The position numbers and the translations under genes were made by a program. DNA of 61,215 nt, counting the filler, from Perkinsus olseni (taxonomy: Eukaryota), in assembly GCA_013115125.1 (NCBI GenBank). It is 10 parts of 10 records of this genome, joined end to end, with 100 filler letters (N's around TTAATTAATTAA, not from the genome) between each part and the next. Parts side by side here need not be neighbours in the genome. Positions count along the whole stretch, not along the records: positions 49,130 to 55,126 come from JABANN010001141.1; 9 more parts are not named here. The stretch is one strand, 5' to 3'. This document shows positions 1 through 61,215 of the stretch, in pieces (within the stretch, counting starts at the first letter, position 1; every line of letters begins with the position of its first letter). A model generated the notes under the pieces. It was not told the DNA's origin, searched no databases, and saw only the letters and a program-made list of their open reading frames with translations.

Positions 1-73
<73 letters not shown>

Positions 74-90
74 CATCATCATCATCATCA
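1..90. repeat. (TGA)n/(TCA)n microsatellite
   Basis: Direct trinucleotide run at the contig end. Confidence 0.95.
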
Positions 91-166
91 TTACCATCCA
101 ATATTAACAAACCCAAATCGAATTGAGCGTCGCGATACGAGAGTACATCACATGGCAGTGTTGTTA

Positions 167-2027
167 CTACTTCTTCTTTTTCCCGCCCTCCTTCCCTCCC
201 TTCTTGCCTCCCTTTTTAGAATCCAATAGCTTCCGTTTTTCGATGTAAAGCCTTGAACATAACGCTATGTGGTAAGTGGGGAGATCCTATCATTACTACC
301 TGCCCTGATGCTGTAATAATCCCACCCCAGCGGTATCCATAAGATGTGTATGGATAGCTAAATGCTCTCCACTAACTCTCCTGTCTGTAGCCTTCTGCTC
401 CTTCAACTTCACCTCCATTACCTAATACCACTATAAAGTGTCATAGTGGGACGGGTTATTATGATAATTAATATCATGGTCACTTCATCATCCTTCCTCC
501 CCTGCAGAGTGTCCAGTTCTTCCAATATATCATTCCGCCTTGTGGTCAATACCTGCTACTACTACTAATACTGATGGCATTGATGATGCATGATACTTGT
601 ATATCCGATTCCTGGGCTTTCCGTATCTCCTTATCTGACATATCCTGCCATCTCGTACGGTCATCGTTAATCTGTTCTATCTTTTCATTCATGCTCTAAC
701 ATACTCATGATGCTGATGATTATGGTCCCTAAGAGGTATCACTAGAGCATGAGCCAAAGCGGCCTGCTTCTCAATAGCATGTCTTTCTTTTATATCTTCC
801 ATCTCATCAGTCAGGAGTTGCCTCTCTTCCTCATGGAATCTGAGTATGATGATGATGTGGGGAGGAGCGGCCAGCTCTCCTGGCTCAGTAGTATCATTGG
901 AGGACCACTTATTAGTAGCAGTCCTTTCTCGTGCTTCCAGACGCTTCTCTTCAAACCTGAATTATCGATCACTAAAGTCGCTCCTGTTGGTGGTGGCACC
1001 TAAGTTCGATATCTGCTACACTTCTACTCCTGACCAGCTCTTCTTTCAACTTCCTTATTTCGCTATTAGCCTGCCTTGTCTCTGCCTTCTCCTCTTCATA
1101 TCTAATGATGTCTTTGAACATGATGATGATAGAATAGTAAATGGATTACTCTCGGTGTAGTTGTTGTTGTAGGTTAATAACGTCCATTGATGCTGCCTGC
1201 TCTCTAGCCTTTACTACTGATAGGTAGTTCAGTGCCCTACACGTAATGATAATGATAAGTCTACTAAAGTGCAGGATGATAACAATGAAGCGATAGTGGC
1301 AGCAGGAGTAGTAGTACTTCTTCTCTTCATCAACCTTTTGACGTAGATGAAGGAAAGTGAAAGAGTGGTGAAGTTCAAGTTTAAGATCATTAATCCACTC
1401 TTGTGCTAAGTCCCTCTCCTTCTGCATCTTAGCTAGATTGGCCGGTATATCAGGATTGCTTCGTAAGTTCCTGATACACTCAATAGGTATAATAATAGTA
1501 ATAGCCAATAATACTACCTGCATAGATTCTTATTACTCTCCCCTAGACGAGTAGTGATATCATTAAGCATGGTCTGTATCTCCTGTAACCTAACTCTATC
1601 CGATAGTTTGTTACTAAGCTGCTGATCTCGTAACGTGACCAAGGCTTCATATCTCTAAGCAGACAGCCTTCTTCCCTCTAGTGATGGTAGTAGCAGTAGT
1701 ACAGTCTGAAGTTCCTTCTGATCCATGATACTTCTCGATATCTCATCTCCCATGAACCGGGTTAACTCTTCCCTATGTATCGAAGCGTTCGTTCCGAGAG
1801 AGTTAAGGAATTGGAATTTATTCAAAGCCTCATCTAATAGTACCTCCAATGATACCACAACAAAGGTACACCAGCAGCGACAATAACAACAACAACGACC
1901 AACTCACATTCACTTTAAAACTCTCTATCGGGCTTAGTTTGATACCTAACAAACGCACTCATGTACGGGTATAACAGGTAAGAGGAAGTAGAGGCCTACT
2001 CAATTCACTGTTGCTGTTGAAGGCCAT
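167..2027 (-). CDS. Multi-exon coiled-coil flagellar protein, dynein regulatory complex subunit 9 (IQCG)-like
   Basis: Exon peptides EELTRFMGDEISR, RNLRSNPDIPANLAKMQKER and NSEIRKLKEELVRSRS, and a Lys/Gly C-terminus ...LLDSKKGGKKGGKEGGKKKK*, resemble DRC9/IQCG as recalled. Short GT-AG introns; exon boundaries approximate. Confidence 0.6.
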
Positions 2028-2169
2028 GAGGACTCGACGCGAGGAGGAGCGCGACACACTTCCACCAGTGTTGTTGCGTTTCAAATCTCGCTACGCCAAG
2101 ATGATCGATTATGATATAGCGTGATGTCTCGTGGAGGATTTCCTCTTCCTCGAGTACTCATCAGTCGGT

Positions 2170-2659
2170 ATGGCCGAGTTCACCGTCCGAACCAGGAAGT
2201 TCATTACGAACCCTCTATTGGGCCGCAAGCAATTCGTAATAACATTACCCTTACTGCTGCTGCTGCTACTAGCCTAAACGTATCCCTTTATAGGTGGTCG
2301 ATGTCCTTCACCCCGGTGTTGGCAGCGTGTCCAAGAAGGACCTTGCTGATAGCTTGGCTAAGATGTAATAACATATTCATCAATATCAGTATAATGTGGG
2401 TTGTTGTAGGTATAAGGTGAAGGATGCCCGTGTCATCAGCCTTTTCGGTTTCAAGACTCAGTTCGGCGGTGGACGTTCCACTGGTTTCGGTCTCATCTAT
2501 GATTCCGTTGAGAAGGCTCAGGCCTTCGAGCCCAAGCATAGACTCCGTCGTCACGGTCTTGCTGCTGAGTTCCTTGCTAAGCGTAGATCTGGTAAGGAGT
2601 TGAAGAACAAGTGCAAGAAGGTCCGTGGTACCGCCAAGGCCAAGCTTCGTTCCAAATAA
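2170..2659 (+). CDS. RPS24: 40S ribosomal protein S24 (eS24); join(2170..2235,2294..2364,2410..2659)
   Basis: Spliced translation [30 protein letters not shown]...-YKVKD...[21 protein letters not shown]...; two GT-AG introns of 58 and 45 nt keep the frame. Confidence 0.97.
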
Positions 2660-2855
2660 GTATCTACTTCCTGTTGTTTCATCACGACGACTACGACGAA
2701 GGGGAGGAGTACTGTTACTACTACTAAGTAGTAGTAGTAGTAGTAGGGCGAGTAATACCTACTGGTGGAGTTGTCTATTGCCGACTATATGATCTCGGGT
2801 TGTGTTGTAATGATCATTATTAGTGGGTTTAATGATATTTAGAGTAGCTTGAATA

Positions 2856-4800
2856 ATGTCGTCTGAGGGGGACCCTGCCATACCGGCTAGTAACGATGAG
2901 AGAGGGAACGAGGACGATGGGGACAAGAACAATGATGAGGTACATCAAAGACCACATCAATCGAAACCAGATCGTCATGATGATCATCAGCAGCACAATA
3001 CTCAACTGATGGGAGAATCCTTAGAAGGTCACTCTAATGATCACTCGACAAAGCAAGAGACATCTTCGAGTACGTTGGCATATTCCTGGGTGGATGGGAT
3101 GGATTGTTGACTGCTCTTAGAAGACGGTGAGAAGGAAGCGGTGATGGATGATGAGCATACCCGACAGCATCAAGATAGTACGCCTGATGATAACGAAGTA
3201 GGGGAATTGTGGTACGATAATGATGATATGGGCCAGCGCAGGTGGTGGACAATCGTAATGCAGGAAGATCAGCATCACCAGCGAAGGTGATCAGCAGACC
3301 TCATCGACCATCGATAGTAATGATTAGGACGTGAATGATGAGTTTAGCGAGCTCAAAGGAGAGGAGCAGCAAGGGCCGACAGAGAACAGTCAAGCAAACA
3401 TTCGTACTCTTCAATGCGTTGATCATCTACTGGAGACTGTACTATCATACCAACAACAGCAGCAGCAGCAGTAACAGTAACAGTAACAGAGGGTTATCTG
3501 CTGGTCATAGGTTAATTTACTAACTGCTGACCTTCCACATGATAATACAACATCGCTCAATGAGCATATTAAACGGATAGAGGCTGATGCTAAGGAGATA
3601 CAAAAGCTGCTGCTGCGAACAACGCCAGTAGTAGTATTCTATCATTATTACCATCCTTATGCTACTCTTAGGCGTCTACTGCGGTAGTAGGGCCCGATGA
3701 TGGGATGGACGCTACGAGTAGGAAGGCTCTCAGCATGGTTCATCTAAGGTTATTGGCACTCAGATAGTGGCGGTAGCATTGCAGCGGAGGGGATCCAACA
3801 ACAACAACAACCTCATGATGGGTTAGTGTGAGTAATATCATTCACTCCCATTGGGACTAACTATATTAGGGACACTACCGAGGGGACGGAGTATGATGAA
3901 TACGAAGTTGAGGAGTTGAAGCGGGTACGACGACAGATCAGGTAGTATTAAAGAATACATCAGCAGCAGCAGCAGATCTACAGCGGCAGCAGCAGATACC
4001 TCTTCGGTGGGGTGTTGGCATCTTTACCAACTGACCATACTCACAGTATTACATCGATGCAACAAGAAGAAGAAGAGGAGTATGACAATGATAGGGTATT
4101 ACTGTAATAGCGATAGAATCTATCGTGGAGATGTTAATATTATTAGTATCAACACACGCTCATCGTCTTTACTGTCTTCAGTATTATAGATCTGCACAAC
4201 ACCAAGCAATATCTCATTATCGTTATGGTGAGTTAGAGATAACGATAATTAGGATAATTAGGATATGTAACAATAGGAGGATGATAGGTGCGTTTAAAGA
4301 AGGTTTGAAGGAGAAGATCAGCAGCCATGACCGAAGCCTCCATCGCTCGACATACTCGAGTTCTTCATCATTCCCTACCCCTCCAGAGATTGCTGGATCG
4401 AATCCTGATAGTCCTCCTGAACAGGCTAGGATCGATGATAATACTAATAATAAGGGATCTAACAGGGATAACTCTGGTAACACCACCACCACCACCACCA
4501 CCTGGATAGTATCGTCAACGACAAGTGTATTTCAGGTAGTCGTAGCAGGAATAGAGGAGGACGGGGAGCTGCCCGTAGGTTACAGATAACTCTAGCCTCT
4601 TATCATGCTACTCACTTCTCCCTTGTGTCTCCTCCCCTTTAGAGAGTAGTAGTAGCGAAGACTGGGCCCATCAGATAGTCAAGTCAAGCCTTCTACCACA
4701 CAATAGATGGCAATTCCACAACAATGGCAGCAACGGGCCAGAAGATAACAGTGGAGGGGCAGCAGCAGAAGCAAGGATGGGGAAATCTCGTATAACTTGT
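2856..4800 (+). CDS. Multi-exon hypothetical low-complexity protein
   Basis: ATG at 2856 followed by acidic exon-like stretches separated by short microsatellite introns; no recognisable domain; 3' end uncertain. Confidence 0.4.
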
Positions 4801-5139
4801 AAGTTGGATAATGATGATGGTGGGTTAATAACAATCACTACCATCATCAGGACAAGCCGTCATTTAGTATTCCAACTCCTTATATTTGTTGACTAGCATG
4901 TATATAAACTATTATGATGATGCCGTTAGTGAACCTTGATGATGATGATTGAGTTTGATACGTCTTATGAATACCACAACAGACAGCTGAGCATCCTTAG
5001 GAGGTCATGTCAACGTATCTTCCTCTACTCACAACACAACTCTTGAGAATAGGAAAAGGAGGCAATGGGCCAGTGGATGAGGAGCACAGGATATTATCAT
5101 CATCCATCAGAAACGAGATCCATATTTCCAACTACTATT

Positions 5140-5966
5140 AGTATCTACTGCGAAGTACTTCCCATAGCCTGAAATAATAATCCTCCTCCTCCCTAGTGGT
5201 CCACCCGCGGCCCTACTTGATCCATCAGTTTAGTCATAGTTTCCTGCATCTTTATATTTATGTTAGCAAACTGTTGACTAACAGATAGCTGTGCATGGTT
5301 CAACATAACTGCACTCTCAATATCTTCCGAAGAGACAGAGAACCTGTATGAGCACGGTAACAGCACTAAGCATGATTATCTGATGATATTATTACTTGTT
5401 CTCTACTGCACTGCCAACAATAGCCTGAGCCGCGATAGTAACCGTCTTCATGTCGAAATTAACGCGGACCTGGACCCAGACGAAGAGTAGTCGGCAGCAG
5501 CAGCAGCAGTATAACTATTTGTATTACCGATTCGGGCATGGCAGAGAATTCTGTAACAATACGGTCCAATTGCTGTAGCATAAATTCATGAATGGATATT
5601 ATTTGTTTAACCGACAACTGCTTGGTGGGCTGTGCTCCCCCCTCAGGGATCTTACCACCCATTATCTCGACGATACATTCACGAATCTCTGATACAATAT
5701 AATAAGAATACACAAGGTGTGGACATACACCACTCACGTGGATCGTTCTGTTCCCTATCCAATAGCTGATCGAACTCCATCATACTTAATCCATATCTGT
5801 GGTGGACGATGACAGGTGTGCAGGAAGATGATCAGGATCATCGACAGGATTACGTCTCAAGGGGATCCTTAGGTTGAACGGCTTGCACCTTCTTGTAAAC
5901 GTTTTGGAATTGAAGAGCCTCAGTGTCCCCCTTAGCCTGAGCAGCGGCCAAGTCGCGAGTGAGAAC
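5140..5966 (-). CDS. Hypothetical helical protein, 5'-truncated, multi-exon
   Basis: Exons VLTRDLAAAQAKGDTEALQFQ, IRECIVEIMGGKIPEGG...IHEFMLQQLDRIV and SSEDIESAVMLNHAQL bounded by GT-AG. Confidence 0.55.
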
Positions 5967-5998
5967 CTGTCATAATGATAGTGTTGTGGTTGGTGATG

Positions 5999-6068
<70 letters not shown>
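5999..6068. repeat. (AGT)n microsatellite
   Basis: Direct run at the contig end. Confidence 0.95.
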
Positions 6069-6168
6069 NNNNNNNNNNNNNNNNNNNNNNNNNNNNNNNN
6101 NNNNNNNNNNNNTTAATTAATTAANNNNNNNNNNNNNNNNNNNNNNNNNNNNNNNNNNNNNNNNNNNN
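6069..6168. other. Artificial contig spacer (also at 12225, 18372, 24517, 30661, 36785, 42908, 49030 and 55127; each 100 nt)
   Basis: Identical N44-TTAATTAATTAA-N44 linker with stops in all six frames; contig lengths fall monotonically from 6068 to 5989. Confidence 0.98.
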
Positions 6169-6350
6169 CCTCTTTCCAAACCCACCGTGGCCTCATCGCT
6201 GCCGTAGGTAGCAGCCACACTCTGTCCCTCGAGATAGCTCTGGACGATGTCGATAAGATATCGTGGCACGTCGTATCGAGCCAGGGTAGCCAGAATGTGG
6301 CTATGCTTGACCGAGGGAAACGCATTTTGCACATCGAGCTGGATGACAAC
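6169..6350 (-). mobile_element. Non-LTR retrotransposon (LINE) reverse transcriptase fragment
   Basis: VVIQLDVQNAFPSVKHSHILATLARYDVPRYLIDIVQSYL matches the LINE RT pattern LDxxxAFxSVxH...L...P...IxSYL. Confidence 0.85.
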
Positions 6351-9300
6351 AAACAACTAAACAAAACGCAAACGCAACAAAACGGCAACTAAACAAGTAA
6401 CCGAGTTACTGTAACTCGGCAACCATGCCCACATCCCCATCACTGCGCAGCCTGGGGGAAGTGTTGACCCTCCCTACTTGCTCAAGATACTCGAAGAGGG
6501 TCTTTTGGCCATCTGCACACCAGGCTCATTATCCGATGAGCGCTCGCTGCCGGAGGACAAGTCGGCCGTGCCCTCCTGTCGAGTCCGGTAGGTGACCCCG
6601 TCGGCCAGGGGACCTCCATCGCACCGTCGTCTCCAACTCGGCTAAGATGCTCACTTCCTTTCAGTCGCGGCAATCACCGTGCTCACGCGGTAGAGAACCG
6701 AGTTATCACACCTGAGTTCGGCAACAGCCTCGTCAGAGTAGTCCTGAAGGTGCTGCCGTCAGCAACGGGCCGTTTCCAACGGCGCGACCTGTCAAGTAGC
6801 ACCTGACCATCTCCTTCGAACCAGCCCATCAAGGGACCCTTCGTTACTGGACCCATGCTTTAGCTTCGGTTGCTAACCCGATCTCTCAAAAACTCTCGGC
6901 CACTCTCGAGAGTAGTGGGGGGCCCAGACCATTGCGTTGCGAAATTTCATCATAGTACACGGAGACTCCGTGACGGAGTGGTGCAACAAGATGGTGCTGA
7001 TTCCGATGTGAGGCTGATTCGGGAGTTGACTAGCTTAGTGATGGGTCGCGAGTTTCTGATGCCGACTCTGAAACTCCGAGTTTCGTGCAACGCGTTGCAT
7101 CGCAGCAGACTGGTGGCAGGAGTTGGCTCATTGAGTTAGGCTTCAAGCTCTTCTGCTCCGGCATCGGTATATCCATTGTACCCACCCAAAGCATCGCTAA
7201 CTCGACGCTCCCGCCCCTTGGCTGCAGAAAACCGGACCATTGAGCGACCATGTGTATCCCGGAGTAAACAACGTCCTACACAGTGGGCATGCCTTGCAGT
7301 GCAACCATGACTACGGTCGACGTGATTAGCCAAGCCACCTCGCTCAATGGAACCTGCCCCCGGGTGGTAGTCAGACTATCGTAGTCTACCACCCTCTAAC
7401 ACTGGTAGAGGGTGGGAAAAAAGAATCGGACAGTCCCAGATACAACTAGCAATCGAATGAACTTCAATGGCAATCGATGAAGTGAATAGGTAACGTAACC
7501 ACGACTCTTAGACCTAGCTAGTAACGAGGAATGCAGGCGCATGCCGCATCATCACCATGATCACGATCACCATCATCTTCACCATCAATTATCAGTCTGC
7601 CCTTGCACACTTGCAATTCCTCCATTGGCCTCGCGCCGATCTTGAACTCTAAAGCAAGGGCCCTTGCTTTTCCATACTATCCCGAGTTCGAGGCATTTCT
7701 CATAGGAGCGTCTTGAACACAAGGGATATTATCTTGGAGATTCCGGGTCGGAATCTGCTACCTGAGGAATCTCAGTCGTCACGGGGGTCCTGCTCCTGGC
7801 GGATCGCCAGCGAGCATCGGATGCTCGCTACGTTATTTACGACGATCCTTCGTTTCCAGCCACTGGAGCATCAGCATGATCATGGACCATGATTCATGAT
7901 CATCATCGGGAGTGACGTGTGACCCCTCAGATGTCGTTATACTGTAAATTTGGACCTCTAAATTTAAAATATTCAACGAAGATCGAAGATTCTTCATTGA
8001 AAATTAAACTTCCCGCAACAACCACCAGGCGTAGTATACCTAACATACCCTCCAAAGTTTCCCAATGGAAGATAGAACACAGGCTCCTTTCGCCCAAACG
8101 TGATATGACCAATATATTATAGCCGTGTATGTTCTAACCGTAAGACGATAGGTTTACCCACTGAAGCTCAACAACGAGTTGGGATTTTCCGGATTATCGC
8201 TCACATGATGCGAGTCACATCTACATCTGACAGATGTCATCTGTCTTGAATGCTTCATGTGACATGCTTAAGCTTAGCAGCCGAGCGCCTCAGCTCGAGC
8301 CAATAATTGTTCTATCTCAGCTTCCATTCTCTCGCTATATCAAGAGCTTTGGAAAGCTTATGAGGTGACACCCAAGATGCTCCGAACGTCGTCAAAGTCT
8401 TGTCCTTATTCTTGAACTTAGAGAGTTCCCCTGCTGTAGATGCGGCCACTTCATCCCTCATAAAATCAATGCTTTCTCGTTTGAGGGGAATACTGAGAGC
8501 AAGCCATTTTCCCAAGCTGCGTGGCTGCCAGAGACACTCTGTTACTTGCTTACTTCATCGGCTCGTTCGACTCAAATTCAATCGCGCCAATTACAGCGCA
8601 AGCTGATCTGACAGATCAGATCTGTAGCTCCAATAGGCTGAGCCTGTGACGTATCCTGGTATCTGAGTGACGCAAGAGGGTTGCAATGATGAAATTATGA
8701 TGATACTAATATCATCGTACTGCTATCGATCATTCTGCAATAACATTACCATCATCATAACCGAGCCCACGTGCGCGAAACTAGTCCTTACACCTTTCGG
8801 AAGGTCCGAATTTGCCAGGGATGAGTTTCTTCCTCATCATATACTATTGCTTCCTCGAACTCCCTCCGTACAATCCAGGCTATGACTAGCGGAGCGAAGG
8901 TCTCAGGACTGTCGCTCATGAGCTTGTTCATGCCTTTGATGTCAGGTATCTCTGTTAATGTTATTCTTGTTGTTTCCAGCTCCTTGAGAACCCTCTTTCC
9001 CCATTGGATTATGGCCTCTTCACACGACTCGCCACCGCCGATCCTATTCAGTACTCCCGCTATCGGAAGGCTTCCAGGACTGGGAAACCACTGGAGATGG
9101 ACCCTTTTGCTTTTCTTTTCCACCCACACCCATTCATCATCTTCGAGTTCAAACGCGTTGGCGGCATCCTCTTGCTCATGGCTCTCATTGCCCTTCAATC
9201 TATCGCAGTGAAACACTCACTCCCAAGGAGTAGCTCGTTGAAGACCTACATGGTTTCCCCTAGAGTAGCATAGTCGATGACATACTTGCCCTTTTTCTTG

Positions 9301-10229
9301 TCAAATTTTCCAGCGACCGAAGCTTGTCACTACACGAAGCACTGTAGGAGTTCAAATTTTTATCTCGACCGCTTCCTTAAAGGATGTTCCTTTCCCTCAC
9401 CGGCTCTATGATCCTCTCCAGTTTGCTTGTGCGGAATCCTTTGAAGTCGCTGGTCTCGAGGACGCAGTCCGAATGACTTCTAATGTGGCGCTCATCGCCT
9501 GTCACAATAATGACGAGTCCCCACAATATATGGCTATCTGCGCCACGCCAGGTACGACATATCGACAGGGTTTGCCAGGCAGACGACCCTCAGCTCTGAC
9601 TGTGTGTGCTATACTACCCACCAGTGCGTCTAGCCCTCGGTCTCGCGGCACGATGGTGAACGGTCTGTTGAATGAGTAACGTATTTCTTCGTGCGAAACT
9701 TGTGACTTCTCACCTTGAACAACCTCCCCTCGATTTGAGCGGCCGAGAAGAGGATGATTACGACTTCGAAACAGGGCATTTGCTTCATCTCAACCTGAAA
9801 TCATCACTACTATTTTGGCTCATAGGCTCTCGTTTCTTCGAAGAGGGACTGTTGGCGGACTGTTTCGCGACCGGAAATATGATTCTCGTGCACTGGAAAT
9901 AGGTGAGGAAATCCCATAGACGCTAGGGTTGGGAGAGGCACTGAAACCAGCCAAGCACGAACCTGTAGCCTGTATCCGGGTACCGAGGTGTGACTCGTAA
10001 CCGGATCCGCTCCTACTGCTTTCGTGGGCAGCTCGATGGAGCACTACAGGTCAGCGTGGCTGGGAGCAGTGCAGACTTGGTGCTGTGGTAGCAGAGGCGC
10101 TGGGTGCTTAGCATGGCTTCCAGCTTAGGCTCTGCTTCCGCCGCAACAGGTCCCCCAGCATCAAGGGTGATCCTCTAATGAAGAAAAAAAGGAGTTCGCG
10201 AGACGCTATACGATGTCCCTAGGCTCCGG

Positions 10230-11018
10230 GGGCCTATTTCATAGGACGATTTTCCTTAGGATCCTAAGGGGTTAGGACGCCTTTTTAGGCCTTATGGCTT
10301 TCACAAGGACCGATTCCTAAGCTTAGGACATAAGGGTAGGACATTAGGATCTTAACATTTAGGATTTAGGAATTAGGACGCGGTTATGACATTAGGATAG
10401 GCCGTTAGGACGTATGGATTTCACAAGGCACTTTTCCTAACGTTAGGACACGTTGTTTAGGACAACATCGTAAAGTACCTCGGAAGGTACTTAATAGGCA
10501 TCCTAACCGCCAAAATGGTAGCCGTGAGACGTCCCGCTCCGCTAGAAGCTCCCTGGTTCTCTCCCGGCACATGTCAAATCTTCGGGACTTGTGTATTTTT
10601 GCAAGTTTAATTTCAGCGGCGTGCTGTGCAGTCTGTCTGGAAGTGCACTGCAAGTTGCAGACTGCAATCATTGCAGTACTTTTCTCGCAGGTCCAGCGCG
10701 TGAGGTAGTCAACAAGGTCTCATCTTCATGGCCAGCGATTCAGGTGTTGTAGCTCGGTAGGTTAAGTAACGCGACTGTCACCCGTGAGACCGTCGGTTCG
10801 AACCTGGTAAATCACATTTTTCTCCTTTTTTGCTTGGTATGGTAGGTTAGGACGCCTTTATCCTGAGATAAGGACGTCTTTAAAATTAGGATCCTACTGT
10901 CCTTCAAAGATTTTCATGTGAAGCCGCTTGACTCTTTTAAGGACGTCCTCAGGTTAGGATCCTATTTTTAAAGACGTCCTAAATCCTAACCGGTTAGGAT
11001 TTCTTGTGAAATAGGCCC
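10230..11018. mobile_element. Non-autonomous DNA transposon (MITE), PIF/Harbinger-like, 789 bp
   Basis: 12-bp perfect TIR GGGCCTATTTCA (10230-10241) / TGAAATAGGCCC (11007-11018); 3-bp TSD CGG on both sides; dense subterminal TTAGGA/TCCTAA motifs. Confidence 0.8.
10744..10821 (+). pseudogene. Degenerate tRNA-like (Asp-GTC-like) Pol III unit inside the MITE
   Basis: A-box-like TAGCTCGGTAGG, CTGTCAC loop, B-box GGTTCGAACC, then an oligo-T run; stems imperfect. Confidence 0.55.
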
Positions 11019-12356
11019 CGGGAGTCATCGCGTGTACCACGAGAGCACGCGTACACTCGTTGTGTCGCACGCGTATCTTTGTCTCCTTCGCGCGTGTGTC
11101 CCACTGTTGTGGAACCCTACGGGAACCCTACGCTCCGACAATTTCCCCTCCAAGAAAACCCTGGCTCGTTTTCTCTACGCAAGATTTTGTGCGGCGCGAT
11201 TTGCGCAGCGCGGAGTGGTAGAAATAGTATCTTTCACCAATAGCCCCGCTTTATGAGGATCATGATGCTCGGGCTGGTCCTGCACTTCGTCACTCCGTCA
11301 GTGCCAACCCGTATAGTGGTCACTTCAAGTGACCACTGTATGGGTTGGCAGTCTCGGCATTGCAACTATACGACTGGAATCTGATTGAGTTGAAAGTGAG
11401 CGGAAGACCCTTGTACAAATGTGTGCTCTATGAGCTGCCGCTTCACAATGTGATCGCCACCCTCGCCCCTCGACAATAGCCTGTTCTCAGCAAGACTATA
11501 CGCCGGTTATGCCTGCCAGGCAGGCGCTGCATGCTCCTAGGCCGAGATCGTGGACACCATGGGATGTATTTTGTAAGGTGAACTTCTTCCGCAGGAGGGA
11601 GTCCACCACGGTAAAATGCACTCCGAGTATGCGGCGGACTCCAAGCTGCGCTCTTCACAGCGCTCGCCCGAAATCGATCAGCTGCGCGGTGCGCTAGTTG
11701 GGGCCACCTCAGGTTGGTTGGTCGGTGTTTCTTTTTTTTTGGGGGGGTTGCGACTCAACCGCGTTCGCTTCGGTGGTTTTACGTGCTGCTCGCTCTCCTG
11801 CACGGGCTACGGGTCGCGTCCGTCTAGTCAACTCGTGCCGTCTTCCCTGAGGCTCTCTCTGTGGTTCCATGTGTCAGGATCCTCTAGCAGCACCGCGAGT
11901 TGGCCTATTTTCAAGGCCCGTTTTCCTGCATGTCGCACCCCCTCCCCTCCTGGAGTTGTCATCAAGGGCTCGTCGACCAGGCCATCATTTATTTCTAGTC
12001 CAGAACTTCTAGACGTTTCACACCAGGCTCGGCCTGGCAAGCTGTCCGTGCGTCGTTCGCGGACGTCAGGCTGCGGTTTCGCGGCCACCCTTTTATCTGG
12101 TTCTTCGTGAGCTCTGCTCCCTCGGGGATCTCGCTTGTTTATGACAAGCTTTTGCGTTCTGTTCGTCAGAATCTGCCCGTCTCCGCGATTGATCGTTCTG
12201 CCTTGGCAGTTGTCTCCCTATGGCNNNNNNNNNNNNNNNNNNNNNNNNNNNNNNNNNNNNNNNNNNNNTTAATTAATTAANNNNNNNNNNNNNNNNNNNN
12301 NNNNNNNNNNNNNNNNNNNNNNNNCGGCCTCTTTTTCGGTCAAAAAAAGTTTACTT

Positions 12357-12422
12357 ATGGTCTACGGGTCAGAATGTCGCTAAGACGGCGAGAGGTCCCG
12401 AGTTCAATTCTCGGCACAGCCC
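12357..12422 (+). pseudogene. tRNA-Pro-derived relic
   Basis: TGGTCTA...GCGAGAGGTCCCGAGTTCAATTCTCGG resembles the D, variable and T arms of tRNA-Pro; 5' acceptor strand missing and anticodon loop aberrant. Confidence 0.55.
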
Positions 12423-12875
12423 TATAACTTTGTTCCTATGCCTACAATTTGCTGGCTACGATTTCTCTGAAACTCCTCTGTGAAGAGTCATTAATGTCCT
12501 CAAAGTCTCCACCCGCTTCTGAGGCAACCATCACCGAATGCCTGTCTACTCACCAACTCTCGCCGGAGCTCCGATATCTCAGTGATCAAATGCGAATCTC
12601 CACCTTGGTGGCGACTAGTACTACGAGAGGGCATTTGAATTCACAAGTTATATCGGACGCAACTAGCCAACGGCAAAACCTCATCCCGTTATCCCATCCT
12701 GAGAGAGACGTATGTCATGCCTTCCCATCCCGACCCATGTGCAGTCGTAGTACCAACACTGTTAAAAACTCAACCATTGCACTATGACACATCAATGCTG
12801 TAGCTCTCTCACCCATGCTTCTACCAGAACCGGGTAGGCAGCAGCGGCGAGACCCGCATCGACGGCCCCCGGCAA

Positions 12876-14030
12876 TTCATGCGCTGCCCTCCCGATTCCG
12901 CCCACTCCGGCTCTTCATTAGGTCTCGAAGTTCGTCTTGCAGATCGTCTAGTAGCTGCTCGTACTTCTCCAGGCGCCGCTTCTCCTTGCCAGCCTCAGAA
13001 GCCGACGCTCTCACCGGACCACAGGACTGCTCTCTACTAGTGCCGGGGAACGGTCGCCCTCGGCTATGAGGCCTATCATAAAGCTCATGATGAAATGAGA
13101 AAACACATTCTACCTGAATTTAGCTGCGGCCTTCGGGGTTAGTCGATGAACCTCCAGTTTGAGATGTTGGTTTTCGGTCTTCAACCGACGGAGCGATGCC
13201 CTCATTTGATCCATATAGCTTGGAACCCGCTCTCCACTGCGGCTAGGAGCGCCACCGACGCTACGCGACACGCCACCGCCTGACATAGCAGCAGCCAGGG
13301 CGACCTCGCCCGAATCGCTCAGAACACTCCCGGCCAATGCCGATCAAACTTGAACCCATTCGTTCATAGCAACTCCGCAGGAAGCCGCAAACGGATAACG
13401 ACTAACGCATGACAGACCTCAGTGAATCTAGCATCCGAGGGTCGTCGCGTGATTCGCCGATAGAGACAAGAGACATTCTTATCTCGACATTAATCGAAAG
13501 ACACGCACGGCGCCTACTGACCTCGAAGCCTCACCCCGGTTTCCTCCTCTCTTCTGCATAGTCAAGGTCATGACTGCCTTCTCCAAGCCATCCACCGCTG
13601 CCGTGAGAGACGTATCTTCTTGCCAGGACGAGCATCGAACTGAGCCGCTGGTGCCACTGCCCCATGCAACGAAGCCGTTCCTACTTCCAGCTAACGCGTT
13701 GAGGCTCCTCGTGAGTATCCGTATATCACATGCCGCTTCCTCCATCTCTCTGCGGCAGCTCTGCTCCGGCATGGATGACTGATACGTATTTTTATGGATC
13801 AGCAAATTCCCAACTGAGTCACCTCAGTCTCTTTCTTTCCAAGGGTCCGGTCTCGCGTGATACTCTGAAACCGAACCATGACACGTGCGCCGCCCGAATA
13901 ACCGGTGCCTGAGCTCACCCTAGAGTTCCCACTTTGCACAAGACGATGTAGCAATGCAACCGCGCTTTCACTCTCTCGCAAGATGTCCTCCAACCGGGCT
14001 GACAGCGATGATTGCGCCATCCAGTAATAG
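12876..14030 (-). CDS. Multi-exon hypothetical coiled-coil protein
   Basis: Exon peptides LEDILRESESAVALLHRLV, MDQMRASLRRLKTENQHLKLEV and RRLEKYEQLLDDLQDELRDLMK; boundaries approximate. Confidence 0.45.
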
Positions 14031-15931
14031 TATGGAACCCTATTGGGCCAAGAGAGTTCCTTTAGCCATCTTAAGGCCCCTAGAATGAGAAGTGATACCC
14101 GTACGCCACTGAATTTAGGCCTCACGAGAGGGCCTGTCGCACAAGACAACCCTGCTGATTGCTACGCAAGAACGTTCCGCTCCATTGGAGAAATACATCC
14201 CCATCCCCATCAGTGGTGCCCCATTGCTCAAGATGACTCAACTCAAATCGACAGACGTGGAGTAAGGTCTAGTAAACGTTCGTGTTGTTTCGATGAAACA
14301 CGAGAGGATCCAGCGAACAGCAGGTCACTTCTTGCTGACCAAGTTGCTCTTATTGGAAAGGTACGTTGCAGGGATCGTAGTAAGCACGAGGTCACCGACG
14401 TGTTGATCAGTACGCTGAAGGAGCACCAGCGAAAATACTCGCGAACGGTGCACCGCTCGCAATTTGCACACGAGACCACTACAGACTGTCAACTCACTAT
14501 CACAATCAGACGACGCCCCACGGACCGTGGGCCACGGTATTAGCAAGTGCGAGCAAATCGAAGCTCGGATGATGATGCACAACTATTAGCGGCGGGCTTC
14601 CTGTTGCTAGCTACAGGACTACAGGCCGATCCCAATGAGCAAAAACTTTCGTCCCGTGCTAGGCCCATGGCCACATAAGGAATACCGGTACTGAACTATT
14701 GCTACTATTAGAAGCGAATCTGCAACTGAGGTTCGTTCCGATCGATGCTTCATACACACGACGCAGTCTGTACTGGCATCTCTCACGCTACCTTCGCTGC
14801 AATGCGGTACTAGGGTGTGTGGAACCGAATTCGCGAGACGAAGCTCGCGATAGCGAACCACCACTTCCCGCCGGCCTGGTCTTCCCGTTGGGAGCATTAC
14901 CTCATCGGCCATATTCTCTATCCTCCATTGCTTGACGCACTCCCTCCGTAGTGCCTTCCATGGCATCTTCTTCCCCTCCTGCTTATCGAGGACATCTTCG
15001 ATGATCCTGTCTAATCTCCTCTTGCCAAGGACATCTCCTCGGACAAATCTGGAGCGAAAACCACCGTAATATTCTACCCCGAATATAAACTTGGGCGGCG
15101 CAAGTTCATGGCCGATTACAATGTTTCAAGCGGGTTTCCTTAACCCGGCTAGGAAAGGAGAGTCAGAGGGTCGTGACACTCGAGGTTTTAGAAAATCCGC
15201 GCTGTGGCCATAGGGCACACAATAGAAGGCGGGCAGGACACCCAATTCAGCCAACCCCCATGACTACCCTCGATAGAGACGGTTGTCAGGCATGTGCTGA
15301 TCCTCAAACCGCTTAGTCCGCAACACCGCAGTAGTGCCTGAGTACTCCACATGTCTTTTAGTATGTGGAAAGCACGGAGGACCTACCAGGAGTGCCCTTC
15401 ACTCTGCCTAGACCGCCTCGACGACCTCGTCTGCTCATCCCTTCGGATAGATGGTCATGTAGCGAGATTAGTCGTGAATCCTCCATGGAAAGTAGTAGAC
15501 AACTACAATCAATAACGCCTCGAATGTCGACCAGCACAAAACCATGTACGGGAAATTTAAGACTTTCGGGCTGTTCACTAAACCGTTCCTGGGAACGAAC
15601 TCGCGCTTGTCTATTGAACAGCCCGTTTGTTTATAAGGGCGGGTCAAGATCGAACCCTCCGCTCCGTGGTCTCGGATAGTTCTCTTGCCTATGCGCCACA
15701 ATCGGATGATTTTGGTGATACTATAATTTGCAACGGACTTCCGATCCGCTCGCTGGTATATCGAGGCCTCGGTGAGGTCACCCTATCCAGTAGGGTGGTC
15801 CTTCGGGGTCAATCCGCTCCTATCGGAGAAGAACATGTTCATTTCCGTGCTTCCCCTAGGTAATTCGTTGTAACTACGACTTCGGAGTGCGCTTCCGTAT
15901 ATGGGATGAGTTCTTGTCAATTTCGAGACGA

Positions 15932-15984
15932 AAAATAGCATTCCTTGGGATCGAACCCGAGACCTTTTTCACGGCGGCTGCGCG
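15932..15984 (-). pseudogene. 3' half of a tRNA-like sequence abutting the LTR
   Basis: Minus strand reads GGTCTCGGGTTCGATCCCAAGGAATGCTA then TTTTT (B-box plus terminator). Confidence 0.45.
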
Positions 15985-16333
15985 TGTGACGAACCAGTTT
16001 GTCCGCCGGAAGGAACTGTGTCTGTCTCCATGTTGAACACGACGCACAGGAGATAGAAGAGGTACAGATAGCAGATCAGATAATACGGAGCGGACGACCA
16101 GGGGGAGCTGACGATCAGAGGGAGCAGATCCAAGGGAGGATGGAAGAAAGAGAGAATAAAAAAGAAGGGCACTGAGAACGGTCGATACTGCGACTTACTA
16201 GCAGCGATCAATCACACGATGATTCGGTCAGACAATGCTGAAAGCTACTAGCGTTGAGCTTAGTTCAGCTCGGCCGTTTCACACAATGAAATATCTGGCG
16301 TGCGAGAACAGAACTGAGCCATCGCACGCCACA
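15985..16333 (-). mobile_element. Probable 3' LTR (349 bp) of the Ty3/Gypsy element
   Basis: Minus strand begins TGTGGCG directly after the purine tract GGGGAG (16334-16339) and ends CGTCACA (imperfect 7-bp terminal inverted repeat); lies about 100 nt downstream of the integrase stop. The second LTR is not in the contig. Confidence 0.6.
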
Positions 16334-16440
16334 CTCCCCGGGCCAAATAGACGACATATATTAAGGACTAATTAATCAAAAAGAGAAATGCATAGTATGC
16401 ATACATGCATTGCATACTCATCATATTCTCGTCATCATCA

Positions 16441-18291
16441 TCATATATCAAAAGAGTCCATCTTCGATACCATAGACCTTGTTGGGGGCATCCTCCAAGT
16501 GAATAGTTGAAGGGCGGAACTTCTAAGGTCGAAGACTCGGACCAAATCTGAACTCAGAGTAGTCGTCGGGAGGAAGCAGTCAGCCGCAGTGGCGATCGGG
16601 ACAGTGGAACCAGGATCGGCCACGTAGAGCTGAACGGTCAGAAGAGGGCCATCTAGCGCAAGTACCCTTCCGTACATAATATCGTGATGACCATCATCAT
16701 GAGACTCCACAAGGGCGATGTCCAGACCTAAGCGACTGCGAGCTTGACGACATTTCGAGTCCAGAGTCGGGTCAGCAGAATCGAGAGTAGAGGGAACGGT
16801 CGGAGTAGGGCCTTCTTCAGTAGGGACGGGTTCGGCGGGGGCTTCAGCATCCGAAAGGAGCATCGAACGGTGAGTAGGCGGCGGCAGAGCATTGTCGACA
16901 TCGGTCCCAACCTCGTCCTCGGCGGGGTCCTCAGTCGTTCTAGGAGCAGCGTCGCCGACGTCGACCTTACGACAGTTGCCCAGGTAAACCTTCTCCTCCA
17001 GACCGTTCTTGCCGTTGATAGTAACAATAGAATGGTCGACGGCCCTCACAGTATAGGGGCCTCGCCATCTCCAGAGCAGCTTCTTAGTCATCGGTTGCCA
17101 CACATAGACCGAGTCACCGGGGTTAACGTCAGGCATACCAGGCCGTCGTAGAGTTTCAAGACGGGTCTTCTCACGACGATCCACCCAACCGGACTTGAAC
17201 TGAGACCAACGCTGCTGACGGATGGCGTTGACGTCCTCATAGACATCCAAGGGCACAATAGGCGGGACAGAGCCAAGACCTGAGTACAACTTGTCACCAA
17301 GGGCAGGGTCCAGAGGTTCCATCTCAGGGATACGGGCCTTGTTGATGAAGTGCATGTCATGAGGAGAGAGACCACCATCGTTCTCGGAGTCGGTGTACGG
17401 ACACGTGTTGACCACGCGGAGTGCACGGTGAAAGGTCACAGTCCAGTCGTCCAGACCACCAGACTGTTGAGCCACAATGCGCATGTAGTTGTGAACCTCC
17501 TTGTGAACTCTCTCGCCGTGACCCATCAGGCTTGGGCAGTGAGAAGGCAACAGCACCAGGGAGATCTTGTGGACTTGGCACCAGTAGCGGAACTCGCTAG
17601 ACCTGAAGCACTGGTCGGAGGCAATGAGAACAGACACCCAATCAGAGCTGTCGAACAGGATACCGAGCGCCTGAGAGATCTCGGTCGAAGACTTCGTGCA
17701 AGTCGTAGTCCCACGAGTATAACCCGTCATCAAATCGGTCACAGTGACTCCGAAGTTCGGTCGGTTCTCGGGCAGGTGGCCTTGGAGACCTCGCAGACCG
17801 TGGGTATAGGGACCAGTGACGTCTACCGTAGCAACCCGGCCGATGCCCAGGCATCCTGCCCAGGGTACGGTAGAGCCGAGAGAGCACCGAGCGATGTGGT
17901 CAAACTTGCTCACTTGACAGGGGTGGCATTGGTCACAGACATGCTTCACGGTCGTCCTCATCTTACGCCAGAAGTAGGCCTTGCGGAGGAGGTTGAGAGT
18001 ACCACGACGACCACGGTGGGAGAACTCATGAGCAGCCTTTGCGAGCCGTACTTGAAGAGCGGCGTCTGGGACTAATACTTGAGCCAGCACCGAAGTCGCG
18101 GCGTCGGTGTCATCGGGGATGTCCACAGCCGTGACTCTGACAACCAAACCGTCGTCGTTGATCTTGTGGTACCTGTCCTTCTTGTCAATGACCGCTTGTC
18201 TGATAGCACTGACACGGTCGGACGCATCTTGTCCATCCCGAAGCATCTGAATGGTCACGAAGTCATCGAACACCTGGTCTTCAGCCTGCAC
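16441..18291 (-). mobile_element. Ty3/Gypsy LTR retrotransposon pol, integrase portion (5'-truncated by contig end)
   Basis: HHCC zinc finger (HEFSHRG...CDQCHPCQ), DDE core (VDVTGP, SDQCF, GERVH) and GPY/F motif (WRGPYTV). Confidence 0.93.
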
Positions 18292-18518
18292 GATGTTAAC
18301 TTGGTGGACGGAGGCCTCGCTCTATGCGGGGTACCTCACAAATGTAGCGGCCCGAGCGGGGAAGGACCCGCNNNNNNNNNNNNNNNNNNNNNNNNNNNNN
18401 NNNNNNNNNNNNNNNTTAATTAATTAANNNNNNNNNNNNNNNNNNNNNNNNNNNNNNNNNNNNNNNNNNNNCGATCGTCCCTTACGAACGTCGACGGCCG
18501 CTACGCAACCCGAACCGA

Positions 18519-21500
18519 GTGAAGACGGCTAAGTACACCTTCCTGACGTTCTTGCCTCTCAACCTGTGGCATCAGTTCCACGTCTTCGCCAACCTCTACT
18601 TCCTCTGCATGGCCGGCCTCCAGATGCTGCCGTGGATTTCTGACTCTGGCGGGCGGCCGTACATACTCTTGCCACTGGGCTTTGTCCTTGCTGTTACTGC
18701 CGTGAAAGATGGCTTAGAGGACTACAACCGTCACAAGGCCGATGCTGAGGAAAACAGCCGAGATGCCGCCCTGGTGGTCCCTGACGGAGAGACCTGTTCT
18801 ATAGTGCGATGGGAGTCCCTAAGAGTCGGGGACGTCATACGGCTGAGCAGAGGCGACCGTGTGCCGGCTGATGTGGTGATACTGGCCAGCAGTGATGACG
18901 ATGGCCAGGTCTTCGTCGGCACGGAGGACCTTGACGGCGAGACCTCGTTGAAGCCAAAGGCAGCGCTACCTGAAACCAATCGCCTTATTGTATCTGATGG
19001 AGATGCTGGGAATCTTAACTCGAAGCATGGCATTTGCAGAACTAGACTGAGGGTGTGCTACGAAGCTCCATGCGAGAGCCTCCATTCCTTTCATGGTGTA
19101 TTCCAAATCGAAGGATGCTCAGACGGTCTCCTACCCCTTTCGCTCGACCAAGTCATCTTCCGAGGCAGCACTGTGGAAACGACGTCCAAGCTCTGGGCTG
19201 TTGTCATTTATACAGGGCATGAGACCCGTATCCTCAGGAACGCTATGAAGCTGAAGCCACGTTATAAACTGTCCAAACTCATGCTCTGCTACAACAAGCA
19301 TATCATTTGCCTTTTTGCCATACAGTTTGCCCTCTGCACGATAACTGCTACGCTTCATCTATCGTTGTCGCTAGCCTTCCTGGAGAGACACTTCTACTTG
19401 CCCAAGTCCGATGCACTCAACGTCATCGAGGTCTTCGGGGCCCAGCTGCTGCAGCTCACCCAATTCGTCCCTATTAGTATCTTGGCTACCCTCGAGGTGG
19501 TGAAAGTGATTCAGTCCTTGCTGGTGGTAGATAGAGACCCCGAGATGCCTGGCTGCAAGACTAACACCTGCACGATCATGGAGGAACTCGGCTCCGTTCG
19601 TCACGTCTTTACGGACAAGACCGGCACTCTCACTGAGAACGTCATGCTGCTCAAGTCCTTGTGTATCGCTCGACCAGGCTTACCAGCAAGCCCATCCTCT
19701 CGGTTACTGGACAGCGTTTCGGCCGAGCCAGAGAGTAGCCTTCGGCGAACTCGTCCGACGGGCCTGTCTGACTTCTGGTCCCGGAGTATGCATGAGTCTG
19801 TGCCGCGGTGCCTCCAAGGTCACGTCGCCACGGACTTCCCCGCAGAGGAGCTTCGGACCGAGTGGGGCACAAAGACAAACGAGGGTCGGGTCCTGCTGCT
19901 TGCGATGGCGGTTTGCCACTCGGTCATGGCCCGACCTCAAGATTACTCTGCCGACCCCGTACTCGACGCGAGCTCTCCTGACGAGCTGGCCTTAGTGGCC
20001 GGCGCGGCCATGCTGGGCGTTGTGTTCTCCGATAGACCAGCATCGAATCAAGTGCGGCTGAGGGTTGAGCATACGTGGGCTGCTGATGTGCTCGGGTGTG
20101 CGGTGGGAGACGTGGACGTGACGGTCTTGATGGTCTTGCCCTTCGACAGCGACAGGAAGCGCATGAGCGTTGTCGTTGAGTTCCATGGCGAAACCCTATT
20201 GCTATGCAAGGGCGCTGATTCGGCAATGGTCGGGGCGGCTGCCGGCGACGGCGATGCAGCGAATCTTGAGTTGATGCGTGCAGTAGACAGCTACTCGGAA
20301 GCCGGTCTGCGGACCCTCGTGTTCGGCTGGAAGAAGTTCGATCCTAGAGAGCTCGAGGAGGTCCTCACTGAGTATCGTGACGCCTGTATAGCAGCCAGCC
20401 CTGAGCGTGTGAAAGAAGCCACTGAGGCACTCGAGTCTGGCTTGGAGCTAGTCGGCTGCTCCGGGGTCGAAGACATGCTGCAGCCCAGGGTCCCGGAGAC
20501 GCTGGCCGCCCTCAGAAACCACGGCGTGAAGGTCTGGATGCTCACCGGAGACAAGCTTGAAACGGCTGTGAACATCGGCCATAGCGCGGGCCTGTTTCCG
20601 GCAGATGGCAGCAGCATAGTCCTCGATACCACAGACGCGGCCGAGCTGAGCGAGATGCTTGACTTCCCGCGCCCTCTGCCGCCCTCCGTACAGGAATTCC
20701 CTCTTGTGGATGTGGCGCCGCAGAGGAGCGTTGTTGTGACTGGCGAGTCGCTGTCGATTATACTGACGAGTCGTCGACTTCAGGAGCTCCTTTTCGAAGC
20801 CCCTGTAGCCTTTGTGCTGGCGTGCCGGGTCACGCCTGCTCAGAAGACTGAGCTCGTCACAGCCGCCCGTGCCTTCTGTTCTGGACTGGTCTCTCGTGGG
20901 GAGGACCGAGTCCGAAGTAGCTCCCAGGGTGGAGCTGTCCTTGCTGTTGGTGATGGCGCTAACGATGTTGGTATGATCCAGGCGGCCGAGGTCGGTGTTG
21001 CCGTGGCCGGCTATGAAGGGGCCCAGGCTGTGCGTGCCAGTGACTTCGTCATTACTCGATTCCACCACCTAGAGCGCCTCTTGCTCCACCACGGTCCTGA
21101 ACTATTACGCAAGAACGCCTTTGTCGTGTACTATTCGGTTTTTAAGAACGCGGGTTTTTCTCTCCTACCATTCGTCTACGGAATCGTCTGCGCCTTCTCG
21201 GCTACTAACGTCTATCATGTGGTCCTCAAGCAGTTCTACAACACTTTTTTCACGGTCTTGCCAGTCGTGGCCTATGCAGTTTTCGACCATCAAGGCTGCT
21301 TAGCAGCCGGTCCTGGTCGGCCTCGTTTCGGAGCGTACAACCTGGCTGTGTGGACCCTGCGTGGGTTATGGTGCGCTTTCAGCTTCTGTCTAGGGTCATT
21401 GTTACCATTCACTGTCCTCTTCCATAGTCTCTCACCTGCTGGCATATACTCTGTGAAAGGCTATGCTGGTATGTCGACCGAAAGTCTCGGGCTCATGGCC

Positions 21501-21851
21501 ACTGCCAATTCGGTCATCTTCTTCAACGCAGCGATATACATTTGGTCGTCATCACGACCTAGCCACGTCCTCTACGCCATCGGTACTATGCTGTTCATAG
21601 TGGTATGGCTCTCAATGGACCAGTCTGTCTTCTCCTCCAGCGGACGGCTGTATCTGTGCTCGCCGATGGGCGTCGCTTCGATGCTTCTCTCGCTCTCCCT
21701 TGCTGGGTTATCGCTCTTCGTCGTTCTGGACTCGCGTTTGGCACGGTTCATGGCCGTGGAGGAGAGCATGGAGCTGCAAGAAGTGTCCAACAGGCGAGTG
21801 GCGGAGGGCGACGGAGCTACCTCGAGCGCGACAGCCGCCGCTCTGGAATGA
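18519..21851 (+). CDS. P4-type ATPase (phospholipid flippase), intronless, 5' end truncated
   Basis: TAKYTFLTFLP, DGETSLK, FVPIS, DKTGTLTEN, SPDELALV, KGADS, WMLTGDK, CRVTPAQK and GDGANDV motifs. Confidence 0.96.
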   Translation: MKTAKYTFLTFLPLNLWHQFHVFANLYFLCMAGLQMLPWISDSGGRPYILLPLGFVLAVTAVKDGLEDYNRHKADAEENSRDAALVVPDGETCSIVRWESLRVGDVIRLSRGDRVPADVVILASSDDDGQVFVGTEDLDGETSLKPKAALPETNRLIVSDGDAGNLNSKHGICRTRLRVCYEAPCESLHSFHGVFQIEGCSDGLLPLSLDQVIFRGSTVETTSKLWAVVIYTGHETRILRNAMKLKPRYKLSKLMLCYNKHIICLFAIQFALCTITATLHLSLSLAFLERHFYLPKSDALNVIEVFGAQLLQLTQFVPISILATLEVVKVIQSLLVVDRDPEMPGCKTNTCTIMEELGSVRHVFTDKTGTLTENVMLLKSLCIARPGLPASPSSRLLDSVSAEPESSLRRTRPTGLSDFWSRSMHESVPRCLQGHVATDFPAEELRTEWGTKTNEGRVLLLAMAVCHSVMARPQDYSADPVLDASSPDELALVAGAAMLGVVFSDRPASNQVRLRVEHTWAADVLGCAVGDVDVTVLMVLPFDSDRKRMSVVVEFHGETLLLCKGADSAMVGAAAGDGDAANLELMRAVDSYSEAGLRTLVFGWKKFDPRELEEVLTEYRDACIAASPERVKEATEALESGLELVGCSGVEDMLQPRVPETLAALRNHGVKVWMLTGDKLETAVNIGHSAGLFPADGSSIVLDTTDAAELSEMLDFPRPLPPSVQEFPLVDVAPQRSVVVTGESLSIILTSRRLQELLFEAPVAFVLACRVTPAQKTELVTAARAFCSGLVSRGEDRVRSSSQGGAVLAVGDGANDVGMIQAAEVGVAVAGYEGAQAVRASDFVITRFHHLERLLLHHGPELLRKNAFVVYYSVFKNAGFSLLPFVYGIVCAFSATNVYHVVLKQFYNTFFTVLPVVAYAVFDHQGCLAAGPGRPRFGAYNLAVWTLRGLWCAFSFCLGSLLPFTVLFHSLSPAGIYSVKGYAGMSTESLGLMATANSVIFFNAAIYIWSSSRPSHVLYAIGTMLFIVVWLSMDQSVFSSSGRLYLCSPMGVASMLLSLSLAGLSLFVVLDSRLARFMAVEESMELQEVSNRRVAEGDGATSSATAAALE

Positions 21852-22087
21852 TGACCTCTGTCGGCTATTCAACATGTTTATCTTTGATACCATTGGTTCA
21901 CTACAAGCATATATTTTTTTGCTCTTCGGATCCGAGTTTGGTCGTTAATGACTCGCGAGGCTATTGGGACGGGCCACCATCAAAGTTTCCTGCTGGTATA
22001 GGAAAGTGTCCCGTCTTGTTGAGGTAGAGGAGGGTCTCGGCTCCAGCTCACTCCCTTTGGCGAGTCTGGTTTTTCTTTGATCGCTTC

Positions 22088-24450
<2,363 letters not shown>

Positions 24451-24616
24451 TGGGCTGGCCTTGAGGGGGTACGGCGATCCCCGACCATCCCGCTAGCTGC
24501 CTGGTGCTAGTGGTTCNNNNNNNNNNNNNNNNNNNNNNNNNNNNNNNNNNNNNNNNNNNNTTAATTAATTAANNNNNNNNNNNNNNNNNNNNNNNNNNNN
24601 NNNNNNNNNNNNNNNN

Positions 24617-24918
24617 CATAGAAGCTAGAAGCCATAGAAGCATAGAAGCATAGAAGCTTNNNNNNNNNNNNNNNNNNNNNNNNNNNNNNNNNNNNNNNNN
24701 NNNNNNNNNNNNNNNNNNNNNNNNNNNNNNNNNNNNNNNNNNNNNNNNNNNNNNNNNNTAGAAGCATAGAAGCATAGAAGCATAGAAGCATAGAAGCATA
24801 GAAGCATAGAAGCATAGAAGCATAGAAGCATAGAAGCATACAAGCATACAAGCATACAAGCATACAAGCATACAAGCATACAAGCATACAGGCATACAGG
24901 CATACAAGCATACAAGCT
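24617..24918. repeat. 8-bp minisatellite (AGCATAGA)n switching to (AGCATACA)n
   Basis: Direct tandem array with an internal N gap. Confidence 0.95.
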
Positions 24919-25178
24919 TACAACATCTGATTATATTTCATCACTCATTTTAGGATAGAGACTACTTAATCATGTGAGAATGGCGCTGCGTTGCCGGTGG
25001 AGTAATCATCGAAGGATCGGATCCCTAGGATGCAGACCTGGATGATCAAGAAAACGTAGAGGCACAGAGGCTTTAACTAGTGCGGACCCGACCGTAGCTT
25101 CGCGAAGCGACACTTCTCAGCTTGTCTTTGGCGTACGCATCTTTCGACACATCCGGAACCACAGCGATCACACGGTGG

Positions 25179-25547
25179 GTCCCGGTCACCCTACGACGTT
25201 CAGCCTCGATGTTCAGCCATCAGCATCCCGGAGGCCTTTGCGAAAATAAGTCTGTCTGAGTGGGTGCAAGAGGGCCACGTGGAGGGCCACTCTCGATGCC
25301 GCCAACCGCAATCAAATGGCAGGAGGCGTATTGACTGACGAGGACCGTCAGAAAGTGTACGGTGGAGGTATCAGCTTGCTCATCGTTACGAGGTTTGTCC
25401 AGGTATCAGGTTGAGGATGCTATCAAGCGCCGGCTGCAGATCAGAGGTCGCAGGCCGAAGGCAGCCCTGCAAAGGGAACTCGAGAAAGACTTCGAACCCA
25501 AGCACGTGCAGCAGATGATAATACACTTTGATAATCGACACTGTTGA
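25179..25547 (+). pseudogene. MCM5-like 3' fragment (pseudogene)
   Basis: VPVTLR...IPEAFAKISLSEWVQEGHVE.(deletion)ATLDAA...DEDRQKV...VEDAIKRRLQI follows the MCM5 C-terminus (ITVRQLE...EEA.RLF..STLDAA...IKRR), with a deletion/frameshift and no upstream ATPase core. Confidence 0.6.
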
Positions 25548-25752
25548 ACGCCTTTTGTAAAAACCTACCTGACCCCCTCCGGAACATTTCCGTGACCCCT
25601 AAGATACAACCGTGCATTTCCGTACTGTTTCGAGGCACGCAACAATGCAATGGTCGCATGATGAAACATGAATGGGCCGCGTGGCTTGCGCTGTTATCCT
25701 CCTCCGCGGGCAAATGAATCTGAACTGACGACTCCGATACGAGCCGAGGTTA

Positions 25753-27247
25753 TTAGCAACTACCGTAATTATTGCGCGATCGATGTGGCGAACAGAGCTG
25801 TACCGCCTGAGAAGCACATGGCCTATCGGTAGGCCAGAACTTGAGCACGCTCATCAATACAGTTGAGACCGCTGTTGACCGCACTCTATCGTTGAGTATG
25901 GCTATGGTCTGATACGGAAAATTAACATAAACGTCATGGCTAAGGATCATGCCTGCTCTTCAGATCTCCTCCATTTGGGGAAGCGCTGACTGAAGAACTC
26001 GAATGTGTGTGTATTGGTAACCACTGGTGTGCCGATGAGTTGAAATATCTTAATGAGGGCCATCACTTCACAGTCGCTATGGAACAATGCTCGGTTGGTG
26101 CCTGAAGCATCGAACACCTCCCATGCTGCTCCTCGAGTCATGGAAACACATGATGTGTAACTCGCGAGTGCATCTCACAAAGTTCGTATATGACGGGCCC
26201 GGCACTCCAGATATCTACAGCGGGTCCGTACTCTTTCGCTCCGAGGAGGATCTCTGGTGCACGATACCATAGAGTCTGGATCTGATCAGCGAGGCTTTAC
26301 AAGGCGGGGAAGCTGATCGGCCAGTTGAACTGGCCCAGTTCATCTCACCTCCCTAGTGTATGCACGAACATCTGGTCGGAAGGTGCGGGCGAGCCCGAAA
26401 TCAGCTAGCTTCAAACCTGAGTGGACAGGTGCTCATGCAACCACTCAAGGGGAGGAGAAGCGGTGTAAAGAGGTTGGTTAGAAACCGACGGTTACACGCG
26501 GCATCGTCTTCCATGTTGCCTTTGATGAGAACATTCTGAGGCTTCACGTCACGGTGAGTGACACCTTGTTCATGACAGTAACGAAGCCCAGCGAATATTT
26601 GACGTCTGAGGTGGGGGTTTTACGGAATCGAACTGGTCGGCAATGGACGTCAAAAAATGGACTCTCACGCACGAGTATTCGAGTCGTCGTGAGTCGGCCG
26701 TGACTGCTCCATGCCGGGCGAGGTACTGTCGGAGGTCGCACTCACAAAGCTCGAAAGATATGCCCACGGAGTTTCCGCCGGACTCGTAGATGATGTCTCG
26801 AAGGCTGACCTACAGAAAGCAGGCACATGCCATCACAGACTCAATACATCATCACGATGCCACTAGCTCACAATATGACGATAAGCTCCGTCTCCTTCGC
26901 CGGCGTTACTCAGAACCTTCCGTATGGTACCGAGCTCTCTCAGCACGAGAAGAGGGCAGCCTTCGACCATCGGATCGAAAGTGACCTGTCATTAGAGGAG
27001 ACTTATGTGGGAATTGGCTCCGTCGGGCATCCCTCACTAGTTTTAACGCAACTCTAGACTTCGCGACCGTGTCGAAAGCGCGGTACCTGATGAGGACCCC
27101 GGCGGCTCGTTATTGCCAGTGGGCAATGGGACTGGTGAGGAAGGCCTACACTTTCCCATACGTGCCTTCGCCCAGAAGATCTCGCTGTTTGTTGTACATG
27201 AATCTGCTGGCATAAAACCTGTCGCCATCGAGTTGTGAGTTATTCAT
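25753..27247 (-). CDS. Cyclin-dependent kinase-like protein, multi-exon (start uncertain)
   Basis: [20 protein letters not shown] at the PSTAIRE position, [35 protein letters not shown] and IFQLIGTP. Confidence 0.9.
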
Positions 27248-29800
27248 GAATTGACGAACAACTGAAAATGCATCTGTAGCTCCATCTGTAGCTCGTCAAA
27301 GGGCTCCTGGATCGTCGAGGTCGAGAGGCAAGCGGCGTTGAGATGTACCGCTGTTGAAGAAACCGTGTAGTAGGTCGCAACTATAACCGATGCAGGTTAG
27401 AATGAATGGCTACAGTAATACCCTACCAGTTGAAAGTAGACTGTTCAACGAGACATGCTTACTCGCCAACTCGTCGAGTAATGTATACACTCCGAGACCT
27501 CCCGACCTCTCTCATATGTTAATGCCTAGAGGCGAGCCTTGTCAGCTACCACACAATTTTTTCAGACCCTCTCACGTCAGAAAGACCGTTGATCTACTGA
27601 CGCAAATTGGAATGCTTTTTCGGTGTAGGAGACACAACACAGAGAAGCTGTGTTATCGAGGTGGGCGATGCGACGCTTTAGCAAGGAACGGGGGATCTCT
27701 GAATCTCGATGGTAGGGCGATGGGACAGTCGGCGAGACTATGGCTAAGATTGAGGACGAATATCGTCGGCGACGGTTCGCCGCATTCTTGAGGCTAGACG
27801 GAAAGGAGAATCCGATCAGCCTCGAGCGACATTGCTTCTCGTCGTCTTGAATAACTGCTGTGTCGCAAATTTCCTTACGGTGATATACTTATTTTTCCGG
27901 GTAAGTGCTTCTTGACTCAAGAATCTTGAGTCATCTCGCGATGACTCAAGAAGAAAAAAATAACGAGTTTGACGATGAAATTTCACCGCGAAATTTCGGA
28001 GCTCGTGCCCTCCGCCGCAGGGCCTGCGGGCACATGCTGGGTCTCCCTATAAGACGACTCAACAGAAGGATTGACGCGTCACACGAGCAGTCCGTGTTCG
28101 ATTCTACTCGGCTCCCAAATCGCCGGACTGGCGCTTCAGCACTCTTGATACGCGCCCCCGATATCAGGACCGGGTAGGGGTATGCGGCAAGGCCAAAATG
28201 TGGCTGTTCGAAGCCGAGGGGTCTGGAGGTGTCGCCTCCGAGGCGATCCTTGCGGCCAATAATTGGGAATCGTCCCATCGAACGGATGCGGGGGATGGGA
28301 AATGCCCGCTAAGCGAAGAGGGCCCTCTCAGAGGGAAGTGGAGAAAGTGAGTAGGGTGTAAGGCTTACACCCTTTCTCACTGCGAGCCGCGTTTGAGTCA
28401 GGTGATGGTAACAGAAAACGCCGTTTTCGAAACGGTTACATCGACAACAGAGCAAGAGCAAACTTTGCCCTCTGCTAGTTGCTGTTCGATCGATGTAGTA
28501 CATCGGATGTACTTAATGGGAGCTGCGATTATATAATAGCACGCCATCTCATTTAGAATCGCCAGCCTGGTGACACCCGGCCCTCTACACACGGGCAGTG
28601 TGATCGTATGCAAGCGCTCGAGTGTCCAATTCTACAATACGACTAAGTTTTATCATTTTCGCGCTAGAAACCACCGAGCGTTATTCTTCTCGGTAACGAA
28701 TTGCGATGGTGCCTGATCGAATCACACGAACACACTAGCGTACGTCCCGTTCCCTCGTCTGCCTCGCATAAAACGAGTCGTAGCGGAATGCTCTACGCGA
28801 GCGGTTCAAAAGCTTGTCCATAGGACCGCGCGTGCTCGGCGCATCCAGTCGCGCACTGCGCGACGCGCAGTGATGATCTAGAACCCGGGTACTCCGGATG
28901 TTACCACTGGATCTTGCCCATTGGAACAGAAAGCATCTACAATGAGAATATGACTAGTTCAACTTGTTTCCAAACGTGGTAAGGCACTAGTTCTTTCTGA
29001 GGCGCCTGGCGCCTTCTTGGCCCCCGAGACTTGGTGTATCCTGATGCCTGTCCTTGAAAGTACGTCGGCATTACACCTGCACTATAACTCAGTACAGTGT
29101 GGCTATTTGAGACGGGGCTCAAAGAGAGGTAAAGCCAGACTCGAGAGGAGTTCGGAAAACTGATCTAGTTGTTGGATTTATGGTGAACGTATGTTCCATA
29201 GCATGACGAGGAACGCACATGTTTGCTGGGACGAACGTACGTATAACCAGCAAAGGCGCCCAAAGAGCAAGGTGGGTACGTAGCAGCAATGAAGGTAGTT
29301 ATCACTACAGTGCACACCAAGGTGTTTCCATAACAATCCCACAAGTTTACCCTGCAGGCCAGAACTCCGTGGTCGCGCGACTCGTGCCATTGCGTTCTAG
29401 AATAGGTGTTCTTTCCCCCAAAGCACGAATGTTCACCATTTCGGGGAGTCACTCTTTCCAGGGGGCCCGCAATCGTGTCCCACAAAGTCGGCTCACAACT
29501 CCTAACTAAGCTCGTTTACTACTCAACCTTTGACTGCAGAGATCAATGCCACGTAGAAGGTAACTCACAGCGGTAGCAAAAGAGTAACACCGGCACGAGA
29601 GCCTCTCAAATCTCAGGATCACGCTCATCCCCAAAAATAAAACGGCTGGAGGTCAGGAGTAGAACAACTTGAGGCGAGTCCCGCTGCTGTGCGGCGCACA
29701 GTGTGCGCTGTCCCCATTGAAATAGCTGTTCGTCGCACCAGCCCCTGCTGAACAAAGGCGGTGATTCGAGGGACACGCTGCAGTTCATTGTAGCGTCTCA

Positions 29801-30160
29801 ATGGCTTCCCTTGGAATGAGGATCCTCATCATCATTGGTGTCTCCGTCGCAGCTCTAGCTGGCGAACTCGAAGCCAGCGGTGCGAATAGATCGAATTCCT
29901 CTATCATGCAGGATGACGTTCACGAGGACTTTTCCGAGTCCGCTGCCGAGGCCGATATGAATGCTCTGTATGGTTGGCAAAAAGAGTTGGCGAAGGACAA
30001 AAACCTTTGCGGTGCTTGTCAAGCCTGCTGGCTCTACCTATTCGGCGGGGGCCCTATCTGTTGGGGTATCATGGCTGCATGCGGGGGTGCTTGTGACTGC
30101 TGCAACAACAACTTTGCCTACTACAACAGCTTCGTACCAACAGAGTTATCTCAATTTTAG
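29801..30160 (+). CDS. Small secreted Cys-rich prepropeptide (119 aa)
   Basis: Hydrophobic signal peptide, acidic pro-region, and a C-terminal domain with 8 Cys. Confidence 0.7.
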   Translation: MASLGMRILIIIGVSVAALAGELEASGANRSNSSIMQDDVHEDFSESAAEADMNALYGWQKELAKDKNLCGACQACWLYLFGGGPICWGIMAACGGACDCCNNNFAYYNSFVPTELSQF

Positions 30161-30760
30161 CGATTTGCATATCAAAATGGCACACACTGTAGACAATGTT
30201 GTGTGACGAATCTGAGCGCTCGTGATAGGTCTGTGGTGGTCCTTGAGTATTTCACCGAGTCGACCATACTAGCTCCGGTCGAAAACCTCCGGTCAAGAAC
30301 CTCCCCTCAACCGTGTGAATACCTGCTTGCGCCTTTCTTACCCCTTCGTTTATTTCACCCTCAAACTTGCGGAGGTTGGACGCCGAGTGGTTGAGGGACT
30401 TTTGATCTAGAAAAACAATTATAGAATTGCCAAACATGTTTTGCCATGTGGTCTATGGGACTCATCATTTCTGTGTACCTTGTGATACCTACGTGGTGCA
30501 CGTAGCGTACATCCGGGTTTCCCAACGTTTAGCCATCATACGAAATTTGCTCGTACCCATTACTTATCCTCAAATGAAGACTACAGTTCAACGCCTATTA
30601 CATTAACTCAAGAAGCATGGCGGATTGGGTTGATTGGCAGAGTTGCATCGACCTGCGATGNNNNNNNNNNNNNNNNNNNNNNNNNNNNNNNNNNNNNNNN
30701 NNNNTTAATTAATTAANNNNNNNNNNNNNNNNNNNNNNNNNNNNNNNNNNNNNNNNNNNN

Positions 30761-30761
30761 G

Positions 30762-30826
<65 letters not shown>

Positions 30827-30992
30827 GCTGCTCGTAGTCATGATGTCGTTGTTGTTGTTGCTGCTGCTCGTAGTCATGATGTTGTTGTTGTTGCTGCTGC
30901 TCGTACTCATGATGATGTTGTTGTTGTTGCTGCTCGTACTCATGTTGTTGTTGTTGTTGTTGCTGCTCGTACTCATGATGTTGTTGTTGTTG
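30761..30992. repeat. (GTT)n compound microsatellite
   Basis: Direct run with recurring GCTGCTCGTA-type interruptions. Confidence 0.95.
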
Positions 30993-31400
30993 TAGACATC
31001 AGAAGTGGCACCTACACTACGTGCATTAGAGAGAGTACAGAAGAAGGAGGGCAACTCGTAAGGGGTCTACCACAGCCACTATCAAGGAGGTGTAAGGCTA
31101 GTCCATCATCAGATACATGTTACTTACTGGTGCTACTACTGCTACTGCTCCTGGTGGTGGCTCTGCTCCTTCTAGAGGATAAGGACGACGAGGACGAGGA
31201 CGAGGACGAGCAGGAGTCGTTAGATTACGTTATACTTGTCGTTTAAGGGGAATAATGATGATAATGGTGGTAGTAGAGGCATTATCGGCTTTCCCATTAC
31301 CCTCATCAGTTTGTGGTGTTGTCAATGAGTGATGCTTAACATCATCACAACAGTTTGCTAGTTTATTAGCATTAATATCGACAGCATCATCCTCATTAAG

Positions 31401-33833
31401 ATGAAGATGATGATGAATCCATGTGCCAGAGCAATTCCTACTCTCCTGTTCACCTGTGGTGGAGTATGCGGTACTCTTGCCCTTATACTCATAGTATTCG
31501 GCATACTCGTAAGAACGCTATTCTACCCGACCCTCATCGATGGTATTGATAAGATGAGATACATAGATAACACTAAGGAGGTGGAGGGCGAGTGCTCCAA
31601 CTTGCTGATTGGAGATCTAACCTGTCCTGGATTGGCCTATCAAGCTTGGCTCATGGGCTCTGCCGCTGCTCGGCAGGTGTGCCTATCGGATACTAAACCC
31701 GATACTAAGGCTATCGAGATATGGACTGGTTGGTGTGATGAGGATGACGAAGGGGAGGGGCGATGCGTTAAACCTGATATGTGCCGTTATGGTCTACCAT
31801 ACACGTTCTACCCTTACACCGTGACCAATCCCAAAGAGATACTACTAGAGGGTAAGAAGCCTATGATCGAGGAGCTAGAACCCATCCTCCTAGCTAGTAC
31901 TCATGAGAATATACAAGACTTGACTGATGTTGAACTATGGGATACAGAAGGTATAGCGAGATGGGAAGAGGTCAACACCTTCGTACCGGCTAATGGTGAT
32001 GATACTTATGTTGATGATAGAATGTCACAGAGGATTATCGTACCCAACATTGCATTACTCGGGACAATGTTATTCGAAGGCCAGGAGGCCACCCCTCTGG
32101 GTACGCTTGAGGTACTCGGGGTTTTAGGTGTTATACAGAGTGTGGCACGAACATTGACGGCTAGTATTGATACAGCACCAGTAACACTGAAGACACCCAT
32201 ACTTGGGCAGTTTACAACCTCTGAGAATGCTGCTAAAATGCAATACTTCCACTCCTCCCTTTCGCTATTGCTTGGCCCATCAGCAGGCCTCAGTGGTGAG
32301 CTCTCTCTGAAGGCCCTTGGTCCCTTGTTTACATCTTCTCTACCCAATGGTGATGTCTTGGCAGCTTCACTACCACCCACTGAGATGGGTAGTGAGTTCT
32401 TCGCCTACACCTTTGGTTGTGTAGCTCTACACCATCGTCAGACTGCCAGTTGCATTTATGATGAGAATATAGAAGAGCATCGCAGTAGGAAGGATGCCAT
32501 AGATACTACATTCTCACCAGATTCCCAAGAACGTATCTGGAGGTTTATTTATGACACAGACTTCAACCAACAAACCCAAGCAACCATCAGCTTGTTCATA
32601 CTACAATCTCAGCTCACAGCGTCCGAATATGCTGCCTTCATCACTCACATTGTGTATGCGGGGTCTTATGCTTTATTCAATTACGATCCTCTACGTTATG
32701 CTATCTGGCCTGTTACTGATCCTAACAGCCCAGACTACGATTCGGATTATGATTACTACCCTAGATTCATCAACATGACCATTGCTCAGCTTCTAGGGTA
32801 TAAAGGGGAGTATTTCTTTGATAAGGCGACTTCAACTCCGATAACACTGGGTAGTGCTGGTAGTAGTAGAACGGCTCATAGCGAACAATATGTGTCCAAT
32901 AAGTACGGTAGGAAGGGTCTATTCTATTATCGTATGTATGATGGTGTACCCCATGCATGTACGTTCGATAAGGACTGTATGAGTCAAGACAGTTTCATCA
33001 CTAATGGGACGTGTGAAGCAGGGAGGTATGGTTGTGACCCAACCCTGGCCGACGGTTATGATATCCGCTACATACCTGGTACACTGAATGGTAAAGAAGA
33101 TGATGCCTACCATAAAGAAGGGGCTGAGGTTACCCTATTCGTAACAGATGTCTTTAATCGTGTTACCTTCGAGAACACGATTATTGACATGGATTGGGAT
33201 GGTCTTAAAGTTGATCGTTGGCGTCTACGTGACGTGACCTTTAGAGTTGAGAATTGCTACGGCGAGAATCCCGTGTACAGTGCGGGTATCGATTGTAAGT
33301 CGCCTTATGTCACAGCTGATCTTGGATATCATTTCTCGCCCGACCCTACCCTAATCAAGTTACCAATATATGCATCGCTCCCACACTTCGCTGATACAGG
33401 CAAGATGACCTCTATCGACGATAATTATTATCCGGGTGATGGTAGAATTGAAGTTAAGAAGTGTACCATCCATGAGACGTGTCAAGGCGAACGTGACTTC
33501 ATCAGTGAAATATGGACTGAGCCCATCACTGGTACGTTGATGTACGGTACACAGAAGCTCCAGTTCAACTCCCACTTCACACCGCTGGCCAATACATCGG
33601 ATGGTAAACTCTCGCAAGAAGCTCTCCTCCCTCTCTTCTGGGTTGATAAGCATGCCGAGGCTTGGCCTTTTCAAGTTGATGCCGCTAAAGCAATTCAGAG
33701 ATCTGTTGCTCTGTTCAGTAGCCTAGGTATTATTCTGATCGTTATGGGGGCATTATTGGGTATTCTGGCGGGTTCAATGATAAGAGCTGGTCGTCAGAGA
33801 AGGCTTGTTGGCCCACAAGTAAAACCAGTATAA
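31401..33833 (+). CDS. CD36/SR-B/LIMP-2 family scavenger-receptor-like protein, 810 aa, intronless
   Basis: N- and C-terminal TM helices; family-like motifs YTVTNPKEIL.EGKKP.IEE, PIYASLPHF, EPITG...QKLQFN and LPLFWV. Confidence 0.8.
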   Translation: MKMMMNPCARAIPTLLFTCGGVCGTLALILIVFGILVRTLFYPTLIDGIDKMRYIDNTKEVEGECSNLLIGDLTCPGLAYQAWLMGSAAARQVCLSDTKPDTKAIEIWTGWCDEDDEGEGRCVKPDMCRYGLPYTFYPYTVTNPKEILLEGKKPMIEELEPILLASTHENIQDLTDVELWDTEGIARWEEVNTFVPANGDDTYVDDRMSQRIIVPNIALLGTMLFEGQEATPLGTLEVLGVLGVIQSVARTLTASIDTAPVTLKTPILGQFTTSENAAKMQYFHSSLSLLLGPSAGLSGELSLKALGPLFTSSLPNGDVLAASLPPTEMGSEFFAYTFGCVALHHRQTASCIYDENIEEHRSRKDAIDTTFSPDSQERIWRFIYDTDFNQQTQATISLFILQSQLTASEYAAFITHIVYAGSYALFNYDPLRYAIWPVTDPNSPDYDSDYDYYPRFINMTIAQLLGYKGEYFFDKATSTPITLGSAGSSRTAHSEQYVSNKYGRKGLFYYRMYDGVPHACTFDKDCMSQDSFITNGTCEAGRYGCDPTLADGYDIRYIPGTLNGKEDDAYHKEGAEVTLFVTDVFNRVTFENTIIDMDWDGLKVDRWRLRDVTFRVENCYGENPVYSAGIDCKSPYVTADLGYHFSPDPTLIKLPIYASLPHFADTGKMTSIDDNYYPGDGRIEVKKCTIHETCQGERDFISEIWTEPITGTLMYGTQKLQFNSHFTPLANTSDGKLSQEALLPLFWVDKHAEAWPFQVDAAKAIQRSVALFSSLGIILIVMGALLGILAGSMIRAGRQRRLVGPQVKPV

Positions 33834-34967
33834 AGAGATATCGTTGTTGATTCATACCATCATGCATGTGTGCTATGAACGACTGTTGTTGAATGATCCG
33901 AGTGTTGATCTTACCAGTGAGGGGGAATGCAAGAGTGTACTATCACGTTGGGAACCGTTTGCCGAATGCATCACTCAGACTCTGTGTCGAATAAGCGGTA
34001 TCGAACGAAGTTAGCCCTTCTCGTACCGTGGAACCGATCCACAAGCTATGAATGGGAAAGCACGTGTCCTTGGAGGTACAGTTCGAGCCGGAGTCGTTAT
34101 CTCGTTCCCCAGATTGTGTGTGGCACACAAATCTGTCGGTCTCAGCTAGCCGCAAGTGTCTGCCCTCCGCAGGACTCTAGTGCGCGGTCTGACCATTAGC
34201 TCTACGTTAGGTATGACGCTCAGACCAGTTACTGTTGCGAGTGCGCCCGACACACCGAAACCACACCGACTGGTAGTCGGTCGGCAGTCGGGGACTGCTG
34301 TGGTTTCCAAGAGCCTCGTCATCAAAGCTGGGTTGTCATGAGTTGTTGCCTCACCACTGATGCTCTGGTCAGGTGACGGGTTCCACTCCCCTGAGGCTTT
34401 CTGCTTCGCTCCCCGTTTCACACCAGTACTCCTCAATCTCGAACTCGGAAGTCTCGGCCGAGGTTCCCTGCATAACGAATGGGGAGAGGGGCCGTAAAAA
34501 GACCTTCAAGGTTCGAATTCACGACTCTCTTGCGTCTAACAAGTTTGTTGGGGATTCACGTGAAGTGTATCCGGGCCGCATCCACGCTCTCGCAATATTG
34601 ACGATCACACTGAGTTCGCCGGGCGCTGCATGCTTCGATGGTGAGCTGCAGATGTTCGCCAACGTCGGAGGCGGGGATACGACAATCCTGCAAGCACTTG
34701 CGATTGTGGGACAGCATTATACTCAGTATAAGGAGTGAAACCACAACTCCATAGGCTATGGCTACGAGTCTTGGTCCCTGACTCATCGACCCATTTTAGT
34801 CAGTCACCGAAACATAGTCTCGTATTATGAAAATACGAGTCGTTATCCAGCATGATAAAGAGATCAGTGCTCTCGTTGTTTCAGCTAGATACCTGGGCTT
34901 CGTGACCCACGAGTCATGAGCTCTTCTACAGATTGTCGGGGCGAAATTGTTATCGAGGTTTGACGAA

Positions 34968-35049
34968 CGACAGCGGCAGGATTCGAACCTGCGCAGGCAG
35001 AGCCTAGTGGATTTCGAGTCCACCTCCTTAACCACTCGGACACGCTGTC
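34968..35049 (-). tRNA. tRNA-Ser(CGA)
   Basis: GACAGCGTGTCCGAGTGGTTAAGGAGGTGGACTCGAAATCCACTAGGCTCTGCCTGCGCAGGTTCGAATCCTGCCGCTGTCG forms a full cloverleaf with long variable arm and CGA anticodon. Confidence 0.97.
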
Positions 35050-36967
35050 TCCGGTCTAAGATGTGATCAACGGGAGCGAGTGAATTTCATCATACACAGA
35101 TTCTCGTCGTCCAATTCAGCGTGGGAAGAGGTGAGCCGGTCACGGGTTCACGCTTGCAAACCGTCACGTGCAGCTGCTATTCCCACCCTATTGTCACAAC
35201 GCGACAATAATAAAGATGAAAAAAGATAATCGCAGACGAGCGACCTGCACGACAGGCAAAGTGCTACACAACTGCTCTCATGCCTCCGACCAGACCACCC
35301 AACTCCTCTCGTCTCGCTCCCCCAAACTACTGGAGATCACAGTCCACACAAATACTGGGCGCACCTCCAAGCACTCCGCCGTAACGGCGGCGCCGTCGCT
35401 TCGTGCCCTTCAAGTCAAAACGCGGGGCTTGTAACATCGCACTCGAGATTAACGAACCTCAAAGTTGCGACCACTTTGAAGAGGTACTCGAGTACATCTT
35501 AGTACCACTCAACTCATTACATAACATTTGTGAGCGACTCATTTACTGTAAATGATTTACATTCAGGCGTAGCTGAGTAGCAGCGTGGCTCGTTACTTTG
35601 AGATAGATTTTTACGAAATCTTTCCGTCGAGTAGCTCTCGACTCGATGAGCTGAGCTGGCGTAACGGTCAGCCGCGACTTCAGTTACCTGACTATCCAGG
35701 TTCTAATCTCAGGCTATGCAATACAGTATTTAGTCGTGCGTATGCCGTGACTCGGATCTCTGTAGCCGACCGGCCGCATTACCACTAACCACGTTTAGGT
35801 ACCGGTTACGAAGTAGGCGCGTTTACTTTAGAGACGGAGACAATACCACAATCAGGTTCGCGAATCTCTTGTGAGGTCTGGGGAGGCTAGTTGCAGGAGT
35901 GCTTCAAGAGCTACACTGTCTATAAAGTTCAGTAGCTTGTGCGTTGTTGTTGATTTCCCGCCCACACCTGTGTTGGAGGCTCTGGGACGGTTTGACGTCG
36001 CCCAGGTCTCACGGGCTCATCGTGCCCCAGCAAACTTCGCATGTCTGCTGTTATGAGTTGCAGCATTGGCAGGATACTGGTTAGATCATAGTATGCCTGC
36101 TCTGAAGCTTGCTATGGTCTACGATGACACCGCCTGCTGATTACCTCGAGTACGTCGGAGTCTCACAAACTAACCTCAGGTGTGGACTCCACACCATTGT
36201 ATGACCAGACTGCGTTATCAGTGGCGGCACCGTGAGAACAAGGAGACAGAAACAGACCGGCTTGCTCCTCAACTCCAGACGCACCAGGGACTTAAAGTAG
36301 ACATCTTGAGGGTATCTACTTGAGTTGTGCTGCGGTCGACCAGAACTACATCATGCGCCATGATGCATACTTGTGTTATACCAACGATCTGAGTGACCGC
36401 CCGTGTTTTATCAGCAGGACGCGCCTATCTTGTGAGTGCCAGATCCTTCGAATCCAAATCTCGCGAAGAATTGAATCCACTATAACTGAACAACGCAAGA
36501 CATCCGAAGTGTATCAAACTCGATGATGACTGACAACAAAGTGAAACGACTAGAGCTAAAAGGAGTGAAACGTGAGAGAACAACAAACGGGGAATAACAG
36601 ATGATTACAACGGCGAGTAGCCATGACCAAGAGGACCGTCAACTTCCTGGTAGAATCCCCATAACGGCGATCATTGCTGCCCCTTCTCGTGTAAGTCATA
36701 ATACACACCTCTCTTAGAGATGAGCTCATCATGCGTACCATTCTCAACAACCCGGCCTTCAGATATGACGATGATTTTGTCTGCNNNNNNNNNNNNNNNN
36801 NNNNNNNNNNNNNNNNNNNNNNNNNNNNTTAATTAATTAANNNNNNNNNNNNNNNNNNNNNNNNNNNNNNNNNNNNNNNNNNNNCCACCACCGAGTGAGT
36901 ACCACGTTGAGTGGCAGCCTTCCCTCTGATGCTGCTCTGCACTGCCATACCGCCCTTCTCTCTTCAG

Positions 36968-38638
36968 TGCACTATTCCTAGTATGGATGATCAGCAGGCC
37001 GTCCCGAATATCGTGGCGCGCGCCAAAGTCGTTATCTCAGCTGCTGGCCCATTCATAAAGATTGGTGAGTCAGTCGTAGAGTGCGGCCTTATCGGACTCG
37101 TTGGGGCTACTGCGAAAACTACCCCTCGCGGGACGGCGCGAGGGGGCGGTTGATCTGTATCCACTTCGCATCCACAACTCTATCCTCTGGATTGCTCAAA
37201 GCCCCCATGCGTGGTTGTAGGCGAGCAAGAACTCTACAGCATCTCCGTGTCGATGAATGTCATTGGAAATTGTGGTGCTGCTACAGTAGTGCTGCGAGTT
37301 AATGATCGCGTTGGTGATCGTCCTTCTCATTCCCGCCATCGACGATGCCGATAATCCATCGGAGCGGCGCGGTTCTGTTTATAGCGTAGGGTCGGTGGCC
37401 CTGGTGCCTCCGCGAACTACCGCACTCAAGCATACTCATAAGACTGCATCACGGCATCTTAGGTGGCATCTCAGGTTGATGCATGCAATGGAGGAATAGG
37501 GTTGAAAAGATACTATCCTCGTTTAGCATGCTCTACGGGTCGTAGACCACGGCTACGACGGCAGTGAGCTCACTTCCCCTCAGGAACGCCTCTCGTTCGT
37601 GCCTGTATCGCCTGCGGCACCCACTACTGCGATACCACTGGAGAGACGCCGTGGGTGGCTCGAGATCTCCTCCCTTTGCACGAAGCCGCAAAAAATAACA
37701 AAACTTTCATCGTCAATTTCTGCGGTTTCGACTCCCAACCGGCAGACCTTCTCGTCGGCCAAGCCCAGAATATCTTGAAGTCTCCATTGGCGAGGGCGGA
37801 GGCATTCGTGTCGATGCAGGGCACAGCCAGTGGCGGTACGGTCCAATCTGGACTCGAAATGGCAGGGTTTCCCGAGGCTGCTGATCCCTACTGTCTCGGC
37901 GGAGGGCCGACGCCGGGCTCGCCAACCGAGGTTGACGCCCATCCGGTCGCCCGCAGTGAGACACTTGACTGCTGGCTGGCTCCCTTCACTATGGCATTCA
38001 TCAATACTCGAGTTGTAAGACGTACGGCGAGTTTGAAGGGACAGCGCTTCCCCTATGGAGAGGCTTTGTGCGTTTCTGATGAAGAAACTGCAAAAAAGCA
38101 CGCCTCTGTTCCTAGCGCGAAGGTTCGTCAAGCACTGGTGGAGGAAGGAAAGCTGCCCCGGCCAGGCCAAGGCCCCGATCCTCTCTCACGTACCCGCTCA
38201 TGGTTCAAGTACGTCGTCCACGCGGTTGGTGAGTCTGGCGAGAGTCTTTGGCTGCAGCTAAGCGGCGGCGATCCTGGTTACGACGAGACGGCTTTGATGA
38301 TATCGGAGGCAGCTGTTGCACTTCTACAAGGGGAAGGTGTCGACGGCCATTGGGGTGTCGTCACACCAGGGTACGCGTTCGATGCCGANNNNNNNNNNNN
38401 NNNNNNNNNNNNNNNNNNNNNNNNNNNNNNNNNNNNNNNNNNNNNNNNNNNNNNNNNNNNNNNNNNNNNNNNNNNNNNNNNNNNNNNGATGCTCAAACGC
38501 CACAGTCGAGCTGGCCTGATCTACAAACGCCTTCCCGGCGCCCCAGAAGGAGGAACGATCTTAAGCAAACCGGCAGGGAATGAAGTACAGGGGAAGTGGC
38601 GCCAAGCCGTCGCTGATATGAGTTCCGTGGGAGGTTGA
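36968..38638 (+). CDS. Saccharopine dehydrogenase-like oxidoreductase, paralog 1 (5'-truncated)
   Basis: VVISAAGPF, HYCDTTGE, CGFDSQPADL, GGDPGYDETA and GVVTPG motifs. Confidence 0.88.
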
Positions 38639-39254
38639 GGATTCTTCGTAGTCCGCACAGAGCCCTTAGGCGTGCGGGAAGCACCTCTATTATAAGTAGG
38701 CGATTCAATAAAGTATTAGCTGATCTTATGACAGATTCAAAGAGTTTTTGGACTTCTTCGACACCAAGAAGGCGTCGAGTTCTGCCGTCGGGGGCACCCG
38801 TCAAATCCAGGGACACTAGCTCAGTTGATGAACGCAATCACTGTCAACGTTGCGTTGCTCGTGATGGTGGACTCAGCGGCTCCGTGACGATACCGCCGTC
38901 GGTGCTGATACCTGTCGAGGGAGCTCCTGCATTTGCCACAACCCCGCGAGCTGTCGGAAGCAGTTGTGGAAGAGGCAGTGAAAGCTCTCGGAGGCCATGG
39001 AGAACAGACCCGGTTTTTTATCGGATGAAATCGCTGCAATGCAGAAACAATGGTTTCTTCCCTTTCCTGTTCACTTGCTGTATTCTAAAAGCGCAGTTGC
39101 GGAAATTTCCTGGCCGATTGAGAAACAACACTTCACCTAGCTTGGAGACATTGCACAAAATTCGGGACATTATGGCGGATACGTTTCCGAATGCTCACAG
39201 GGGTCGCTCAGCTCAGTCGAACTACCGCTTGCCAGTGGTCCTTTCGGTATGCCA

Positions 39255-41339
39255 ATGGTCAACGCTCCATCGCCAGCAACCACCACGCGTCCGGTTGATA
39301 TTGCCCTCTTCGGTGCCACGGGTTTTACCGGCTCCTTGGTAAGTTACCACCACTAGCGTCTTTGTAGTTGGTGCCTTGCTGCCAGATTGTTGCGTATCTT
39401 GCCTACAACTACCCGACCATCAACGTTACTCTCGTGGGTCGAGATAAGATACGCCTCAATACCCTGGCCAGTAGACACCATAACGCTAACTTTGATGTGG
39501 TAAGTGCTCATTGCTGCTTCCCTTCTCTTCGCTCCGTTATCATATATCTTTCGGGGAAGAAGAAGTAGTCTAGCGGCTAGACTCTAGCCATTACTACAAC
39601 AGTATTGTTTATACGAGCGCGGCTTGTCTCGAGGCGCGTTCGTATCGCGATTGGCAACGAGCCCTGTGTGGTCTTGTCGTACGCATACCACAGGGATGAC
39701 TGAAGCTCTTCATCTACTGACGTTTTTCAATAACTTCATCGTCGTTTGCGCAGCATTCCGTTGTGTTTCTAAAGTGTACCGCATCCGCTCTCTTTCTAGT
39801 GCACTATCCCCAGTCTGAAGGACGAGACCGCTCTGCACGGCATTGTGGCGCGCGCAAAAGTTGTCATCTCAGCGGCTGGACCGTTTATAAAAATAGGTGA
39901 GCGAACTCTAGCGTTCTTTTCTAATGTTTCACTCGATAATTTTCTCGGAGCAGGAGGAGCTCGACTTTCATCACCGGAGAGGAGGGCTTGTCAGGAACCT
40001 CGTTTTCAATACAGAAGTGATCGCTTCATTAAAATTCCCTCCCGTGCAGTTCGCCCTCACTCACGGCGGACACCGGCAGGCGTACGTCATTCCCGATGCC
40101 AGAATGATGACTCATCACTGATGAGGATAGCTCTCGACCGAGGCTGTTGTCTGATTTGCAGTCTCATCAGTAAGCCTGATTTGGTTCAGGTACCCCGCTG
40201 GTCCGTGCGTGCATTGCCTGTGAGACCCACTACTGCGACATCACCGGCGAGACACCTTGGGTTGCTCGAGATCTCCTTCCTCTGCATGAATACGCGAAAA
40301 AGAAGAAAACCTTCATCGTCAATTTCTGTGGTTTTGACTCGCAGCCGGCGGACCTCCTGGTCGGTCTCTCGGAGAAGGTTTTGAAGTCCCCATTGGTGCG
40401 GGCGGAGGCGTTCGTGTCGATGCAGGGCGCTGCCAGTGGCGGCACGCTTCAGTCTGGTATCGCGATGGAAGGGGTTGCTGAGGCAGCGGATCCCTTCTGT
40501 CTCGGCGGAGGGCCGACGCCGGGTTCGCCAGTTGAAGTGGACGAGCATCCGGTCGGCCGCAGCGAAAGGCTGGGCTGCTGGGTAGCTCCATTCGGGATGT
40601 CTTCCATCAATACAAGGGTGGTTCGTCGTACGGCGAGCTTAAAGGGACAGCGCTTCCCTTACGGAGAGGCTCTGTGCGTTTCTGATGAAAAAACTGCAAA
40701 TAAGCACGCCTCTGTTCCCAACGCCAAGATTCGTCAATCTCTGGTTGAGAAGGGGAAGCTGCCCCGGCCCGGCCAAGGCCCAGATCCCCTGACCCGGTCC
40801 CGGTCATGGTTCAAGTATGTCGTCCACGCCGTTGGTCAGTCTGGCGAGAATCTTTGGCTGCAGCTAAGCGGCGGCGATCCTGGCTATGACGAGACGGCTT
40901 TGATGGTATCGGAGGCAGCTGTTGCACTCTTACAAGGAGAAGGTGTCGACGGCCATTGGGGTGTTGTTACCCCAGGGTACGCGTTCGATGCCGAAAGAAT
41001 GCTCAAACGGCTATAGNNNNNNNNNNNNNNNNNNNNNNNNNNNNNNNNNNNNNNNNNNNNNNNNNNNNNNNNNNNNNNNNNNNNNNNNNNNNNNNNNNNN
41101 NNNNNNNNNNNNAAGGTGTCGACGGCCATTGGGGTGTTGTTACCCCAGGGTACGCGTTCGATGCCGAAAGAATGCTCAAACGGCTAAGTCGAGCCGGACT
41201 GGCCTTCGAGCGCCTCGCAGGCCCGCCGACTGACGGTTCGATCCTGAGAAAACCAGCAGGGAACGGTGTGCAAGGAAAGTGGCGGAATGCTGTTGCTGAT
41301 ATGAGCTCGATGGTGTCAATTATGAGGTCTAAGTTTTAA
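39255..41339 (+). CDS. Saccharopine dehydrogenase-like oxidoreductase, paralog 2, multi-exon
   Basis: Rossmann motif DIALFGATGFTG plus the same downstream motifs as paralog 1. Confidence 0.9.
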
Positions 41340-43547
41340 TAGTTTTACGATACATTGGGTTGAGTTGATCAGTCTGGGCGCAGTGGCAATTTCAAGGATC
41401 GGCCGAGTTGGACTCGGGGCTGATTCCTTCAGCGCCTTCGGCGGACTTGACGTTTTGAACTTCCTGCACTTCCGCCAGACTCTGTTAAACACCATCAAGA
41501 CATTTTAGGCGACAATTTCGCGCCGAACTAAAATGTGAAATGAACGTTCTCAGGCACCGGAGCCCCTGGGTGTGGTCGAGACTCGACCACACTGCCGGTT
41601 TTCTCAGGATCGAAACCCGAACTTGACCGTCGAGTCGTCATTGGTTGGAGTAGGGGGAGGTGGTAGTCGCATCTGCAGAGTTGTTTTGTCAGATGAGCGC
41701 CTTCGAGATGTCGAGCGTGATGGAGCCTTCACCGTTGCGATCGGCGATTCCAGATGCCGCGCAGGGTACCTTCTCTTTGCTAGGGTTTTGTTATGAGATT
41801 GGCTGCTAATTGCGAACACGACACTCGAGTTTTGCCATCTGGAATCCCAGCTTTGATCTACTGTCTTGAAGAGTCTTCAACGAAGACAGCGTCTCGCATC
41901 CTTAACGATTTAGCTCAGCTTCTCCGCAGCTTCTTATCGAAGCAGGATAAGATCGCTGGTGTGAACATGACGAATTCGCCATTCTCCTCAGAGAAGATAT
42001 TCGACAAGGTAGAAGACGTGGGAACGAAGTTCGACGATTTTGGAGACTGATTTCTAGGTCGTCAAATGAACATCTCCTGCTGCATAGTTCGAATAAACCA
42101 TCGTTTTGCAACGCTAAGGGTGGTGGGCCTTTTCATGGGCAGATCCAGTGATGGCGTTCACAGGATCGTCGACGGGCGAACCCTCGGGCGCTTCCGGGAT
42201 GTGGATGAAATCGTCTTCCTCGACTAAGCCGCTCAACAGTACCTCGCGGGTAGGGGCCCGATTTTTTCTTCGTTTTTCTGGCACCTCGAGCTGCGTGTTC
42301 AAATGAAGCATAAGTGCCCTCATGCTATCGCATTTGACACCTTCTCATGCCTTTGCAAGAATTAACTATCTCGCCCGCTACGTTGCGTTAACGCTACTCC
42401 CGTTCTATCTCAGTTGCCACCTGTGATGGTGTCCGAGGACGAATGCCAAGAGATCTTTCATTCCACTGCTTCTTCACGCGAAGCGACGGACATCGGGAAT
42501 TCTTCGACGCCTTGGATTCCATCTCTAGCACGTAAGGATTACCTAAGCTAGTGGTGGAGTATCGGGTCGCATAGCGGAGCACCAAGGTTCCACTCCAGAA
42601 ACCAACTTCGTTGGCGGATTTTTCGAGTACCCTGCTAGGAGGAAGGAAAGCTTCCCTGTTTGAATGTACCCCAGAGAAGAACTCTCTGACAATCTATCTG
42701 ATTACATTGCATGTCAACGCTACAGAAAGTCTCCAACTGAGCACATCGGCAAGAGTAACTCCGCCGGATCCGACGTTGGACTATAAACTCACGCTGCGTG
42801 AGTCTCGCACACCCCATGGACTGCATTCACAGGGGGTGAAGCCGCCTGTGCACAGGAGATTGGGAGAGAGAGGCAATCGGGATAGCAGTAATGCGTAGAT
42901 ATTCACANNNNNNNNNNNNNNNNNNNNNNNNNNNNNNNNNNNNNNNNNNNNTTAATTAATTAANNNNNNNNNNNNNNNNNNNNNNNNNNNNNNNNNNNNN
43001 NNNNNNNAGCTGAGTGGGACAATGAGGGGGACAGCGGCACGCAAGTGGATATTAGAATGGATGCGACGGCCCTTCTGCTTGAGGTCAGTAGAAATTTAGG
43101 AATCGAGGCTCGCGTTGCTGTTCTGTTCTCTTCGTCAGAAAAGAACGCGACTCGAGACTGCTGCGCAGAGTGCCTTCCGAGGTCGGCGAGATTCCAGAAT
43201 TGGCGTCACTGGAAGCATCCTCGTTCCGCTAAGTGCGGGGACAACTTCATATTTTACTGTTTTCCATTCCCCTCAGTTCAGAACTCATTTCCACCTCAGA
43301 AATGATTGCCATGCTCGATGACTATCATACAAGGTCGGGCTATTCCCCAGGGCAAATAGAAACCAGATGTACAGGCGTGGTAGCGTACGGTTTGTTCGCC
43401 ATGATCAGTTCAGTGGGCGGCGGAAGAAAATTAGCAGCCCGCGCAGAGATGAAGGTGGGGGTGCTAATGAGTGTTTCACGACACCTGAAGCCTTTCGCTT
43501 CTGCTGGTGGCTGCGTGGGGTCTAAGCAACCTGAAGATTTCATTTTT

Positions 43548-46500
43548 ATGGTCGAATCCGCAGCAACCAGCAACGGCTATGCGACACTCACCCCTGATGA
43601 GGTCCACCACAAGATGTGTAAGAAGATAGCTCAGTTGACGAAGGTCATCTTTCATCTCAACTCGAAGAATGAGGAGAATGAAAGGTTGGTCCAAGCTCAC
43701 ACGAAGGCCTATCAGCGCGTACGTACCATCGCTAATAGTACCGACTAATAGTCCCCTGCAGGACATCGACACTCTCACGGTCGAGTACAACCAGCGGGTG
43801 GCGGCACTGTCCGACATAGTGAAGCAATCAAAAGCTCATGAGGAGACTCTCCTGGGTGAAGTGAATAGCACCAAAGCAATAGCCAGCAGGGAGAAGGACA
43901 GGGCCGCCGAGGTCTGCTGAACAAGTCATCTCCCTCGGCCACGACCTCCTTTCTCGATCAGCGATTGCTCTCCCTTGAAGGAGAGTATTCAAAGGCTCTT
44001 AAGGGACAGGAGGATGCCTTTGAGAATGAACTGGTCAATGTCCTCGAGAGGGTTCGAGCTATGAAGGTAGACTCGAACATTCCATTAATAGGAGTACTTC
44101 GAGTTCTCAGAGTGAACATGAGAAGGAGAGCAAAGCCCTGACTAACTCTATCGATGAGTAAACTGGGGCGAGGAGGATGAGTGATGAATGAATTCAAGGG
44201 TATCTTAGGTTGAAGCGCCGACACGAGGCGGGTGCCGAAGCCTTACGTCAATCGCACGAAAAGCAACTGTCCCGTTTGAAGTCACAGTCGGACTCAGCGG
44301 CGGAGGAGTTCGAGAAGCAGCTCCTACTTGAACGAGAGGCGTGAGACCATCGCCTCCGCCGTCACTGTCGGAACGGCCAGAGTAAAAGGCAGGCACGCAG
44401 AGAGTCTGAGGAGGCTAGAGGAAGAGCATGGAGTAGCTCTCGCCCGAGCCGAGAGGATCTCAGTGGGTGTTGATGATGGCTCGTGGGCCTTCTGAAGTCC
44501 GGTGTAGGAGGAGAAGGCCTCGGAAGCAGAGAAGAGGTTCCAGTCTGAGCTGCTGCGTGCAGAAGAGCGGGTAGGCCGTTAACTCCTTTTTCGACTTGCA
44601 AAGCCCAACTCGAACTCACTTAGGTAGAGGTCCTGCGTGGCGAGCTGGCTCACAGGGAGGACGCCTTGGCGTCTCTGAGATCCGAACGGGAGGAGTCTCT
44701 CAAGCAGCTCAGCGAACTGCAATGTGACGAACGAGCCTCTGGCTGGCAATTTAACTCCACAGGATTGCGTGTATGCGCTTAATAGATGTAAAAGTACTCT
44801 TACTATCATTAATTATCATCATTCGAGTATCATCAGTCCATTGAGCATAGGGTAAAGTCTACGTATCCGTCATTATACTGTTCAGATCCGCATTAGAATG
44901 AGGCCGTGCTTCCTTCCCCCTGCTTTCGGTCGTTCGGGCCGGGCCCTAGTGTTGTGGTCTTAGCTCAGCTCAGTCAGAAGGAGGCAAGAGTGGGAGAGCA
45001 CGAACGAGAGCTCGTCACTTTGCAGAAGATAATCGGCCAGAAGGCCGCCTCCGTGCGAGAGAAGGAAGAGAAGGTCAGACACATTGAGGAGGAGATGAGC
45101 AGGCAAGAATCTTCTAATCCGTGAATACCGCGCTCAACCTATCCGGTGTCTCCCCCTCCTGACCTAAATGCCACCGTCTTGGAGACTCATTGGTCGCTTA
45201 GGCTCCGATTGGAACTAGAGGAGCGAGACGAAGAGCTAGCGAGGAAAGTCTCCGAGGTCGAAGCCCTGACCAAAGCCCTGCGAGATGCTCAAGTGAGGGA
45301 CCGGGTTGCTGGCCTCTGTGCCGCTCTCTAGAGACAACAGCCTCATGTGGCCTCGTCCAGCCATATGGAGTACGACGAGGCACACCAGGATCCTCAGAGG
45401 AAACTACCACGACTTCGCTAAGCTCTCCGCCGTTTGAAGCAGCACACTCCTGTTTCCTAGACGACCATCAAGGGAAAAGAAAATGCACTTGCCGAGGCCT
45501 CGGCCGAGAACGCACGGTTGAAGGGTGACTTGTGCCGATCTAAGGGGAGGCTGAGATCCCTCGAGACGGAGATGGGTGGAGAGAATCAATCGTTGTAAGG
45601 GAGGGCGGAGGCGTCCCGAAGACCTCTGCTAACCATGCGTACTGTCAGGAGAAGTGCACTCGACCTCGCCAGGGCTGAAGCGAGGAGGGTTGACGCGGAG
45701 TGGCAGGAGAGGGCAAAGGATGCTGCCGCCAACTCGAAGGCTGAGATGGGGGAGCTCAAAAGGGGGCATGGGAGGGAGTTGGAGGACACTGCGCGGCGCT
45801 TCGAGGATGAGATTACGGTGGGCGTAGGGGCGAGCATGGCTGCTGCTGCTGCTGCTGCCACGGCGTCTGGGAGCCATCATTCGAACAGACTCGCTGCTCT
45901 GGTCCCTCTGGGGCTCATAGACTTACGAGAAGGAAGCCACTAGCTCTGTATCGGGACAGGCTGTTGCTTCGCAGGCGTTGAGAAAGGCCAAGCAAGAGAG
46001 CGAGATGCGCCTTGAAGAGCTCCAGCGGACTGAGTTGGATACCAAGGCGGAAGATCATGAGCAGGAGAAGAGGACGATGAAGAGGTTCGTTCCGAGCCTA
46101 TCGCTTGGGGCGGCCCTCGTCCTCGTGCATATCTTTGGTCGAAGTGTGCATGATACGAGAATGGAGTCTCTCGACGGCTTCAGGGAATTCGAGGTGAAGT
46201 TGGAAGATGCCATGAGGGGGCTCCGGGAGGAAATTGATAAGAGGAGGGCACTCACTGAGGAGTGGGAGGCTGAGAGGCAACGGTTGGAAAAAACTAACGC
46301 GACAGCGGAGCGAAGCAAGCAGGTAAAGTGCTATTAACAATGTGAATGCTAGGGGATTGATGTGAGAATTTGAGCATCAGATTCTTCTAAGTTGTAGTAG
46401 TCGCTTGCACGTTGAGCTCTACGTTGCTCGAATGACACATCTTCTTCTCTTTGAAGTCTCCTTTGCTGCTGCAGAGTTTGGAGTCCAGGGTGATGGATCT

Positions 46501-49029
46501 CGAAGAACGGCTGCTTGGCAAGGACGCTGACCTCGAGCGGCAGGCCGCAGCGAACATGATGGCTCTTGACGAACTGAGAGGCCGATTGGAGGCGGAGTTG
46601 CAGCGGCGACTGAAGGAAGCTGAGGAGAGTCTCCTGAGGACGGAGGAGGTTGAACTGCTCTCCCTGCTGTCGATGCACCATGGTGTTGCGTGTGCAGGTG
46701 AGGAGGTCTGAGATGCTACAGGAGAAGGAGAAACGAATGGAAGGGCTTAATTCCGAGGTGAGAACACGCTAAGGTCAATGACCGTGAAGAGGATCATTGC
46801 TGCTTGAACGGCGGTTTGACGAGCATGCGCAGCTCATTGCCAGCATTTGACGGAGATGAAAAATACAGGGCGCGAGAGAGGACAGAGGCCACGGCTATCC
46901 GTATGGAGCAACTTATCGTATATGAAGCCTTCTCGGGATAGTTATGTGTTACTAATGTACCCACATCATTATTGATATATTTTAGGCGTATATCACCGTC
47001 GTTTAGCTTGTAGATGACGATGCTGAGTGAGGGTCCATTCTTAGATTCTCCTCCTGAGGGAAGAGCTGAGGAGCATCCAAGACGAGTTGGCCAGGGAAAG
47101 GCGACGGGGAGAGGAAGTCGTAGAGGCCACGAGGATGGGGGCGAAGGACAGGGCTGAGCTGTTGGAAAGTGAGCCTAGCCCGCCTGCCAGGAGTGGTCCG
47201 GCTGCGTCTCAGGGCAGATGGCTGAGAGGCTGTCCTTGATGGAGAGTGAGGCGAAGTCGGCGAGGGAGAAGTGGACGCAGGAGAGGCAGCAGCTGATGGA
47301 AGAACATAAAGCCAAGGCGGAGCGTGCGGAGGCAATACACAGGCAGGTGTCGAGTTGAGGGAAGTTGGTTGCTGCGGGGCCCCGCGTGGCCGCTGATCGC
47401 AGAGTTGAGCATTCAAGCTTGAGTGTTGTGGCGCCGCCTTCACGATGTCTTTAGAGGAGAGGTTGAGAGTGCCCGGGAAGAGGAGATGAAGAAGTGGGAG
47501 GAGATTCTGGAGGCCGAGAGGGCCCGCTGCACTCGAGAACTGGTATGTTTTCACAGCTCTCACTAGCGGGTCTAGCCATCATTGACTGCCGATGGAGCTG
47601 CTGGGATGCTGATTGTGTCGATCAGGAGCAGAAACAAGCGCGACATGAGGTAAATCTACGGCGTTTGAAGGAGGAACATGAGGCAGGGACGAAGGCTCTA
47701 AGGGAGAAGATAGAAGAGGTTCGGAGAACTTTGGAGAGTCGCGTTGAGGAAATGCAAGAGTCCAAGAAAAGACGAGAGGAAGAGCTCCAGTTGAACTTGG
47801 ATGAGGTGCTGTCTTCTGCAGAGACTTCGTAGCTAGACGAAAGTGGTCAGGCTAAACGCGCCTTACTCGAGCTGAACCGAAAAGTTGATGCCCAGAGCCG
47901 AGAGATCACGGACAAGGATACTCAACTGGTCAGGGGAAGAGCCCCCCTCCTTAGTGTGATTACGTGGAAGTTTGGTAGGGGCACTTGTCATCGCGGTTAG
48001 CAGAGGAAACAACTGCACTGCGGCAGCGACTTCAACGGGAAGTTGAAGAACATCGCCATGAGATGCGGGCGGCTTCCGAGGCCCGAAAGGAGGAGGTCGA
48101 TGATTTAATAAACGAGTGATAAAAACTTACCCGACTGACGTTCCCTGTGGCAACTGCCTCGACGAAGAGCCTCGGTTACCGGGAATGATACGACAAGAGT
48201 AATCCCTCAGACATCGCCGAGTGATGGAGGCCCGAGATGAGGTAGCCCGGCAGACTGAAGAAGAGCACAACAACAGGGTGCTGCAACTGAACAGCCGAGT
48301 AGAAGAGTTGATCCGGATGTATGACAATCGGCCGAGCCGCGAGGTAACTTAAGATGGGGAGAAGCCGTTGGAGCATTATGTACTCCACATGCTGACCTTG
48401 CCTTCACTACGAACCTCCTCCGCAACTTAGTGGTCGTACTAGTAGCCGCCCGAAAAGAGTAATGCTGCTGTGGATGATCTTCGACGACTACTCCCACTGG
48501 CCTTTTCGCCGCATCATATCTGTCTGTCTAGGAGGACGTGGTGAGGATAGATCACCTCACCGGAGAGCTGAAACGGTTGAACCATTCATACGAGGAGCTG
48601 GCGGAGCGCATGAAGGTCTACAAACTCGAGCTTATCAATCGAGAGCAAAACTACAACAAGGTGGGGGTCGTTGATACAACGGAAGGCCGTGAGGGAGCGA
48701 CAGGTCTTCGGTGCCAACCCTACCATCGGTGTATACAACCCCCTCAAGGAGCCCTTGGCGACGCCCCTGGGAGGCAGAGCGGCGGAGAAGCAGCAGCAGC
48801 AGAATCGGAAGCCGGTAGACTGGCATGGGAGTTCCGATTCCCTCGGCATCTGCTGGCTGCAGTCGAGAGATGCTCTCTCAGTCCGGGGCAGGCCCGACGC
48901 GGAAGACACTTGGCAAGAAGTCGGTCACCATGGACGTGTGAGATTCCTTCTCGGCCTAGCCTCCGCTCGTTGTGTTCTTCCCGATATCACTCCTGAGGGA
49001 TTGTGTCCCCCTCATTGTCCCACTCAGCC
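43548..49029 (+). CDS. FAM184A/B-like long coiled-coil protein, many exons, 3' end near the contig edge
   Basis: N-terminal KMCKKIAQLTKVIFHLNSKNEE and C-terminal YDNRPSR...YKLELINREQNYNK/VFGANPTIGVYNPL signatures. Confidence 0.85.
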
Positions 49030-50709
49030 NNNNNNNNNNNNNNNNNNNNNNNNNNNNNNNNNNNNNNNNNNNNTTAATTAATTAANNNNNNNNNNNNNNN
49101 NNNNNNNNNNNNNNNNNNNNNNNNNNNNNAATACAATTTGGGTACTCGATAAGAACATTCATTAGTTCGCCGCTCCGATCCCGGAGAATTCTGGGTTTCG
49201 ATCACGCGGTTTATTACCATTAAGACATTTATCAAGATCCCAGGGTTAGGAGGATCTTCACCAAGCTTGGTAACCAAGCCTTGGTTTCGAGCTTAGCATC
49301 AGTGAATCCTCAGGTGACCAGGCCTCGTCTGAGCAAGGGACGACAGTCACCAAGCATCAGTGCAACCGATCACTCCACTGGAGTGATGTCAGCCTGGACC
49401 TCCTGCATGCGCGAGAGTGGCCCACGATCATATCCGCGTCATTGACTTCAACTGGCAAATTTGTCAGCATTCCCAGAGGAGGCAAACTTTATCTCTGTAT
49501 TGCAGAGATAAAGTTTGACTCCGCATCATCGAGTCTGCAGTAGCCACCGCGATACGATCCCGAGAACAGTCAAGTTTTGAGATCACACTTATGGGTACGG
49601 ATCCGGTTTCGACGCACGGCTGTGTTGCAGACTGCAACTTGCAGTCCGGCCATCGTCCACACGAGATGATGGCCCGAGGACCCTTCGCCAATCGTGCCTT
49701 CTGCCGACGGTTCGCGGCAGCACACATGCTCGAAGCCTCGGTCGTCCCATCATGCCGTGTTACATACTGCGCAACCATTCTCGGCGTCTGCAGCAAAGTC
49801 GCCCCGAATTCACCTAGTAACTTGACAAGCATGCTAGGTTGATATAGGGCCCAACGGTCTGTTCCACAGCTCGTGTCGTATCCGGGCACAAGAGGAAAAG
49901 CCCCCTCACTCTTGGTTTCACCCACGTCTAACCCTGCGGGTTTAGCTCAGAATCAATTCGAGCGAAACGCTCGAGGTAAGTCCGACTTCGACGAAATGTG
50001 GAAATCGATTTCGCTGGTAGTAGGTTCAGTTTCCCTACGGTGACGGGTTCCGATGTCTGAATGCTGCAGGCTGCCCGTTTCGCCTATCAACATGCCAGAT
50101 CCAGTTCACAACTCTGGTGATGAGACCTACCCAGGGTAGGTATGCGGATCCTGACTGAGGAATCACAGCCATTGATCGGAATCAGTGTCTGATTGTGATG
50201 CACGATTGAAATCAGTGAAGTCTGATCCAGATTACATAAATCTGGTAAAGATGCATGATTAGTGATCCTGATTACTGACCCATGAGCCAGATCAATGATT
50301 GGTGATTGTGATTGATGATCCTTGATGTAGAACAACCGGAAGGCCAGTTGAGTGGTACGATTATCACCGTGGAAGAAGACGAGTGGGAATGTTCTACTGG
50401 ACAACCTCTCCCAGCGATAGGCCTGTGCAATAGGTAGATACAGCTCTATCCTATCCGATAATGCTCCGGAGGGAGAGAGAAACCTGCACTATAGTGAGAA
50501 CTACCTCCATCGCTGCTGCGTACCGGGTACGCCGTACCCACTTTGCTCTTCGTGCGCCTCAACTCGTTATTGTAGAGTTAAACCCGTAGAGCTCGACGAG
50601 GGTGGAACCGGTACAGAGGCTTAGCCCGGGCCCGCACGTTGCGCGAATCTCAGTCGCGTCCCGACACGAAGGTCTCGGGTCTTAGCTGGGCGCGCGACGG
50701 CAACCCCAT

Positions 50710-50895
50710 TGTTGAGATTATAGATAACGCAACATGACAACTTGAGCCAAGATGGCTACGTTAGTAACCTACCTCTCCTCTAGAACCTCTGATAATAAGT
50801 GCCTCTGTAAACCTCTAATGACAATAGCTGACGGCAAGACTGCACTATCTTGCACTCTTGCTATTCCTCTACAATCAATGTATAAATACTCAACA
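50710..50895 (-). mobile_element. Solo-LTR-like element (186 bp) containing a spliced-leader copy; TSD CCCAT
   Basis: TGTTGAG...CTCAACA termini; CCCAT at 50705-50709 and 50896-50900; SL-like 22-mer at 50741-50762 on the minus strand. Confidence 0.88.
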
Positions 50896-51212
50896 CCCAT
50901 GCGCAGGCTACGCTAGTAGCTGAACTGTTCCCTAGCGTGCTTAATTTTTTTCACCTAGACACGGGGAACAGCCCGCCGCAGGTCAATCTGTACTAACTCC
51001 CTGATCGCCGTCAACCGGCCCAGATCCTAGGTTTGATTCCCGACAGCTGTCACGGATGCGCCGTCAAGGTCCGACCTTGAAGGTCGTTCTTTGGGCGACC
51101 TTCACGGTGAAGGCTTCACCAGTCGGGCTTCGGGATCCGAAGTTCGGGTTCATGGAGGTTAACCTCTTGCCTTGCAATTGACGGTTATTTTGTGTGGCCT
51201 CGGATACCTGCC

Positions 51213-51284
51213 TTCACCCGGATAACAGCTTTCACCCGGGTCACGGGCGTAACCCGGCTAACAGCTCTCACCCGGATAACGGCT
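51213..51284. repeat. 18-bp degenerate tandem repeat x4 (TTCACCCGGATAACAGCT-like)
   Basis: Four consecutive units with an 18-bp period. Confidence 0.8.
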
Positions 51285-51585
51285 ATGTGCGCACGCCTAG
51301 CTCCCGCACGTCACGTCACGTGACGAGGCGTGTGCGCGTACGCAACCCACAACAGAGGAGTGGTGACTCAAAGAATGTTTCAAATGAGACACTTCACGAG
51401 GGGCGAGACTCGGCCTGGAGAACTGTGAATGAACCCTCTCAGACCCATCGGATTGTCTCGATCCATTGGTATAAGGCCCTGTCCGAGGCTCGTACTCAAA
51501 AGTTCGGGCGTTTGGATAGGATCTACGTAGATGCCACCAACCTCTCCCGTGGAGAGTCTTAGTTGTTCAATCTTCGGTCTTCCTC

Positions 51586-51774
51586 ATGTTCTTCCGTGTC
51601 GCTGTGGTATCTCTGCTGTCCTCGGTGCACATATGTGGTGCTTCGGCTCCATGCGGTCCCAACGCTTGCATAGGTTATGTCCTCACTGGTGGATACCGTT
51701 GTGACTCGGAGACTGGCAAGTGCTATGCCGGCCCATTTGGTGTGATCCCCACCGATAGACACTGCGCCTGCTAA
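51586..51774 (+). CDS. Small secreted Cys-rich peptide (62 aa)
   Basis: Signal-peptide-like N-terminus followed by a mature region with 6 Cys ending CAC*. Confidence 0.6.
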   Translation: MFFRVAVVSLLSSVHICGASAPCGPNACIGYVLTGGYRCDSETGKCYAGPFGVIPTDRHCAC

Positions 51775-51920
51775 TCGGAGCGTCACAGAATCCCTACGGC
51801 TGCCACTTGCAACTTCAGCTGACACTCCCGGCCCACCAAGACGACTATTTGTCATAGTGATCTATCGTGTCAGTTGCCTTCTCGCTACCAGAGACTCTAC
51901 CATCTCTCCGTTCATCTTCA

Positions 51921-51965
51921 CTACCCGAAATCACTTCCAACTACCCGAAATCACTTCCAACTACC
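51921..51965. repeat. 20-bp tandem duplication CTACCCGAAATCACTTCCAA
   Basis: Two exact copies plus a partial third. Confidence 0.9.
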
Positions 51966-52043
51966 TTTCATTACTCTCAAAGTCGCCACCTTTTATTTCA
52001 TCTCTAGAATGTCCTTTTAGGCTTTCCCCGACTTATCTGTACA

Positions 52044-52226
52044 TGTTGAGTATTTATATATTGATTGTAGAGGAATAGCAAGAGTGCAAGATAGTGTAGT
52101 CTTGCAGTTAGCTATTGTCATTAGAGGTTTACAGAGGCACTTATTATCAGAGGTTCTAGAGGAGAGGTCGGGGACTAACGTAGCCATCTTGGCTCAAGTC
52201 ATGTTGCGTTATCTATAATCTCAACA
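52044..52226 (+). mobile_element. Solo-LTR-like element (183 bp), same family as 50710-50895 in opposite orientation; TSD GTACA
   Basis: TGTTGAG...CTCAACA termini; GTACA at 52039-52043 and 52227-52231; SL-like 22-mer at 52177-52198. Confidence 0.88.
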
Positions 52227-53051
52227 GTACACTTCAAGGTTGAATATCCAATAAGAATTGCTAACTGGTTCAGCCTAATCCGTTCACTCGTGACCCTAAT
52301 AAATGTTATGATGTTGCTGTCGTCACCATCTCAGGATTCCAGATTTCTGCCTTAAGCACTCAACAGCTCAACGACCCTGTACTGTCATGCCCGTATAGGT
52401 CAACTTTCCTGGGTTGCAGTCGAAACGTACGTACGATTCTGTGTCAAGCCTGCTCCTGGATGGAAGATGATTCTGCATCATAGTCGCTGTCCCAATGCTC
52501 CGTATAACACCTTTGGTTCGTTCAAGGTGTACTCCGTTTAAGACAGTCTACAAGGTTCAATCGATCATTACAAGCTATTTTACAGTTATCACATCTGGTG
52601 TAGCTTTGAGTCAATGGGTTAATCACTGGCAATAAGCATTGACAACAACAGACAGGTGGCAGCCCTATTGTGACCATCACTGGTGGATGGAAAACTATCT
52701 CGGGACCAATATCGAGCGGCTCCCGATACTTCTTCGACTGTCTCTCCCAAGTAGCTGCTGCCTCCTCGTATGGCCTCCCTGTGATGTAAATGTCAAGTAA
52801 ATGTTGATACCTTCTTTTGTCGGATGAGAAGGCCAGAATACGATCCTCCACACTTCCCTCGATTCGCGGTGTCGACTCGTGCTCCCTCGAGTCGTTGGTT
52901 CCCGGCAATGATATCGCGGCAGCAAGGGCCCCATGGGCGTGAGTCACAACTGTGTGGCCAGCCTGCGTTATTAGTGGCCTCACCATGAGCGGGGCGCGAG
53001 CTATGAGCCTGATCGATATGAACAGTAGTTGCGTCACGCTGTTTTTGCTCA

Positions 53052-55082
53052 TTGATTTTTTATCGCTTACTTACCGTGGTCATGTTGAGTTCCCCCAGTG
53101 GGCAGGCAACCGTACATGGTGGACATGCCGGGGTAGGTGGAGTACCTACCTTGGTGAGCCCGGCGCTCGCAGGAGCCGTGAGACTGGCCGCGAGTAAAAC
53201 TTCGCCTGACCTTGACTGGGATACTCTGGCTACGCTACCTCCTATGCGATGTGCCGCACGACTCTTGGGCGTAATCTCTAACTGTGCTGGGTATAGCGCG
53301 TCATTCTTCTCAAACCGAGCTGGAACCCCAATCGGTCATAGCTTAACCGCTTTATGTGTGGACTGGGAGATCTTACCCCATCGCGACGCTATCCGTCAAG
53401 ACAGTGACTCTCTGGGTGCGGCCGTTAGAGCCAGCGGAAAGAACCTGTCAGACATAGCGAAACGATGGACCTTTGAAGGGGTGGATCAAAAACTCACTGC
53501 TGCCCTGGCTCAGTCGTGCGGATCCACAGCACCCTTGAAACTATGGGCGTATGTGAACCTTTGGCCGAGAGATTTGGCTGAGAAGCTCAAGAGTGAGCTA
53601 CTCAAGGAGATTTACACAGAGGATGGCGAGGTTGATCGCACCTGTGAACTGCTTGCTTGGACACATCTAACCCAATCTGGGAAGGGGCTCACAGCAGAGG
53701 AGAGAAAGGCCATAGACACTCAATACCCTCGCTGGATGGCCGCATGCTCCCGAGTGTTAGATAAGATGGTACAAGCGAGACAGAAATACCAATCTCTGAC
53801 TGACCCCAAGTTATCAGTTGTCGGCTTACTGGAAGAGTGGGCCACTCTACCCTCTCTCGCGGGCCACGGAAGACGCGGGAGGGTGACCTCTCTCCTTGAG
53901 AAGGAGCGCAAACTCTATACCAAGCTCGATGCCCATCCTGAAGGGACAACTCTATCCTGGGTAACCCGCAAGGCGTGCTACCTCTCAATCCTCAAGGCCT
54001 TCCCTCGAGTGAAGAGGAGTGGTGAATCATTTATAATGCTTTTCCAGTCGGTCAAGAGCAGTCAGAGCTATGAAGAGGTCCTAGACGTTCTCTCTCGCCA
54101 CGCCTATAAATCTGGTTACAAGGACGCGGACGAACTCCTCGGTGGAGGGGATGAGGACCGGGCTCAAGCGACTACTAATGGGAAGCGAGAGCACCGAGAT
54201 GATGACATTCCTCGACCCAAGTTCAGACCTCCCAACTCCAGGAATGGTCGAGAGCGTCGAGAGAAAAGGCCAGACCCACAAGCGGTTCTAACCTCTAAGT
54301 CACCGGGATCGAGTGAACAAGGGCGAAAGCGACCTACTTCATTCTTCGCCACTGAGCAAGACGGCCCAGCTAAGAAGAGGTCAAGACTCACCGCTATTGA
54401 TCATGCGAAGGCTAATGGTGTTACCGAGTCGCTTGCCAAGGAACGGGTTGAGAAAGGGCAATGTGCCATCTGTGGTTCTGCTGATCATTTCGCTCGAGCT
54501 TGCCCGAAGAACTCCCGTTCGGCAACTAAACCTGGTGGTACCCGATCTCACGAGGACAGTCGTAAGACTAACCGTGATGAAACTGTACTTCTCACCATGG
54601 GAAAGGCCGAGGTACTCGCCGGAACAGTTGAGGTCTCTACCCCGGGCCCTGCTGTCGGGGGAAGGAGTCGTCTGGTTCACGCGCGGGCCGGCTTCGATAC
54701 GATGTGCTCTCAGAACCTCATCACCAAAGGCATTGTTGATCTGCTGGAGGCCACTCCTGTCGAGGGAGAACAGGTGCGGCTCCAAACAGCCGGTGGTATT
54801 CGGGAGGCTAACGAGTGGGTTACTCTATCCGTGAAAAGGCCTGGTTTCCGGGTCCAGCTGCCGCTCTTAGTCGTGGACTCGTTACCTGGGGTCGATCTAC
54901 TGGTCCGCAAGGCTGACCTATCTTACCTCGGGTATCAAATTGTAGACCGAAAATTTTCTCCTGTAAATAGGAGCCACCACTATGTCTTTCTGCTCGCCCC
55001 TCCCGGGCGGGCCCACCTGGAAGAGATCCCCAGTGCATCGCGAATAAAGTGGGCCACAACACCTCGTCCCCGCCAAACCTGA
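53052..55082 (+). mobile_element. LTR retrotransposon Gag-aspartic protease ORF
   Basis: CCHC knuckle CAICGSADHFARAC followed by retropepsin motif AGFDTMCSQNLI...DLLV; pol is cut off by the contig end. Confidence 0.85.
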
Positions 55083-55226
55083 GCAGATCCTTAGCAGAGG
55101 CAATACATAAAATCACGGGATAGTTANNNNNNNNNNNNNNNNNNNNNNNNNNNNNNNNNNNNNNNNNNNNTTAATTAATTAANNNNNNNNNNNNNNNNNN
55201 NNNNNNNNNNNNNNNNNNNNNNNNNN

Positions 55227-55312
<86 letters not shown>
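55227..55312. repeat. (AAT)n microsatellite
   Basis: Direct run. Confidence 0.95.
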
Positions 55313-55313
<1 letters not shown>

Positions 55314-55350
55314 TACTACTACGTGTTAGTATCATCATCATCATCATCAG

Positions 55351-55502
55351 GTTGCAGCGATACATGGCGACTGTCGTAAAGTCTTGGACGTCTGCCGTCA
55401 TACCATCACCAATCGTATAGCTGACAGCAACAATAATAGTCAGCAGGATGATGATAATAATAATCATGAAGTTACAGCATTAGATGCAATCAAGGTTCTA
55501 CC

Positions 55503-55541
<39 letters not shown>

Positions 55542-56294
55542 AGTGTTGGTGTTGTGATTATGCAGTTGTTCATCTTGGTAAGGTACTTGACAAATGCTAT
55601 CGTAAAGATGATGAGATTGACAAGACGGTCGAATGTTTGCCTTTTCAACAGCAGGTCATCATCATGCATTCTCATCGCCTCGCATTCTGCTTGAGTATTA
55701 TCCTGTATATCAGGTTGTCTTAGCGTCTTGCCTCGCTGCTGCTGGTGCGACTGGTGCTGCTAATCAAGATGGTGGGTCACTAGAGACTGGTATAGATGTA
55801 ATTAGGGATCATCTTAATAGGTAGTATTATCACCAATAAGAATAATAATAGGTATGTTATCATGAGTAGATACACTGAGTTGCATAAGATGCCTTCAGTG
55901 TCTCGTGAAGCATTCCATGACTATCTACAAGCTATAGCAGTATGATGATGATGATATAACGACGGCTTGTCGATCTTGTCGATCATGCTTCTCTCAGGGT
56001 AATGGTTTAATATCAATCTCATCATCAACAGCCACTAAAGGAGTTAAAAGGGTCCCTCCCCCTACCAGAAGGCGGGCTCTTCGCTCAAGACCACCACCAC
56101 CTACTACTACTACGACTGGTCTCACGATGAATGATCATAGCAACAATGGAAGCTTCATTAGGTGGGGCCATATTGTACTACTCAATAAACATGTACTTGT
56201 TAGGTTCATTGCGCCTTTCGAATCGTTATTGCATGGTATATTATCGTATGGCAATAGACAGCATTTTGAGGAGTTCCTCAAACCATGTATTTGA
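55351..56294 (+). CDS. CDC6/ORC1-like replication initiator, 3' exons only
   Basis: VAAIHGDCRKVLDVCR (sensor-2/lid region) and LPFQQ/VVL (start of the winged helix). Confidence 0.65.
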
Positions 56295-56543
56295 ATATGA
56301 TATTACCCATTAATGAAGGTATATAATGACCATTCTCGATAGTACCCGATATCGAAGTTATTTTATCATGCAGTTAGTCCATGTCTCCTCATCATCATCC
56401 ATACCTTGTGTTATGTCAGAGTAATACTAATTAAACTAAACATTCACAGAGACAGTGAAATATTATGATAAACAACATCGGCTGTTGAACAATCGTCGTT
56501 GTAAATGTACAAACATTCATCATCATCATCATCATCTTCATCA

Positions 56544-57089
56544 TCAACCAGCTAACTTCACTTTAACAACGCCACTGCTGTTTCGTGATTTCTTCTTATT
56601 CTTATTCCTCCTCCCCTGTGTTGTTGTATTACTGGTAGTGTTACTACCAGTATTACCTGCCAGCGACACTCATATTATCAACTTTCAACATGCCTACTAC
56701 CGGTAGTGATAACTCTATCGAATGCTTCAGCAACATCAAATCCATCGTAATACCGTGATGATGATGGCGGTGGGGGAGCGAACTCTCTTTCTAATTCCTC
56801 TTCTGAATTTAAAGCCTCTTCTTCTGGTGTAAGACGACCTGATAATAATTCAACTATCATACCAACATACCCCTCATCGACTACCAGTAGTAACCATCCT
56901 ATGAGTGGCGGAAGTAGTAGGTATACCTCTTCCCATTGATGATGATGATGCTACTATTGTAGTTGGTTGTGGCGGCCTTGACGATGATGATGATGATACA
57001 GTCTGATAATGATATCGAGTATTATCATTGACATTATGACCAGTAGTAGTAGTAGTAGCAGCTTACATCATTGATGCTATTGTTGTTGT

Positions 57090-57145
<56 letters not shown>

Positions 57146-59298
57146 CGTGATGAATGTACTGTTGGGGCAGTGGATATTAATCTAGTAAACTCTTCCTTAT
57201 GTATTCTGTCCTCGGCTTCTATTTTCAGTTTATCTTCTTTATGGGCCTTCCGTCTCTGTTCTTTCCGATATTTATATTTCCTATCGATTTGTGGTGTGAG
57301 CGCTTCGATTGTGGCATGTGAGAGCTTAGTAGGTTTGATAAAGTCAACATCAACAATACTCGCAGTCGATCCTGACGATGAATAAGACGAATAAGCGATA
57401 CTATCAACAACAAGAAGAGCCCCTAATTTAAGCGTTGTTATTATTATTACCATGTACAAGATGTGCCAATGATCTGTATTTCTTGCGAGATGCTATTGAT
57501 GAGGTATCGTCAATGGCAACATCTTGAATGCTTACAACACGGCATCTTATCATGCGTGGTAATAAATACCTACCACCGCCACCAGGATGATGATGATTAT
57601 GCTGTCGAGCTAGAATGATGATGAAGCAGCAGTTCTTACATCGAATCGAATGCATCAGGTTTACCAGTATATTCTACCATTAAACATTTAAACCATAAGG
57701 GATCAAGATACACATGACCTCCACCATATGATAATTGGTAGAAATACGTATTAGACGACGACGAAGATGATGATGGATGGGGATGGTCAGCAGAATCGTT
57801 ACTAGTACTAGTAGTAGTATTAACATCACTGCTGTTTGTATTAACAGCATGTTGTTGTCGTTGATGATGATCGTTTTTCCTTATCTCCTCTGCTTCATCG
57901 ATTATAGCATTAGTAACAGTATCAGGTATTAATATACCATTATCATCAGCATCATCACCCCAGCGTCCACGCTCATTACGATCATGATCATCAGCATTAT
58001 CATGATGGTCCAATGATTCATCTTGTAATTGCTTTAATACATGATCTCGGGCCATATATACACCCATACATTCCAAATCGTCCACCCATTCCTCGTCTCT
58101 TATTCTATTATTCAACCTGTAGTAACAATGATAATAATCATCATCAACACCCGTAGTAACTGTATCATTATCATCAGATCGTCGTATTATTACCGCTTCA
58201 TCTCCCTATACAATAATATCCTAACTTCATCATTATTATCATCATCACCCACATTCACTACTCGAGAATATCTCCACCCAAAATCCCTACCCTACACACA
58301 ACAGCTATGCATACCCCAGGCAGGCGTAAATGCATGGGCTGTATATTTATTATGGTCATCATTACTACTACCATTCTAGGTGGGATCTGTATCTTGTTCT
58401 TCTTATCGTCATATCCACATTTATGGTTCAATGATTTTTGTAATGTATCAGCATCGAAAGGACGGCATATACCATCGACAACCTCACACAGATTGAATGT
58501 TATAATCTGAAGAGGAATACAATCATCATCATTCCCCATGATGATGTTGATGTTGTTATTACATCACCACTTCTGGGTTTACCATCCATTATCTCGATCC
58601 TCACGGGCTTCAACTCCCTCAATGTTATTGCAACATTACACACACAGCATTGCCCTATCAATTATAAAACTCATGAAAGCGATGAAAGCAACATGATGAT
58701 GATGATGATTGTTGTTGTTATTACTATAATCTTGTAAATAACGTAATGCACATGATAGACACATAACATGGCCACATTCTGGTATGCGGGGTACATCCGC
58801 TGTACACAAGCATATCGGGCATATTGGTAATGATGATTTATCCCAGACTGTTATATCAACACCAACTACATACTTCCATGGTATGAGATAATCAGGATCT
58901 ATTAGGAGCAGTAAGAGGAATAATGACCATGAGTGGCAGCAGGTATCCTCACCTGCTAGCCTGGCATTCAACATTTCAGCATTCCCTTGATGTAATCTAT
59001 CGTGTTGTTTATTGCTGTTGTTATCATCATACCGCACCAAAAGACGGTATGTATGGGAGAACTTACCAATCATCCTGTTCTTATAATATCGCCGTCCCTC
59101 GGATGATGATGACGAATGTTGTTGCTGCTGCCAACCATAGTAATAATAATAATCATTATAATAATTACCAATATGATGATGTTGTTGTTGTTGTTGATTT
59201 GGTGTATAGGTTACGAATCCAGCAAGGTCATTGGCATTCAACCAGTGTTTTGACGATGAGGATGATGATGAGGAGGATGGATTACCCTTTCTGGGCAT
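56544..59298 (-). CDS. RNF10/Mag2-like RING E3 ubiquitin ligase, multi-exon
   Basis: LNANDL..F, DPD..IPW..V, C3HC4 RING CPICL...PRIPECGHVMCLSC, YFYQ...G.HVYLDPL and RKKYRSLAHL. Confidence 0.85.
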
Positions 59299-59448
59299 AA
59301 TGGTTATACTGTTGTAGTAAGCATTACTCACCAGCAGCAGCAGCAGAGGTAGTAGTAGTGGTGGTGGTATGATGATAATAACACAACATGATTTAATAGT
59401 TATATCACGTGGCAATAAGAATAACAGCACATCTTCAGTACATTTACA

Positions 59449-59514
59449 CCACCTTCGTACAGCCTTCGTACAGCCTTCGTACAGCCTTCGTACAGCCTTC
59501 GTACAGCCTTCGTA
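59449..59514. repeat. 11-bp tandem repeat (CAGCCTTCGTA)n
   Basis: About 5-6 direct copies. Confidence 0.9.
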
Positions 59515-59521
59515 CTTGCAG

Positions 59522-59612
59522 TCATGCAGCACAGTTCATCATGTTCTTATTGTTATTCCTTTTTACTATCATAATTTCCTTCAAGCCGTGCATTGATGAT
59601 GTGTTGTTGTTC

Positions 59613-59644
<32 letters not shown>

Positions 59645-59759
59645 AGTGATATTATAAGTACCTGGTCCAATATTAGGATATCTACCACTCGTTGTCAACT
59701 TTGTAAAGTCGGTACGTTTACCACCATACCCCAACTGCCTACAACAACAGCAACTTCTG

Positions 59760-59803
<44 letters not shown>

Positions 59804-61000
59804 GTTATGATGATGATGATGATGATGATTATCCTGAGAAGGGCAGCAAACAGGAGGCTCATGATGATGACGTGTTACCTGTGGAGAACTACTCTGGCCT
59901 CCTGATGATGATGGAGTTGTTGAGGAGTGTGATGATATATTAAATCGAGGGGCCGTAGTAAAGGTACATCCCTTATCATTATGATTATACACAGGCAGGC
60001 CTCTACGAGTATTACCATGATGTCCTTGACTAAGAATACTTATTATTATTATCATCATCATCACTCAGTGTATTGTTATTACATAGTTTTTCTGATTATC
60101 CTGTTACTATTATTATGATAAGATAAGTCCGTTAAAGTAGCATACATTCTCTTGATCTCCTCCATACCACCATCTATCAATGGTAGACCAATACACCACT
60201 TTGGACCACCACTCTTGTATGATGATGATGATGTCGTCGTAGAATTATTATTATCATTGTCGTCGTCTTGATGATGATAATGTGATGATAATGTATCACT
60301 ACTACATTGTGTACTGTTGTTATTATTAAACATACTACCAAATGATGTGCGACCTGATGATGACGATGATATACATGGTACTAGTGCATATCATGTACTC
60401 TCTACCTTTCAGTGTTAATCTACAATATTTAATACCATCTATGGGTGATGACATCTTATTAACACTAGTACGATAAGTGTATGATGCTGGTCCAACTGAG
60501 GAGGAGGAGGAACAGCAACAGCGGCCCAACAGCAACAATCAGTTGTTGTTGTTGGTTATTACCTCTTGTATAGCAAGTTTGTATATAATTAGGTCTATCA
60601 CCATAACCACCAATGTTGTTGTTACTACTTTTATTATCATATCTGCCATATTCACACTTCCCCTCCTGCTGCTTCCTCTTCACATCATCAATCCAGCCCA
60701 TGCTACTACCATCATACCTACATTATTGTAGTGAGTATTGATAGTAGTAGTACTGTTGTTATCACCATCACCATCACCACCACTACCTCGATCCTTCTTG
60801 CTCCTTCCCACTGCCATGTTTGCTCTCTTGCCATCTATTAGCCTTACCAAATGTTGATGATGATGTACTTATCATCATACCAGAATTCCTGCTCACTACC
60901 ACTACTGATGACGATGGTGATACTCTATTATTGTTATCATCACCATTAGCGTACATAACACCACCTTTGGTATTGTTCATTATTTACTGCAAGATAAACT
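59522..61000 (-). CDS. ODF3/SHIPPO (sperm-tail PG-rich repeat)-like axonemal protein, multi-exon
   Basis: Repeat motifs STFGKANRW, VGPASY, FTTAPRF and IGPGTYNI; boundaries approximate. Confidence 0.55.
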
Positions 61001-61143
61001 ACAAATAAGAGCATAATAATGACGAGCATCATCCCGAGCTCAGATCGGGTCGTTGTCCTTCTCATGATGCTTCAGTTCGTTGTAGTGTACTATGATGGTA
61101 AAACATGTCCAGACCAGCAGCAGCATGATGCTGAGTATCATGT

Positions 61144-61215
<72 letters not shown>
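61144..61215. repeat. (ACA)n microsatellite
   Basis: Direct run at the window end. Confidence 0.95.

Follow-up and report, generated by a model that had tools for sequence, protein, structure and literature searches.

Organisation of the locus

The window, a stretch of 61,215 nucleotides of Perkinsus olseni DNA, is composed of 10 separate assembly pieces with spacers of the form N44-TTAATTAATTAA-N44 between them. One of these pieces (49130-55126) wholly contains both copies of a short repeat, which lie on opposite strands with a small host gene between them, and each copy harbours a near-perfect copy of the host spliced leader. The features of the region are as follows.

50705-50709 (left) and 50896-50900 (right): CCCAT target-site duplication of copy 1, read directly
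50710-50895, minus strand: solo LTR, copy 1, 186 nt, TGTTGAG...CTCAACA, by alignment and BLAST
50741-50762, minus strand: leader copy in copy 1, 21/22 to PmaSL1
50760-50765, minus strand: ACTAAC, a branch-point-like motif (putative function) that runs into the start of the leader copy in copy 1
51555-51774, plus strand: host gene between the copies, with a probable leader acceptor AG at 51555-51556, from an adapter and CTCA before 51555 in run X7
51586-51774, plus strand: 62-aa Cys-rich ORF with a hydrophobic N-terminus, within the host gene, by ORF scan
52039-52043 (left) and 52227-52231 (right): GTACA target-site duplication of copy 2, read directly
52044-52226, plus strand: solo LTR, copy 2, 183 nt, TGTTGAG...CTCAACA, by alignment and BLAST
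52051-52062, plus strand: TATA-like run TATTTATATATT close to where the LTR begins, candidate U3 promoter, read directly
52174-52179, plus strand: ACTAAC, as above, running into the start of the leader copy in copy 2
52177-52198, plus strand: leader copy in copy 2, 21/22 to PmaSL1
52199-52226, plus strand: 28-nt tail 3' of the leader copy in copy 2, candidate rest of U5

Both units open with TG and close with CA, their ends forming short terminal inverted repeats (7 bp), and both are flanked by a 5-bp target-site duplication, CCCAT in one case and GTACA in the other, where the chance of each such flank match is 1/1024. Global alignment places 7 substitutions between the copies, at unit positions 16, 54, 63, 66, 126, 129 and 130, together with one 3-nt indel immediately 3' of the leader copy, while BLAST gives an identity of 94.6%. 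The two copies, with their differences, matching ends and separate duplications, had been described in an initial annotation of this DNA and are all reproduced. A BLAST search of the whole window with the unit returned no third copy, the next best match there being 21 nt long (E = 0.009).

Other copies of the unit and the interior of the element

Further copies are found in contigs of public runs, for which 24 of 93 loose ends, 32 of 279 contig pieces and 40 of 156 letter differences are listed. Runs X7, X8 and X12 are treated as RNA, following an automatic guess and an inference from uneven depth and adapters, as none of the 18 runs is recorded as RNA. Stretches without RNA contig cover (for example 50600-51203 and 53167-54978 in X8) are left out as evidence.

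One X8 contig (record 28, 2473 nt) matches 52058-52226 with no other letters and one inserted T, and then enters internal sequence, running approximately 2.3 kb past the LTR without meeting a second one; its interior is known from a 30-letter loose end. In this contig, behind 52226, and in X7, before 50709, CTCAACA is followed by AA and then by TGGTACCCGATGCAGGATTCG, a primer-binding-site-like flank which starts with TGG, 2 nt past the CA of the unit. The reverse complement of this flank, CGAAT-CCTGC-ATCGGGT-A-CCA, is laid out exactly like the 3' end of a tRNA, and its letters CGAATCCTGC are the T-arm letters of a tRNA-Ser located in another piece of the window. The A-U end pair and A discriminator of the implied tRNA are reminiscent of initiator tRNA-Met. 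The 21-mer itself is absent from the window, and an 18-mer of the implied 3' end matched 12 metagenome loci, 0 of 12 in a tRNA. A separate observation is that one of these loci carries an unrelated tRNA-Arg, away from the 18-mer match.

On the opposite side of the unit, purine-rich sequence ending in CCACCTTGGGGGGCCGAGA stands directly before TGTTGAG in X8 and X12 contigs, where the purine tract reads GGGGGGCCGAGA. The layout predicted for paired copies is one of LTRs around an interior that opens with TGGTACCC and closes with GGGGGGCCGAGA. Among the contig pieces listed, none holds a full-length element, and an LTR-specific pattern is absent from the metagenome, genome and viral collections. 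Since the interior is known only from 30-letter loose ends, gag-pol is unproven and the family is possibly non-autonomous.

The small size of the unit, merely 183-186 nt, its 7-bp inverted ends and the fact that both window copies stand alone would also suit a MITE-like DNA transposon (7-bp terminal inverted repeats, 5-bp duplication) that had picked up a leader-bearing cDNA fragment. A MITE, however, would have random flanks on both sides, whereas two constant and distinct flanks, one of tRNA-3'-end geometry and one purine-rich, recur in the contigs of X7, X8 and X12, and one contig extends about 2.3 kb past the unit; this origin is very improbable. The unit behaves as the LTR of a retrotransposon, a reading which holds because of the primer-binding-site-like flank, the purine tract, an interior of at least 2.3 kb, the sense orientation of transcripts (discussed below) and an empty-site-like contig. 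The initial annotation had proposed an LTR from the TG...CA ends and 5-bp duplications, and the flanks that other copies adjoin agree with this; it had also named a unit that never adjoins internal sequence as the observation that would count against it, and the X8 contig joins the unit to at least 2.3 kb of such sequence.

The empty-site-like contig, from the DNA run X1, lacks the unit: 50709 is connected to 50910 through 17 other letters, and CCCAT is present once. It looks like an empty-site allele of copy 1, and polymorphism may persist for at least one insertion; the contig may alternatively represent a paralogue, because its shorter side has only 24 letters and the 17 letters are unlike. 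Summed contig depth in X1 is 230-610 in LTR bins vs about 40 in unique bins, and in X7 it is 25,000-46,000 in LTR bins vs 32 in intergenic bins and 1,100-1,600 in the neighbouring transcript, figures that measure neither copy number nor expression and only hint at a multi-copy family.

The embedded spliced leader

In both copies, unit positions 134-155 are occupied by the 22-mer AACGTAGCCATCTTGGCTCAAG, which matches the PmaSL1 leader, printed as ACCGTAGCCATCTTGGCTCAAG (PMC3101222), at 21 of 22 letters. From the leader copy to the 3' end of the unit the distance is 28 nt in copy 2 and 31 nt in copy 1. When the last 20 nt of the leader are sought with up to 3 mismatches, exactly 2 sites appear in the window, both of them the leader copies, against 0 expected (100 shuffles). 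The fifth letter of ACTAAC, an A, lies 20 nt ahead of the G in the terminal AG of the leader copy, and the letters after this AG are TC or TT, not GT.

A leader RNA gene fragment, or a retroposed host mRNA, lying by chance within the repeat would fit a leader that is present in the DNA with no function shown. Against this, neither a GT donor nor an intron follows, Rfam gives 0 matches at E up to 1 within 49130-55126, neither a poly(A) tract nor coding sequence stands after the leader, and in both copies the leader lies, at an equal offset, within a unit that has ends and duplications of its own. An accidental inclusion of this kind is scarcely credible, and the initial annotation, which had recognised a 21/22 host leader in both copies and had denied that the unit is a spliced-leader RNA gene, stands on both points.

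The third copy, in the X8 contig, reads ACTAAC-T-GTAGCC, implying a family ancestor that would have carried ACTA followed by a perfect leader. ACTA plus a perfect leader already spells ACTAAC, so that the mismatch, which had been proposed to create the branch point, is not needed for it. Among the contigs listed, letter 3 of the leader (deleted or T) departs from the host in all three distinct copies, two in the window and one in X8, while 3/3 agree with the host at each of the last 19 leader letters and retain ACTAAC. Both changes to the relic are consequently found inside its first 3 letters, with the remaining letters intact at 57/57 positions over the three copies.

Between copies 1 and 2, the leader copy has 0 changes in 22 nt where 0.84 would be expected from 7 substitutions, an outcome that arises by chance approximately 43% of the time (7 differences over 183 sites). 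Because only 7 substitutions separate the copies, this is not evidence of constraint, and so few copies do not allow relic conservation to be distinguished from neutral evolution. Such figures, along with variation seen only in cap-proximal letters, are what would be expected of an inert fossil, that is, a leader captured once, with no present role, which persists because the family is young. The confinement of both changes to the first three letters, with every other letter intact, can equally be held against a fossil, as can the retention of ACTAAC despite the T variant and the reuse of relic leaders as acceptors by dinoflagellate retrogenes (PMC3942190, PMC6050394), and a leader with no present role is rather unlikely.

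Transcript orientation and RNA ends

At 51555, the 5' end of the plus-strand host gene, an R2-side adapter stands with the last letters of the leader (CTCA+AG), and in both LTR copies R1-side adapters, before 50787 and behind 52171 respectively, occupy the RNA-3' side. This adapter logic suggests that element RNA is sense to the leader; antisense transcripts had been specified as an observation adverse to trans-splicing at the relic, and the junctions point to sense. The transcript contigs of the host gene run into copy 2, with X7 record 18 and X8 record 27 reaching 52086/52087.

Adapter-marked fragment ends on the RNA-3' side fall at unit positions 109 and approximately 121-128, upstream of the leader copy. 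The depth of X7 contigs is 28,823 at 50842 (position 54), 18.6 at 50770 (position 126) and 3,287 at 52179 (position 136), which is only a weak hint, because this depth is contig-based, that most LTR RNA stops ahead of the leader copy and that the leader copy sits in U5, not R.

A length of 22 nt is sufficient for an R region. The initial annotation had assigned the leader that part, as a working acceptor of the genomic RNA where the host leader would replace the relic, pair with the copy in the 3' LTR and serve as R for minus-strand transfer. The position of the leader copy resembles that of an RNA 5' end, 28-31 nt short of the LTR end and of the primer-binding site, with ACTAAC 20 nt before the AG and transcripts in sense orientation. 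The RNA-3'-side ends and the fall in X7 depth, at positions of about 109-128, weakly contradict the proposal in placing most LTR RNA ends before the leader copy, which would therefore be missing from RNA 3' ends. Furthermore, full strong-stop DNA would restore the first letters of the host leader, yet 3/3 copies differ at letter 3, a departure that might stem from early transfer or from a block at the cap. This proposal as a whole is, on balance, improbable.

Probable capture of the leader by reverse transcription

The two solo LTRs probably carry a leader that was captured through reverse transcription of trans-spliced element RNA and has since been inherited with the LTR. The setting would be a perkinsid host using a PmaSL1-type spliced leader and a multi-copy, sense-transcribed family of tRNA-primed LTR retrotransposons, of which the solo units would be the remnants of LTR-LTR recombination. 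In the capture route that we infer, an ancestral element RNA would have been trans-spliced approximately 28 nt upstream of the primer-binding site and then reverse transcribed, strong-stop DNA ending in the leader complement would have joined the 3' end of the template, and the leader would thereby have been written into the LTR at, or just past, the R/U5 border, to be copied afterwards as ordinary LTR sequence.

ACTAAC and the terminal AG of the relic may still serve as a trans-splice acceptor, a tentative reading to which we give somewhat less than even weight. A working acceptor would yield a leader-capped, translatable mRNA in which the host leader (ACC at letters 1-3) is joined to TCATGTTGCG, and the unspliced RNA, retaining R, would be the replication template.

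Comparison with known systems

SLACS, CZAR and CRE are leader-gene-specific non-LTR retrotransposons of trypanosomatids, which insert into leader RNA genes. The present family is, like them, a retroelement physically tied to spliced-leader sequence; unlike them, it holds the leader exon alone, and its two insertions are at unrelated sites.

Relic leaders of dinoflagellate retrogenes were reportedly first described in 2008. In these retrogenes, reverse transcription of trans-spliced RNA writes the host leader into DNA, and the relic leaders can undergo trans-splicing again (PMC3942190, PMC6050394, PMC12014239). By analogy, the leader of the present family would likewise have entered DNA via reverse-transcribed trans-spliced RNA, and the family may be regarded as the LTR-element counterpart. 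Unlike those of retrogenes, this relic is part of the retroelement's own LTR, keeps its full length with no 5' truncation and spreads with each insertion. In a retrogene the relic heads a host gene copy that lacks introns and frequently retains a trace of poly(A), whereas here the leader is internal, with no coding sequence and no A-tract after it.

Cer1, a Ty3/gypsy element of C. elegans, produces an SL1 trans-spliced subgenomic mRNA, while the full-length RNA for gag-pol does not undergo trans-splicing at that site (PMC3315495). Cer1 shares with the present family an LTR retrotransposon RNA that is a substrate for leader trans-splicing and offers a precedent for a spliced mRNA beside an unspliced genome; it differs in that the text consulted describes no leader copy in its LTR and in that its host is an animal, not an alveolate (PMC3315495). 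The ta-TRIM elements of Echinococcus are non-autonomous LTR elements, massively expressed and represented by numerous solo LTRs (PMC4558846). They resemble the present family in their short LTRs, in solo LTRs located within or next to host transcripts, in very high RNA abundance and in an interplay with the host trans-splice acceptor; their LTR, in contrast, gives a promoter and a cis donor competing with the leader, and it has no leader sequence embedded (PMC4558846). TRIM elements have a noncoding internal region of a few hundred bases; the present interior is longer, at least about 2.3 kb, and may be coding or noncoding.

Implications for retroelements in trans-splicing hosts

No description of a leader inside an LTR was found in the full-text literature, Repbase entries and supplementary files lying outside that search, and within this scope the arrangement is undescribed, as had been supposed. 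The locus offers DNA-level evidence that the RNA of an LTR retrotransposon was most likely leader trans-spliced, reverse transcribed and reintegrated, which would carry the relic-leader mechanism beyond host retrogenes, to the elements that are the presumed source of the reverse transcriptase. The relic would fix the RNA 5' end of the ancestral template to the nucleotide, and a leader 20-40 nt before an LTR 3' end can be used as a survey marker in perkinsid and dinoflagellate genomes.

The arrangement bears on retroelement strategy where translation needs a trans-spliced cap, be it through a spliced mRNA and an unspliced genome or through the leader as R. A life cycle fully tied to trans-splicing, with leader and ACTAAC forming a self-renewing acceptor and the same 22 nt guiding minus-strand transfer, is improbable; if true, a host RNA-processing tag would have been turned into a retroelement replication signal.

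Neighbouring open reading frames

A gag-protease ORF 800 nt downstream was considered as the interior of the element and rejected: copy 2 is flanked by a duplication of its own, the stretch 52227-52950 is unique in X1 and the ORF-bearing repeat starts at 52951, and X8, the source of the LTR-plus-interior contig, has no cover on the ORF. An integrase ORF (16441-18321) belongs to another assembly piece. Finally, an antisense ORF of 54-56 aa, opening from an ATG in the complement of the leader, is judged to be a chance occurrence, 45 stop-free codons having a probability of about 0.1.

Structure of the LTR copies

A 183-186-nt unit occurs twice in the window, and its assignment as a long terminal repeat (LTR) is well supported by integrase-type ends, target duplications and two constant flanks in other copies. 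The unit also holds a spliced-leader copy lacking a donor, and its RNA is sense to that leader. Unit positions are counted from its TGTTGAG end.

Features of the two LTR copies
50710-50895, minus strand: copy 1, 186 nt (direct reading, repeat finder, global alignment)
52044-52226, plus strand: copy 2, 183 nt (direct reading, repeat finder, global alignment)
50705-50709 and 50896-50900: 5-bp direct repeat CCCAT, copy 1 (direct reading)
52039-52043 and 52227-52231: 5-bp direct repeat GTACA, copy 2 (direct reading)
52177-52198, plus strand, and 50741-50762, minus strand: 22-mer leader copy AACGTAGCCATCTTGGCTCAAG, unit positions 134-155
50752-50916, plus strand, and 52017-52187, minus strand: antisense frame spanning the entire LTR and leaving through its 5' end

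The initial annotation described a two-copy element with 7 substitutions, a 3-nt indel, TGTTGAG/CTCAACA ends and separate 5-bp target-site duplications, all confirmed by reading 50600-52350, the repeat finder and global alignment. The substitutions lie at unit positions 16, 54, 63, 66, 126, 129 and 130, the indel is single, and both copies start with TGTTGAG and finish with CTCAACA. A BLAST search of the window with the unit as query returned no third copy. The complement of the leader holds an ATG (AAGATGGCTACG), opening a 54-56-aa antisense frame in both copies, which is probably due to chance.

Public sequencing runs

Eighteen public runs cover part of 50400-55100, none recorded as RNA. Four (X1, X7, X8 and X12) were compared over 50600-55100, as assembled contigs throughout, and the comparison rests on 24 of 93 loose ends, 32 of 279 pieces and 40 of 156 letter differences. 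X1 looks like DNA: each unique bin has a depth of about 40. Uneven cover suggests, as a guess, that X7 and X8 are RNA: X7 has a depth of 32 on intergenic bins 50902-51505 versus 780-1,800 over 51506-52713, and its contig ends bear Illumina adapter letters, while X8 has zero cover on several stretches covered by X1.

Flanks of other unit copies

An X8 contig (record 28, 2473 nt) matches 52058-52226 with no other letters and one inserted T, and continues behind 52226 as AATGGTACCCGATGCAGGATTCGCCGACGC... for approximately 2.3 kb; an X7 contig carries the identical flank, in reverse complement, before 50709. Contigs reach the unit 5' end from ...GCTCTATAGCCGCCACCTTGGGGGGCCGAGA in two runs, X8 before 52043 and X12 behind 50895. 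Since contigs of three runs share these flanks, other unit copies have one constant flank per side. In the 3' flank TGG begins two letters past the terminal CA, and the reverse complement reads CGAAT-CCTGC-ATCGGGT-A-CCA, that is, T-loop end, 5-nt T-stem strand, 7-nt acceptor strand, discriminator and then CCA, spaced exactly as in a tRNA, with CGAATCCTGC corresponding to the T-arm letters of the window's tRNA-Ser. Judged by its letters, this flank looks like a primer-binding site, and the purine-rich 5' flank occupies the polypurine tract's expected place. The priming tRNA was not found, the 18-mer occurring at 12 metagenome loci, none (0/12) within a tRNA. The prediction that the unit borders retroelement internal sequence is supported by these two flanks and the approximately 2.3 kb that one contig carries beyond the unit.

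The relic leader

The Perkinsus marinus 22-nt leader PmaSL1, ACCGTAGCCATCTTGGCTCAAG as printed in PMC3101222, matches the 22-mer at 21/22 letters, as initially proposed. Allowing up to 3 mismatches, the last 20 letters of the 22-mer occur at just two places in the window, both in the LTR copies, with 0 expected (100 shuffles). The leader copy lies 28-31 nt from the LTR 3' end. Its AG is followed by TC or TT, so there is no splice donor, in agreement with the earlier claim that no GT follows, and Rfam gave no match at E up to 1 for piece 49130-55126. A branch-point motif created by the mismatch need not be assumed, because ACTAAC already arises where ACTA meets the first two letters of the leader, independently of the mismatch.

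The X8 copy reads ACTAAC-T-GTAGCC versus ACTAAC-GTAGCC in both window copies. The simplest ancestral form would be ACTA with an exact ACCGTAGCC... directly behind it; one C would then have been lost in the window copies, and C changed to T in the X8 copy. Both changes sit at leader letter 3 and the remaining 19 letters are unchanged in 3/3 copies, a confinement that with so few copies is suggestive only; between copies 1 and 2, zero changes within 22 nt are expected 43% of the time. In X12, a contig with a loose end behind 52179 agrees with the LTR as far as ACTAAC, continues as TGTAGCC and diverges into CGGGCATTCACCAGCG...; it is a copy or transcript with the relic broken past its ninth letter.

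Transcription and copy number

A small gene lies between the LTR copies.

51555-51774, plus strand: small gene, probable leader acceptor AG at 51555-51556
51586-51774, plus strand: 62-aa Cys-rich ORF with hydrophobic N-terminus

Before 51555 an X7 contig end shows R2-side adapter letters, CTCA, then the window's AG|TCTTAG, CTCA plus AG being the leader's terminal letters. X7 record 18 and X8 record 27 begin at 51555 and 51553, and DNA contig X1 record 1 reads through. The transcript is plausibly a leader-capped host mRNA, which calibrates the library: the R2 side is the RNA 5' side. On copy 1 (minus) the R1-side adapter letters stand before 50787, and on copy 2 (plus) they stand behind 52171. 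The abundant RNA from the LTR thus has the same sense as the leader copy, as the acceptor proposal assumed of element transcripts. Contigs of the small gene's transcript also extend into copy 2, so this solo LTR may sit in or end the 3' UTR.

LTR fragment 3' ends fall at unit positions 109 and ~121-128 (X7 adapters), the latter uncertain by ~7 nt because the window resembles adapter there. At single places X7 depth is 28,823 at 50842 (position 54), 18.6 at 50770 (position 126), 3,287 at 52179 (position 136) and 8,889 at 50737 (position 159). As contig depth is one figure per contig and gives no ranking of parts of a gene, these ends and depths only weakly suggest that most RNA carrying the LTR stops just upstream of the leader copy, the expected site of the R/U5 border between LTR subregions.

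Summed X1 depth is 230-610 on LTR bins versus ~40 on unique bins; X7 reaches 25,000-46,000 on LTR bins, and X8 ~490-550 versus ~40 on flanking transcript. These contig depths give hints only of a multi-copy, active family. In X1, a contig of depth 42 links 50709 with 50910 across 17 unlike letters, leaving out copy 1 together with one CCCAT; its shorter side has just 24 letters. The contig resembles a diverged allele lacking the insertion, but could be a paralogue.

Probable capture and possible present use of the leader

Capture of the leader from trans-spliced RNA is likely. Element RNA would have been trans-spliced, acquiring the leader as its 5' end, and then reverse transcribed; the strong-stop product would have joined onto the template's 3' end. 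The leader would thereby have become fixed at the R/U5 border or directly behind it, in agreement with the fragment-end hint. The initial annotation proposed the leader as the R region itself, which is unlikely; one mild argument against it is that a leader lying beyond the poly(A) site would be missing from RNA 3' ends. The most likely present use of the relic, at somewhat less than even odds, would be as an acceptor giving leader-capped mRNA, with unspliced RNA replicating. Such a pattern is described for Cer1 of C. elegans, whose subgenomic mRNA has SL1 and whose 8-kb RNA is without it (PMC3315495).

A probable second acceptor is the AG at 52272-52273, which GCTAAC precedes by 8 nt. In three studies (X7, X8, X12) RNA-like contigs begin at 52272-52275, 46-49 nt beyond copy 2, and DNA contig X1 record 2 continues from 52198 through these positions; the starts could instead be the 3' end of a minus-strand transcript. 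CTAAC beside this probable acceptor is a weak hint that the motif fits local usage.

Dinoflagellate retrogenes that carry relic leaders are well documented (PMC3942190, PMC6050394, PMC12014239). In Echinococcus, short-LTR families, solo LTRs among them, are massively expressed and interact with trans-splice sites (PMC4558846). For Perkinsus, PMC3706591 describes tRNA-targeting Dada elements. Of two Symbiodinium retrotransposon papers, PMC5776459 has 0 occurrences of leader terms and PMC5890265 one general leader mention. Full-text searches found no paper that puts a leader inside an LTR, Repbase and supplementary files being outside their scope. The finding is best read as an LTR retrotransposon family with a relic leader in its LTR, relevant to mobile-element and trans-splicing specialists.

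Other elements of the window

The window consists of ten separate pieces, sorted by length from 6068 down to 5989 nt, with N44-TTAATTAATTAA-N44 joins; both LTR copies are within piece 49130-55126.

Spacers and other retroelement features
6069-6168, 12225-12324, 18372-18471, 24517-24616, 30661-30760, 36785-36884, 42908-43007, 49030-49129, 55127-55226: spacers
16441-18321, minus strand: integrase ORF, 626 codons, Integrase_H2C2 zinc-binding domain (E = 2e-13)
52951-55126: multi-copy retroelement fragment, repeat boundary at 52951, starting TGTG

Because the pieces are separate, the LTR copies are not physically adjacent to the integrase ORF, the tRNA-Ser or the AT-rich last piece. The last piece (55227-61215) has 39% GC, long codon-repeat runs and a composition unlike the rest. 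The integrase ORF is another retroelement fragment, with no leader-like sequence near it; its frame shows a weak MLV-integrase C-terminal match and reaches the end of its own assembly piece.

The fragment at 52951-55126 differs from the LTR family of copies 1 and 2. It holds a 686-codon open frame (53022-55082), truncated by the assembly-piece end, with a protease-like stretch and a CCHC knuckle (weak Pfam match, E = 0.005). Its DNA contigs show 3-15x unique depth and ~5% divergent copies, with low X7 cover and no X8 cover.

Four 18-nt direct repeats of the CGGATAACAGCT-TTCACC type occupy 51201-51284. The palindromic stretch 51279-51325 is repeated elsewhere: it has an X1 depth of 289, and these 47 nt are all that a 1048-nt X8 contig shares with the region.
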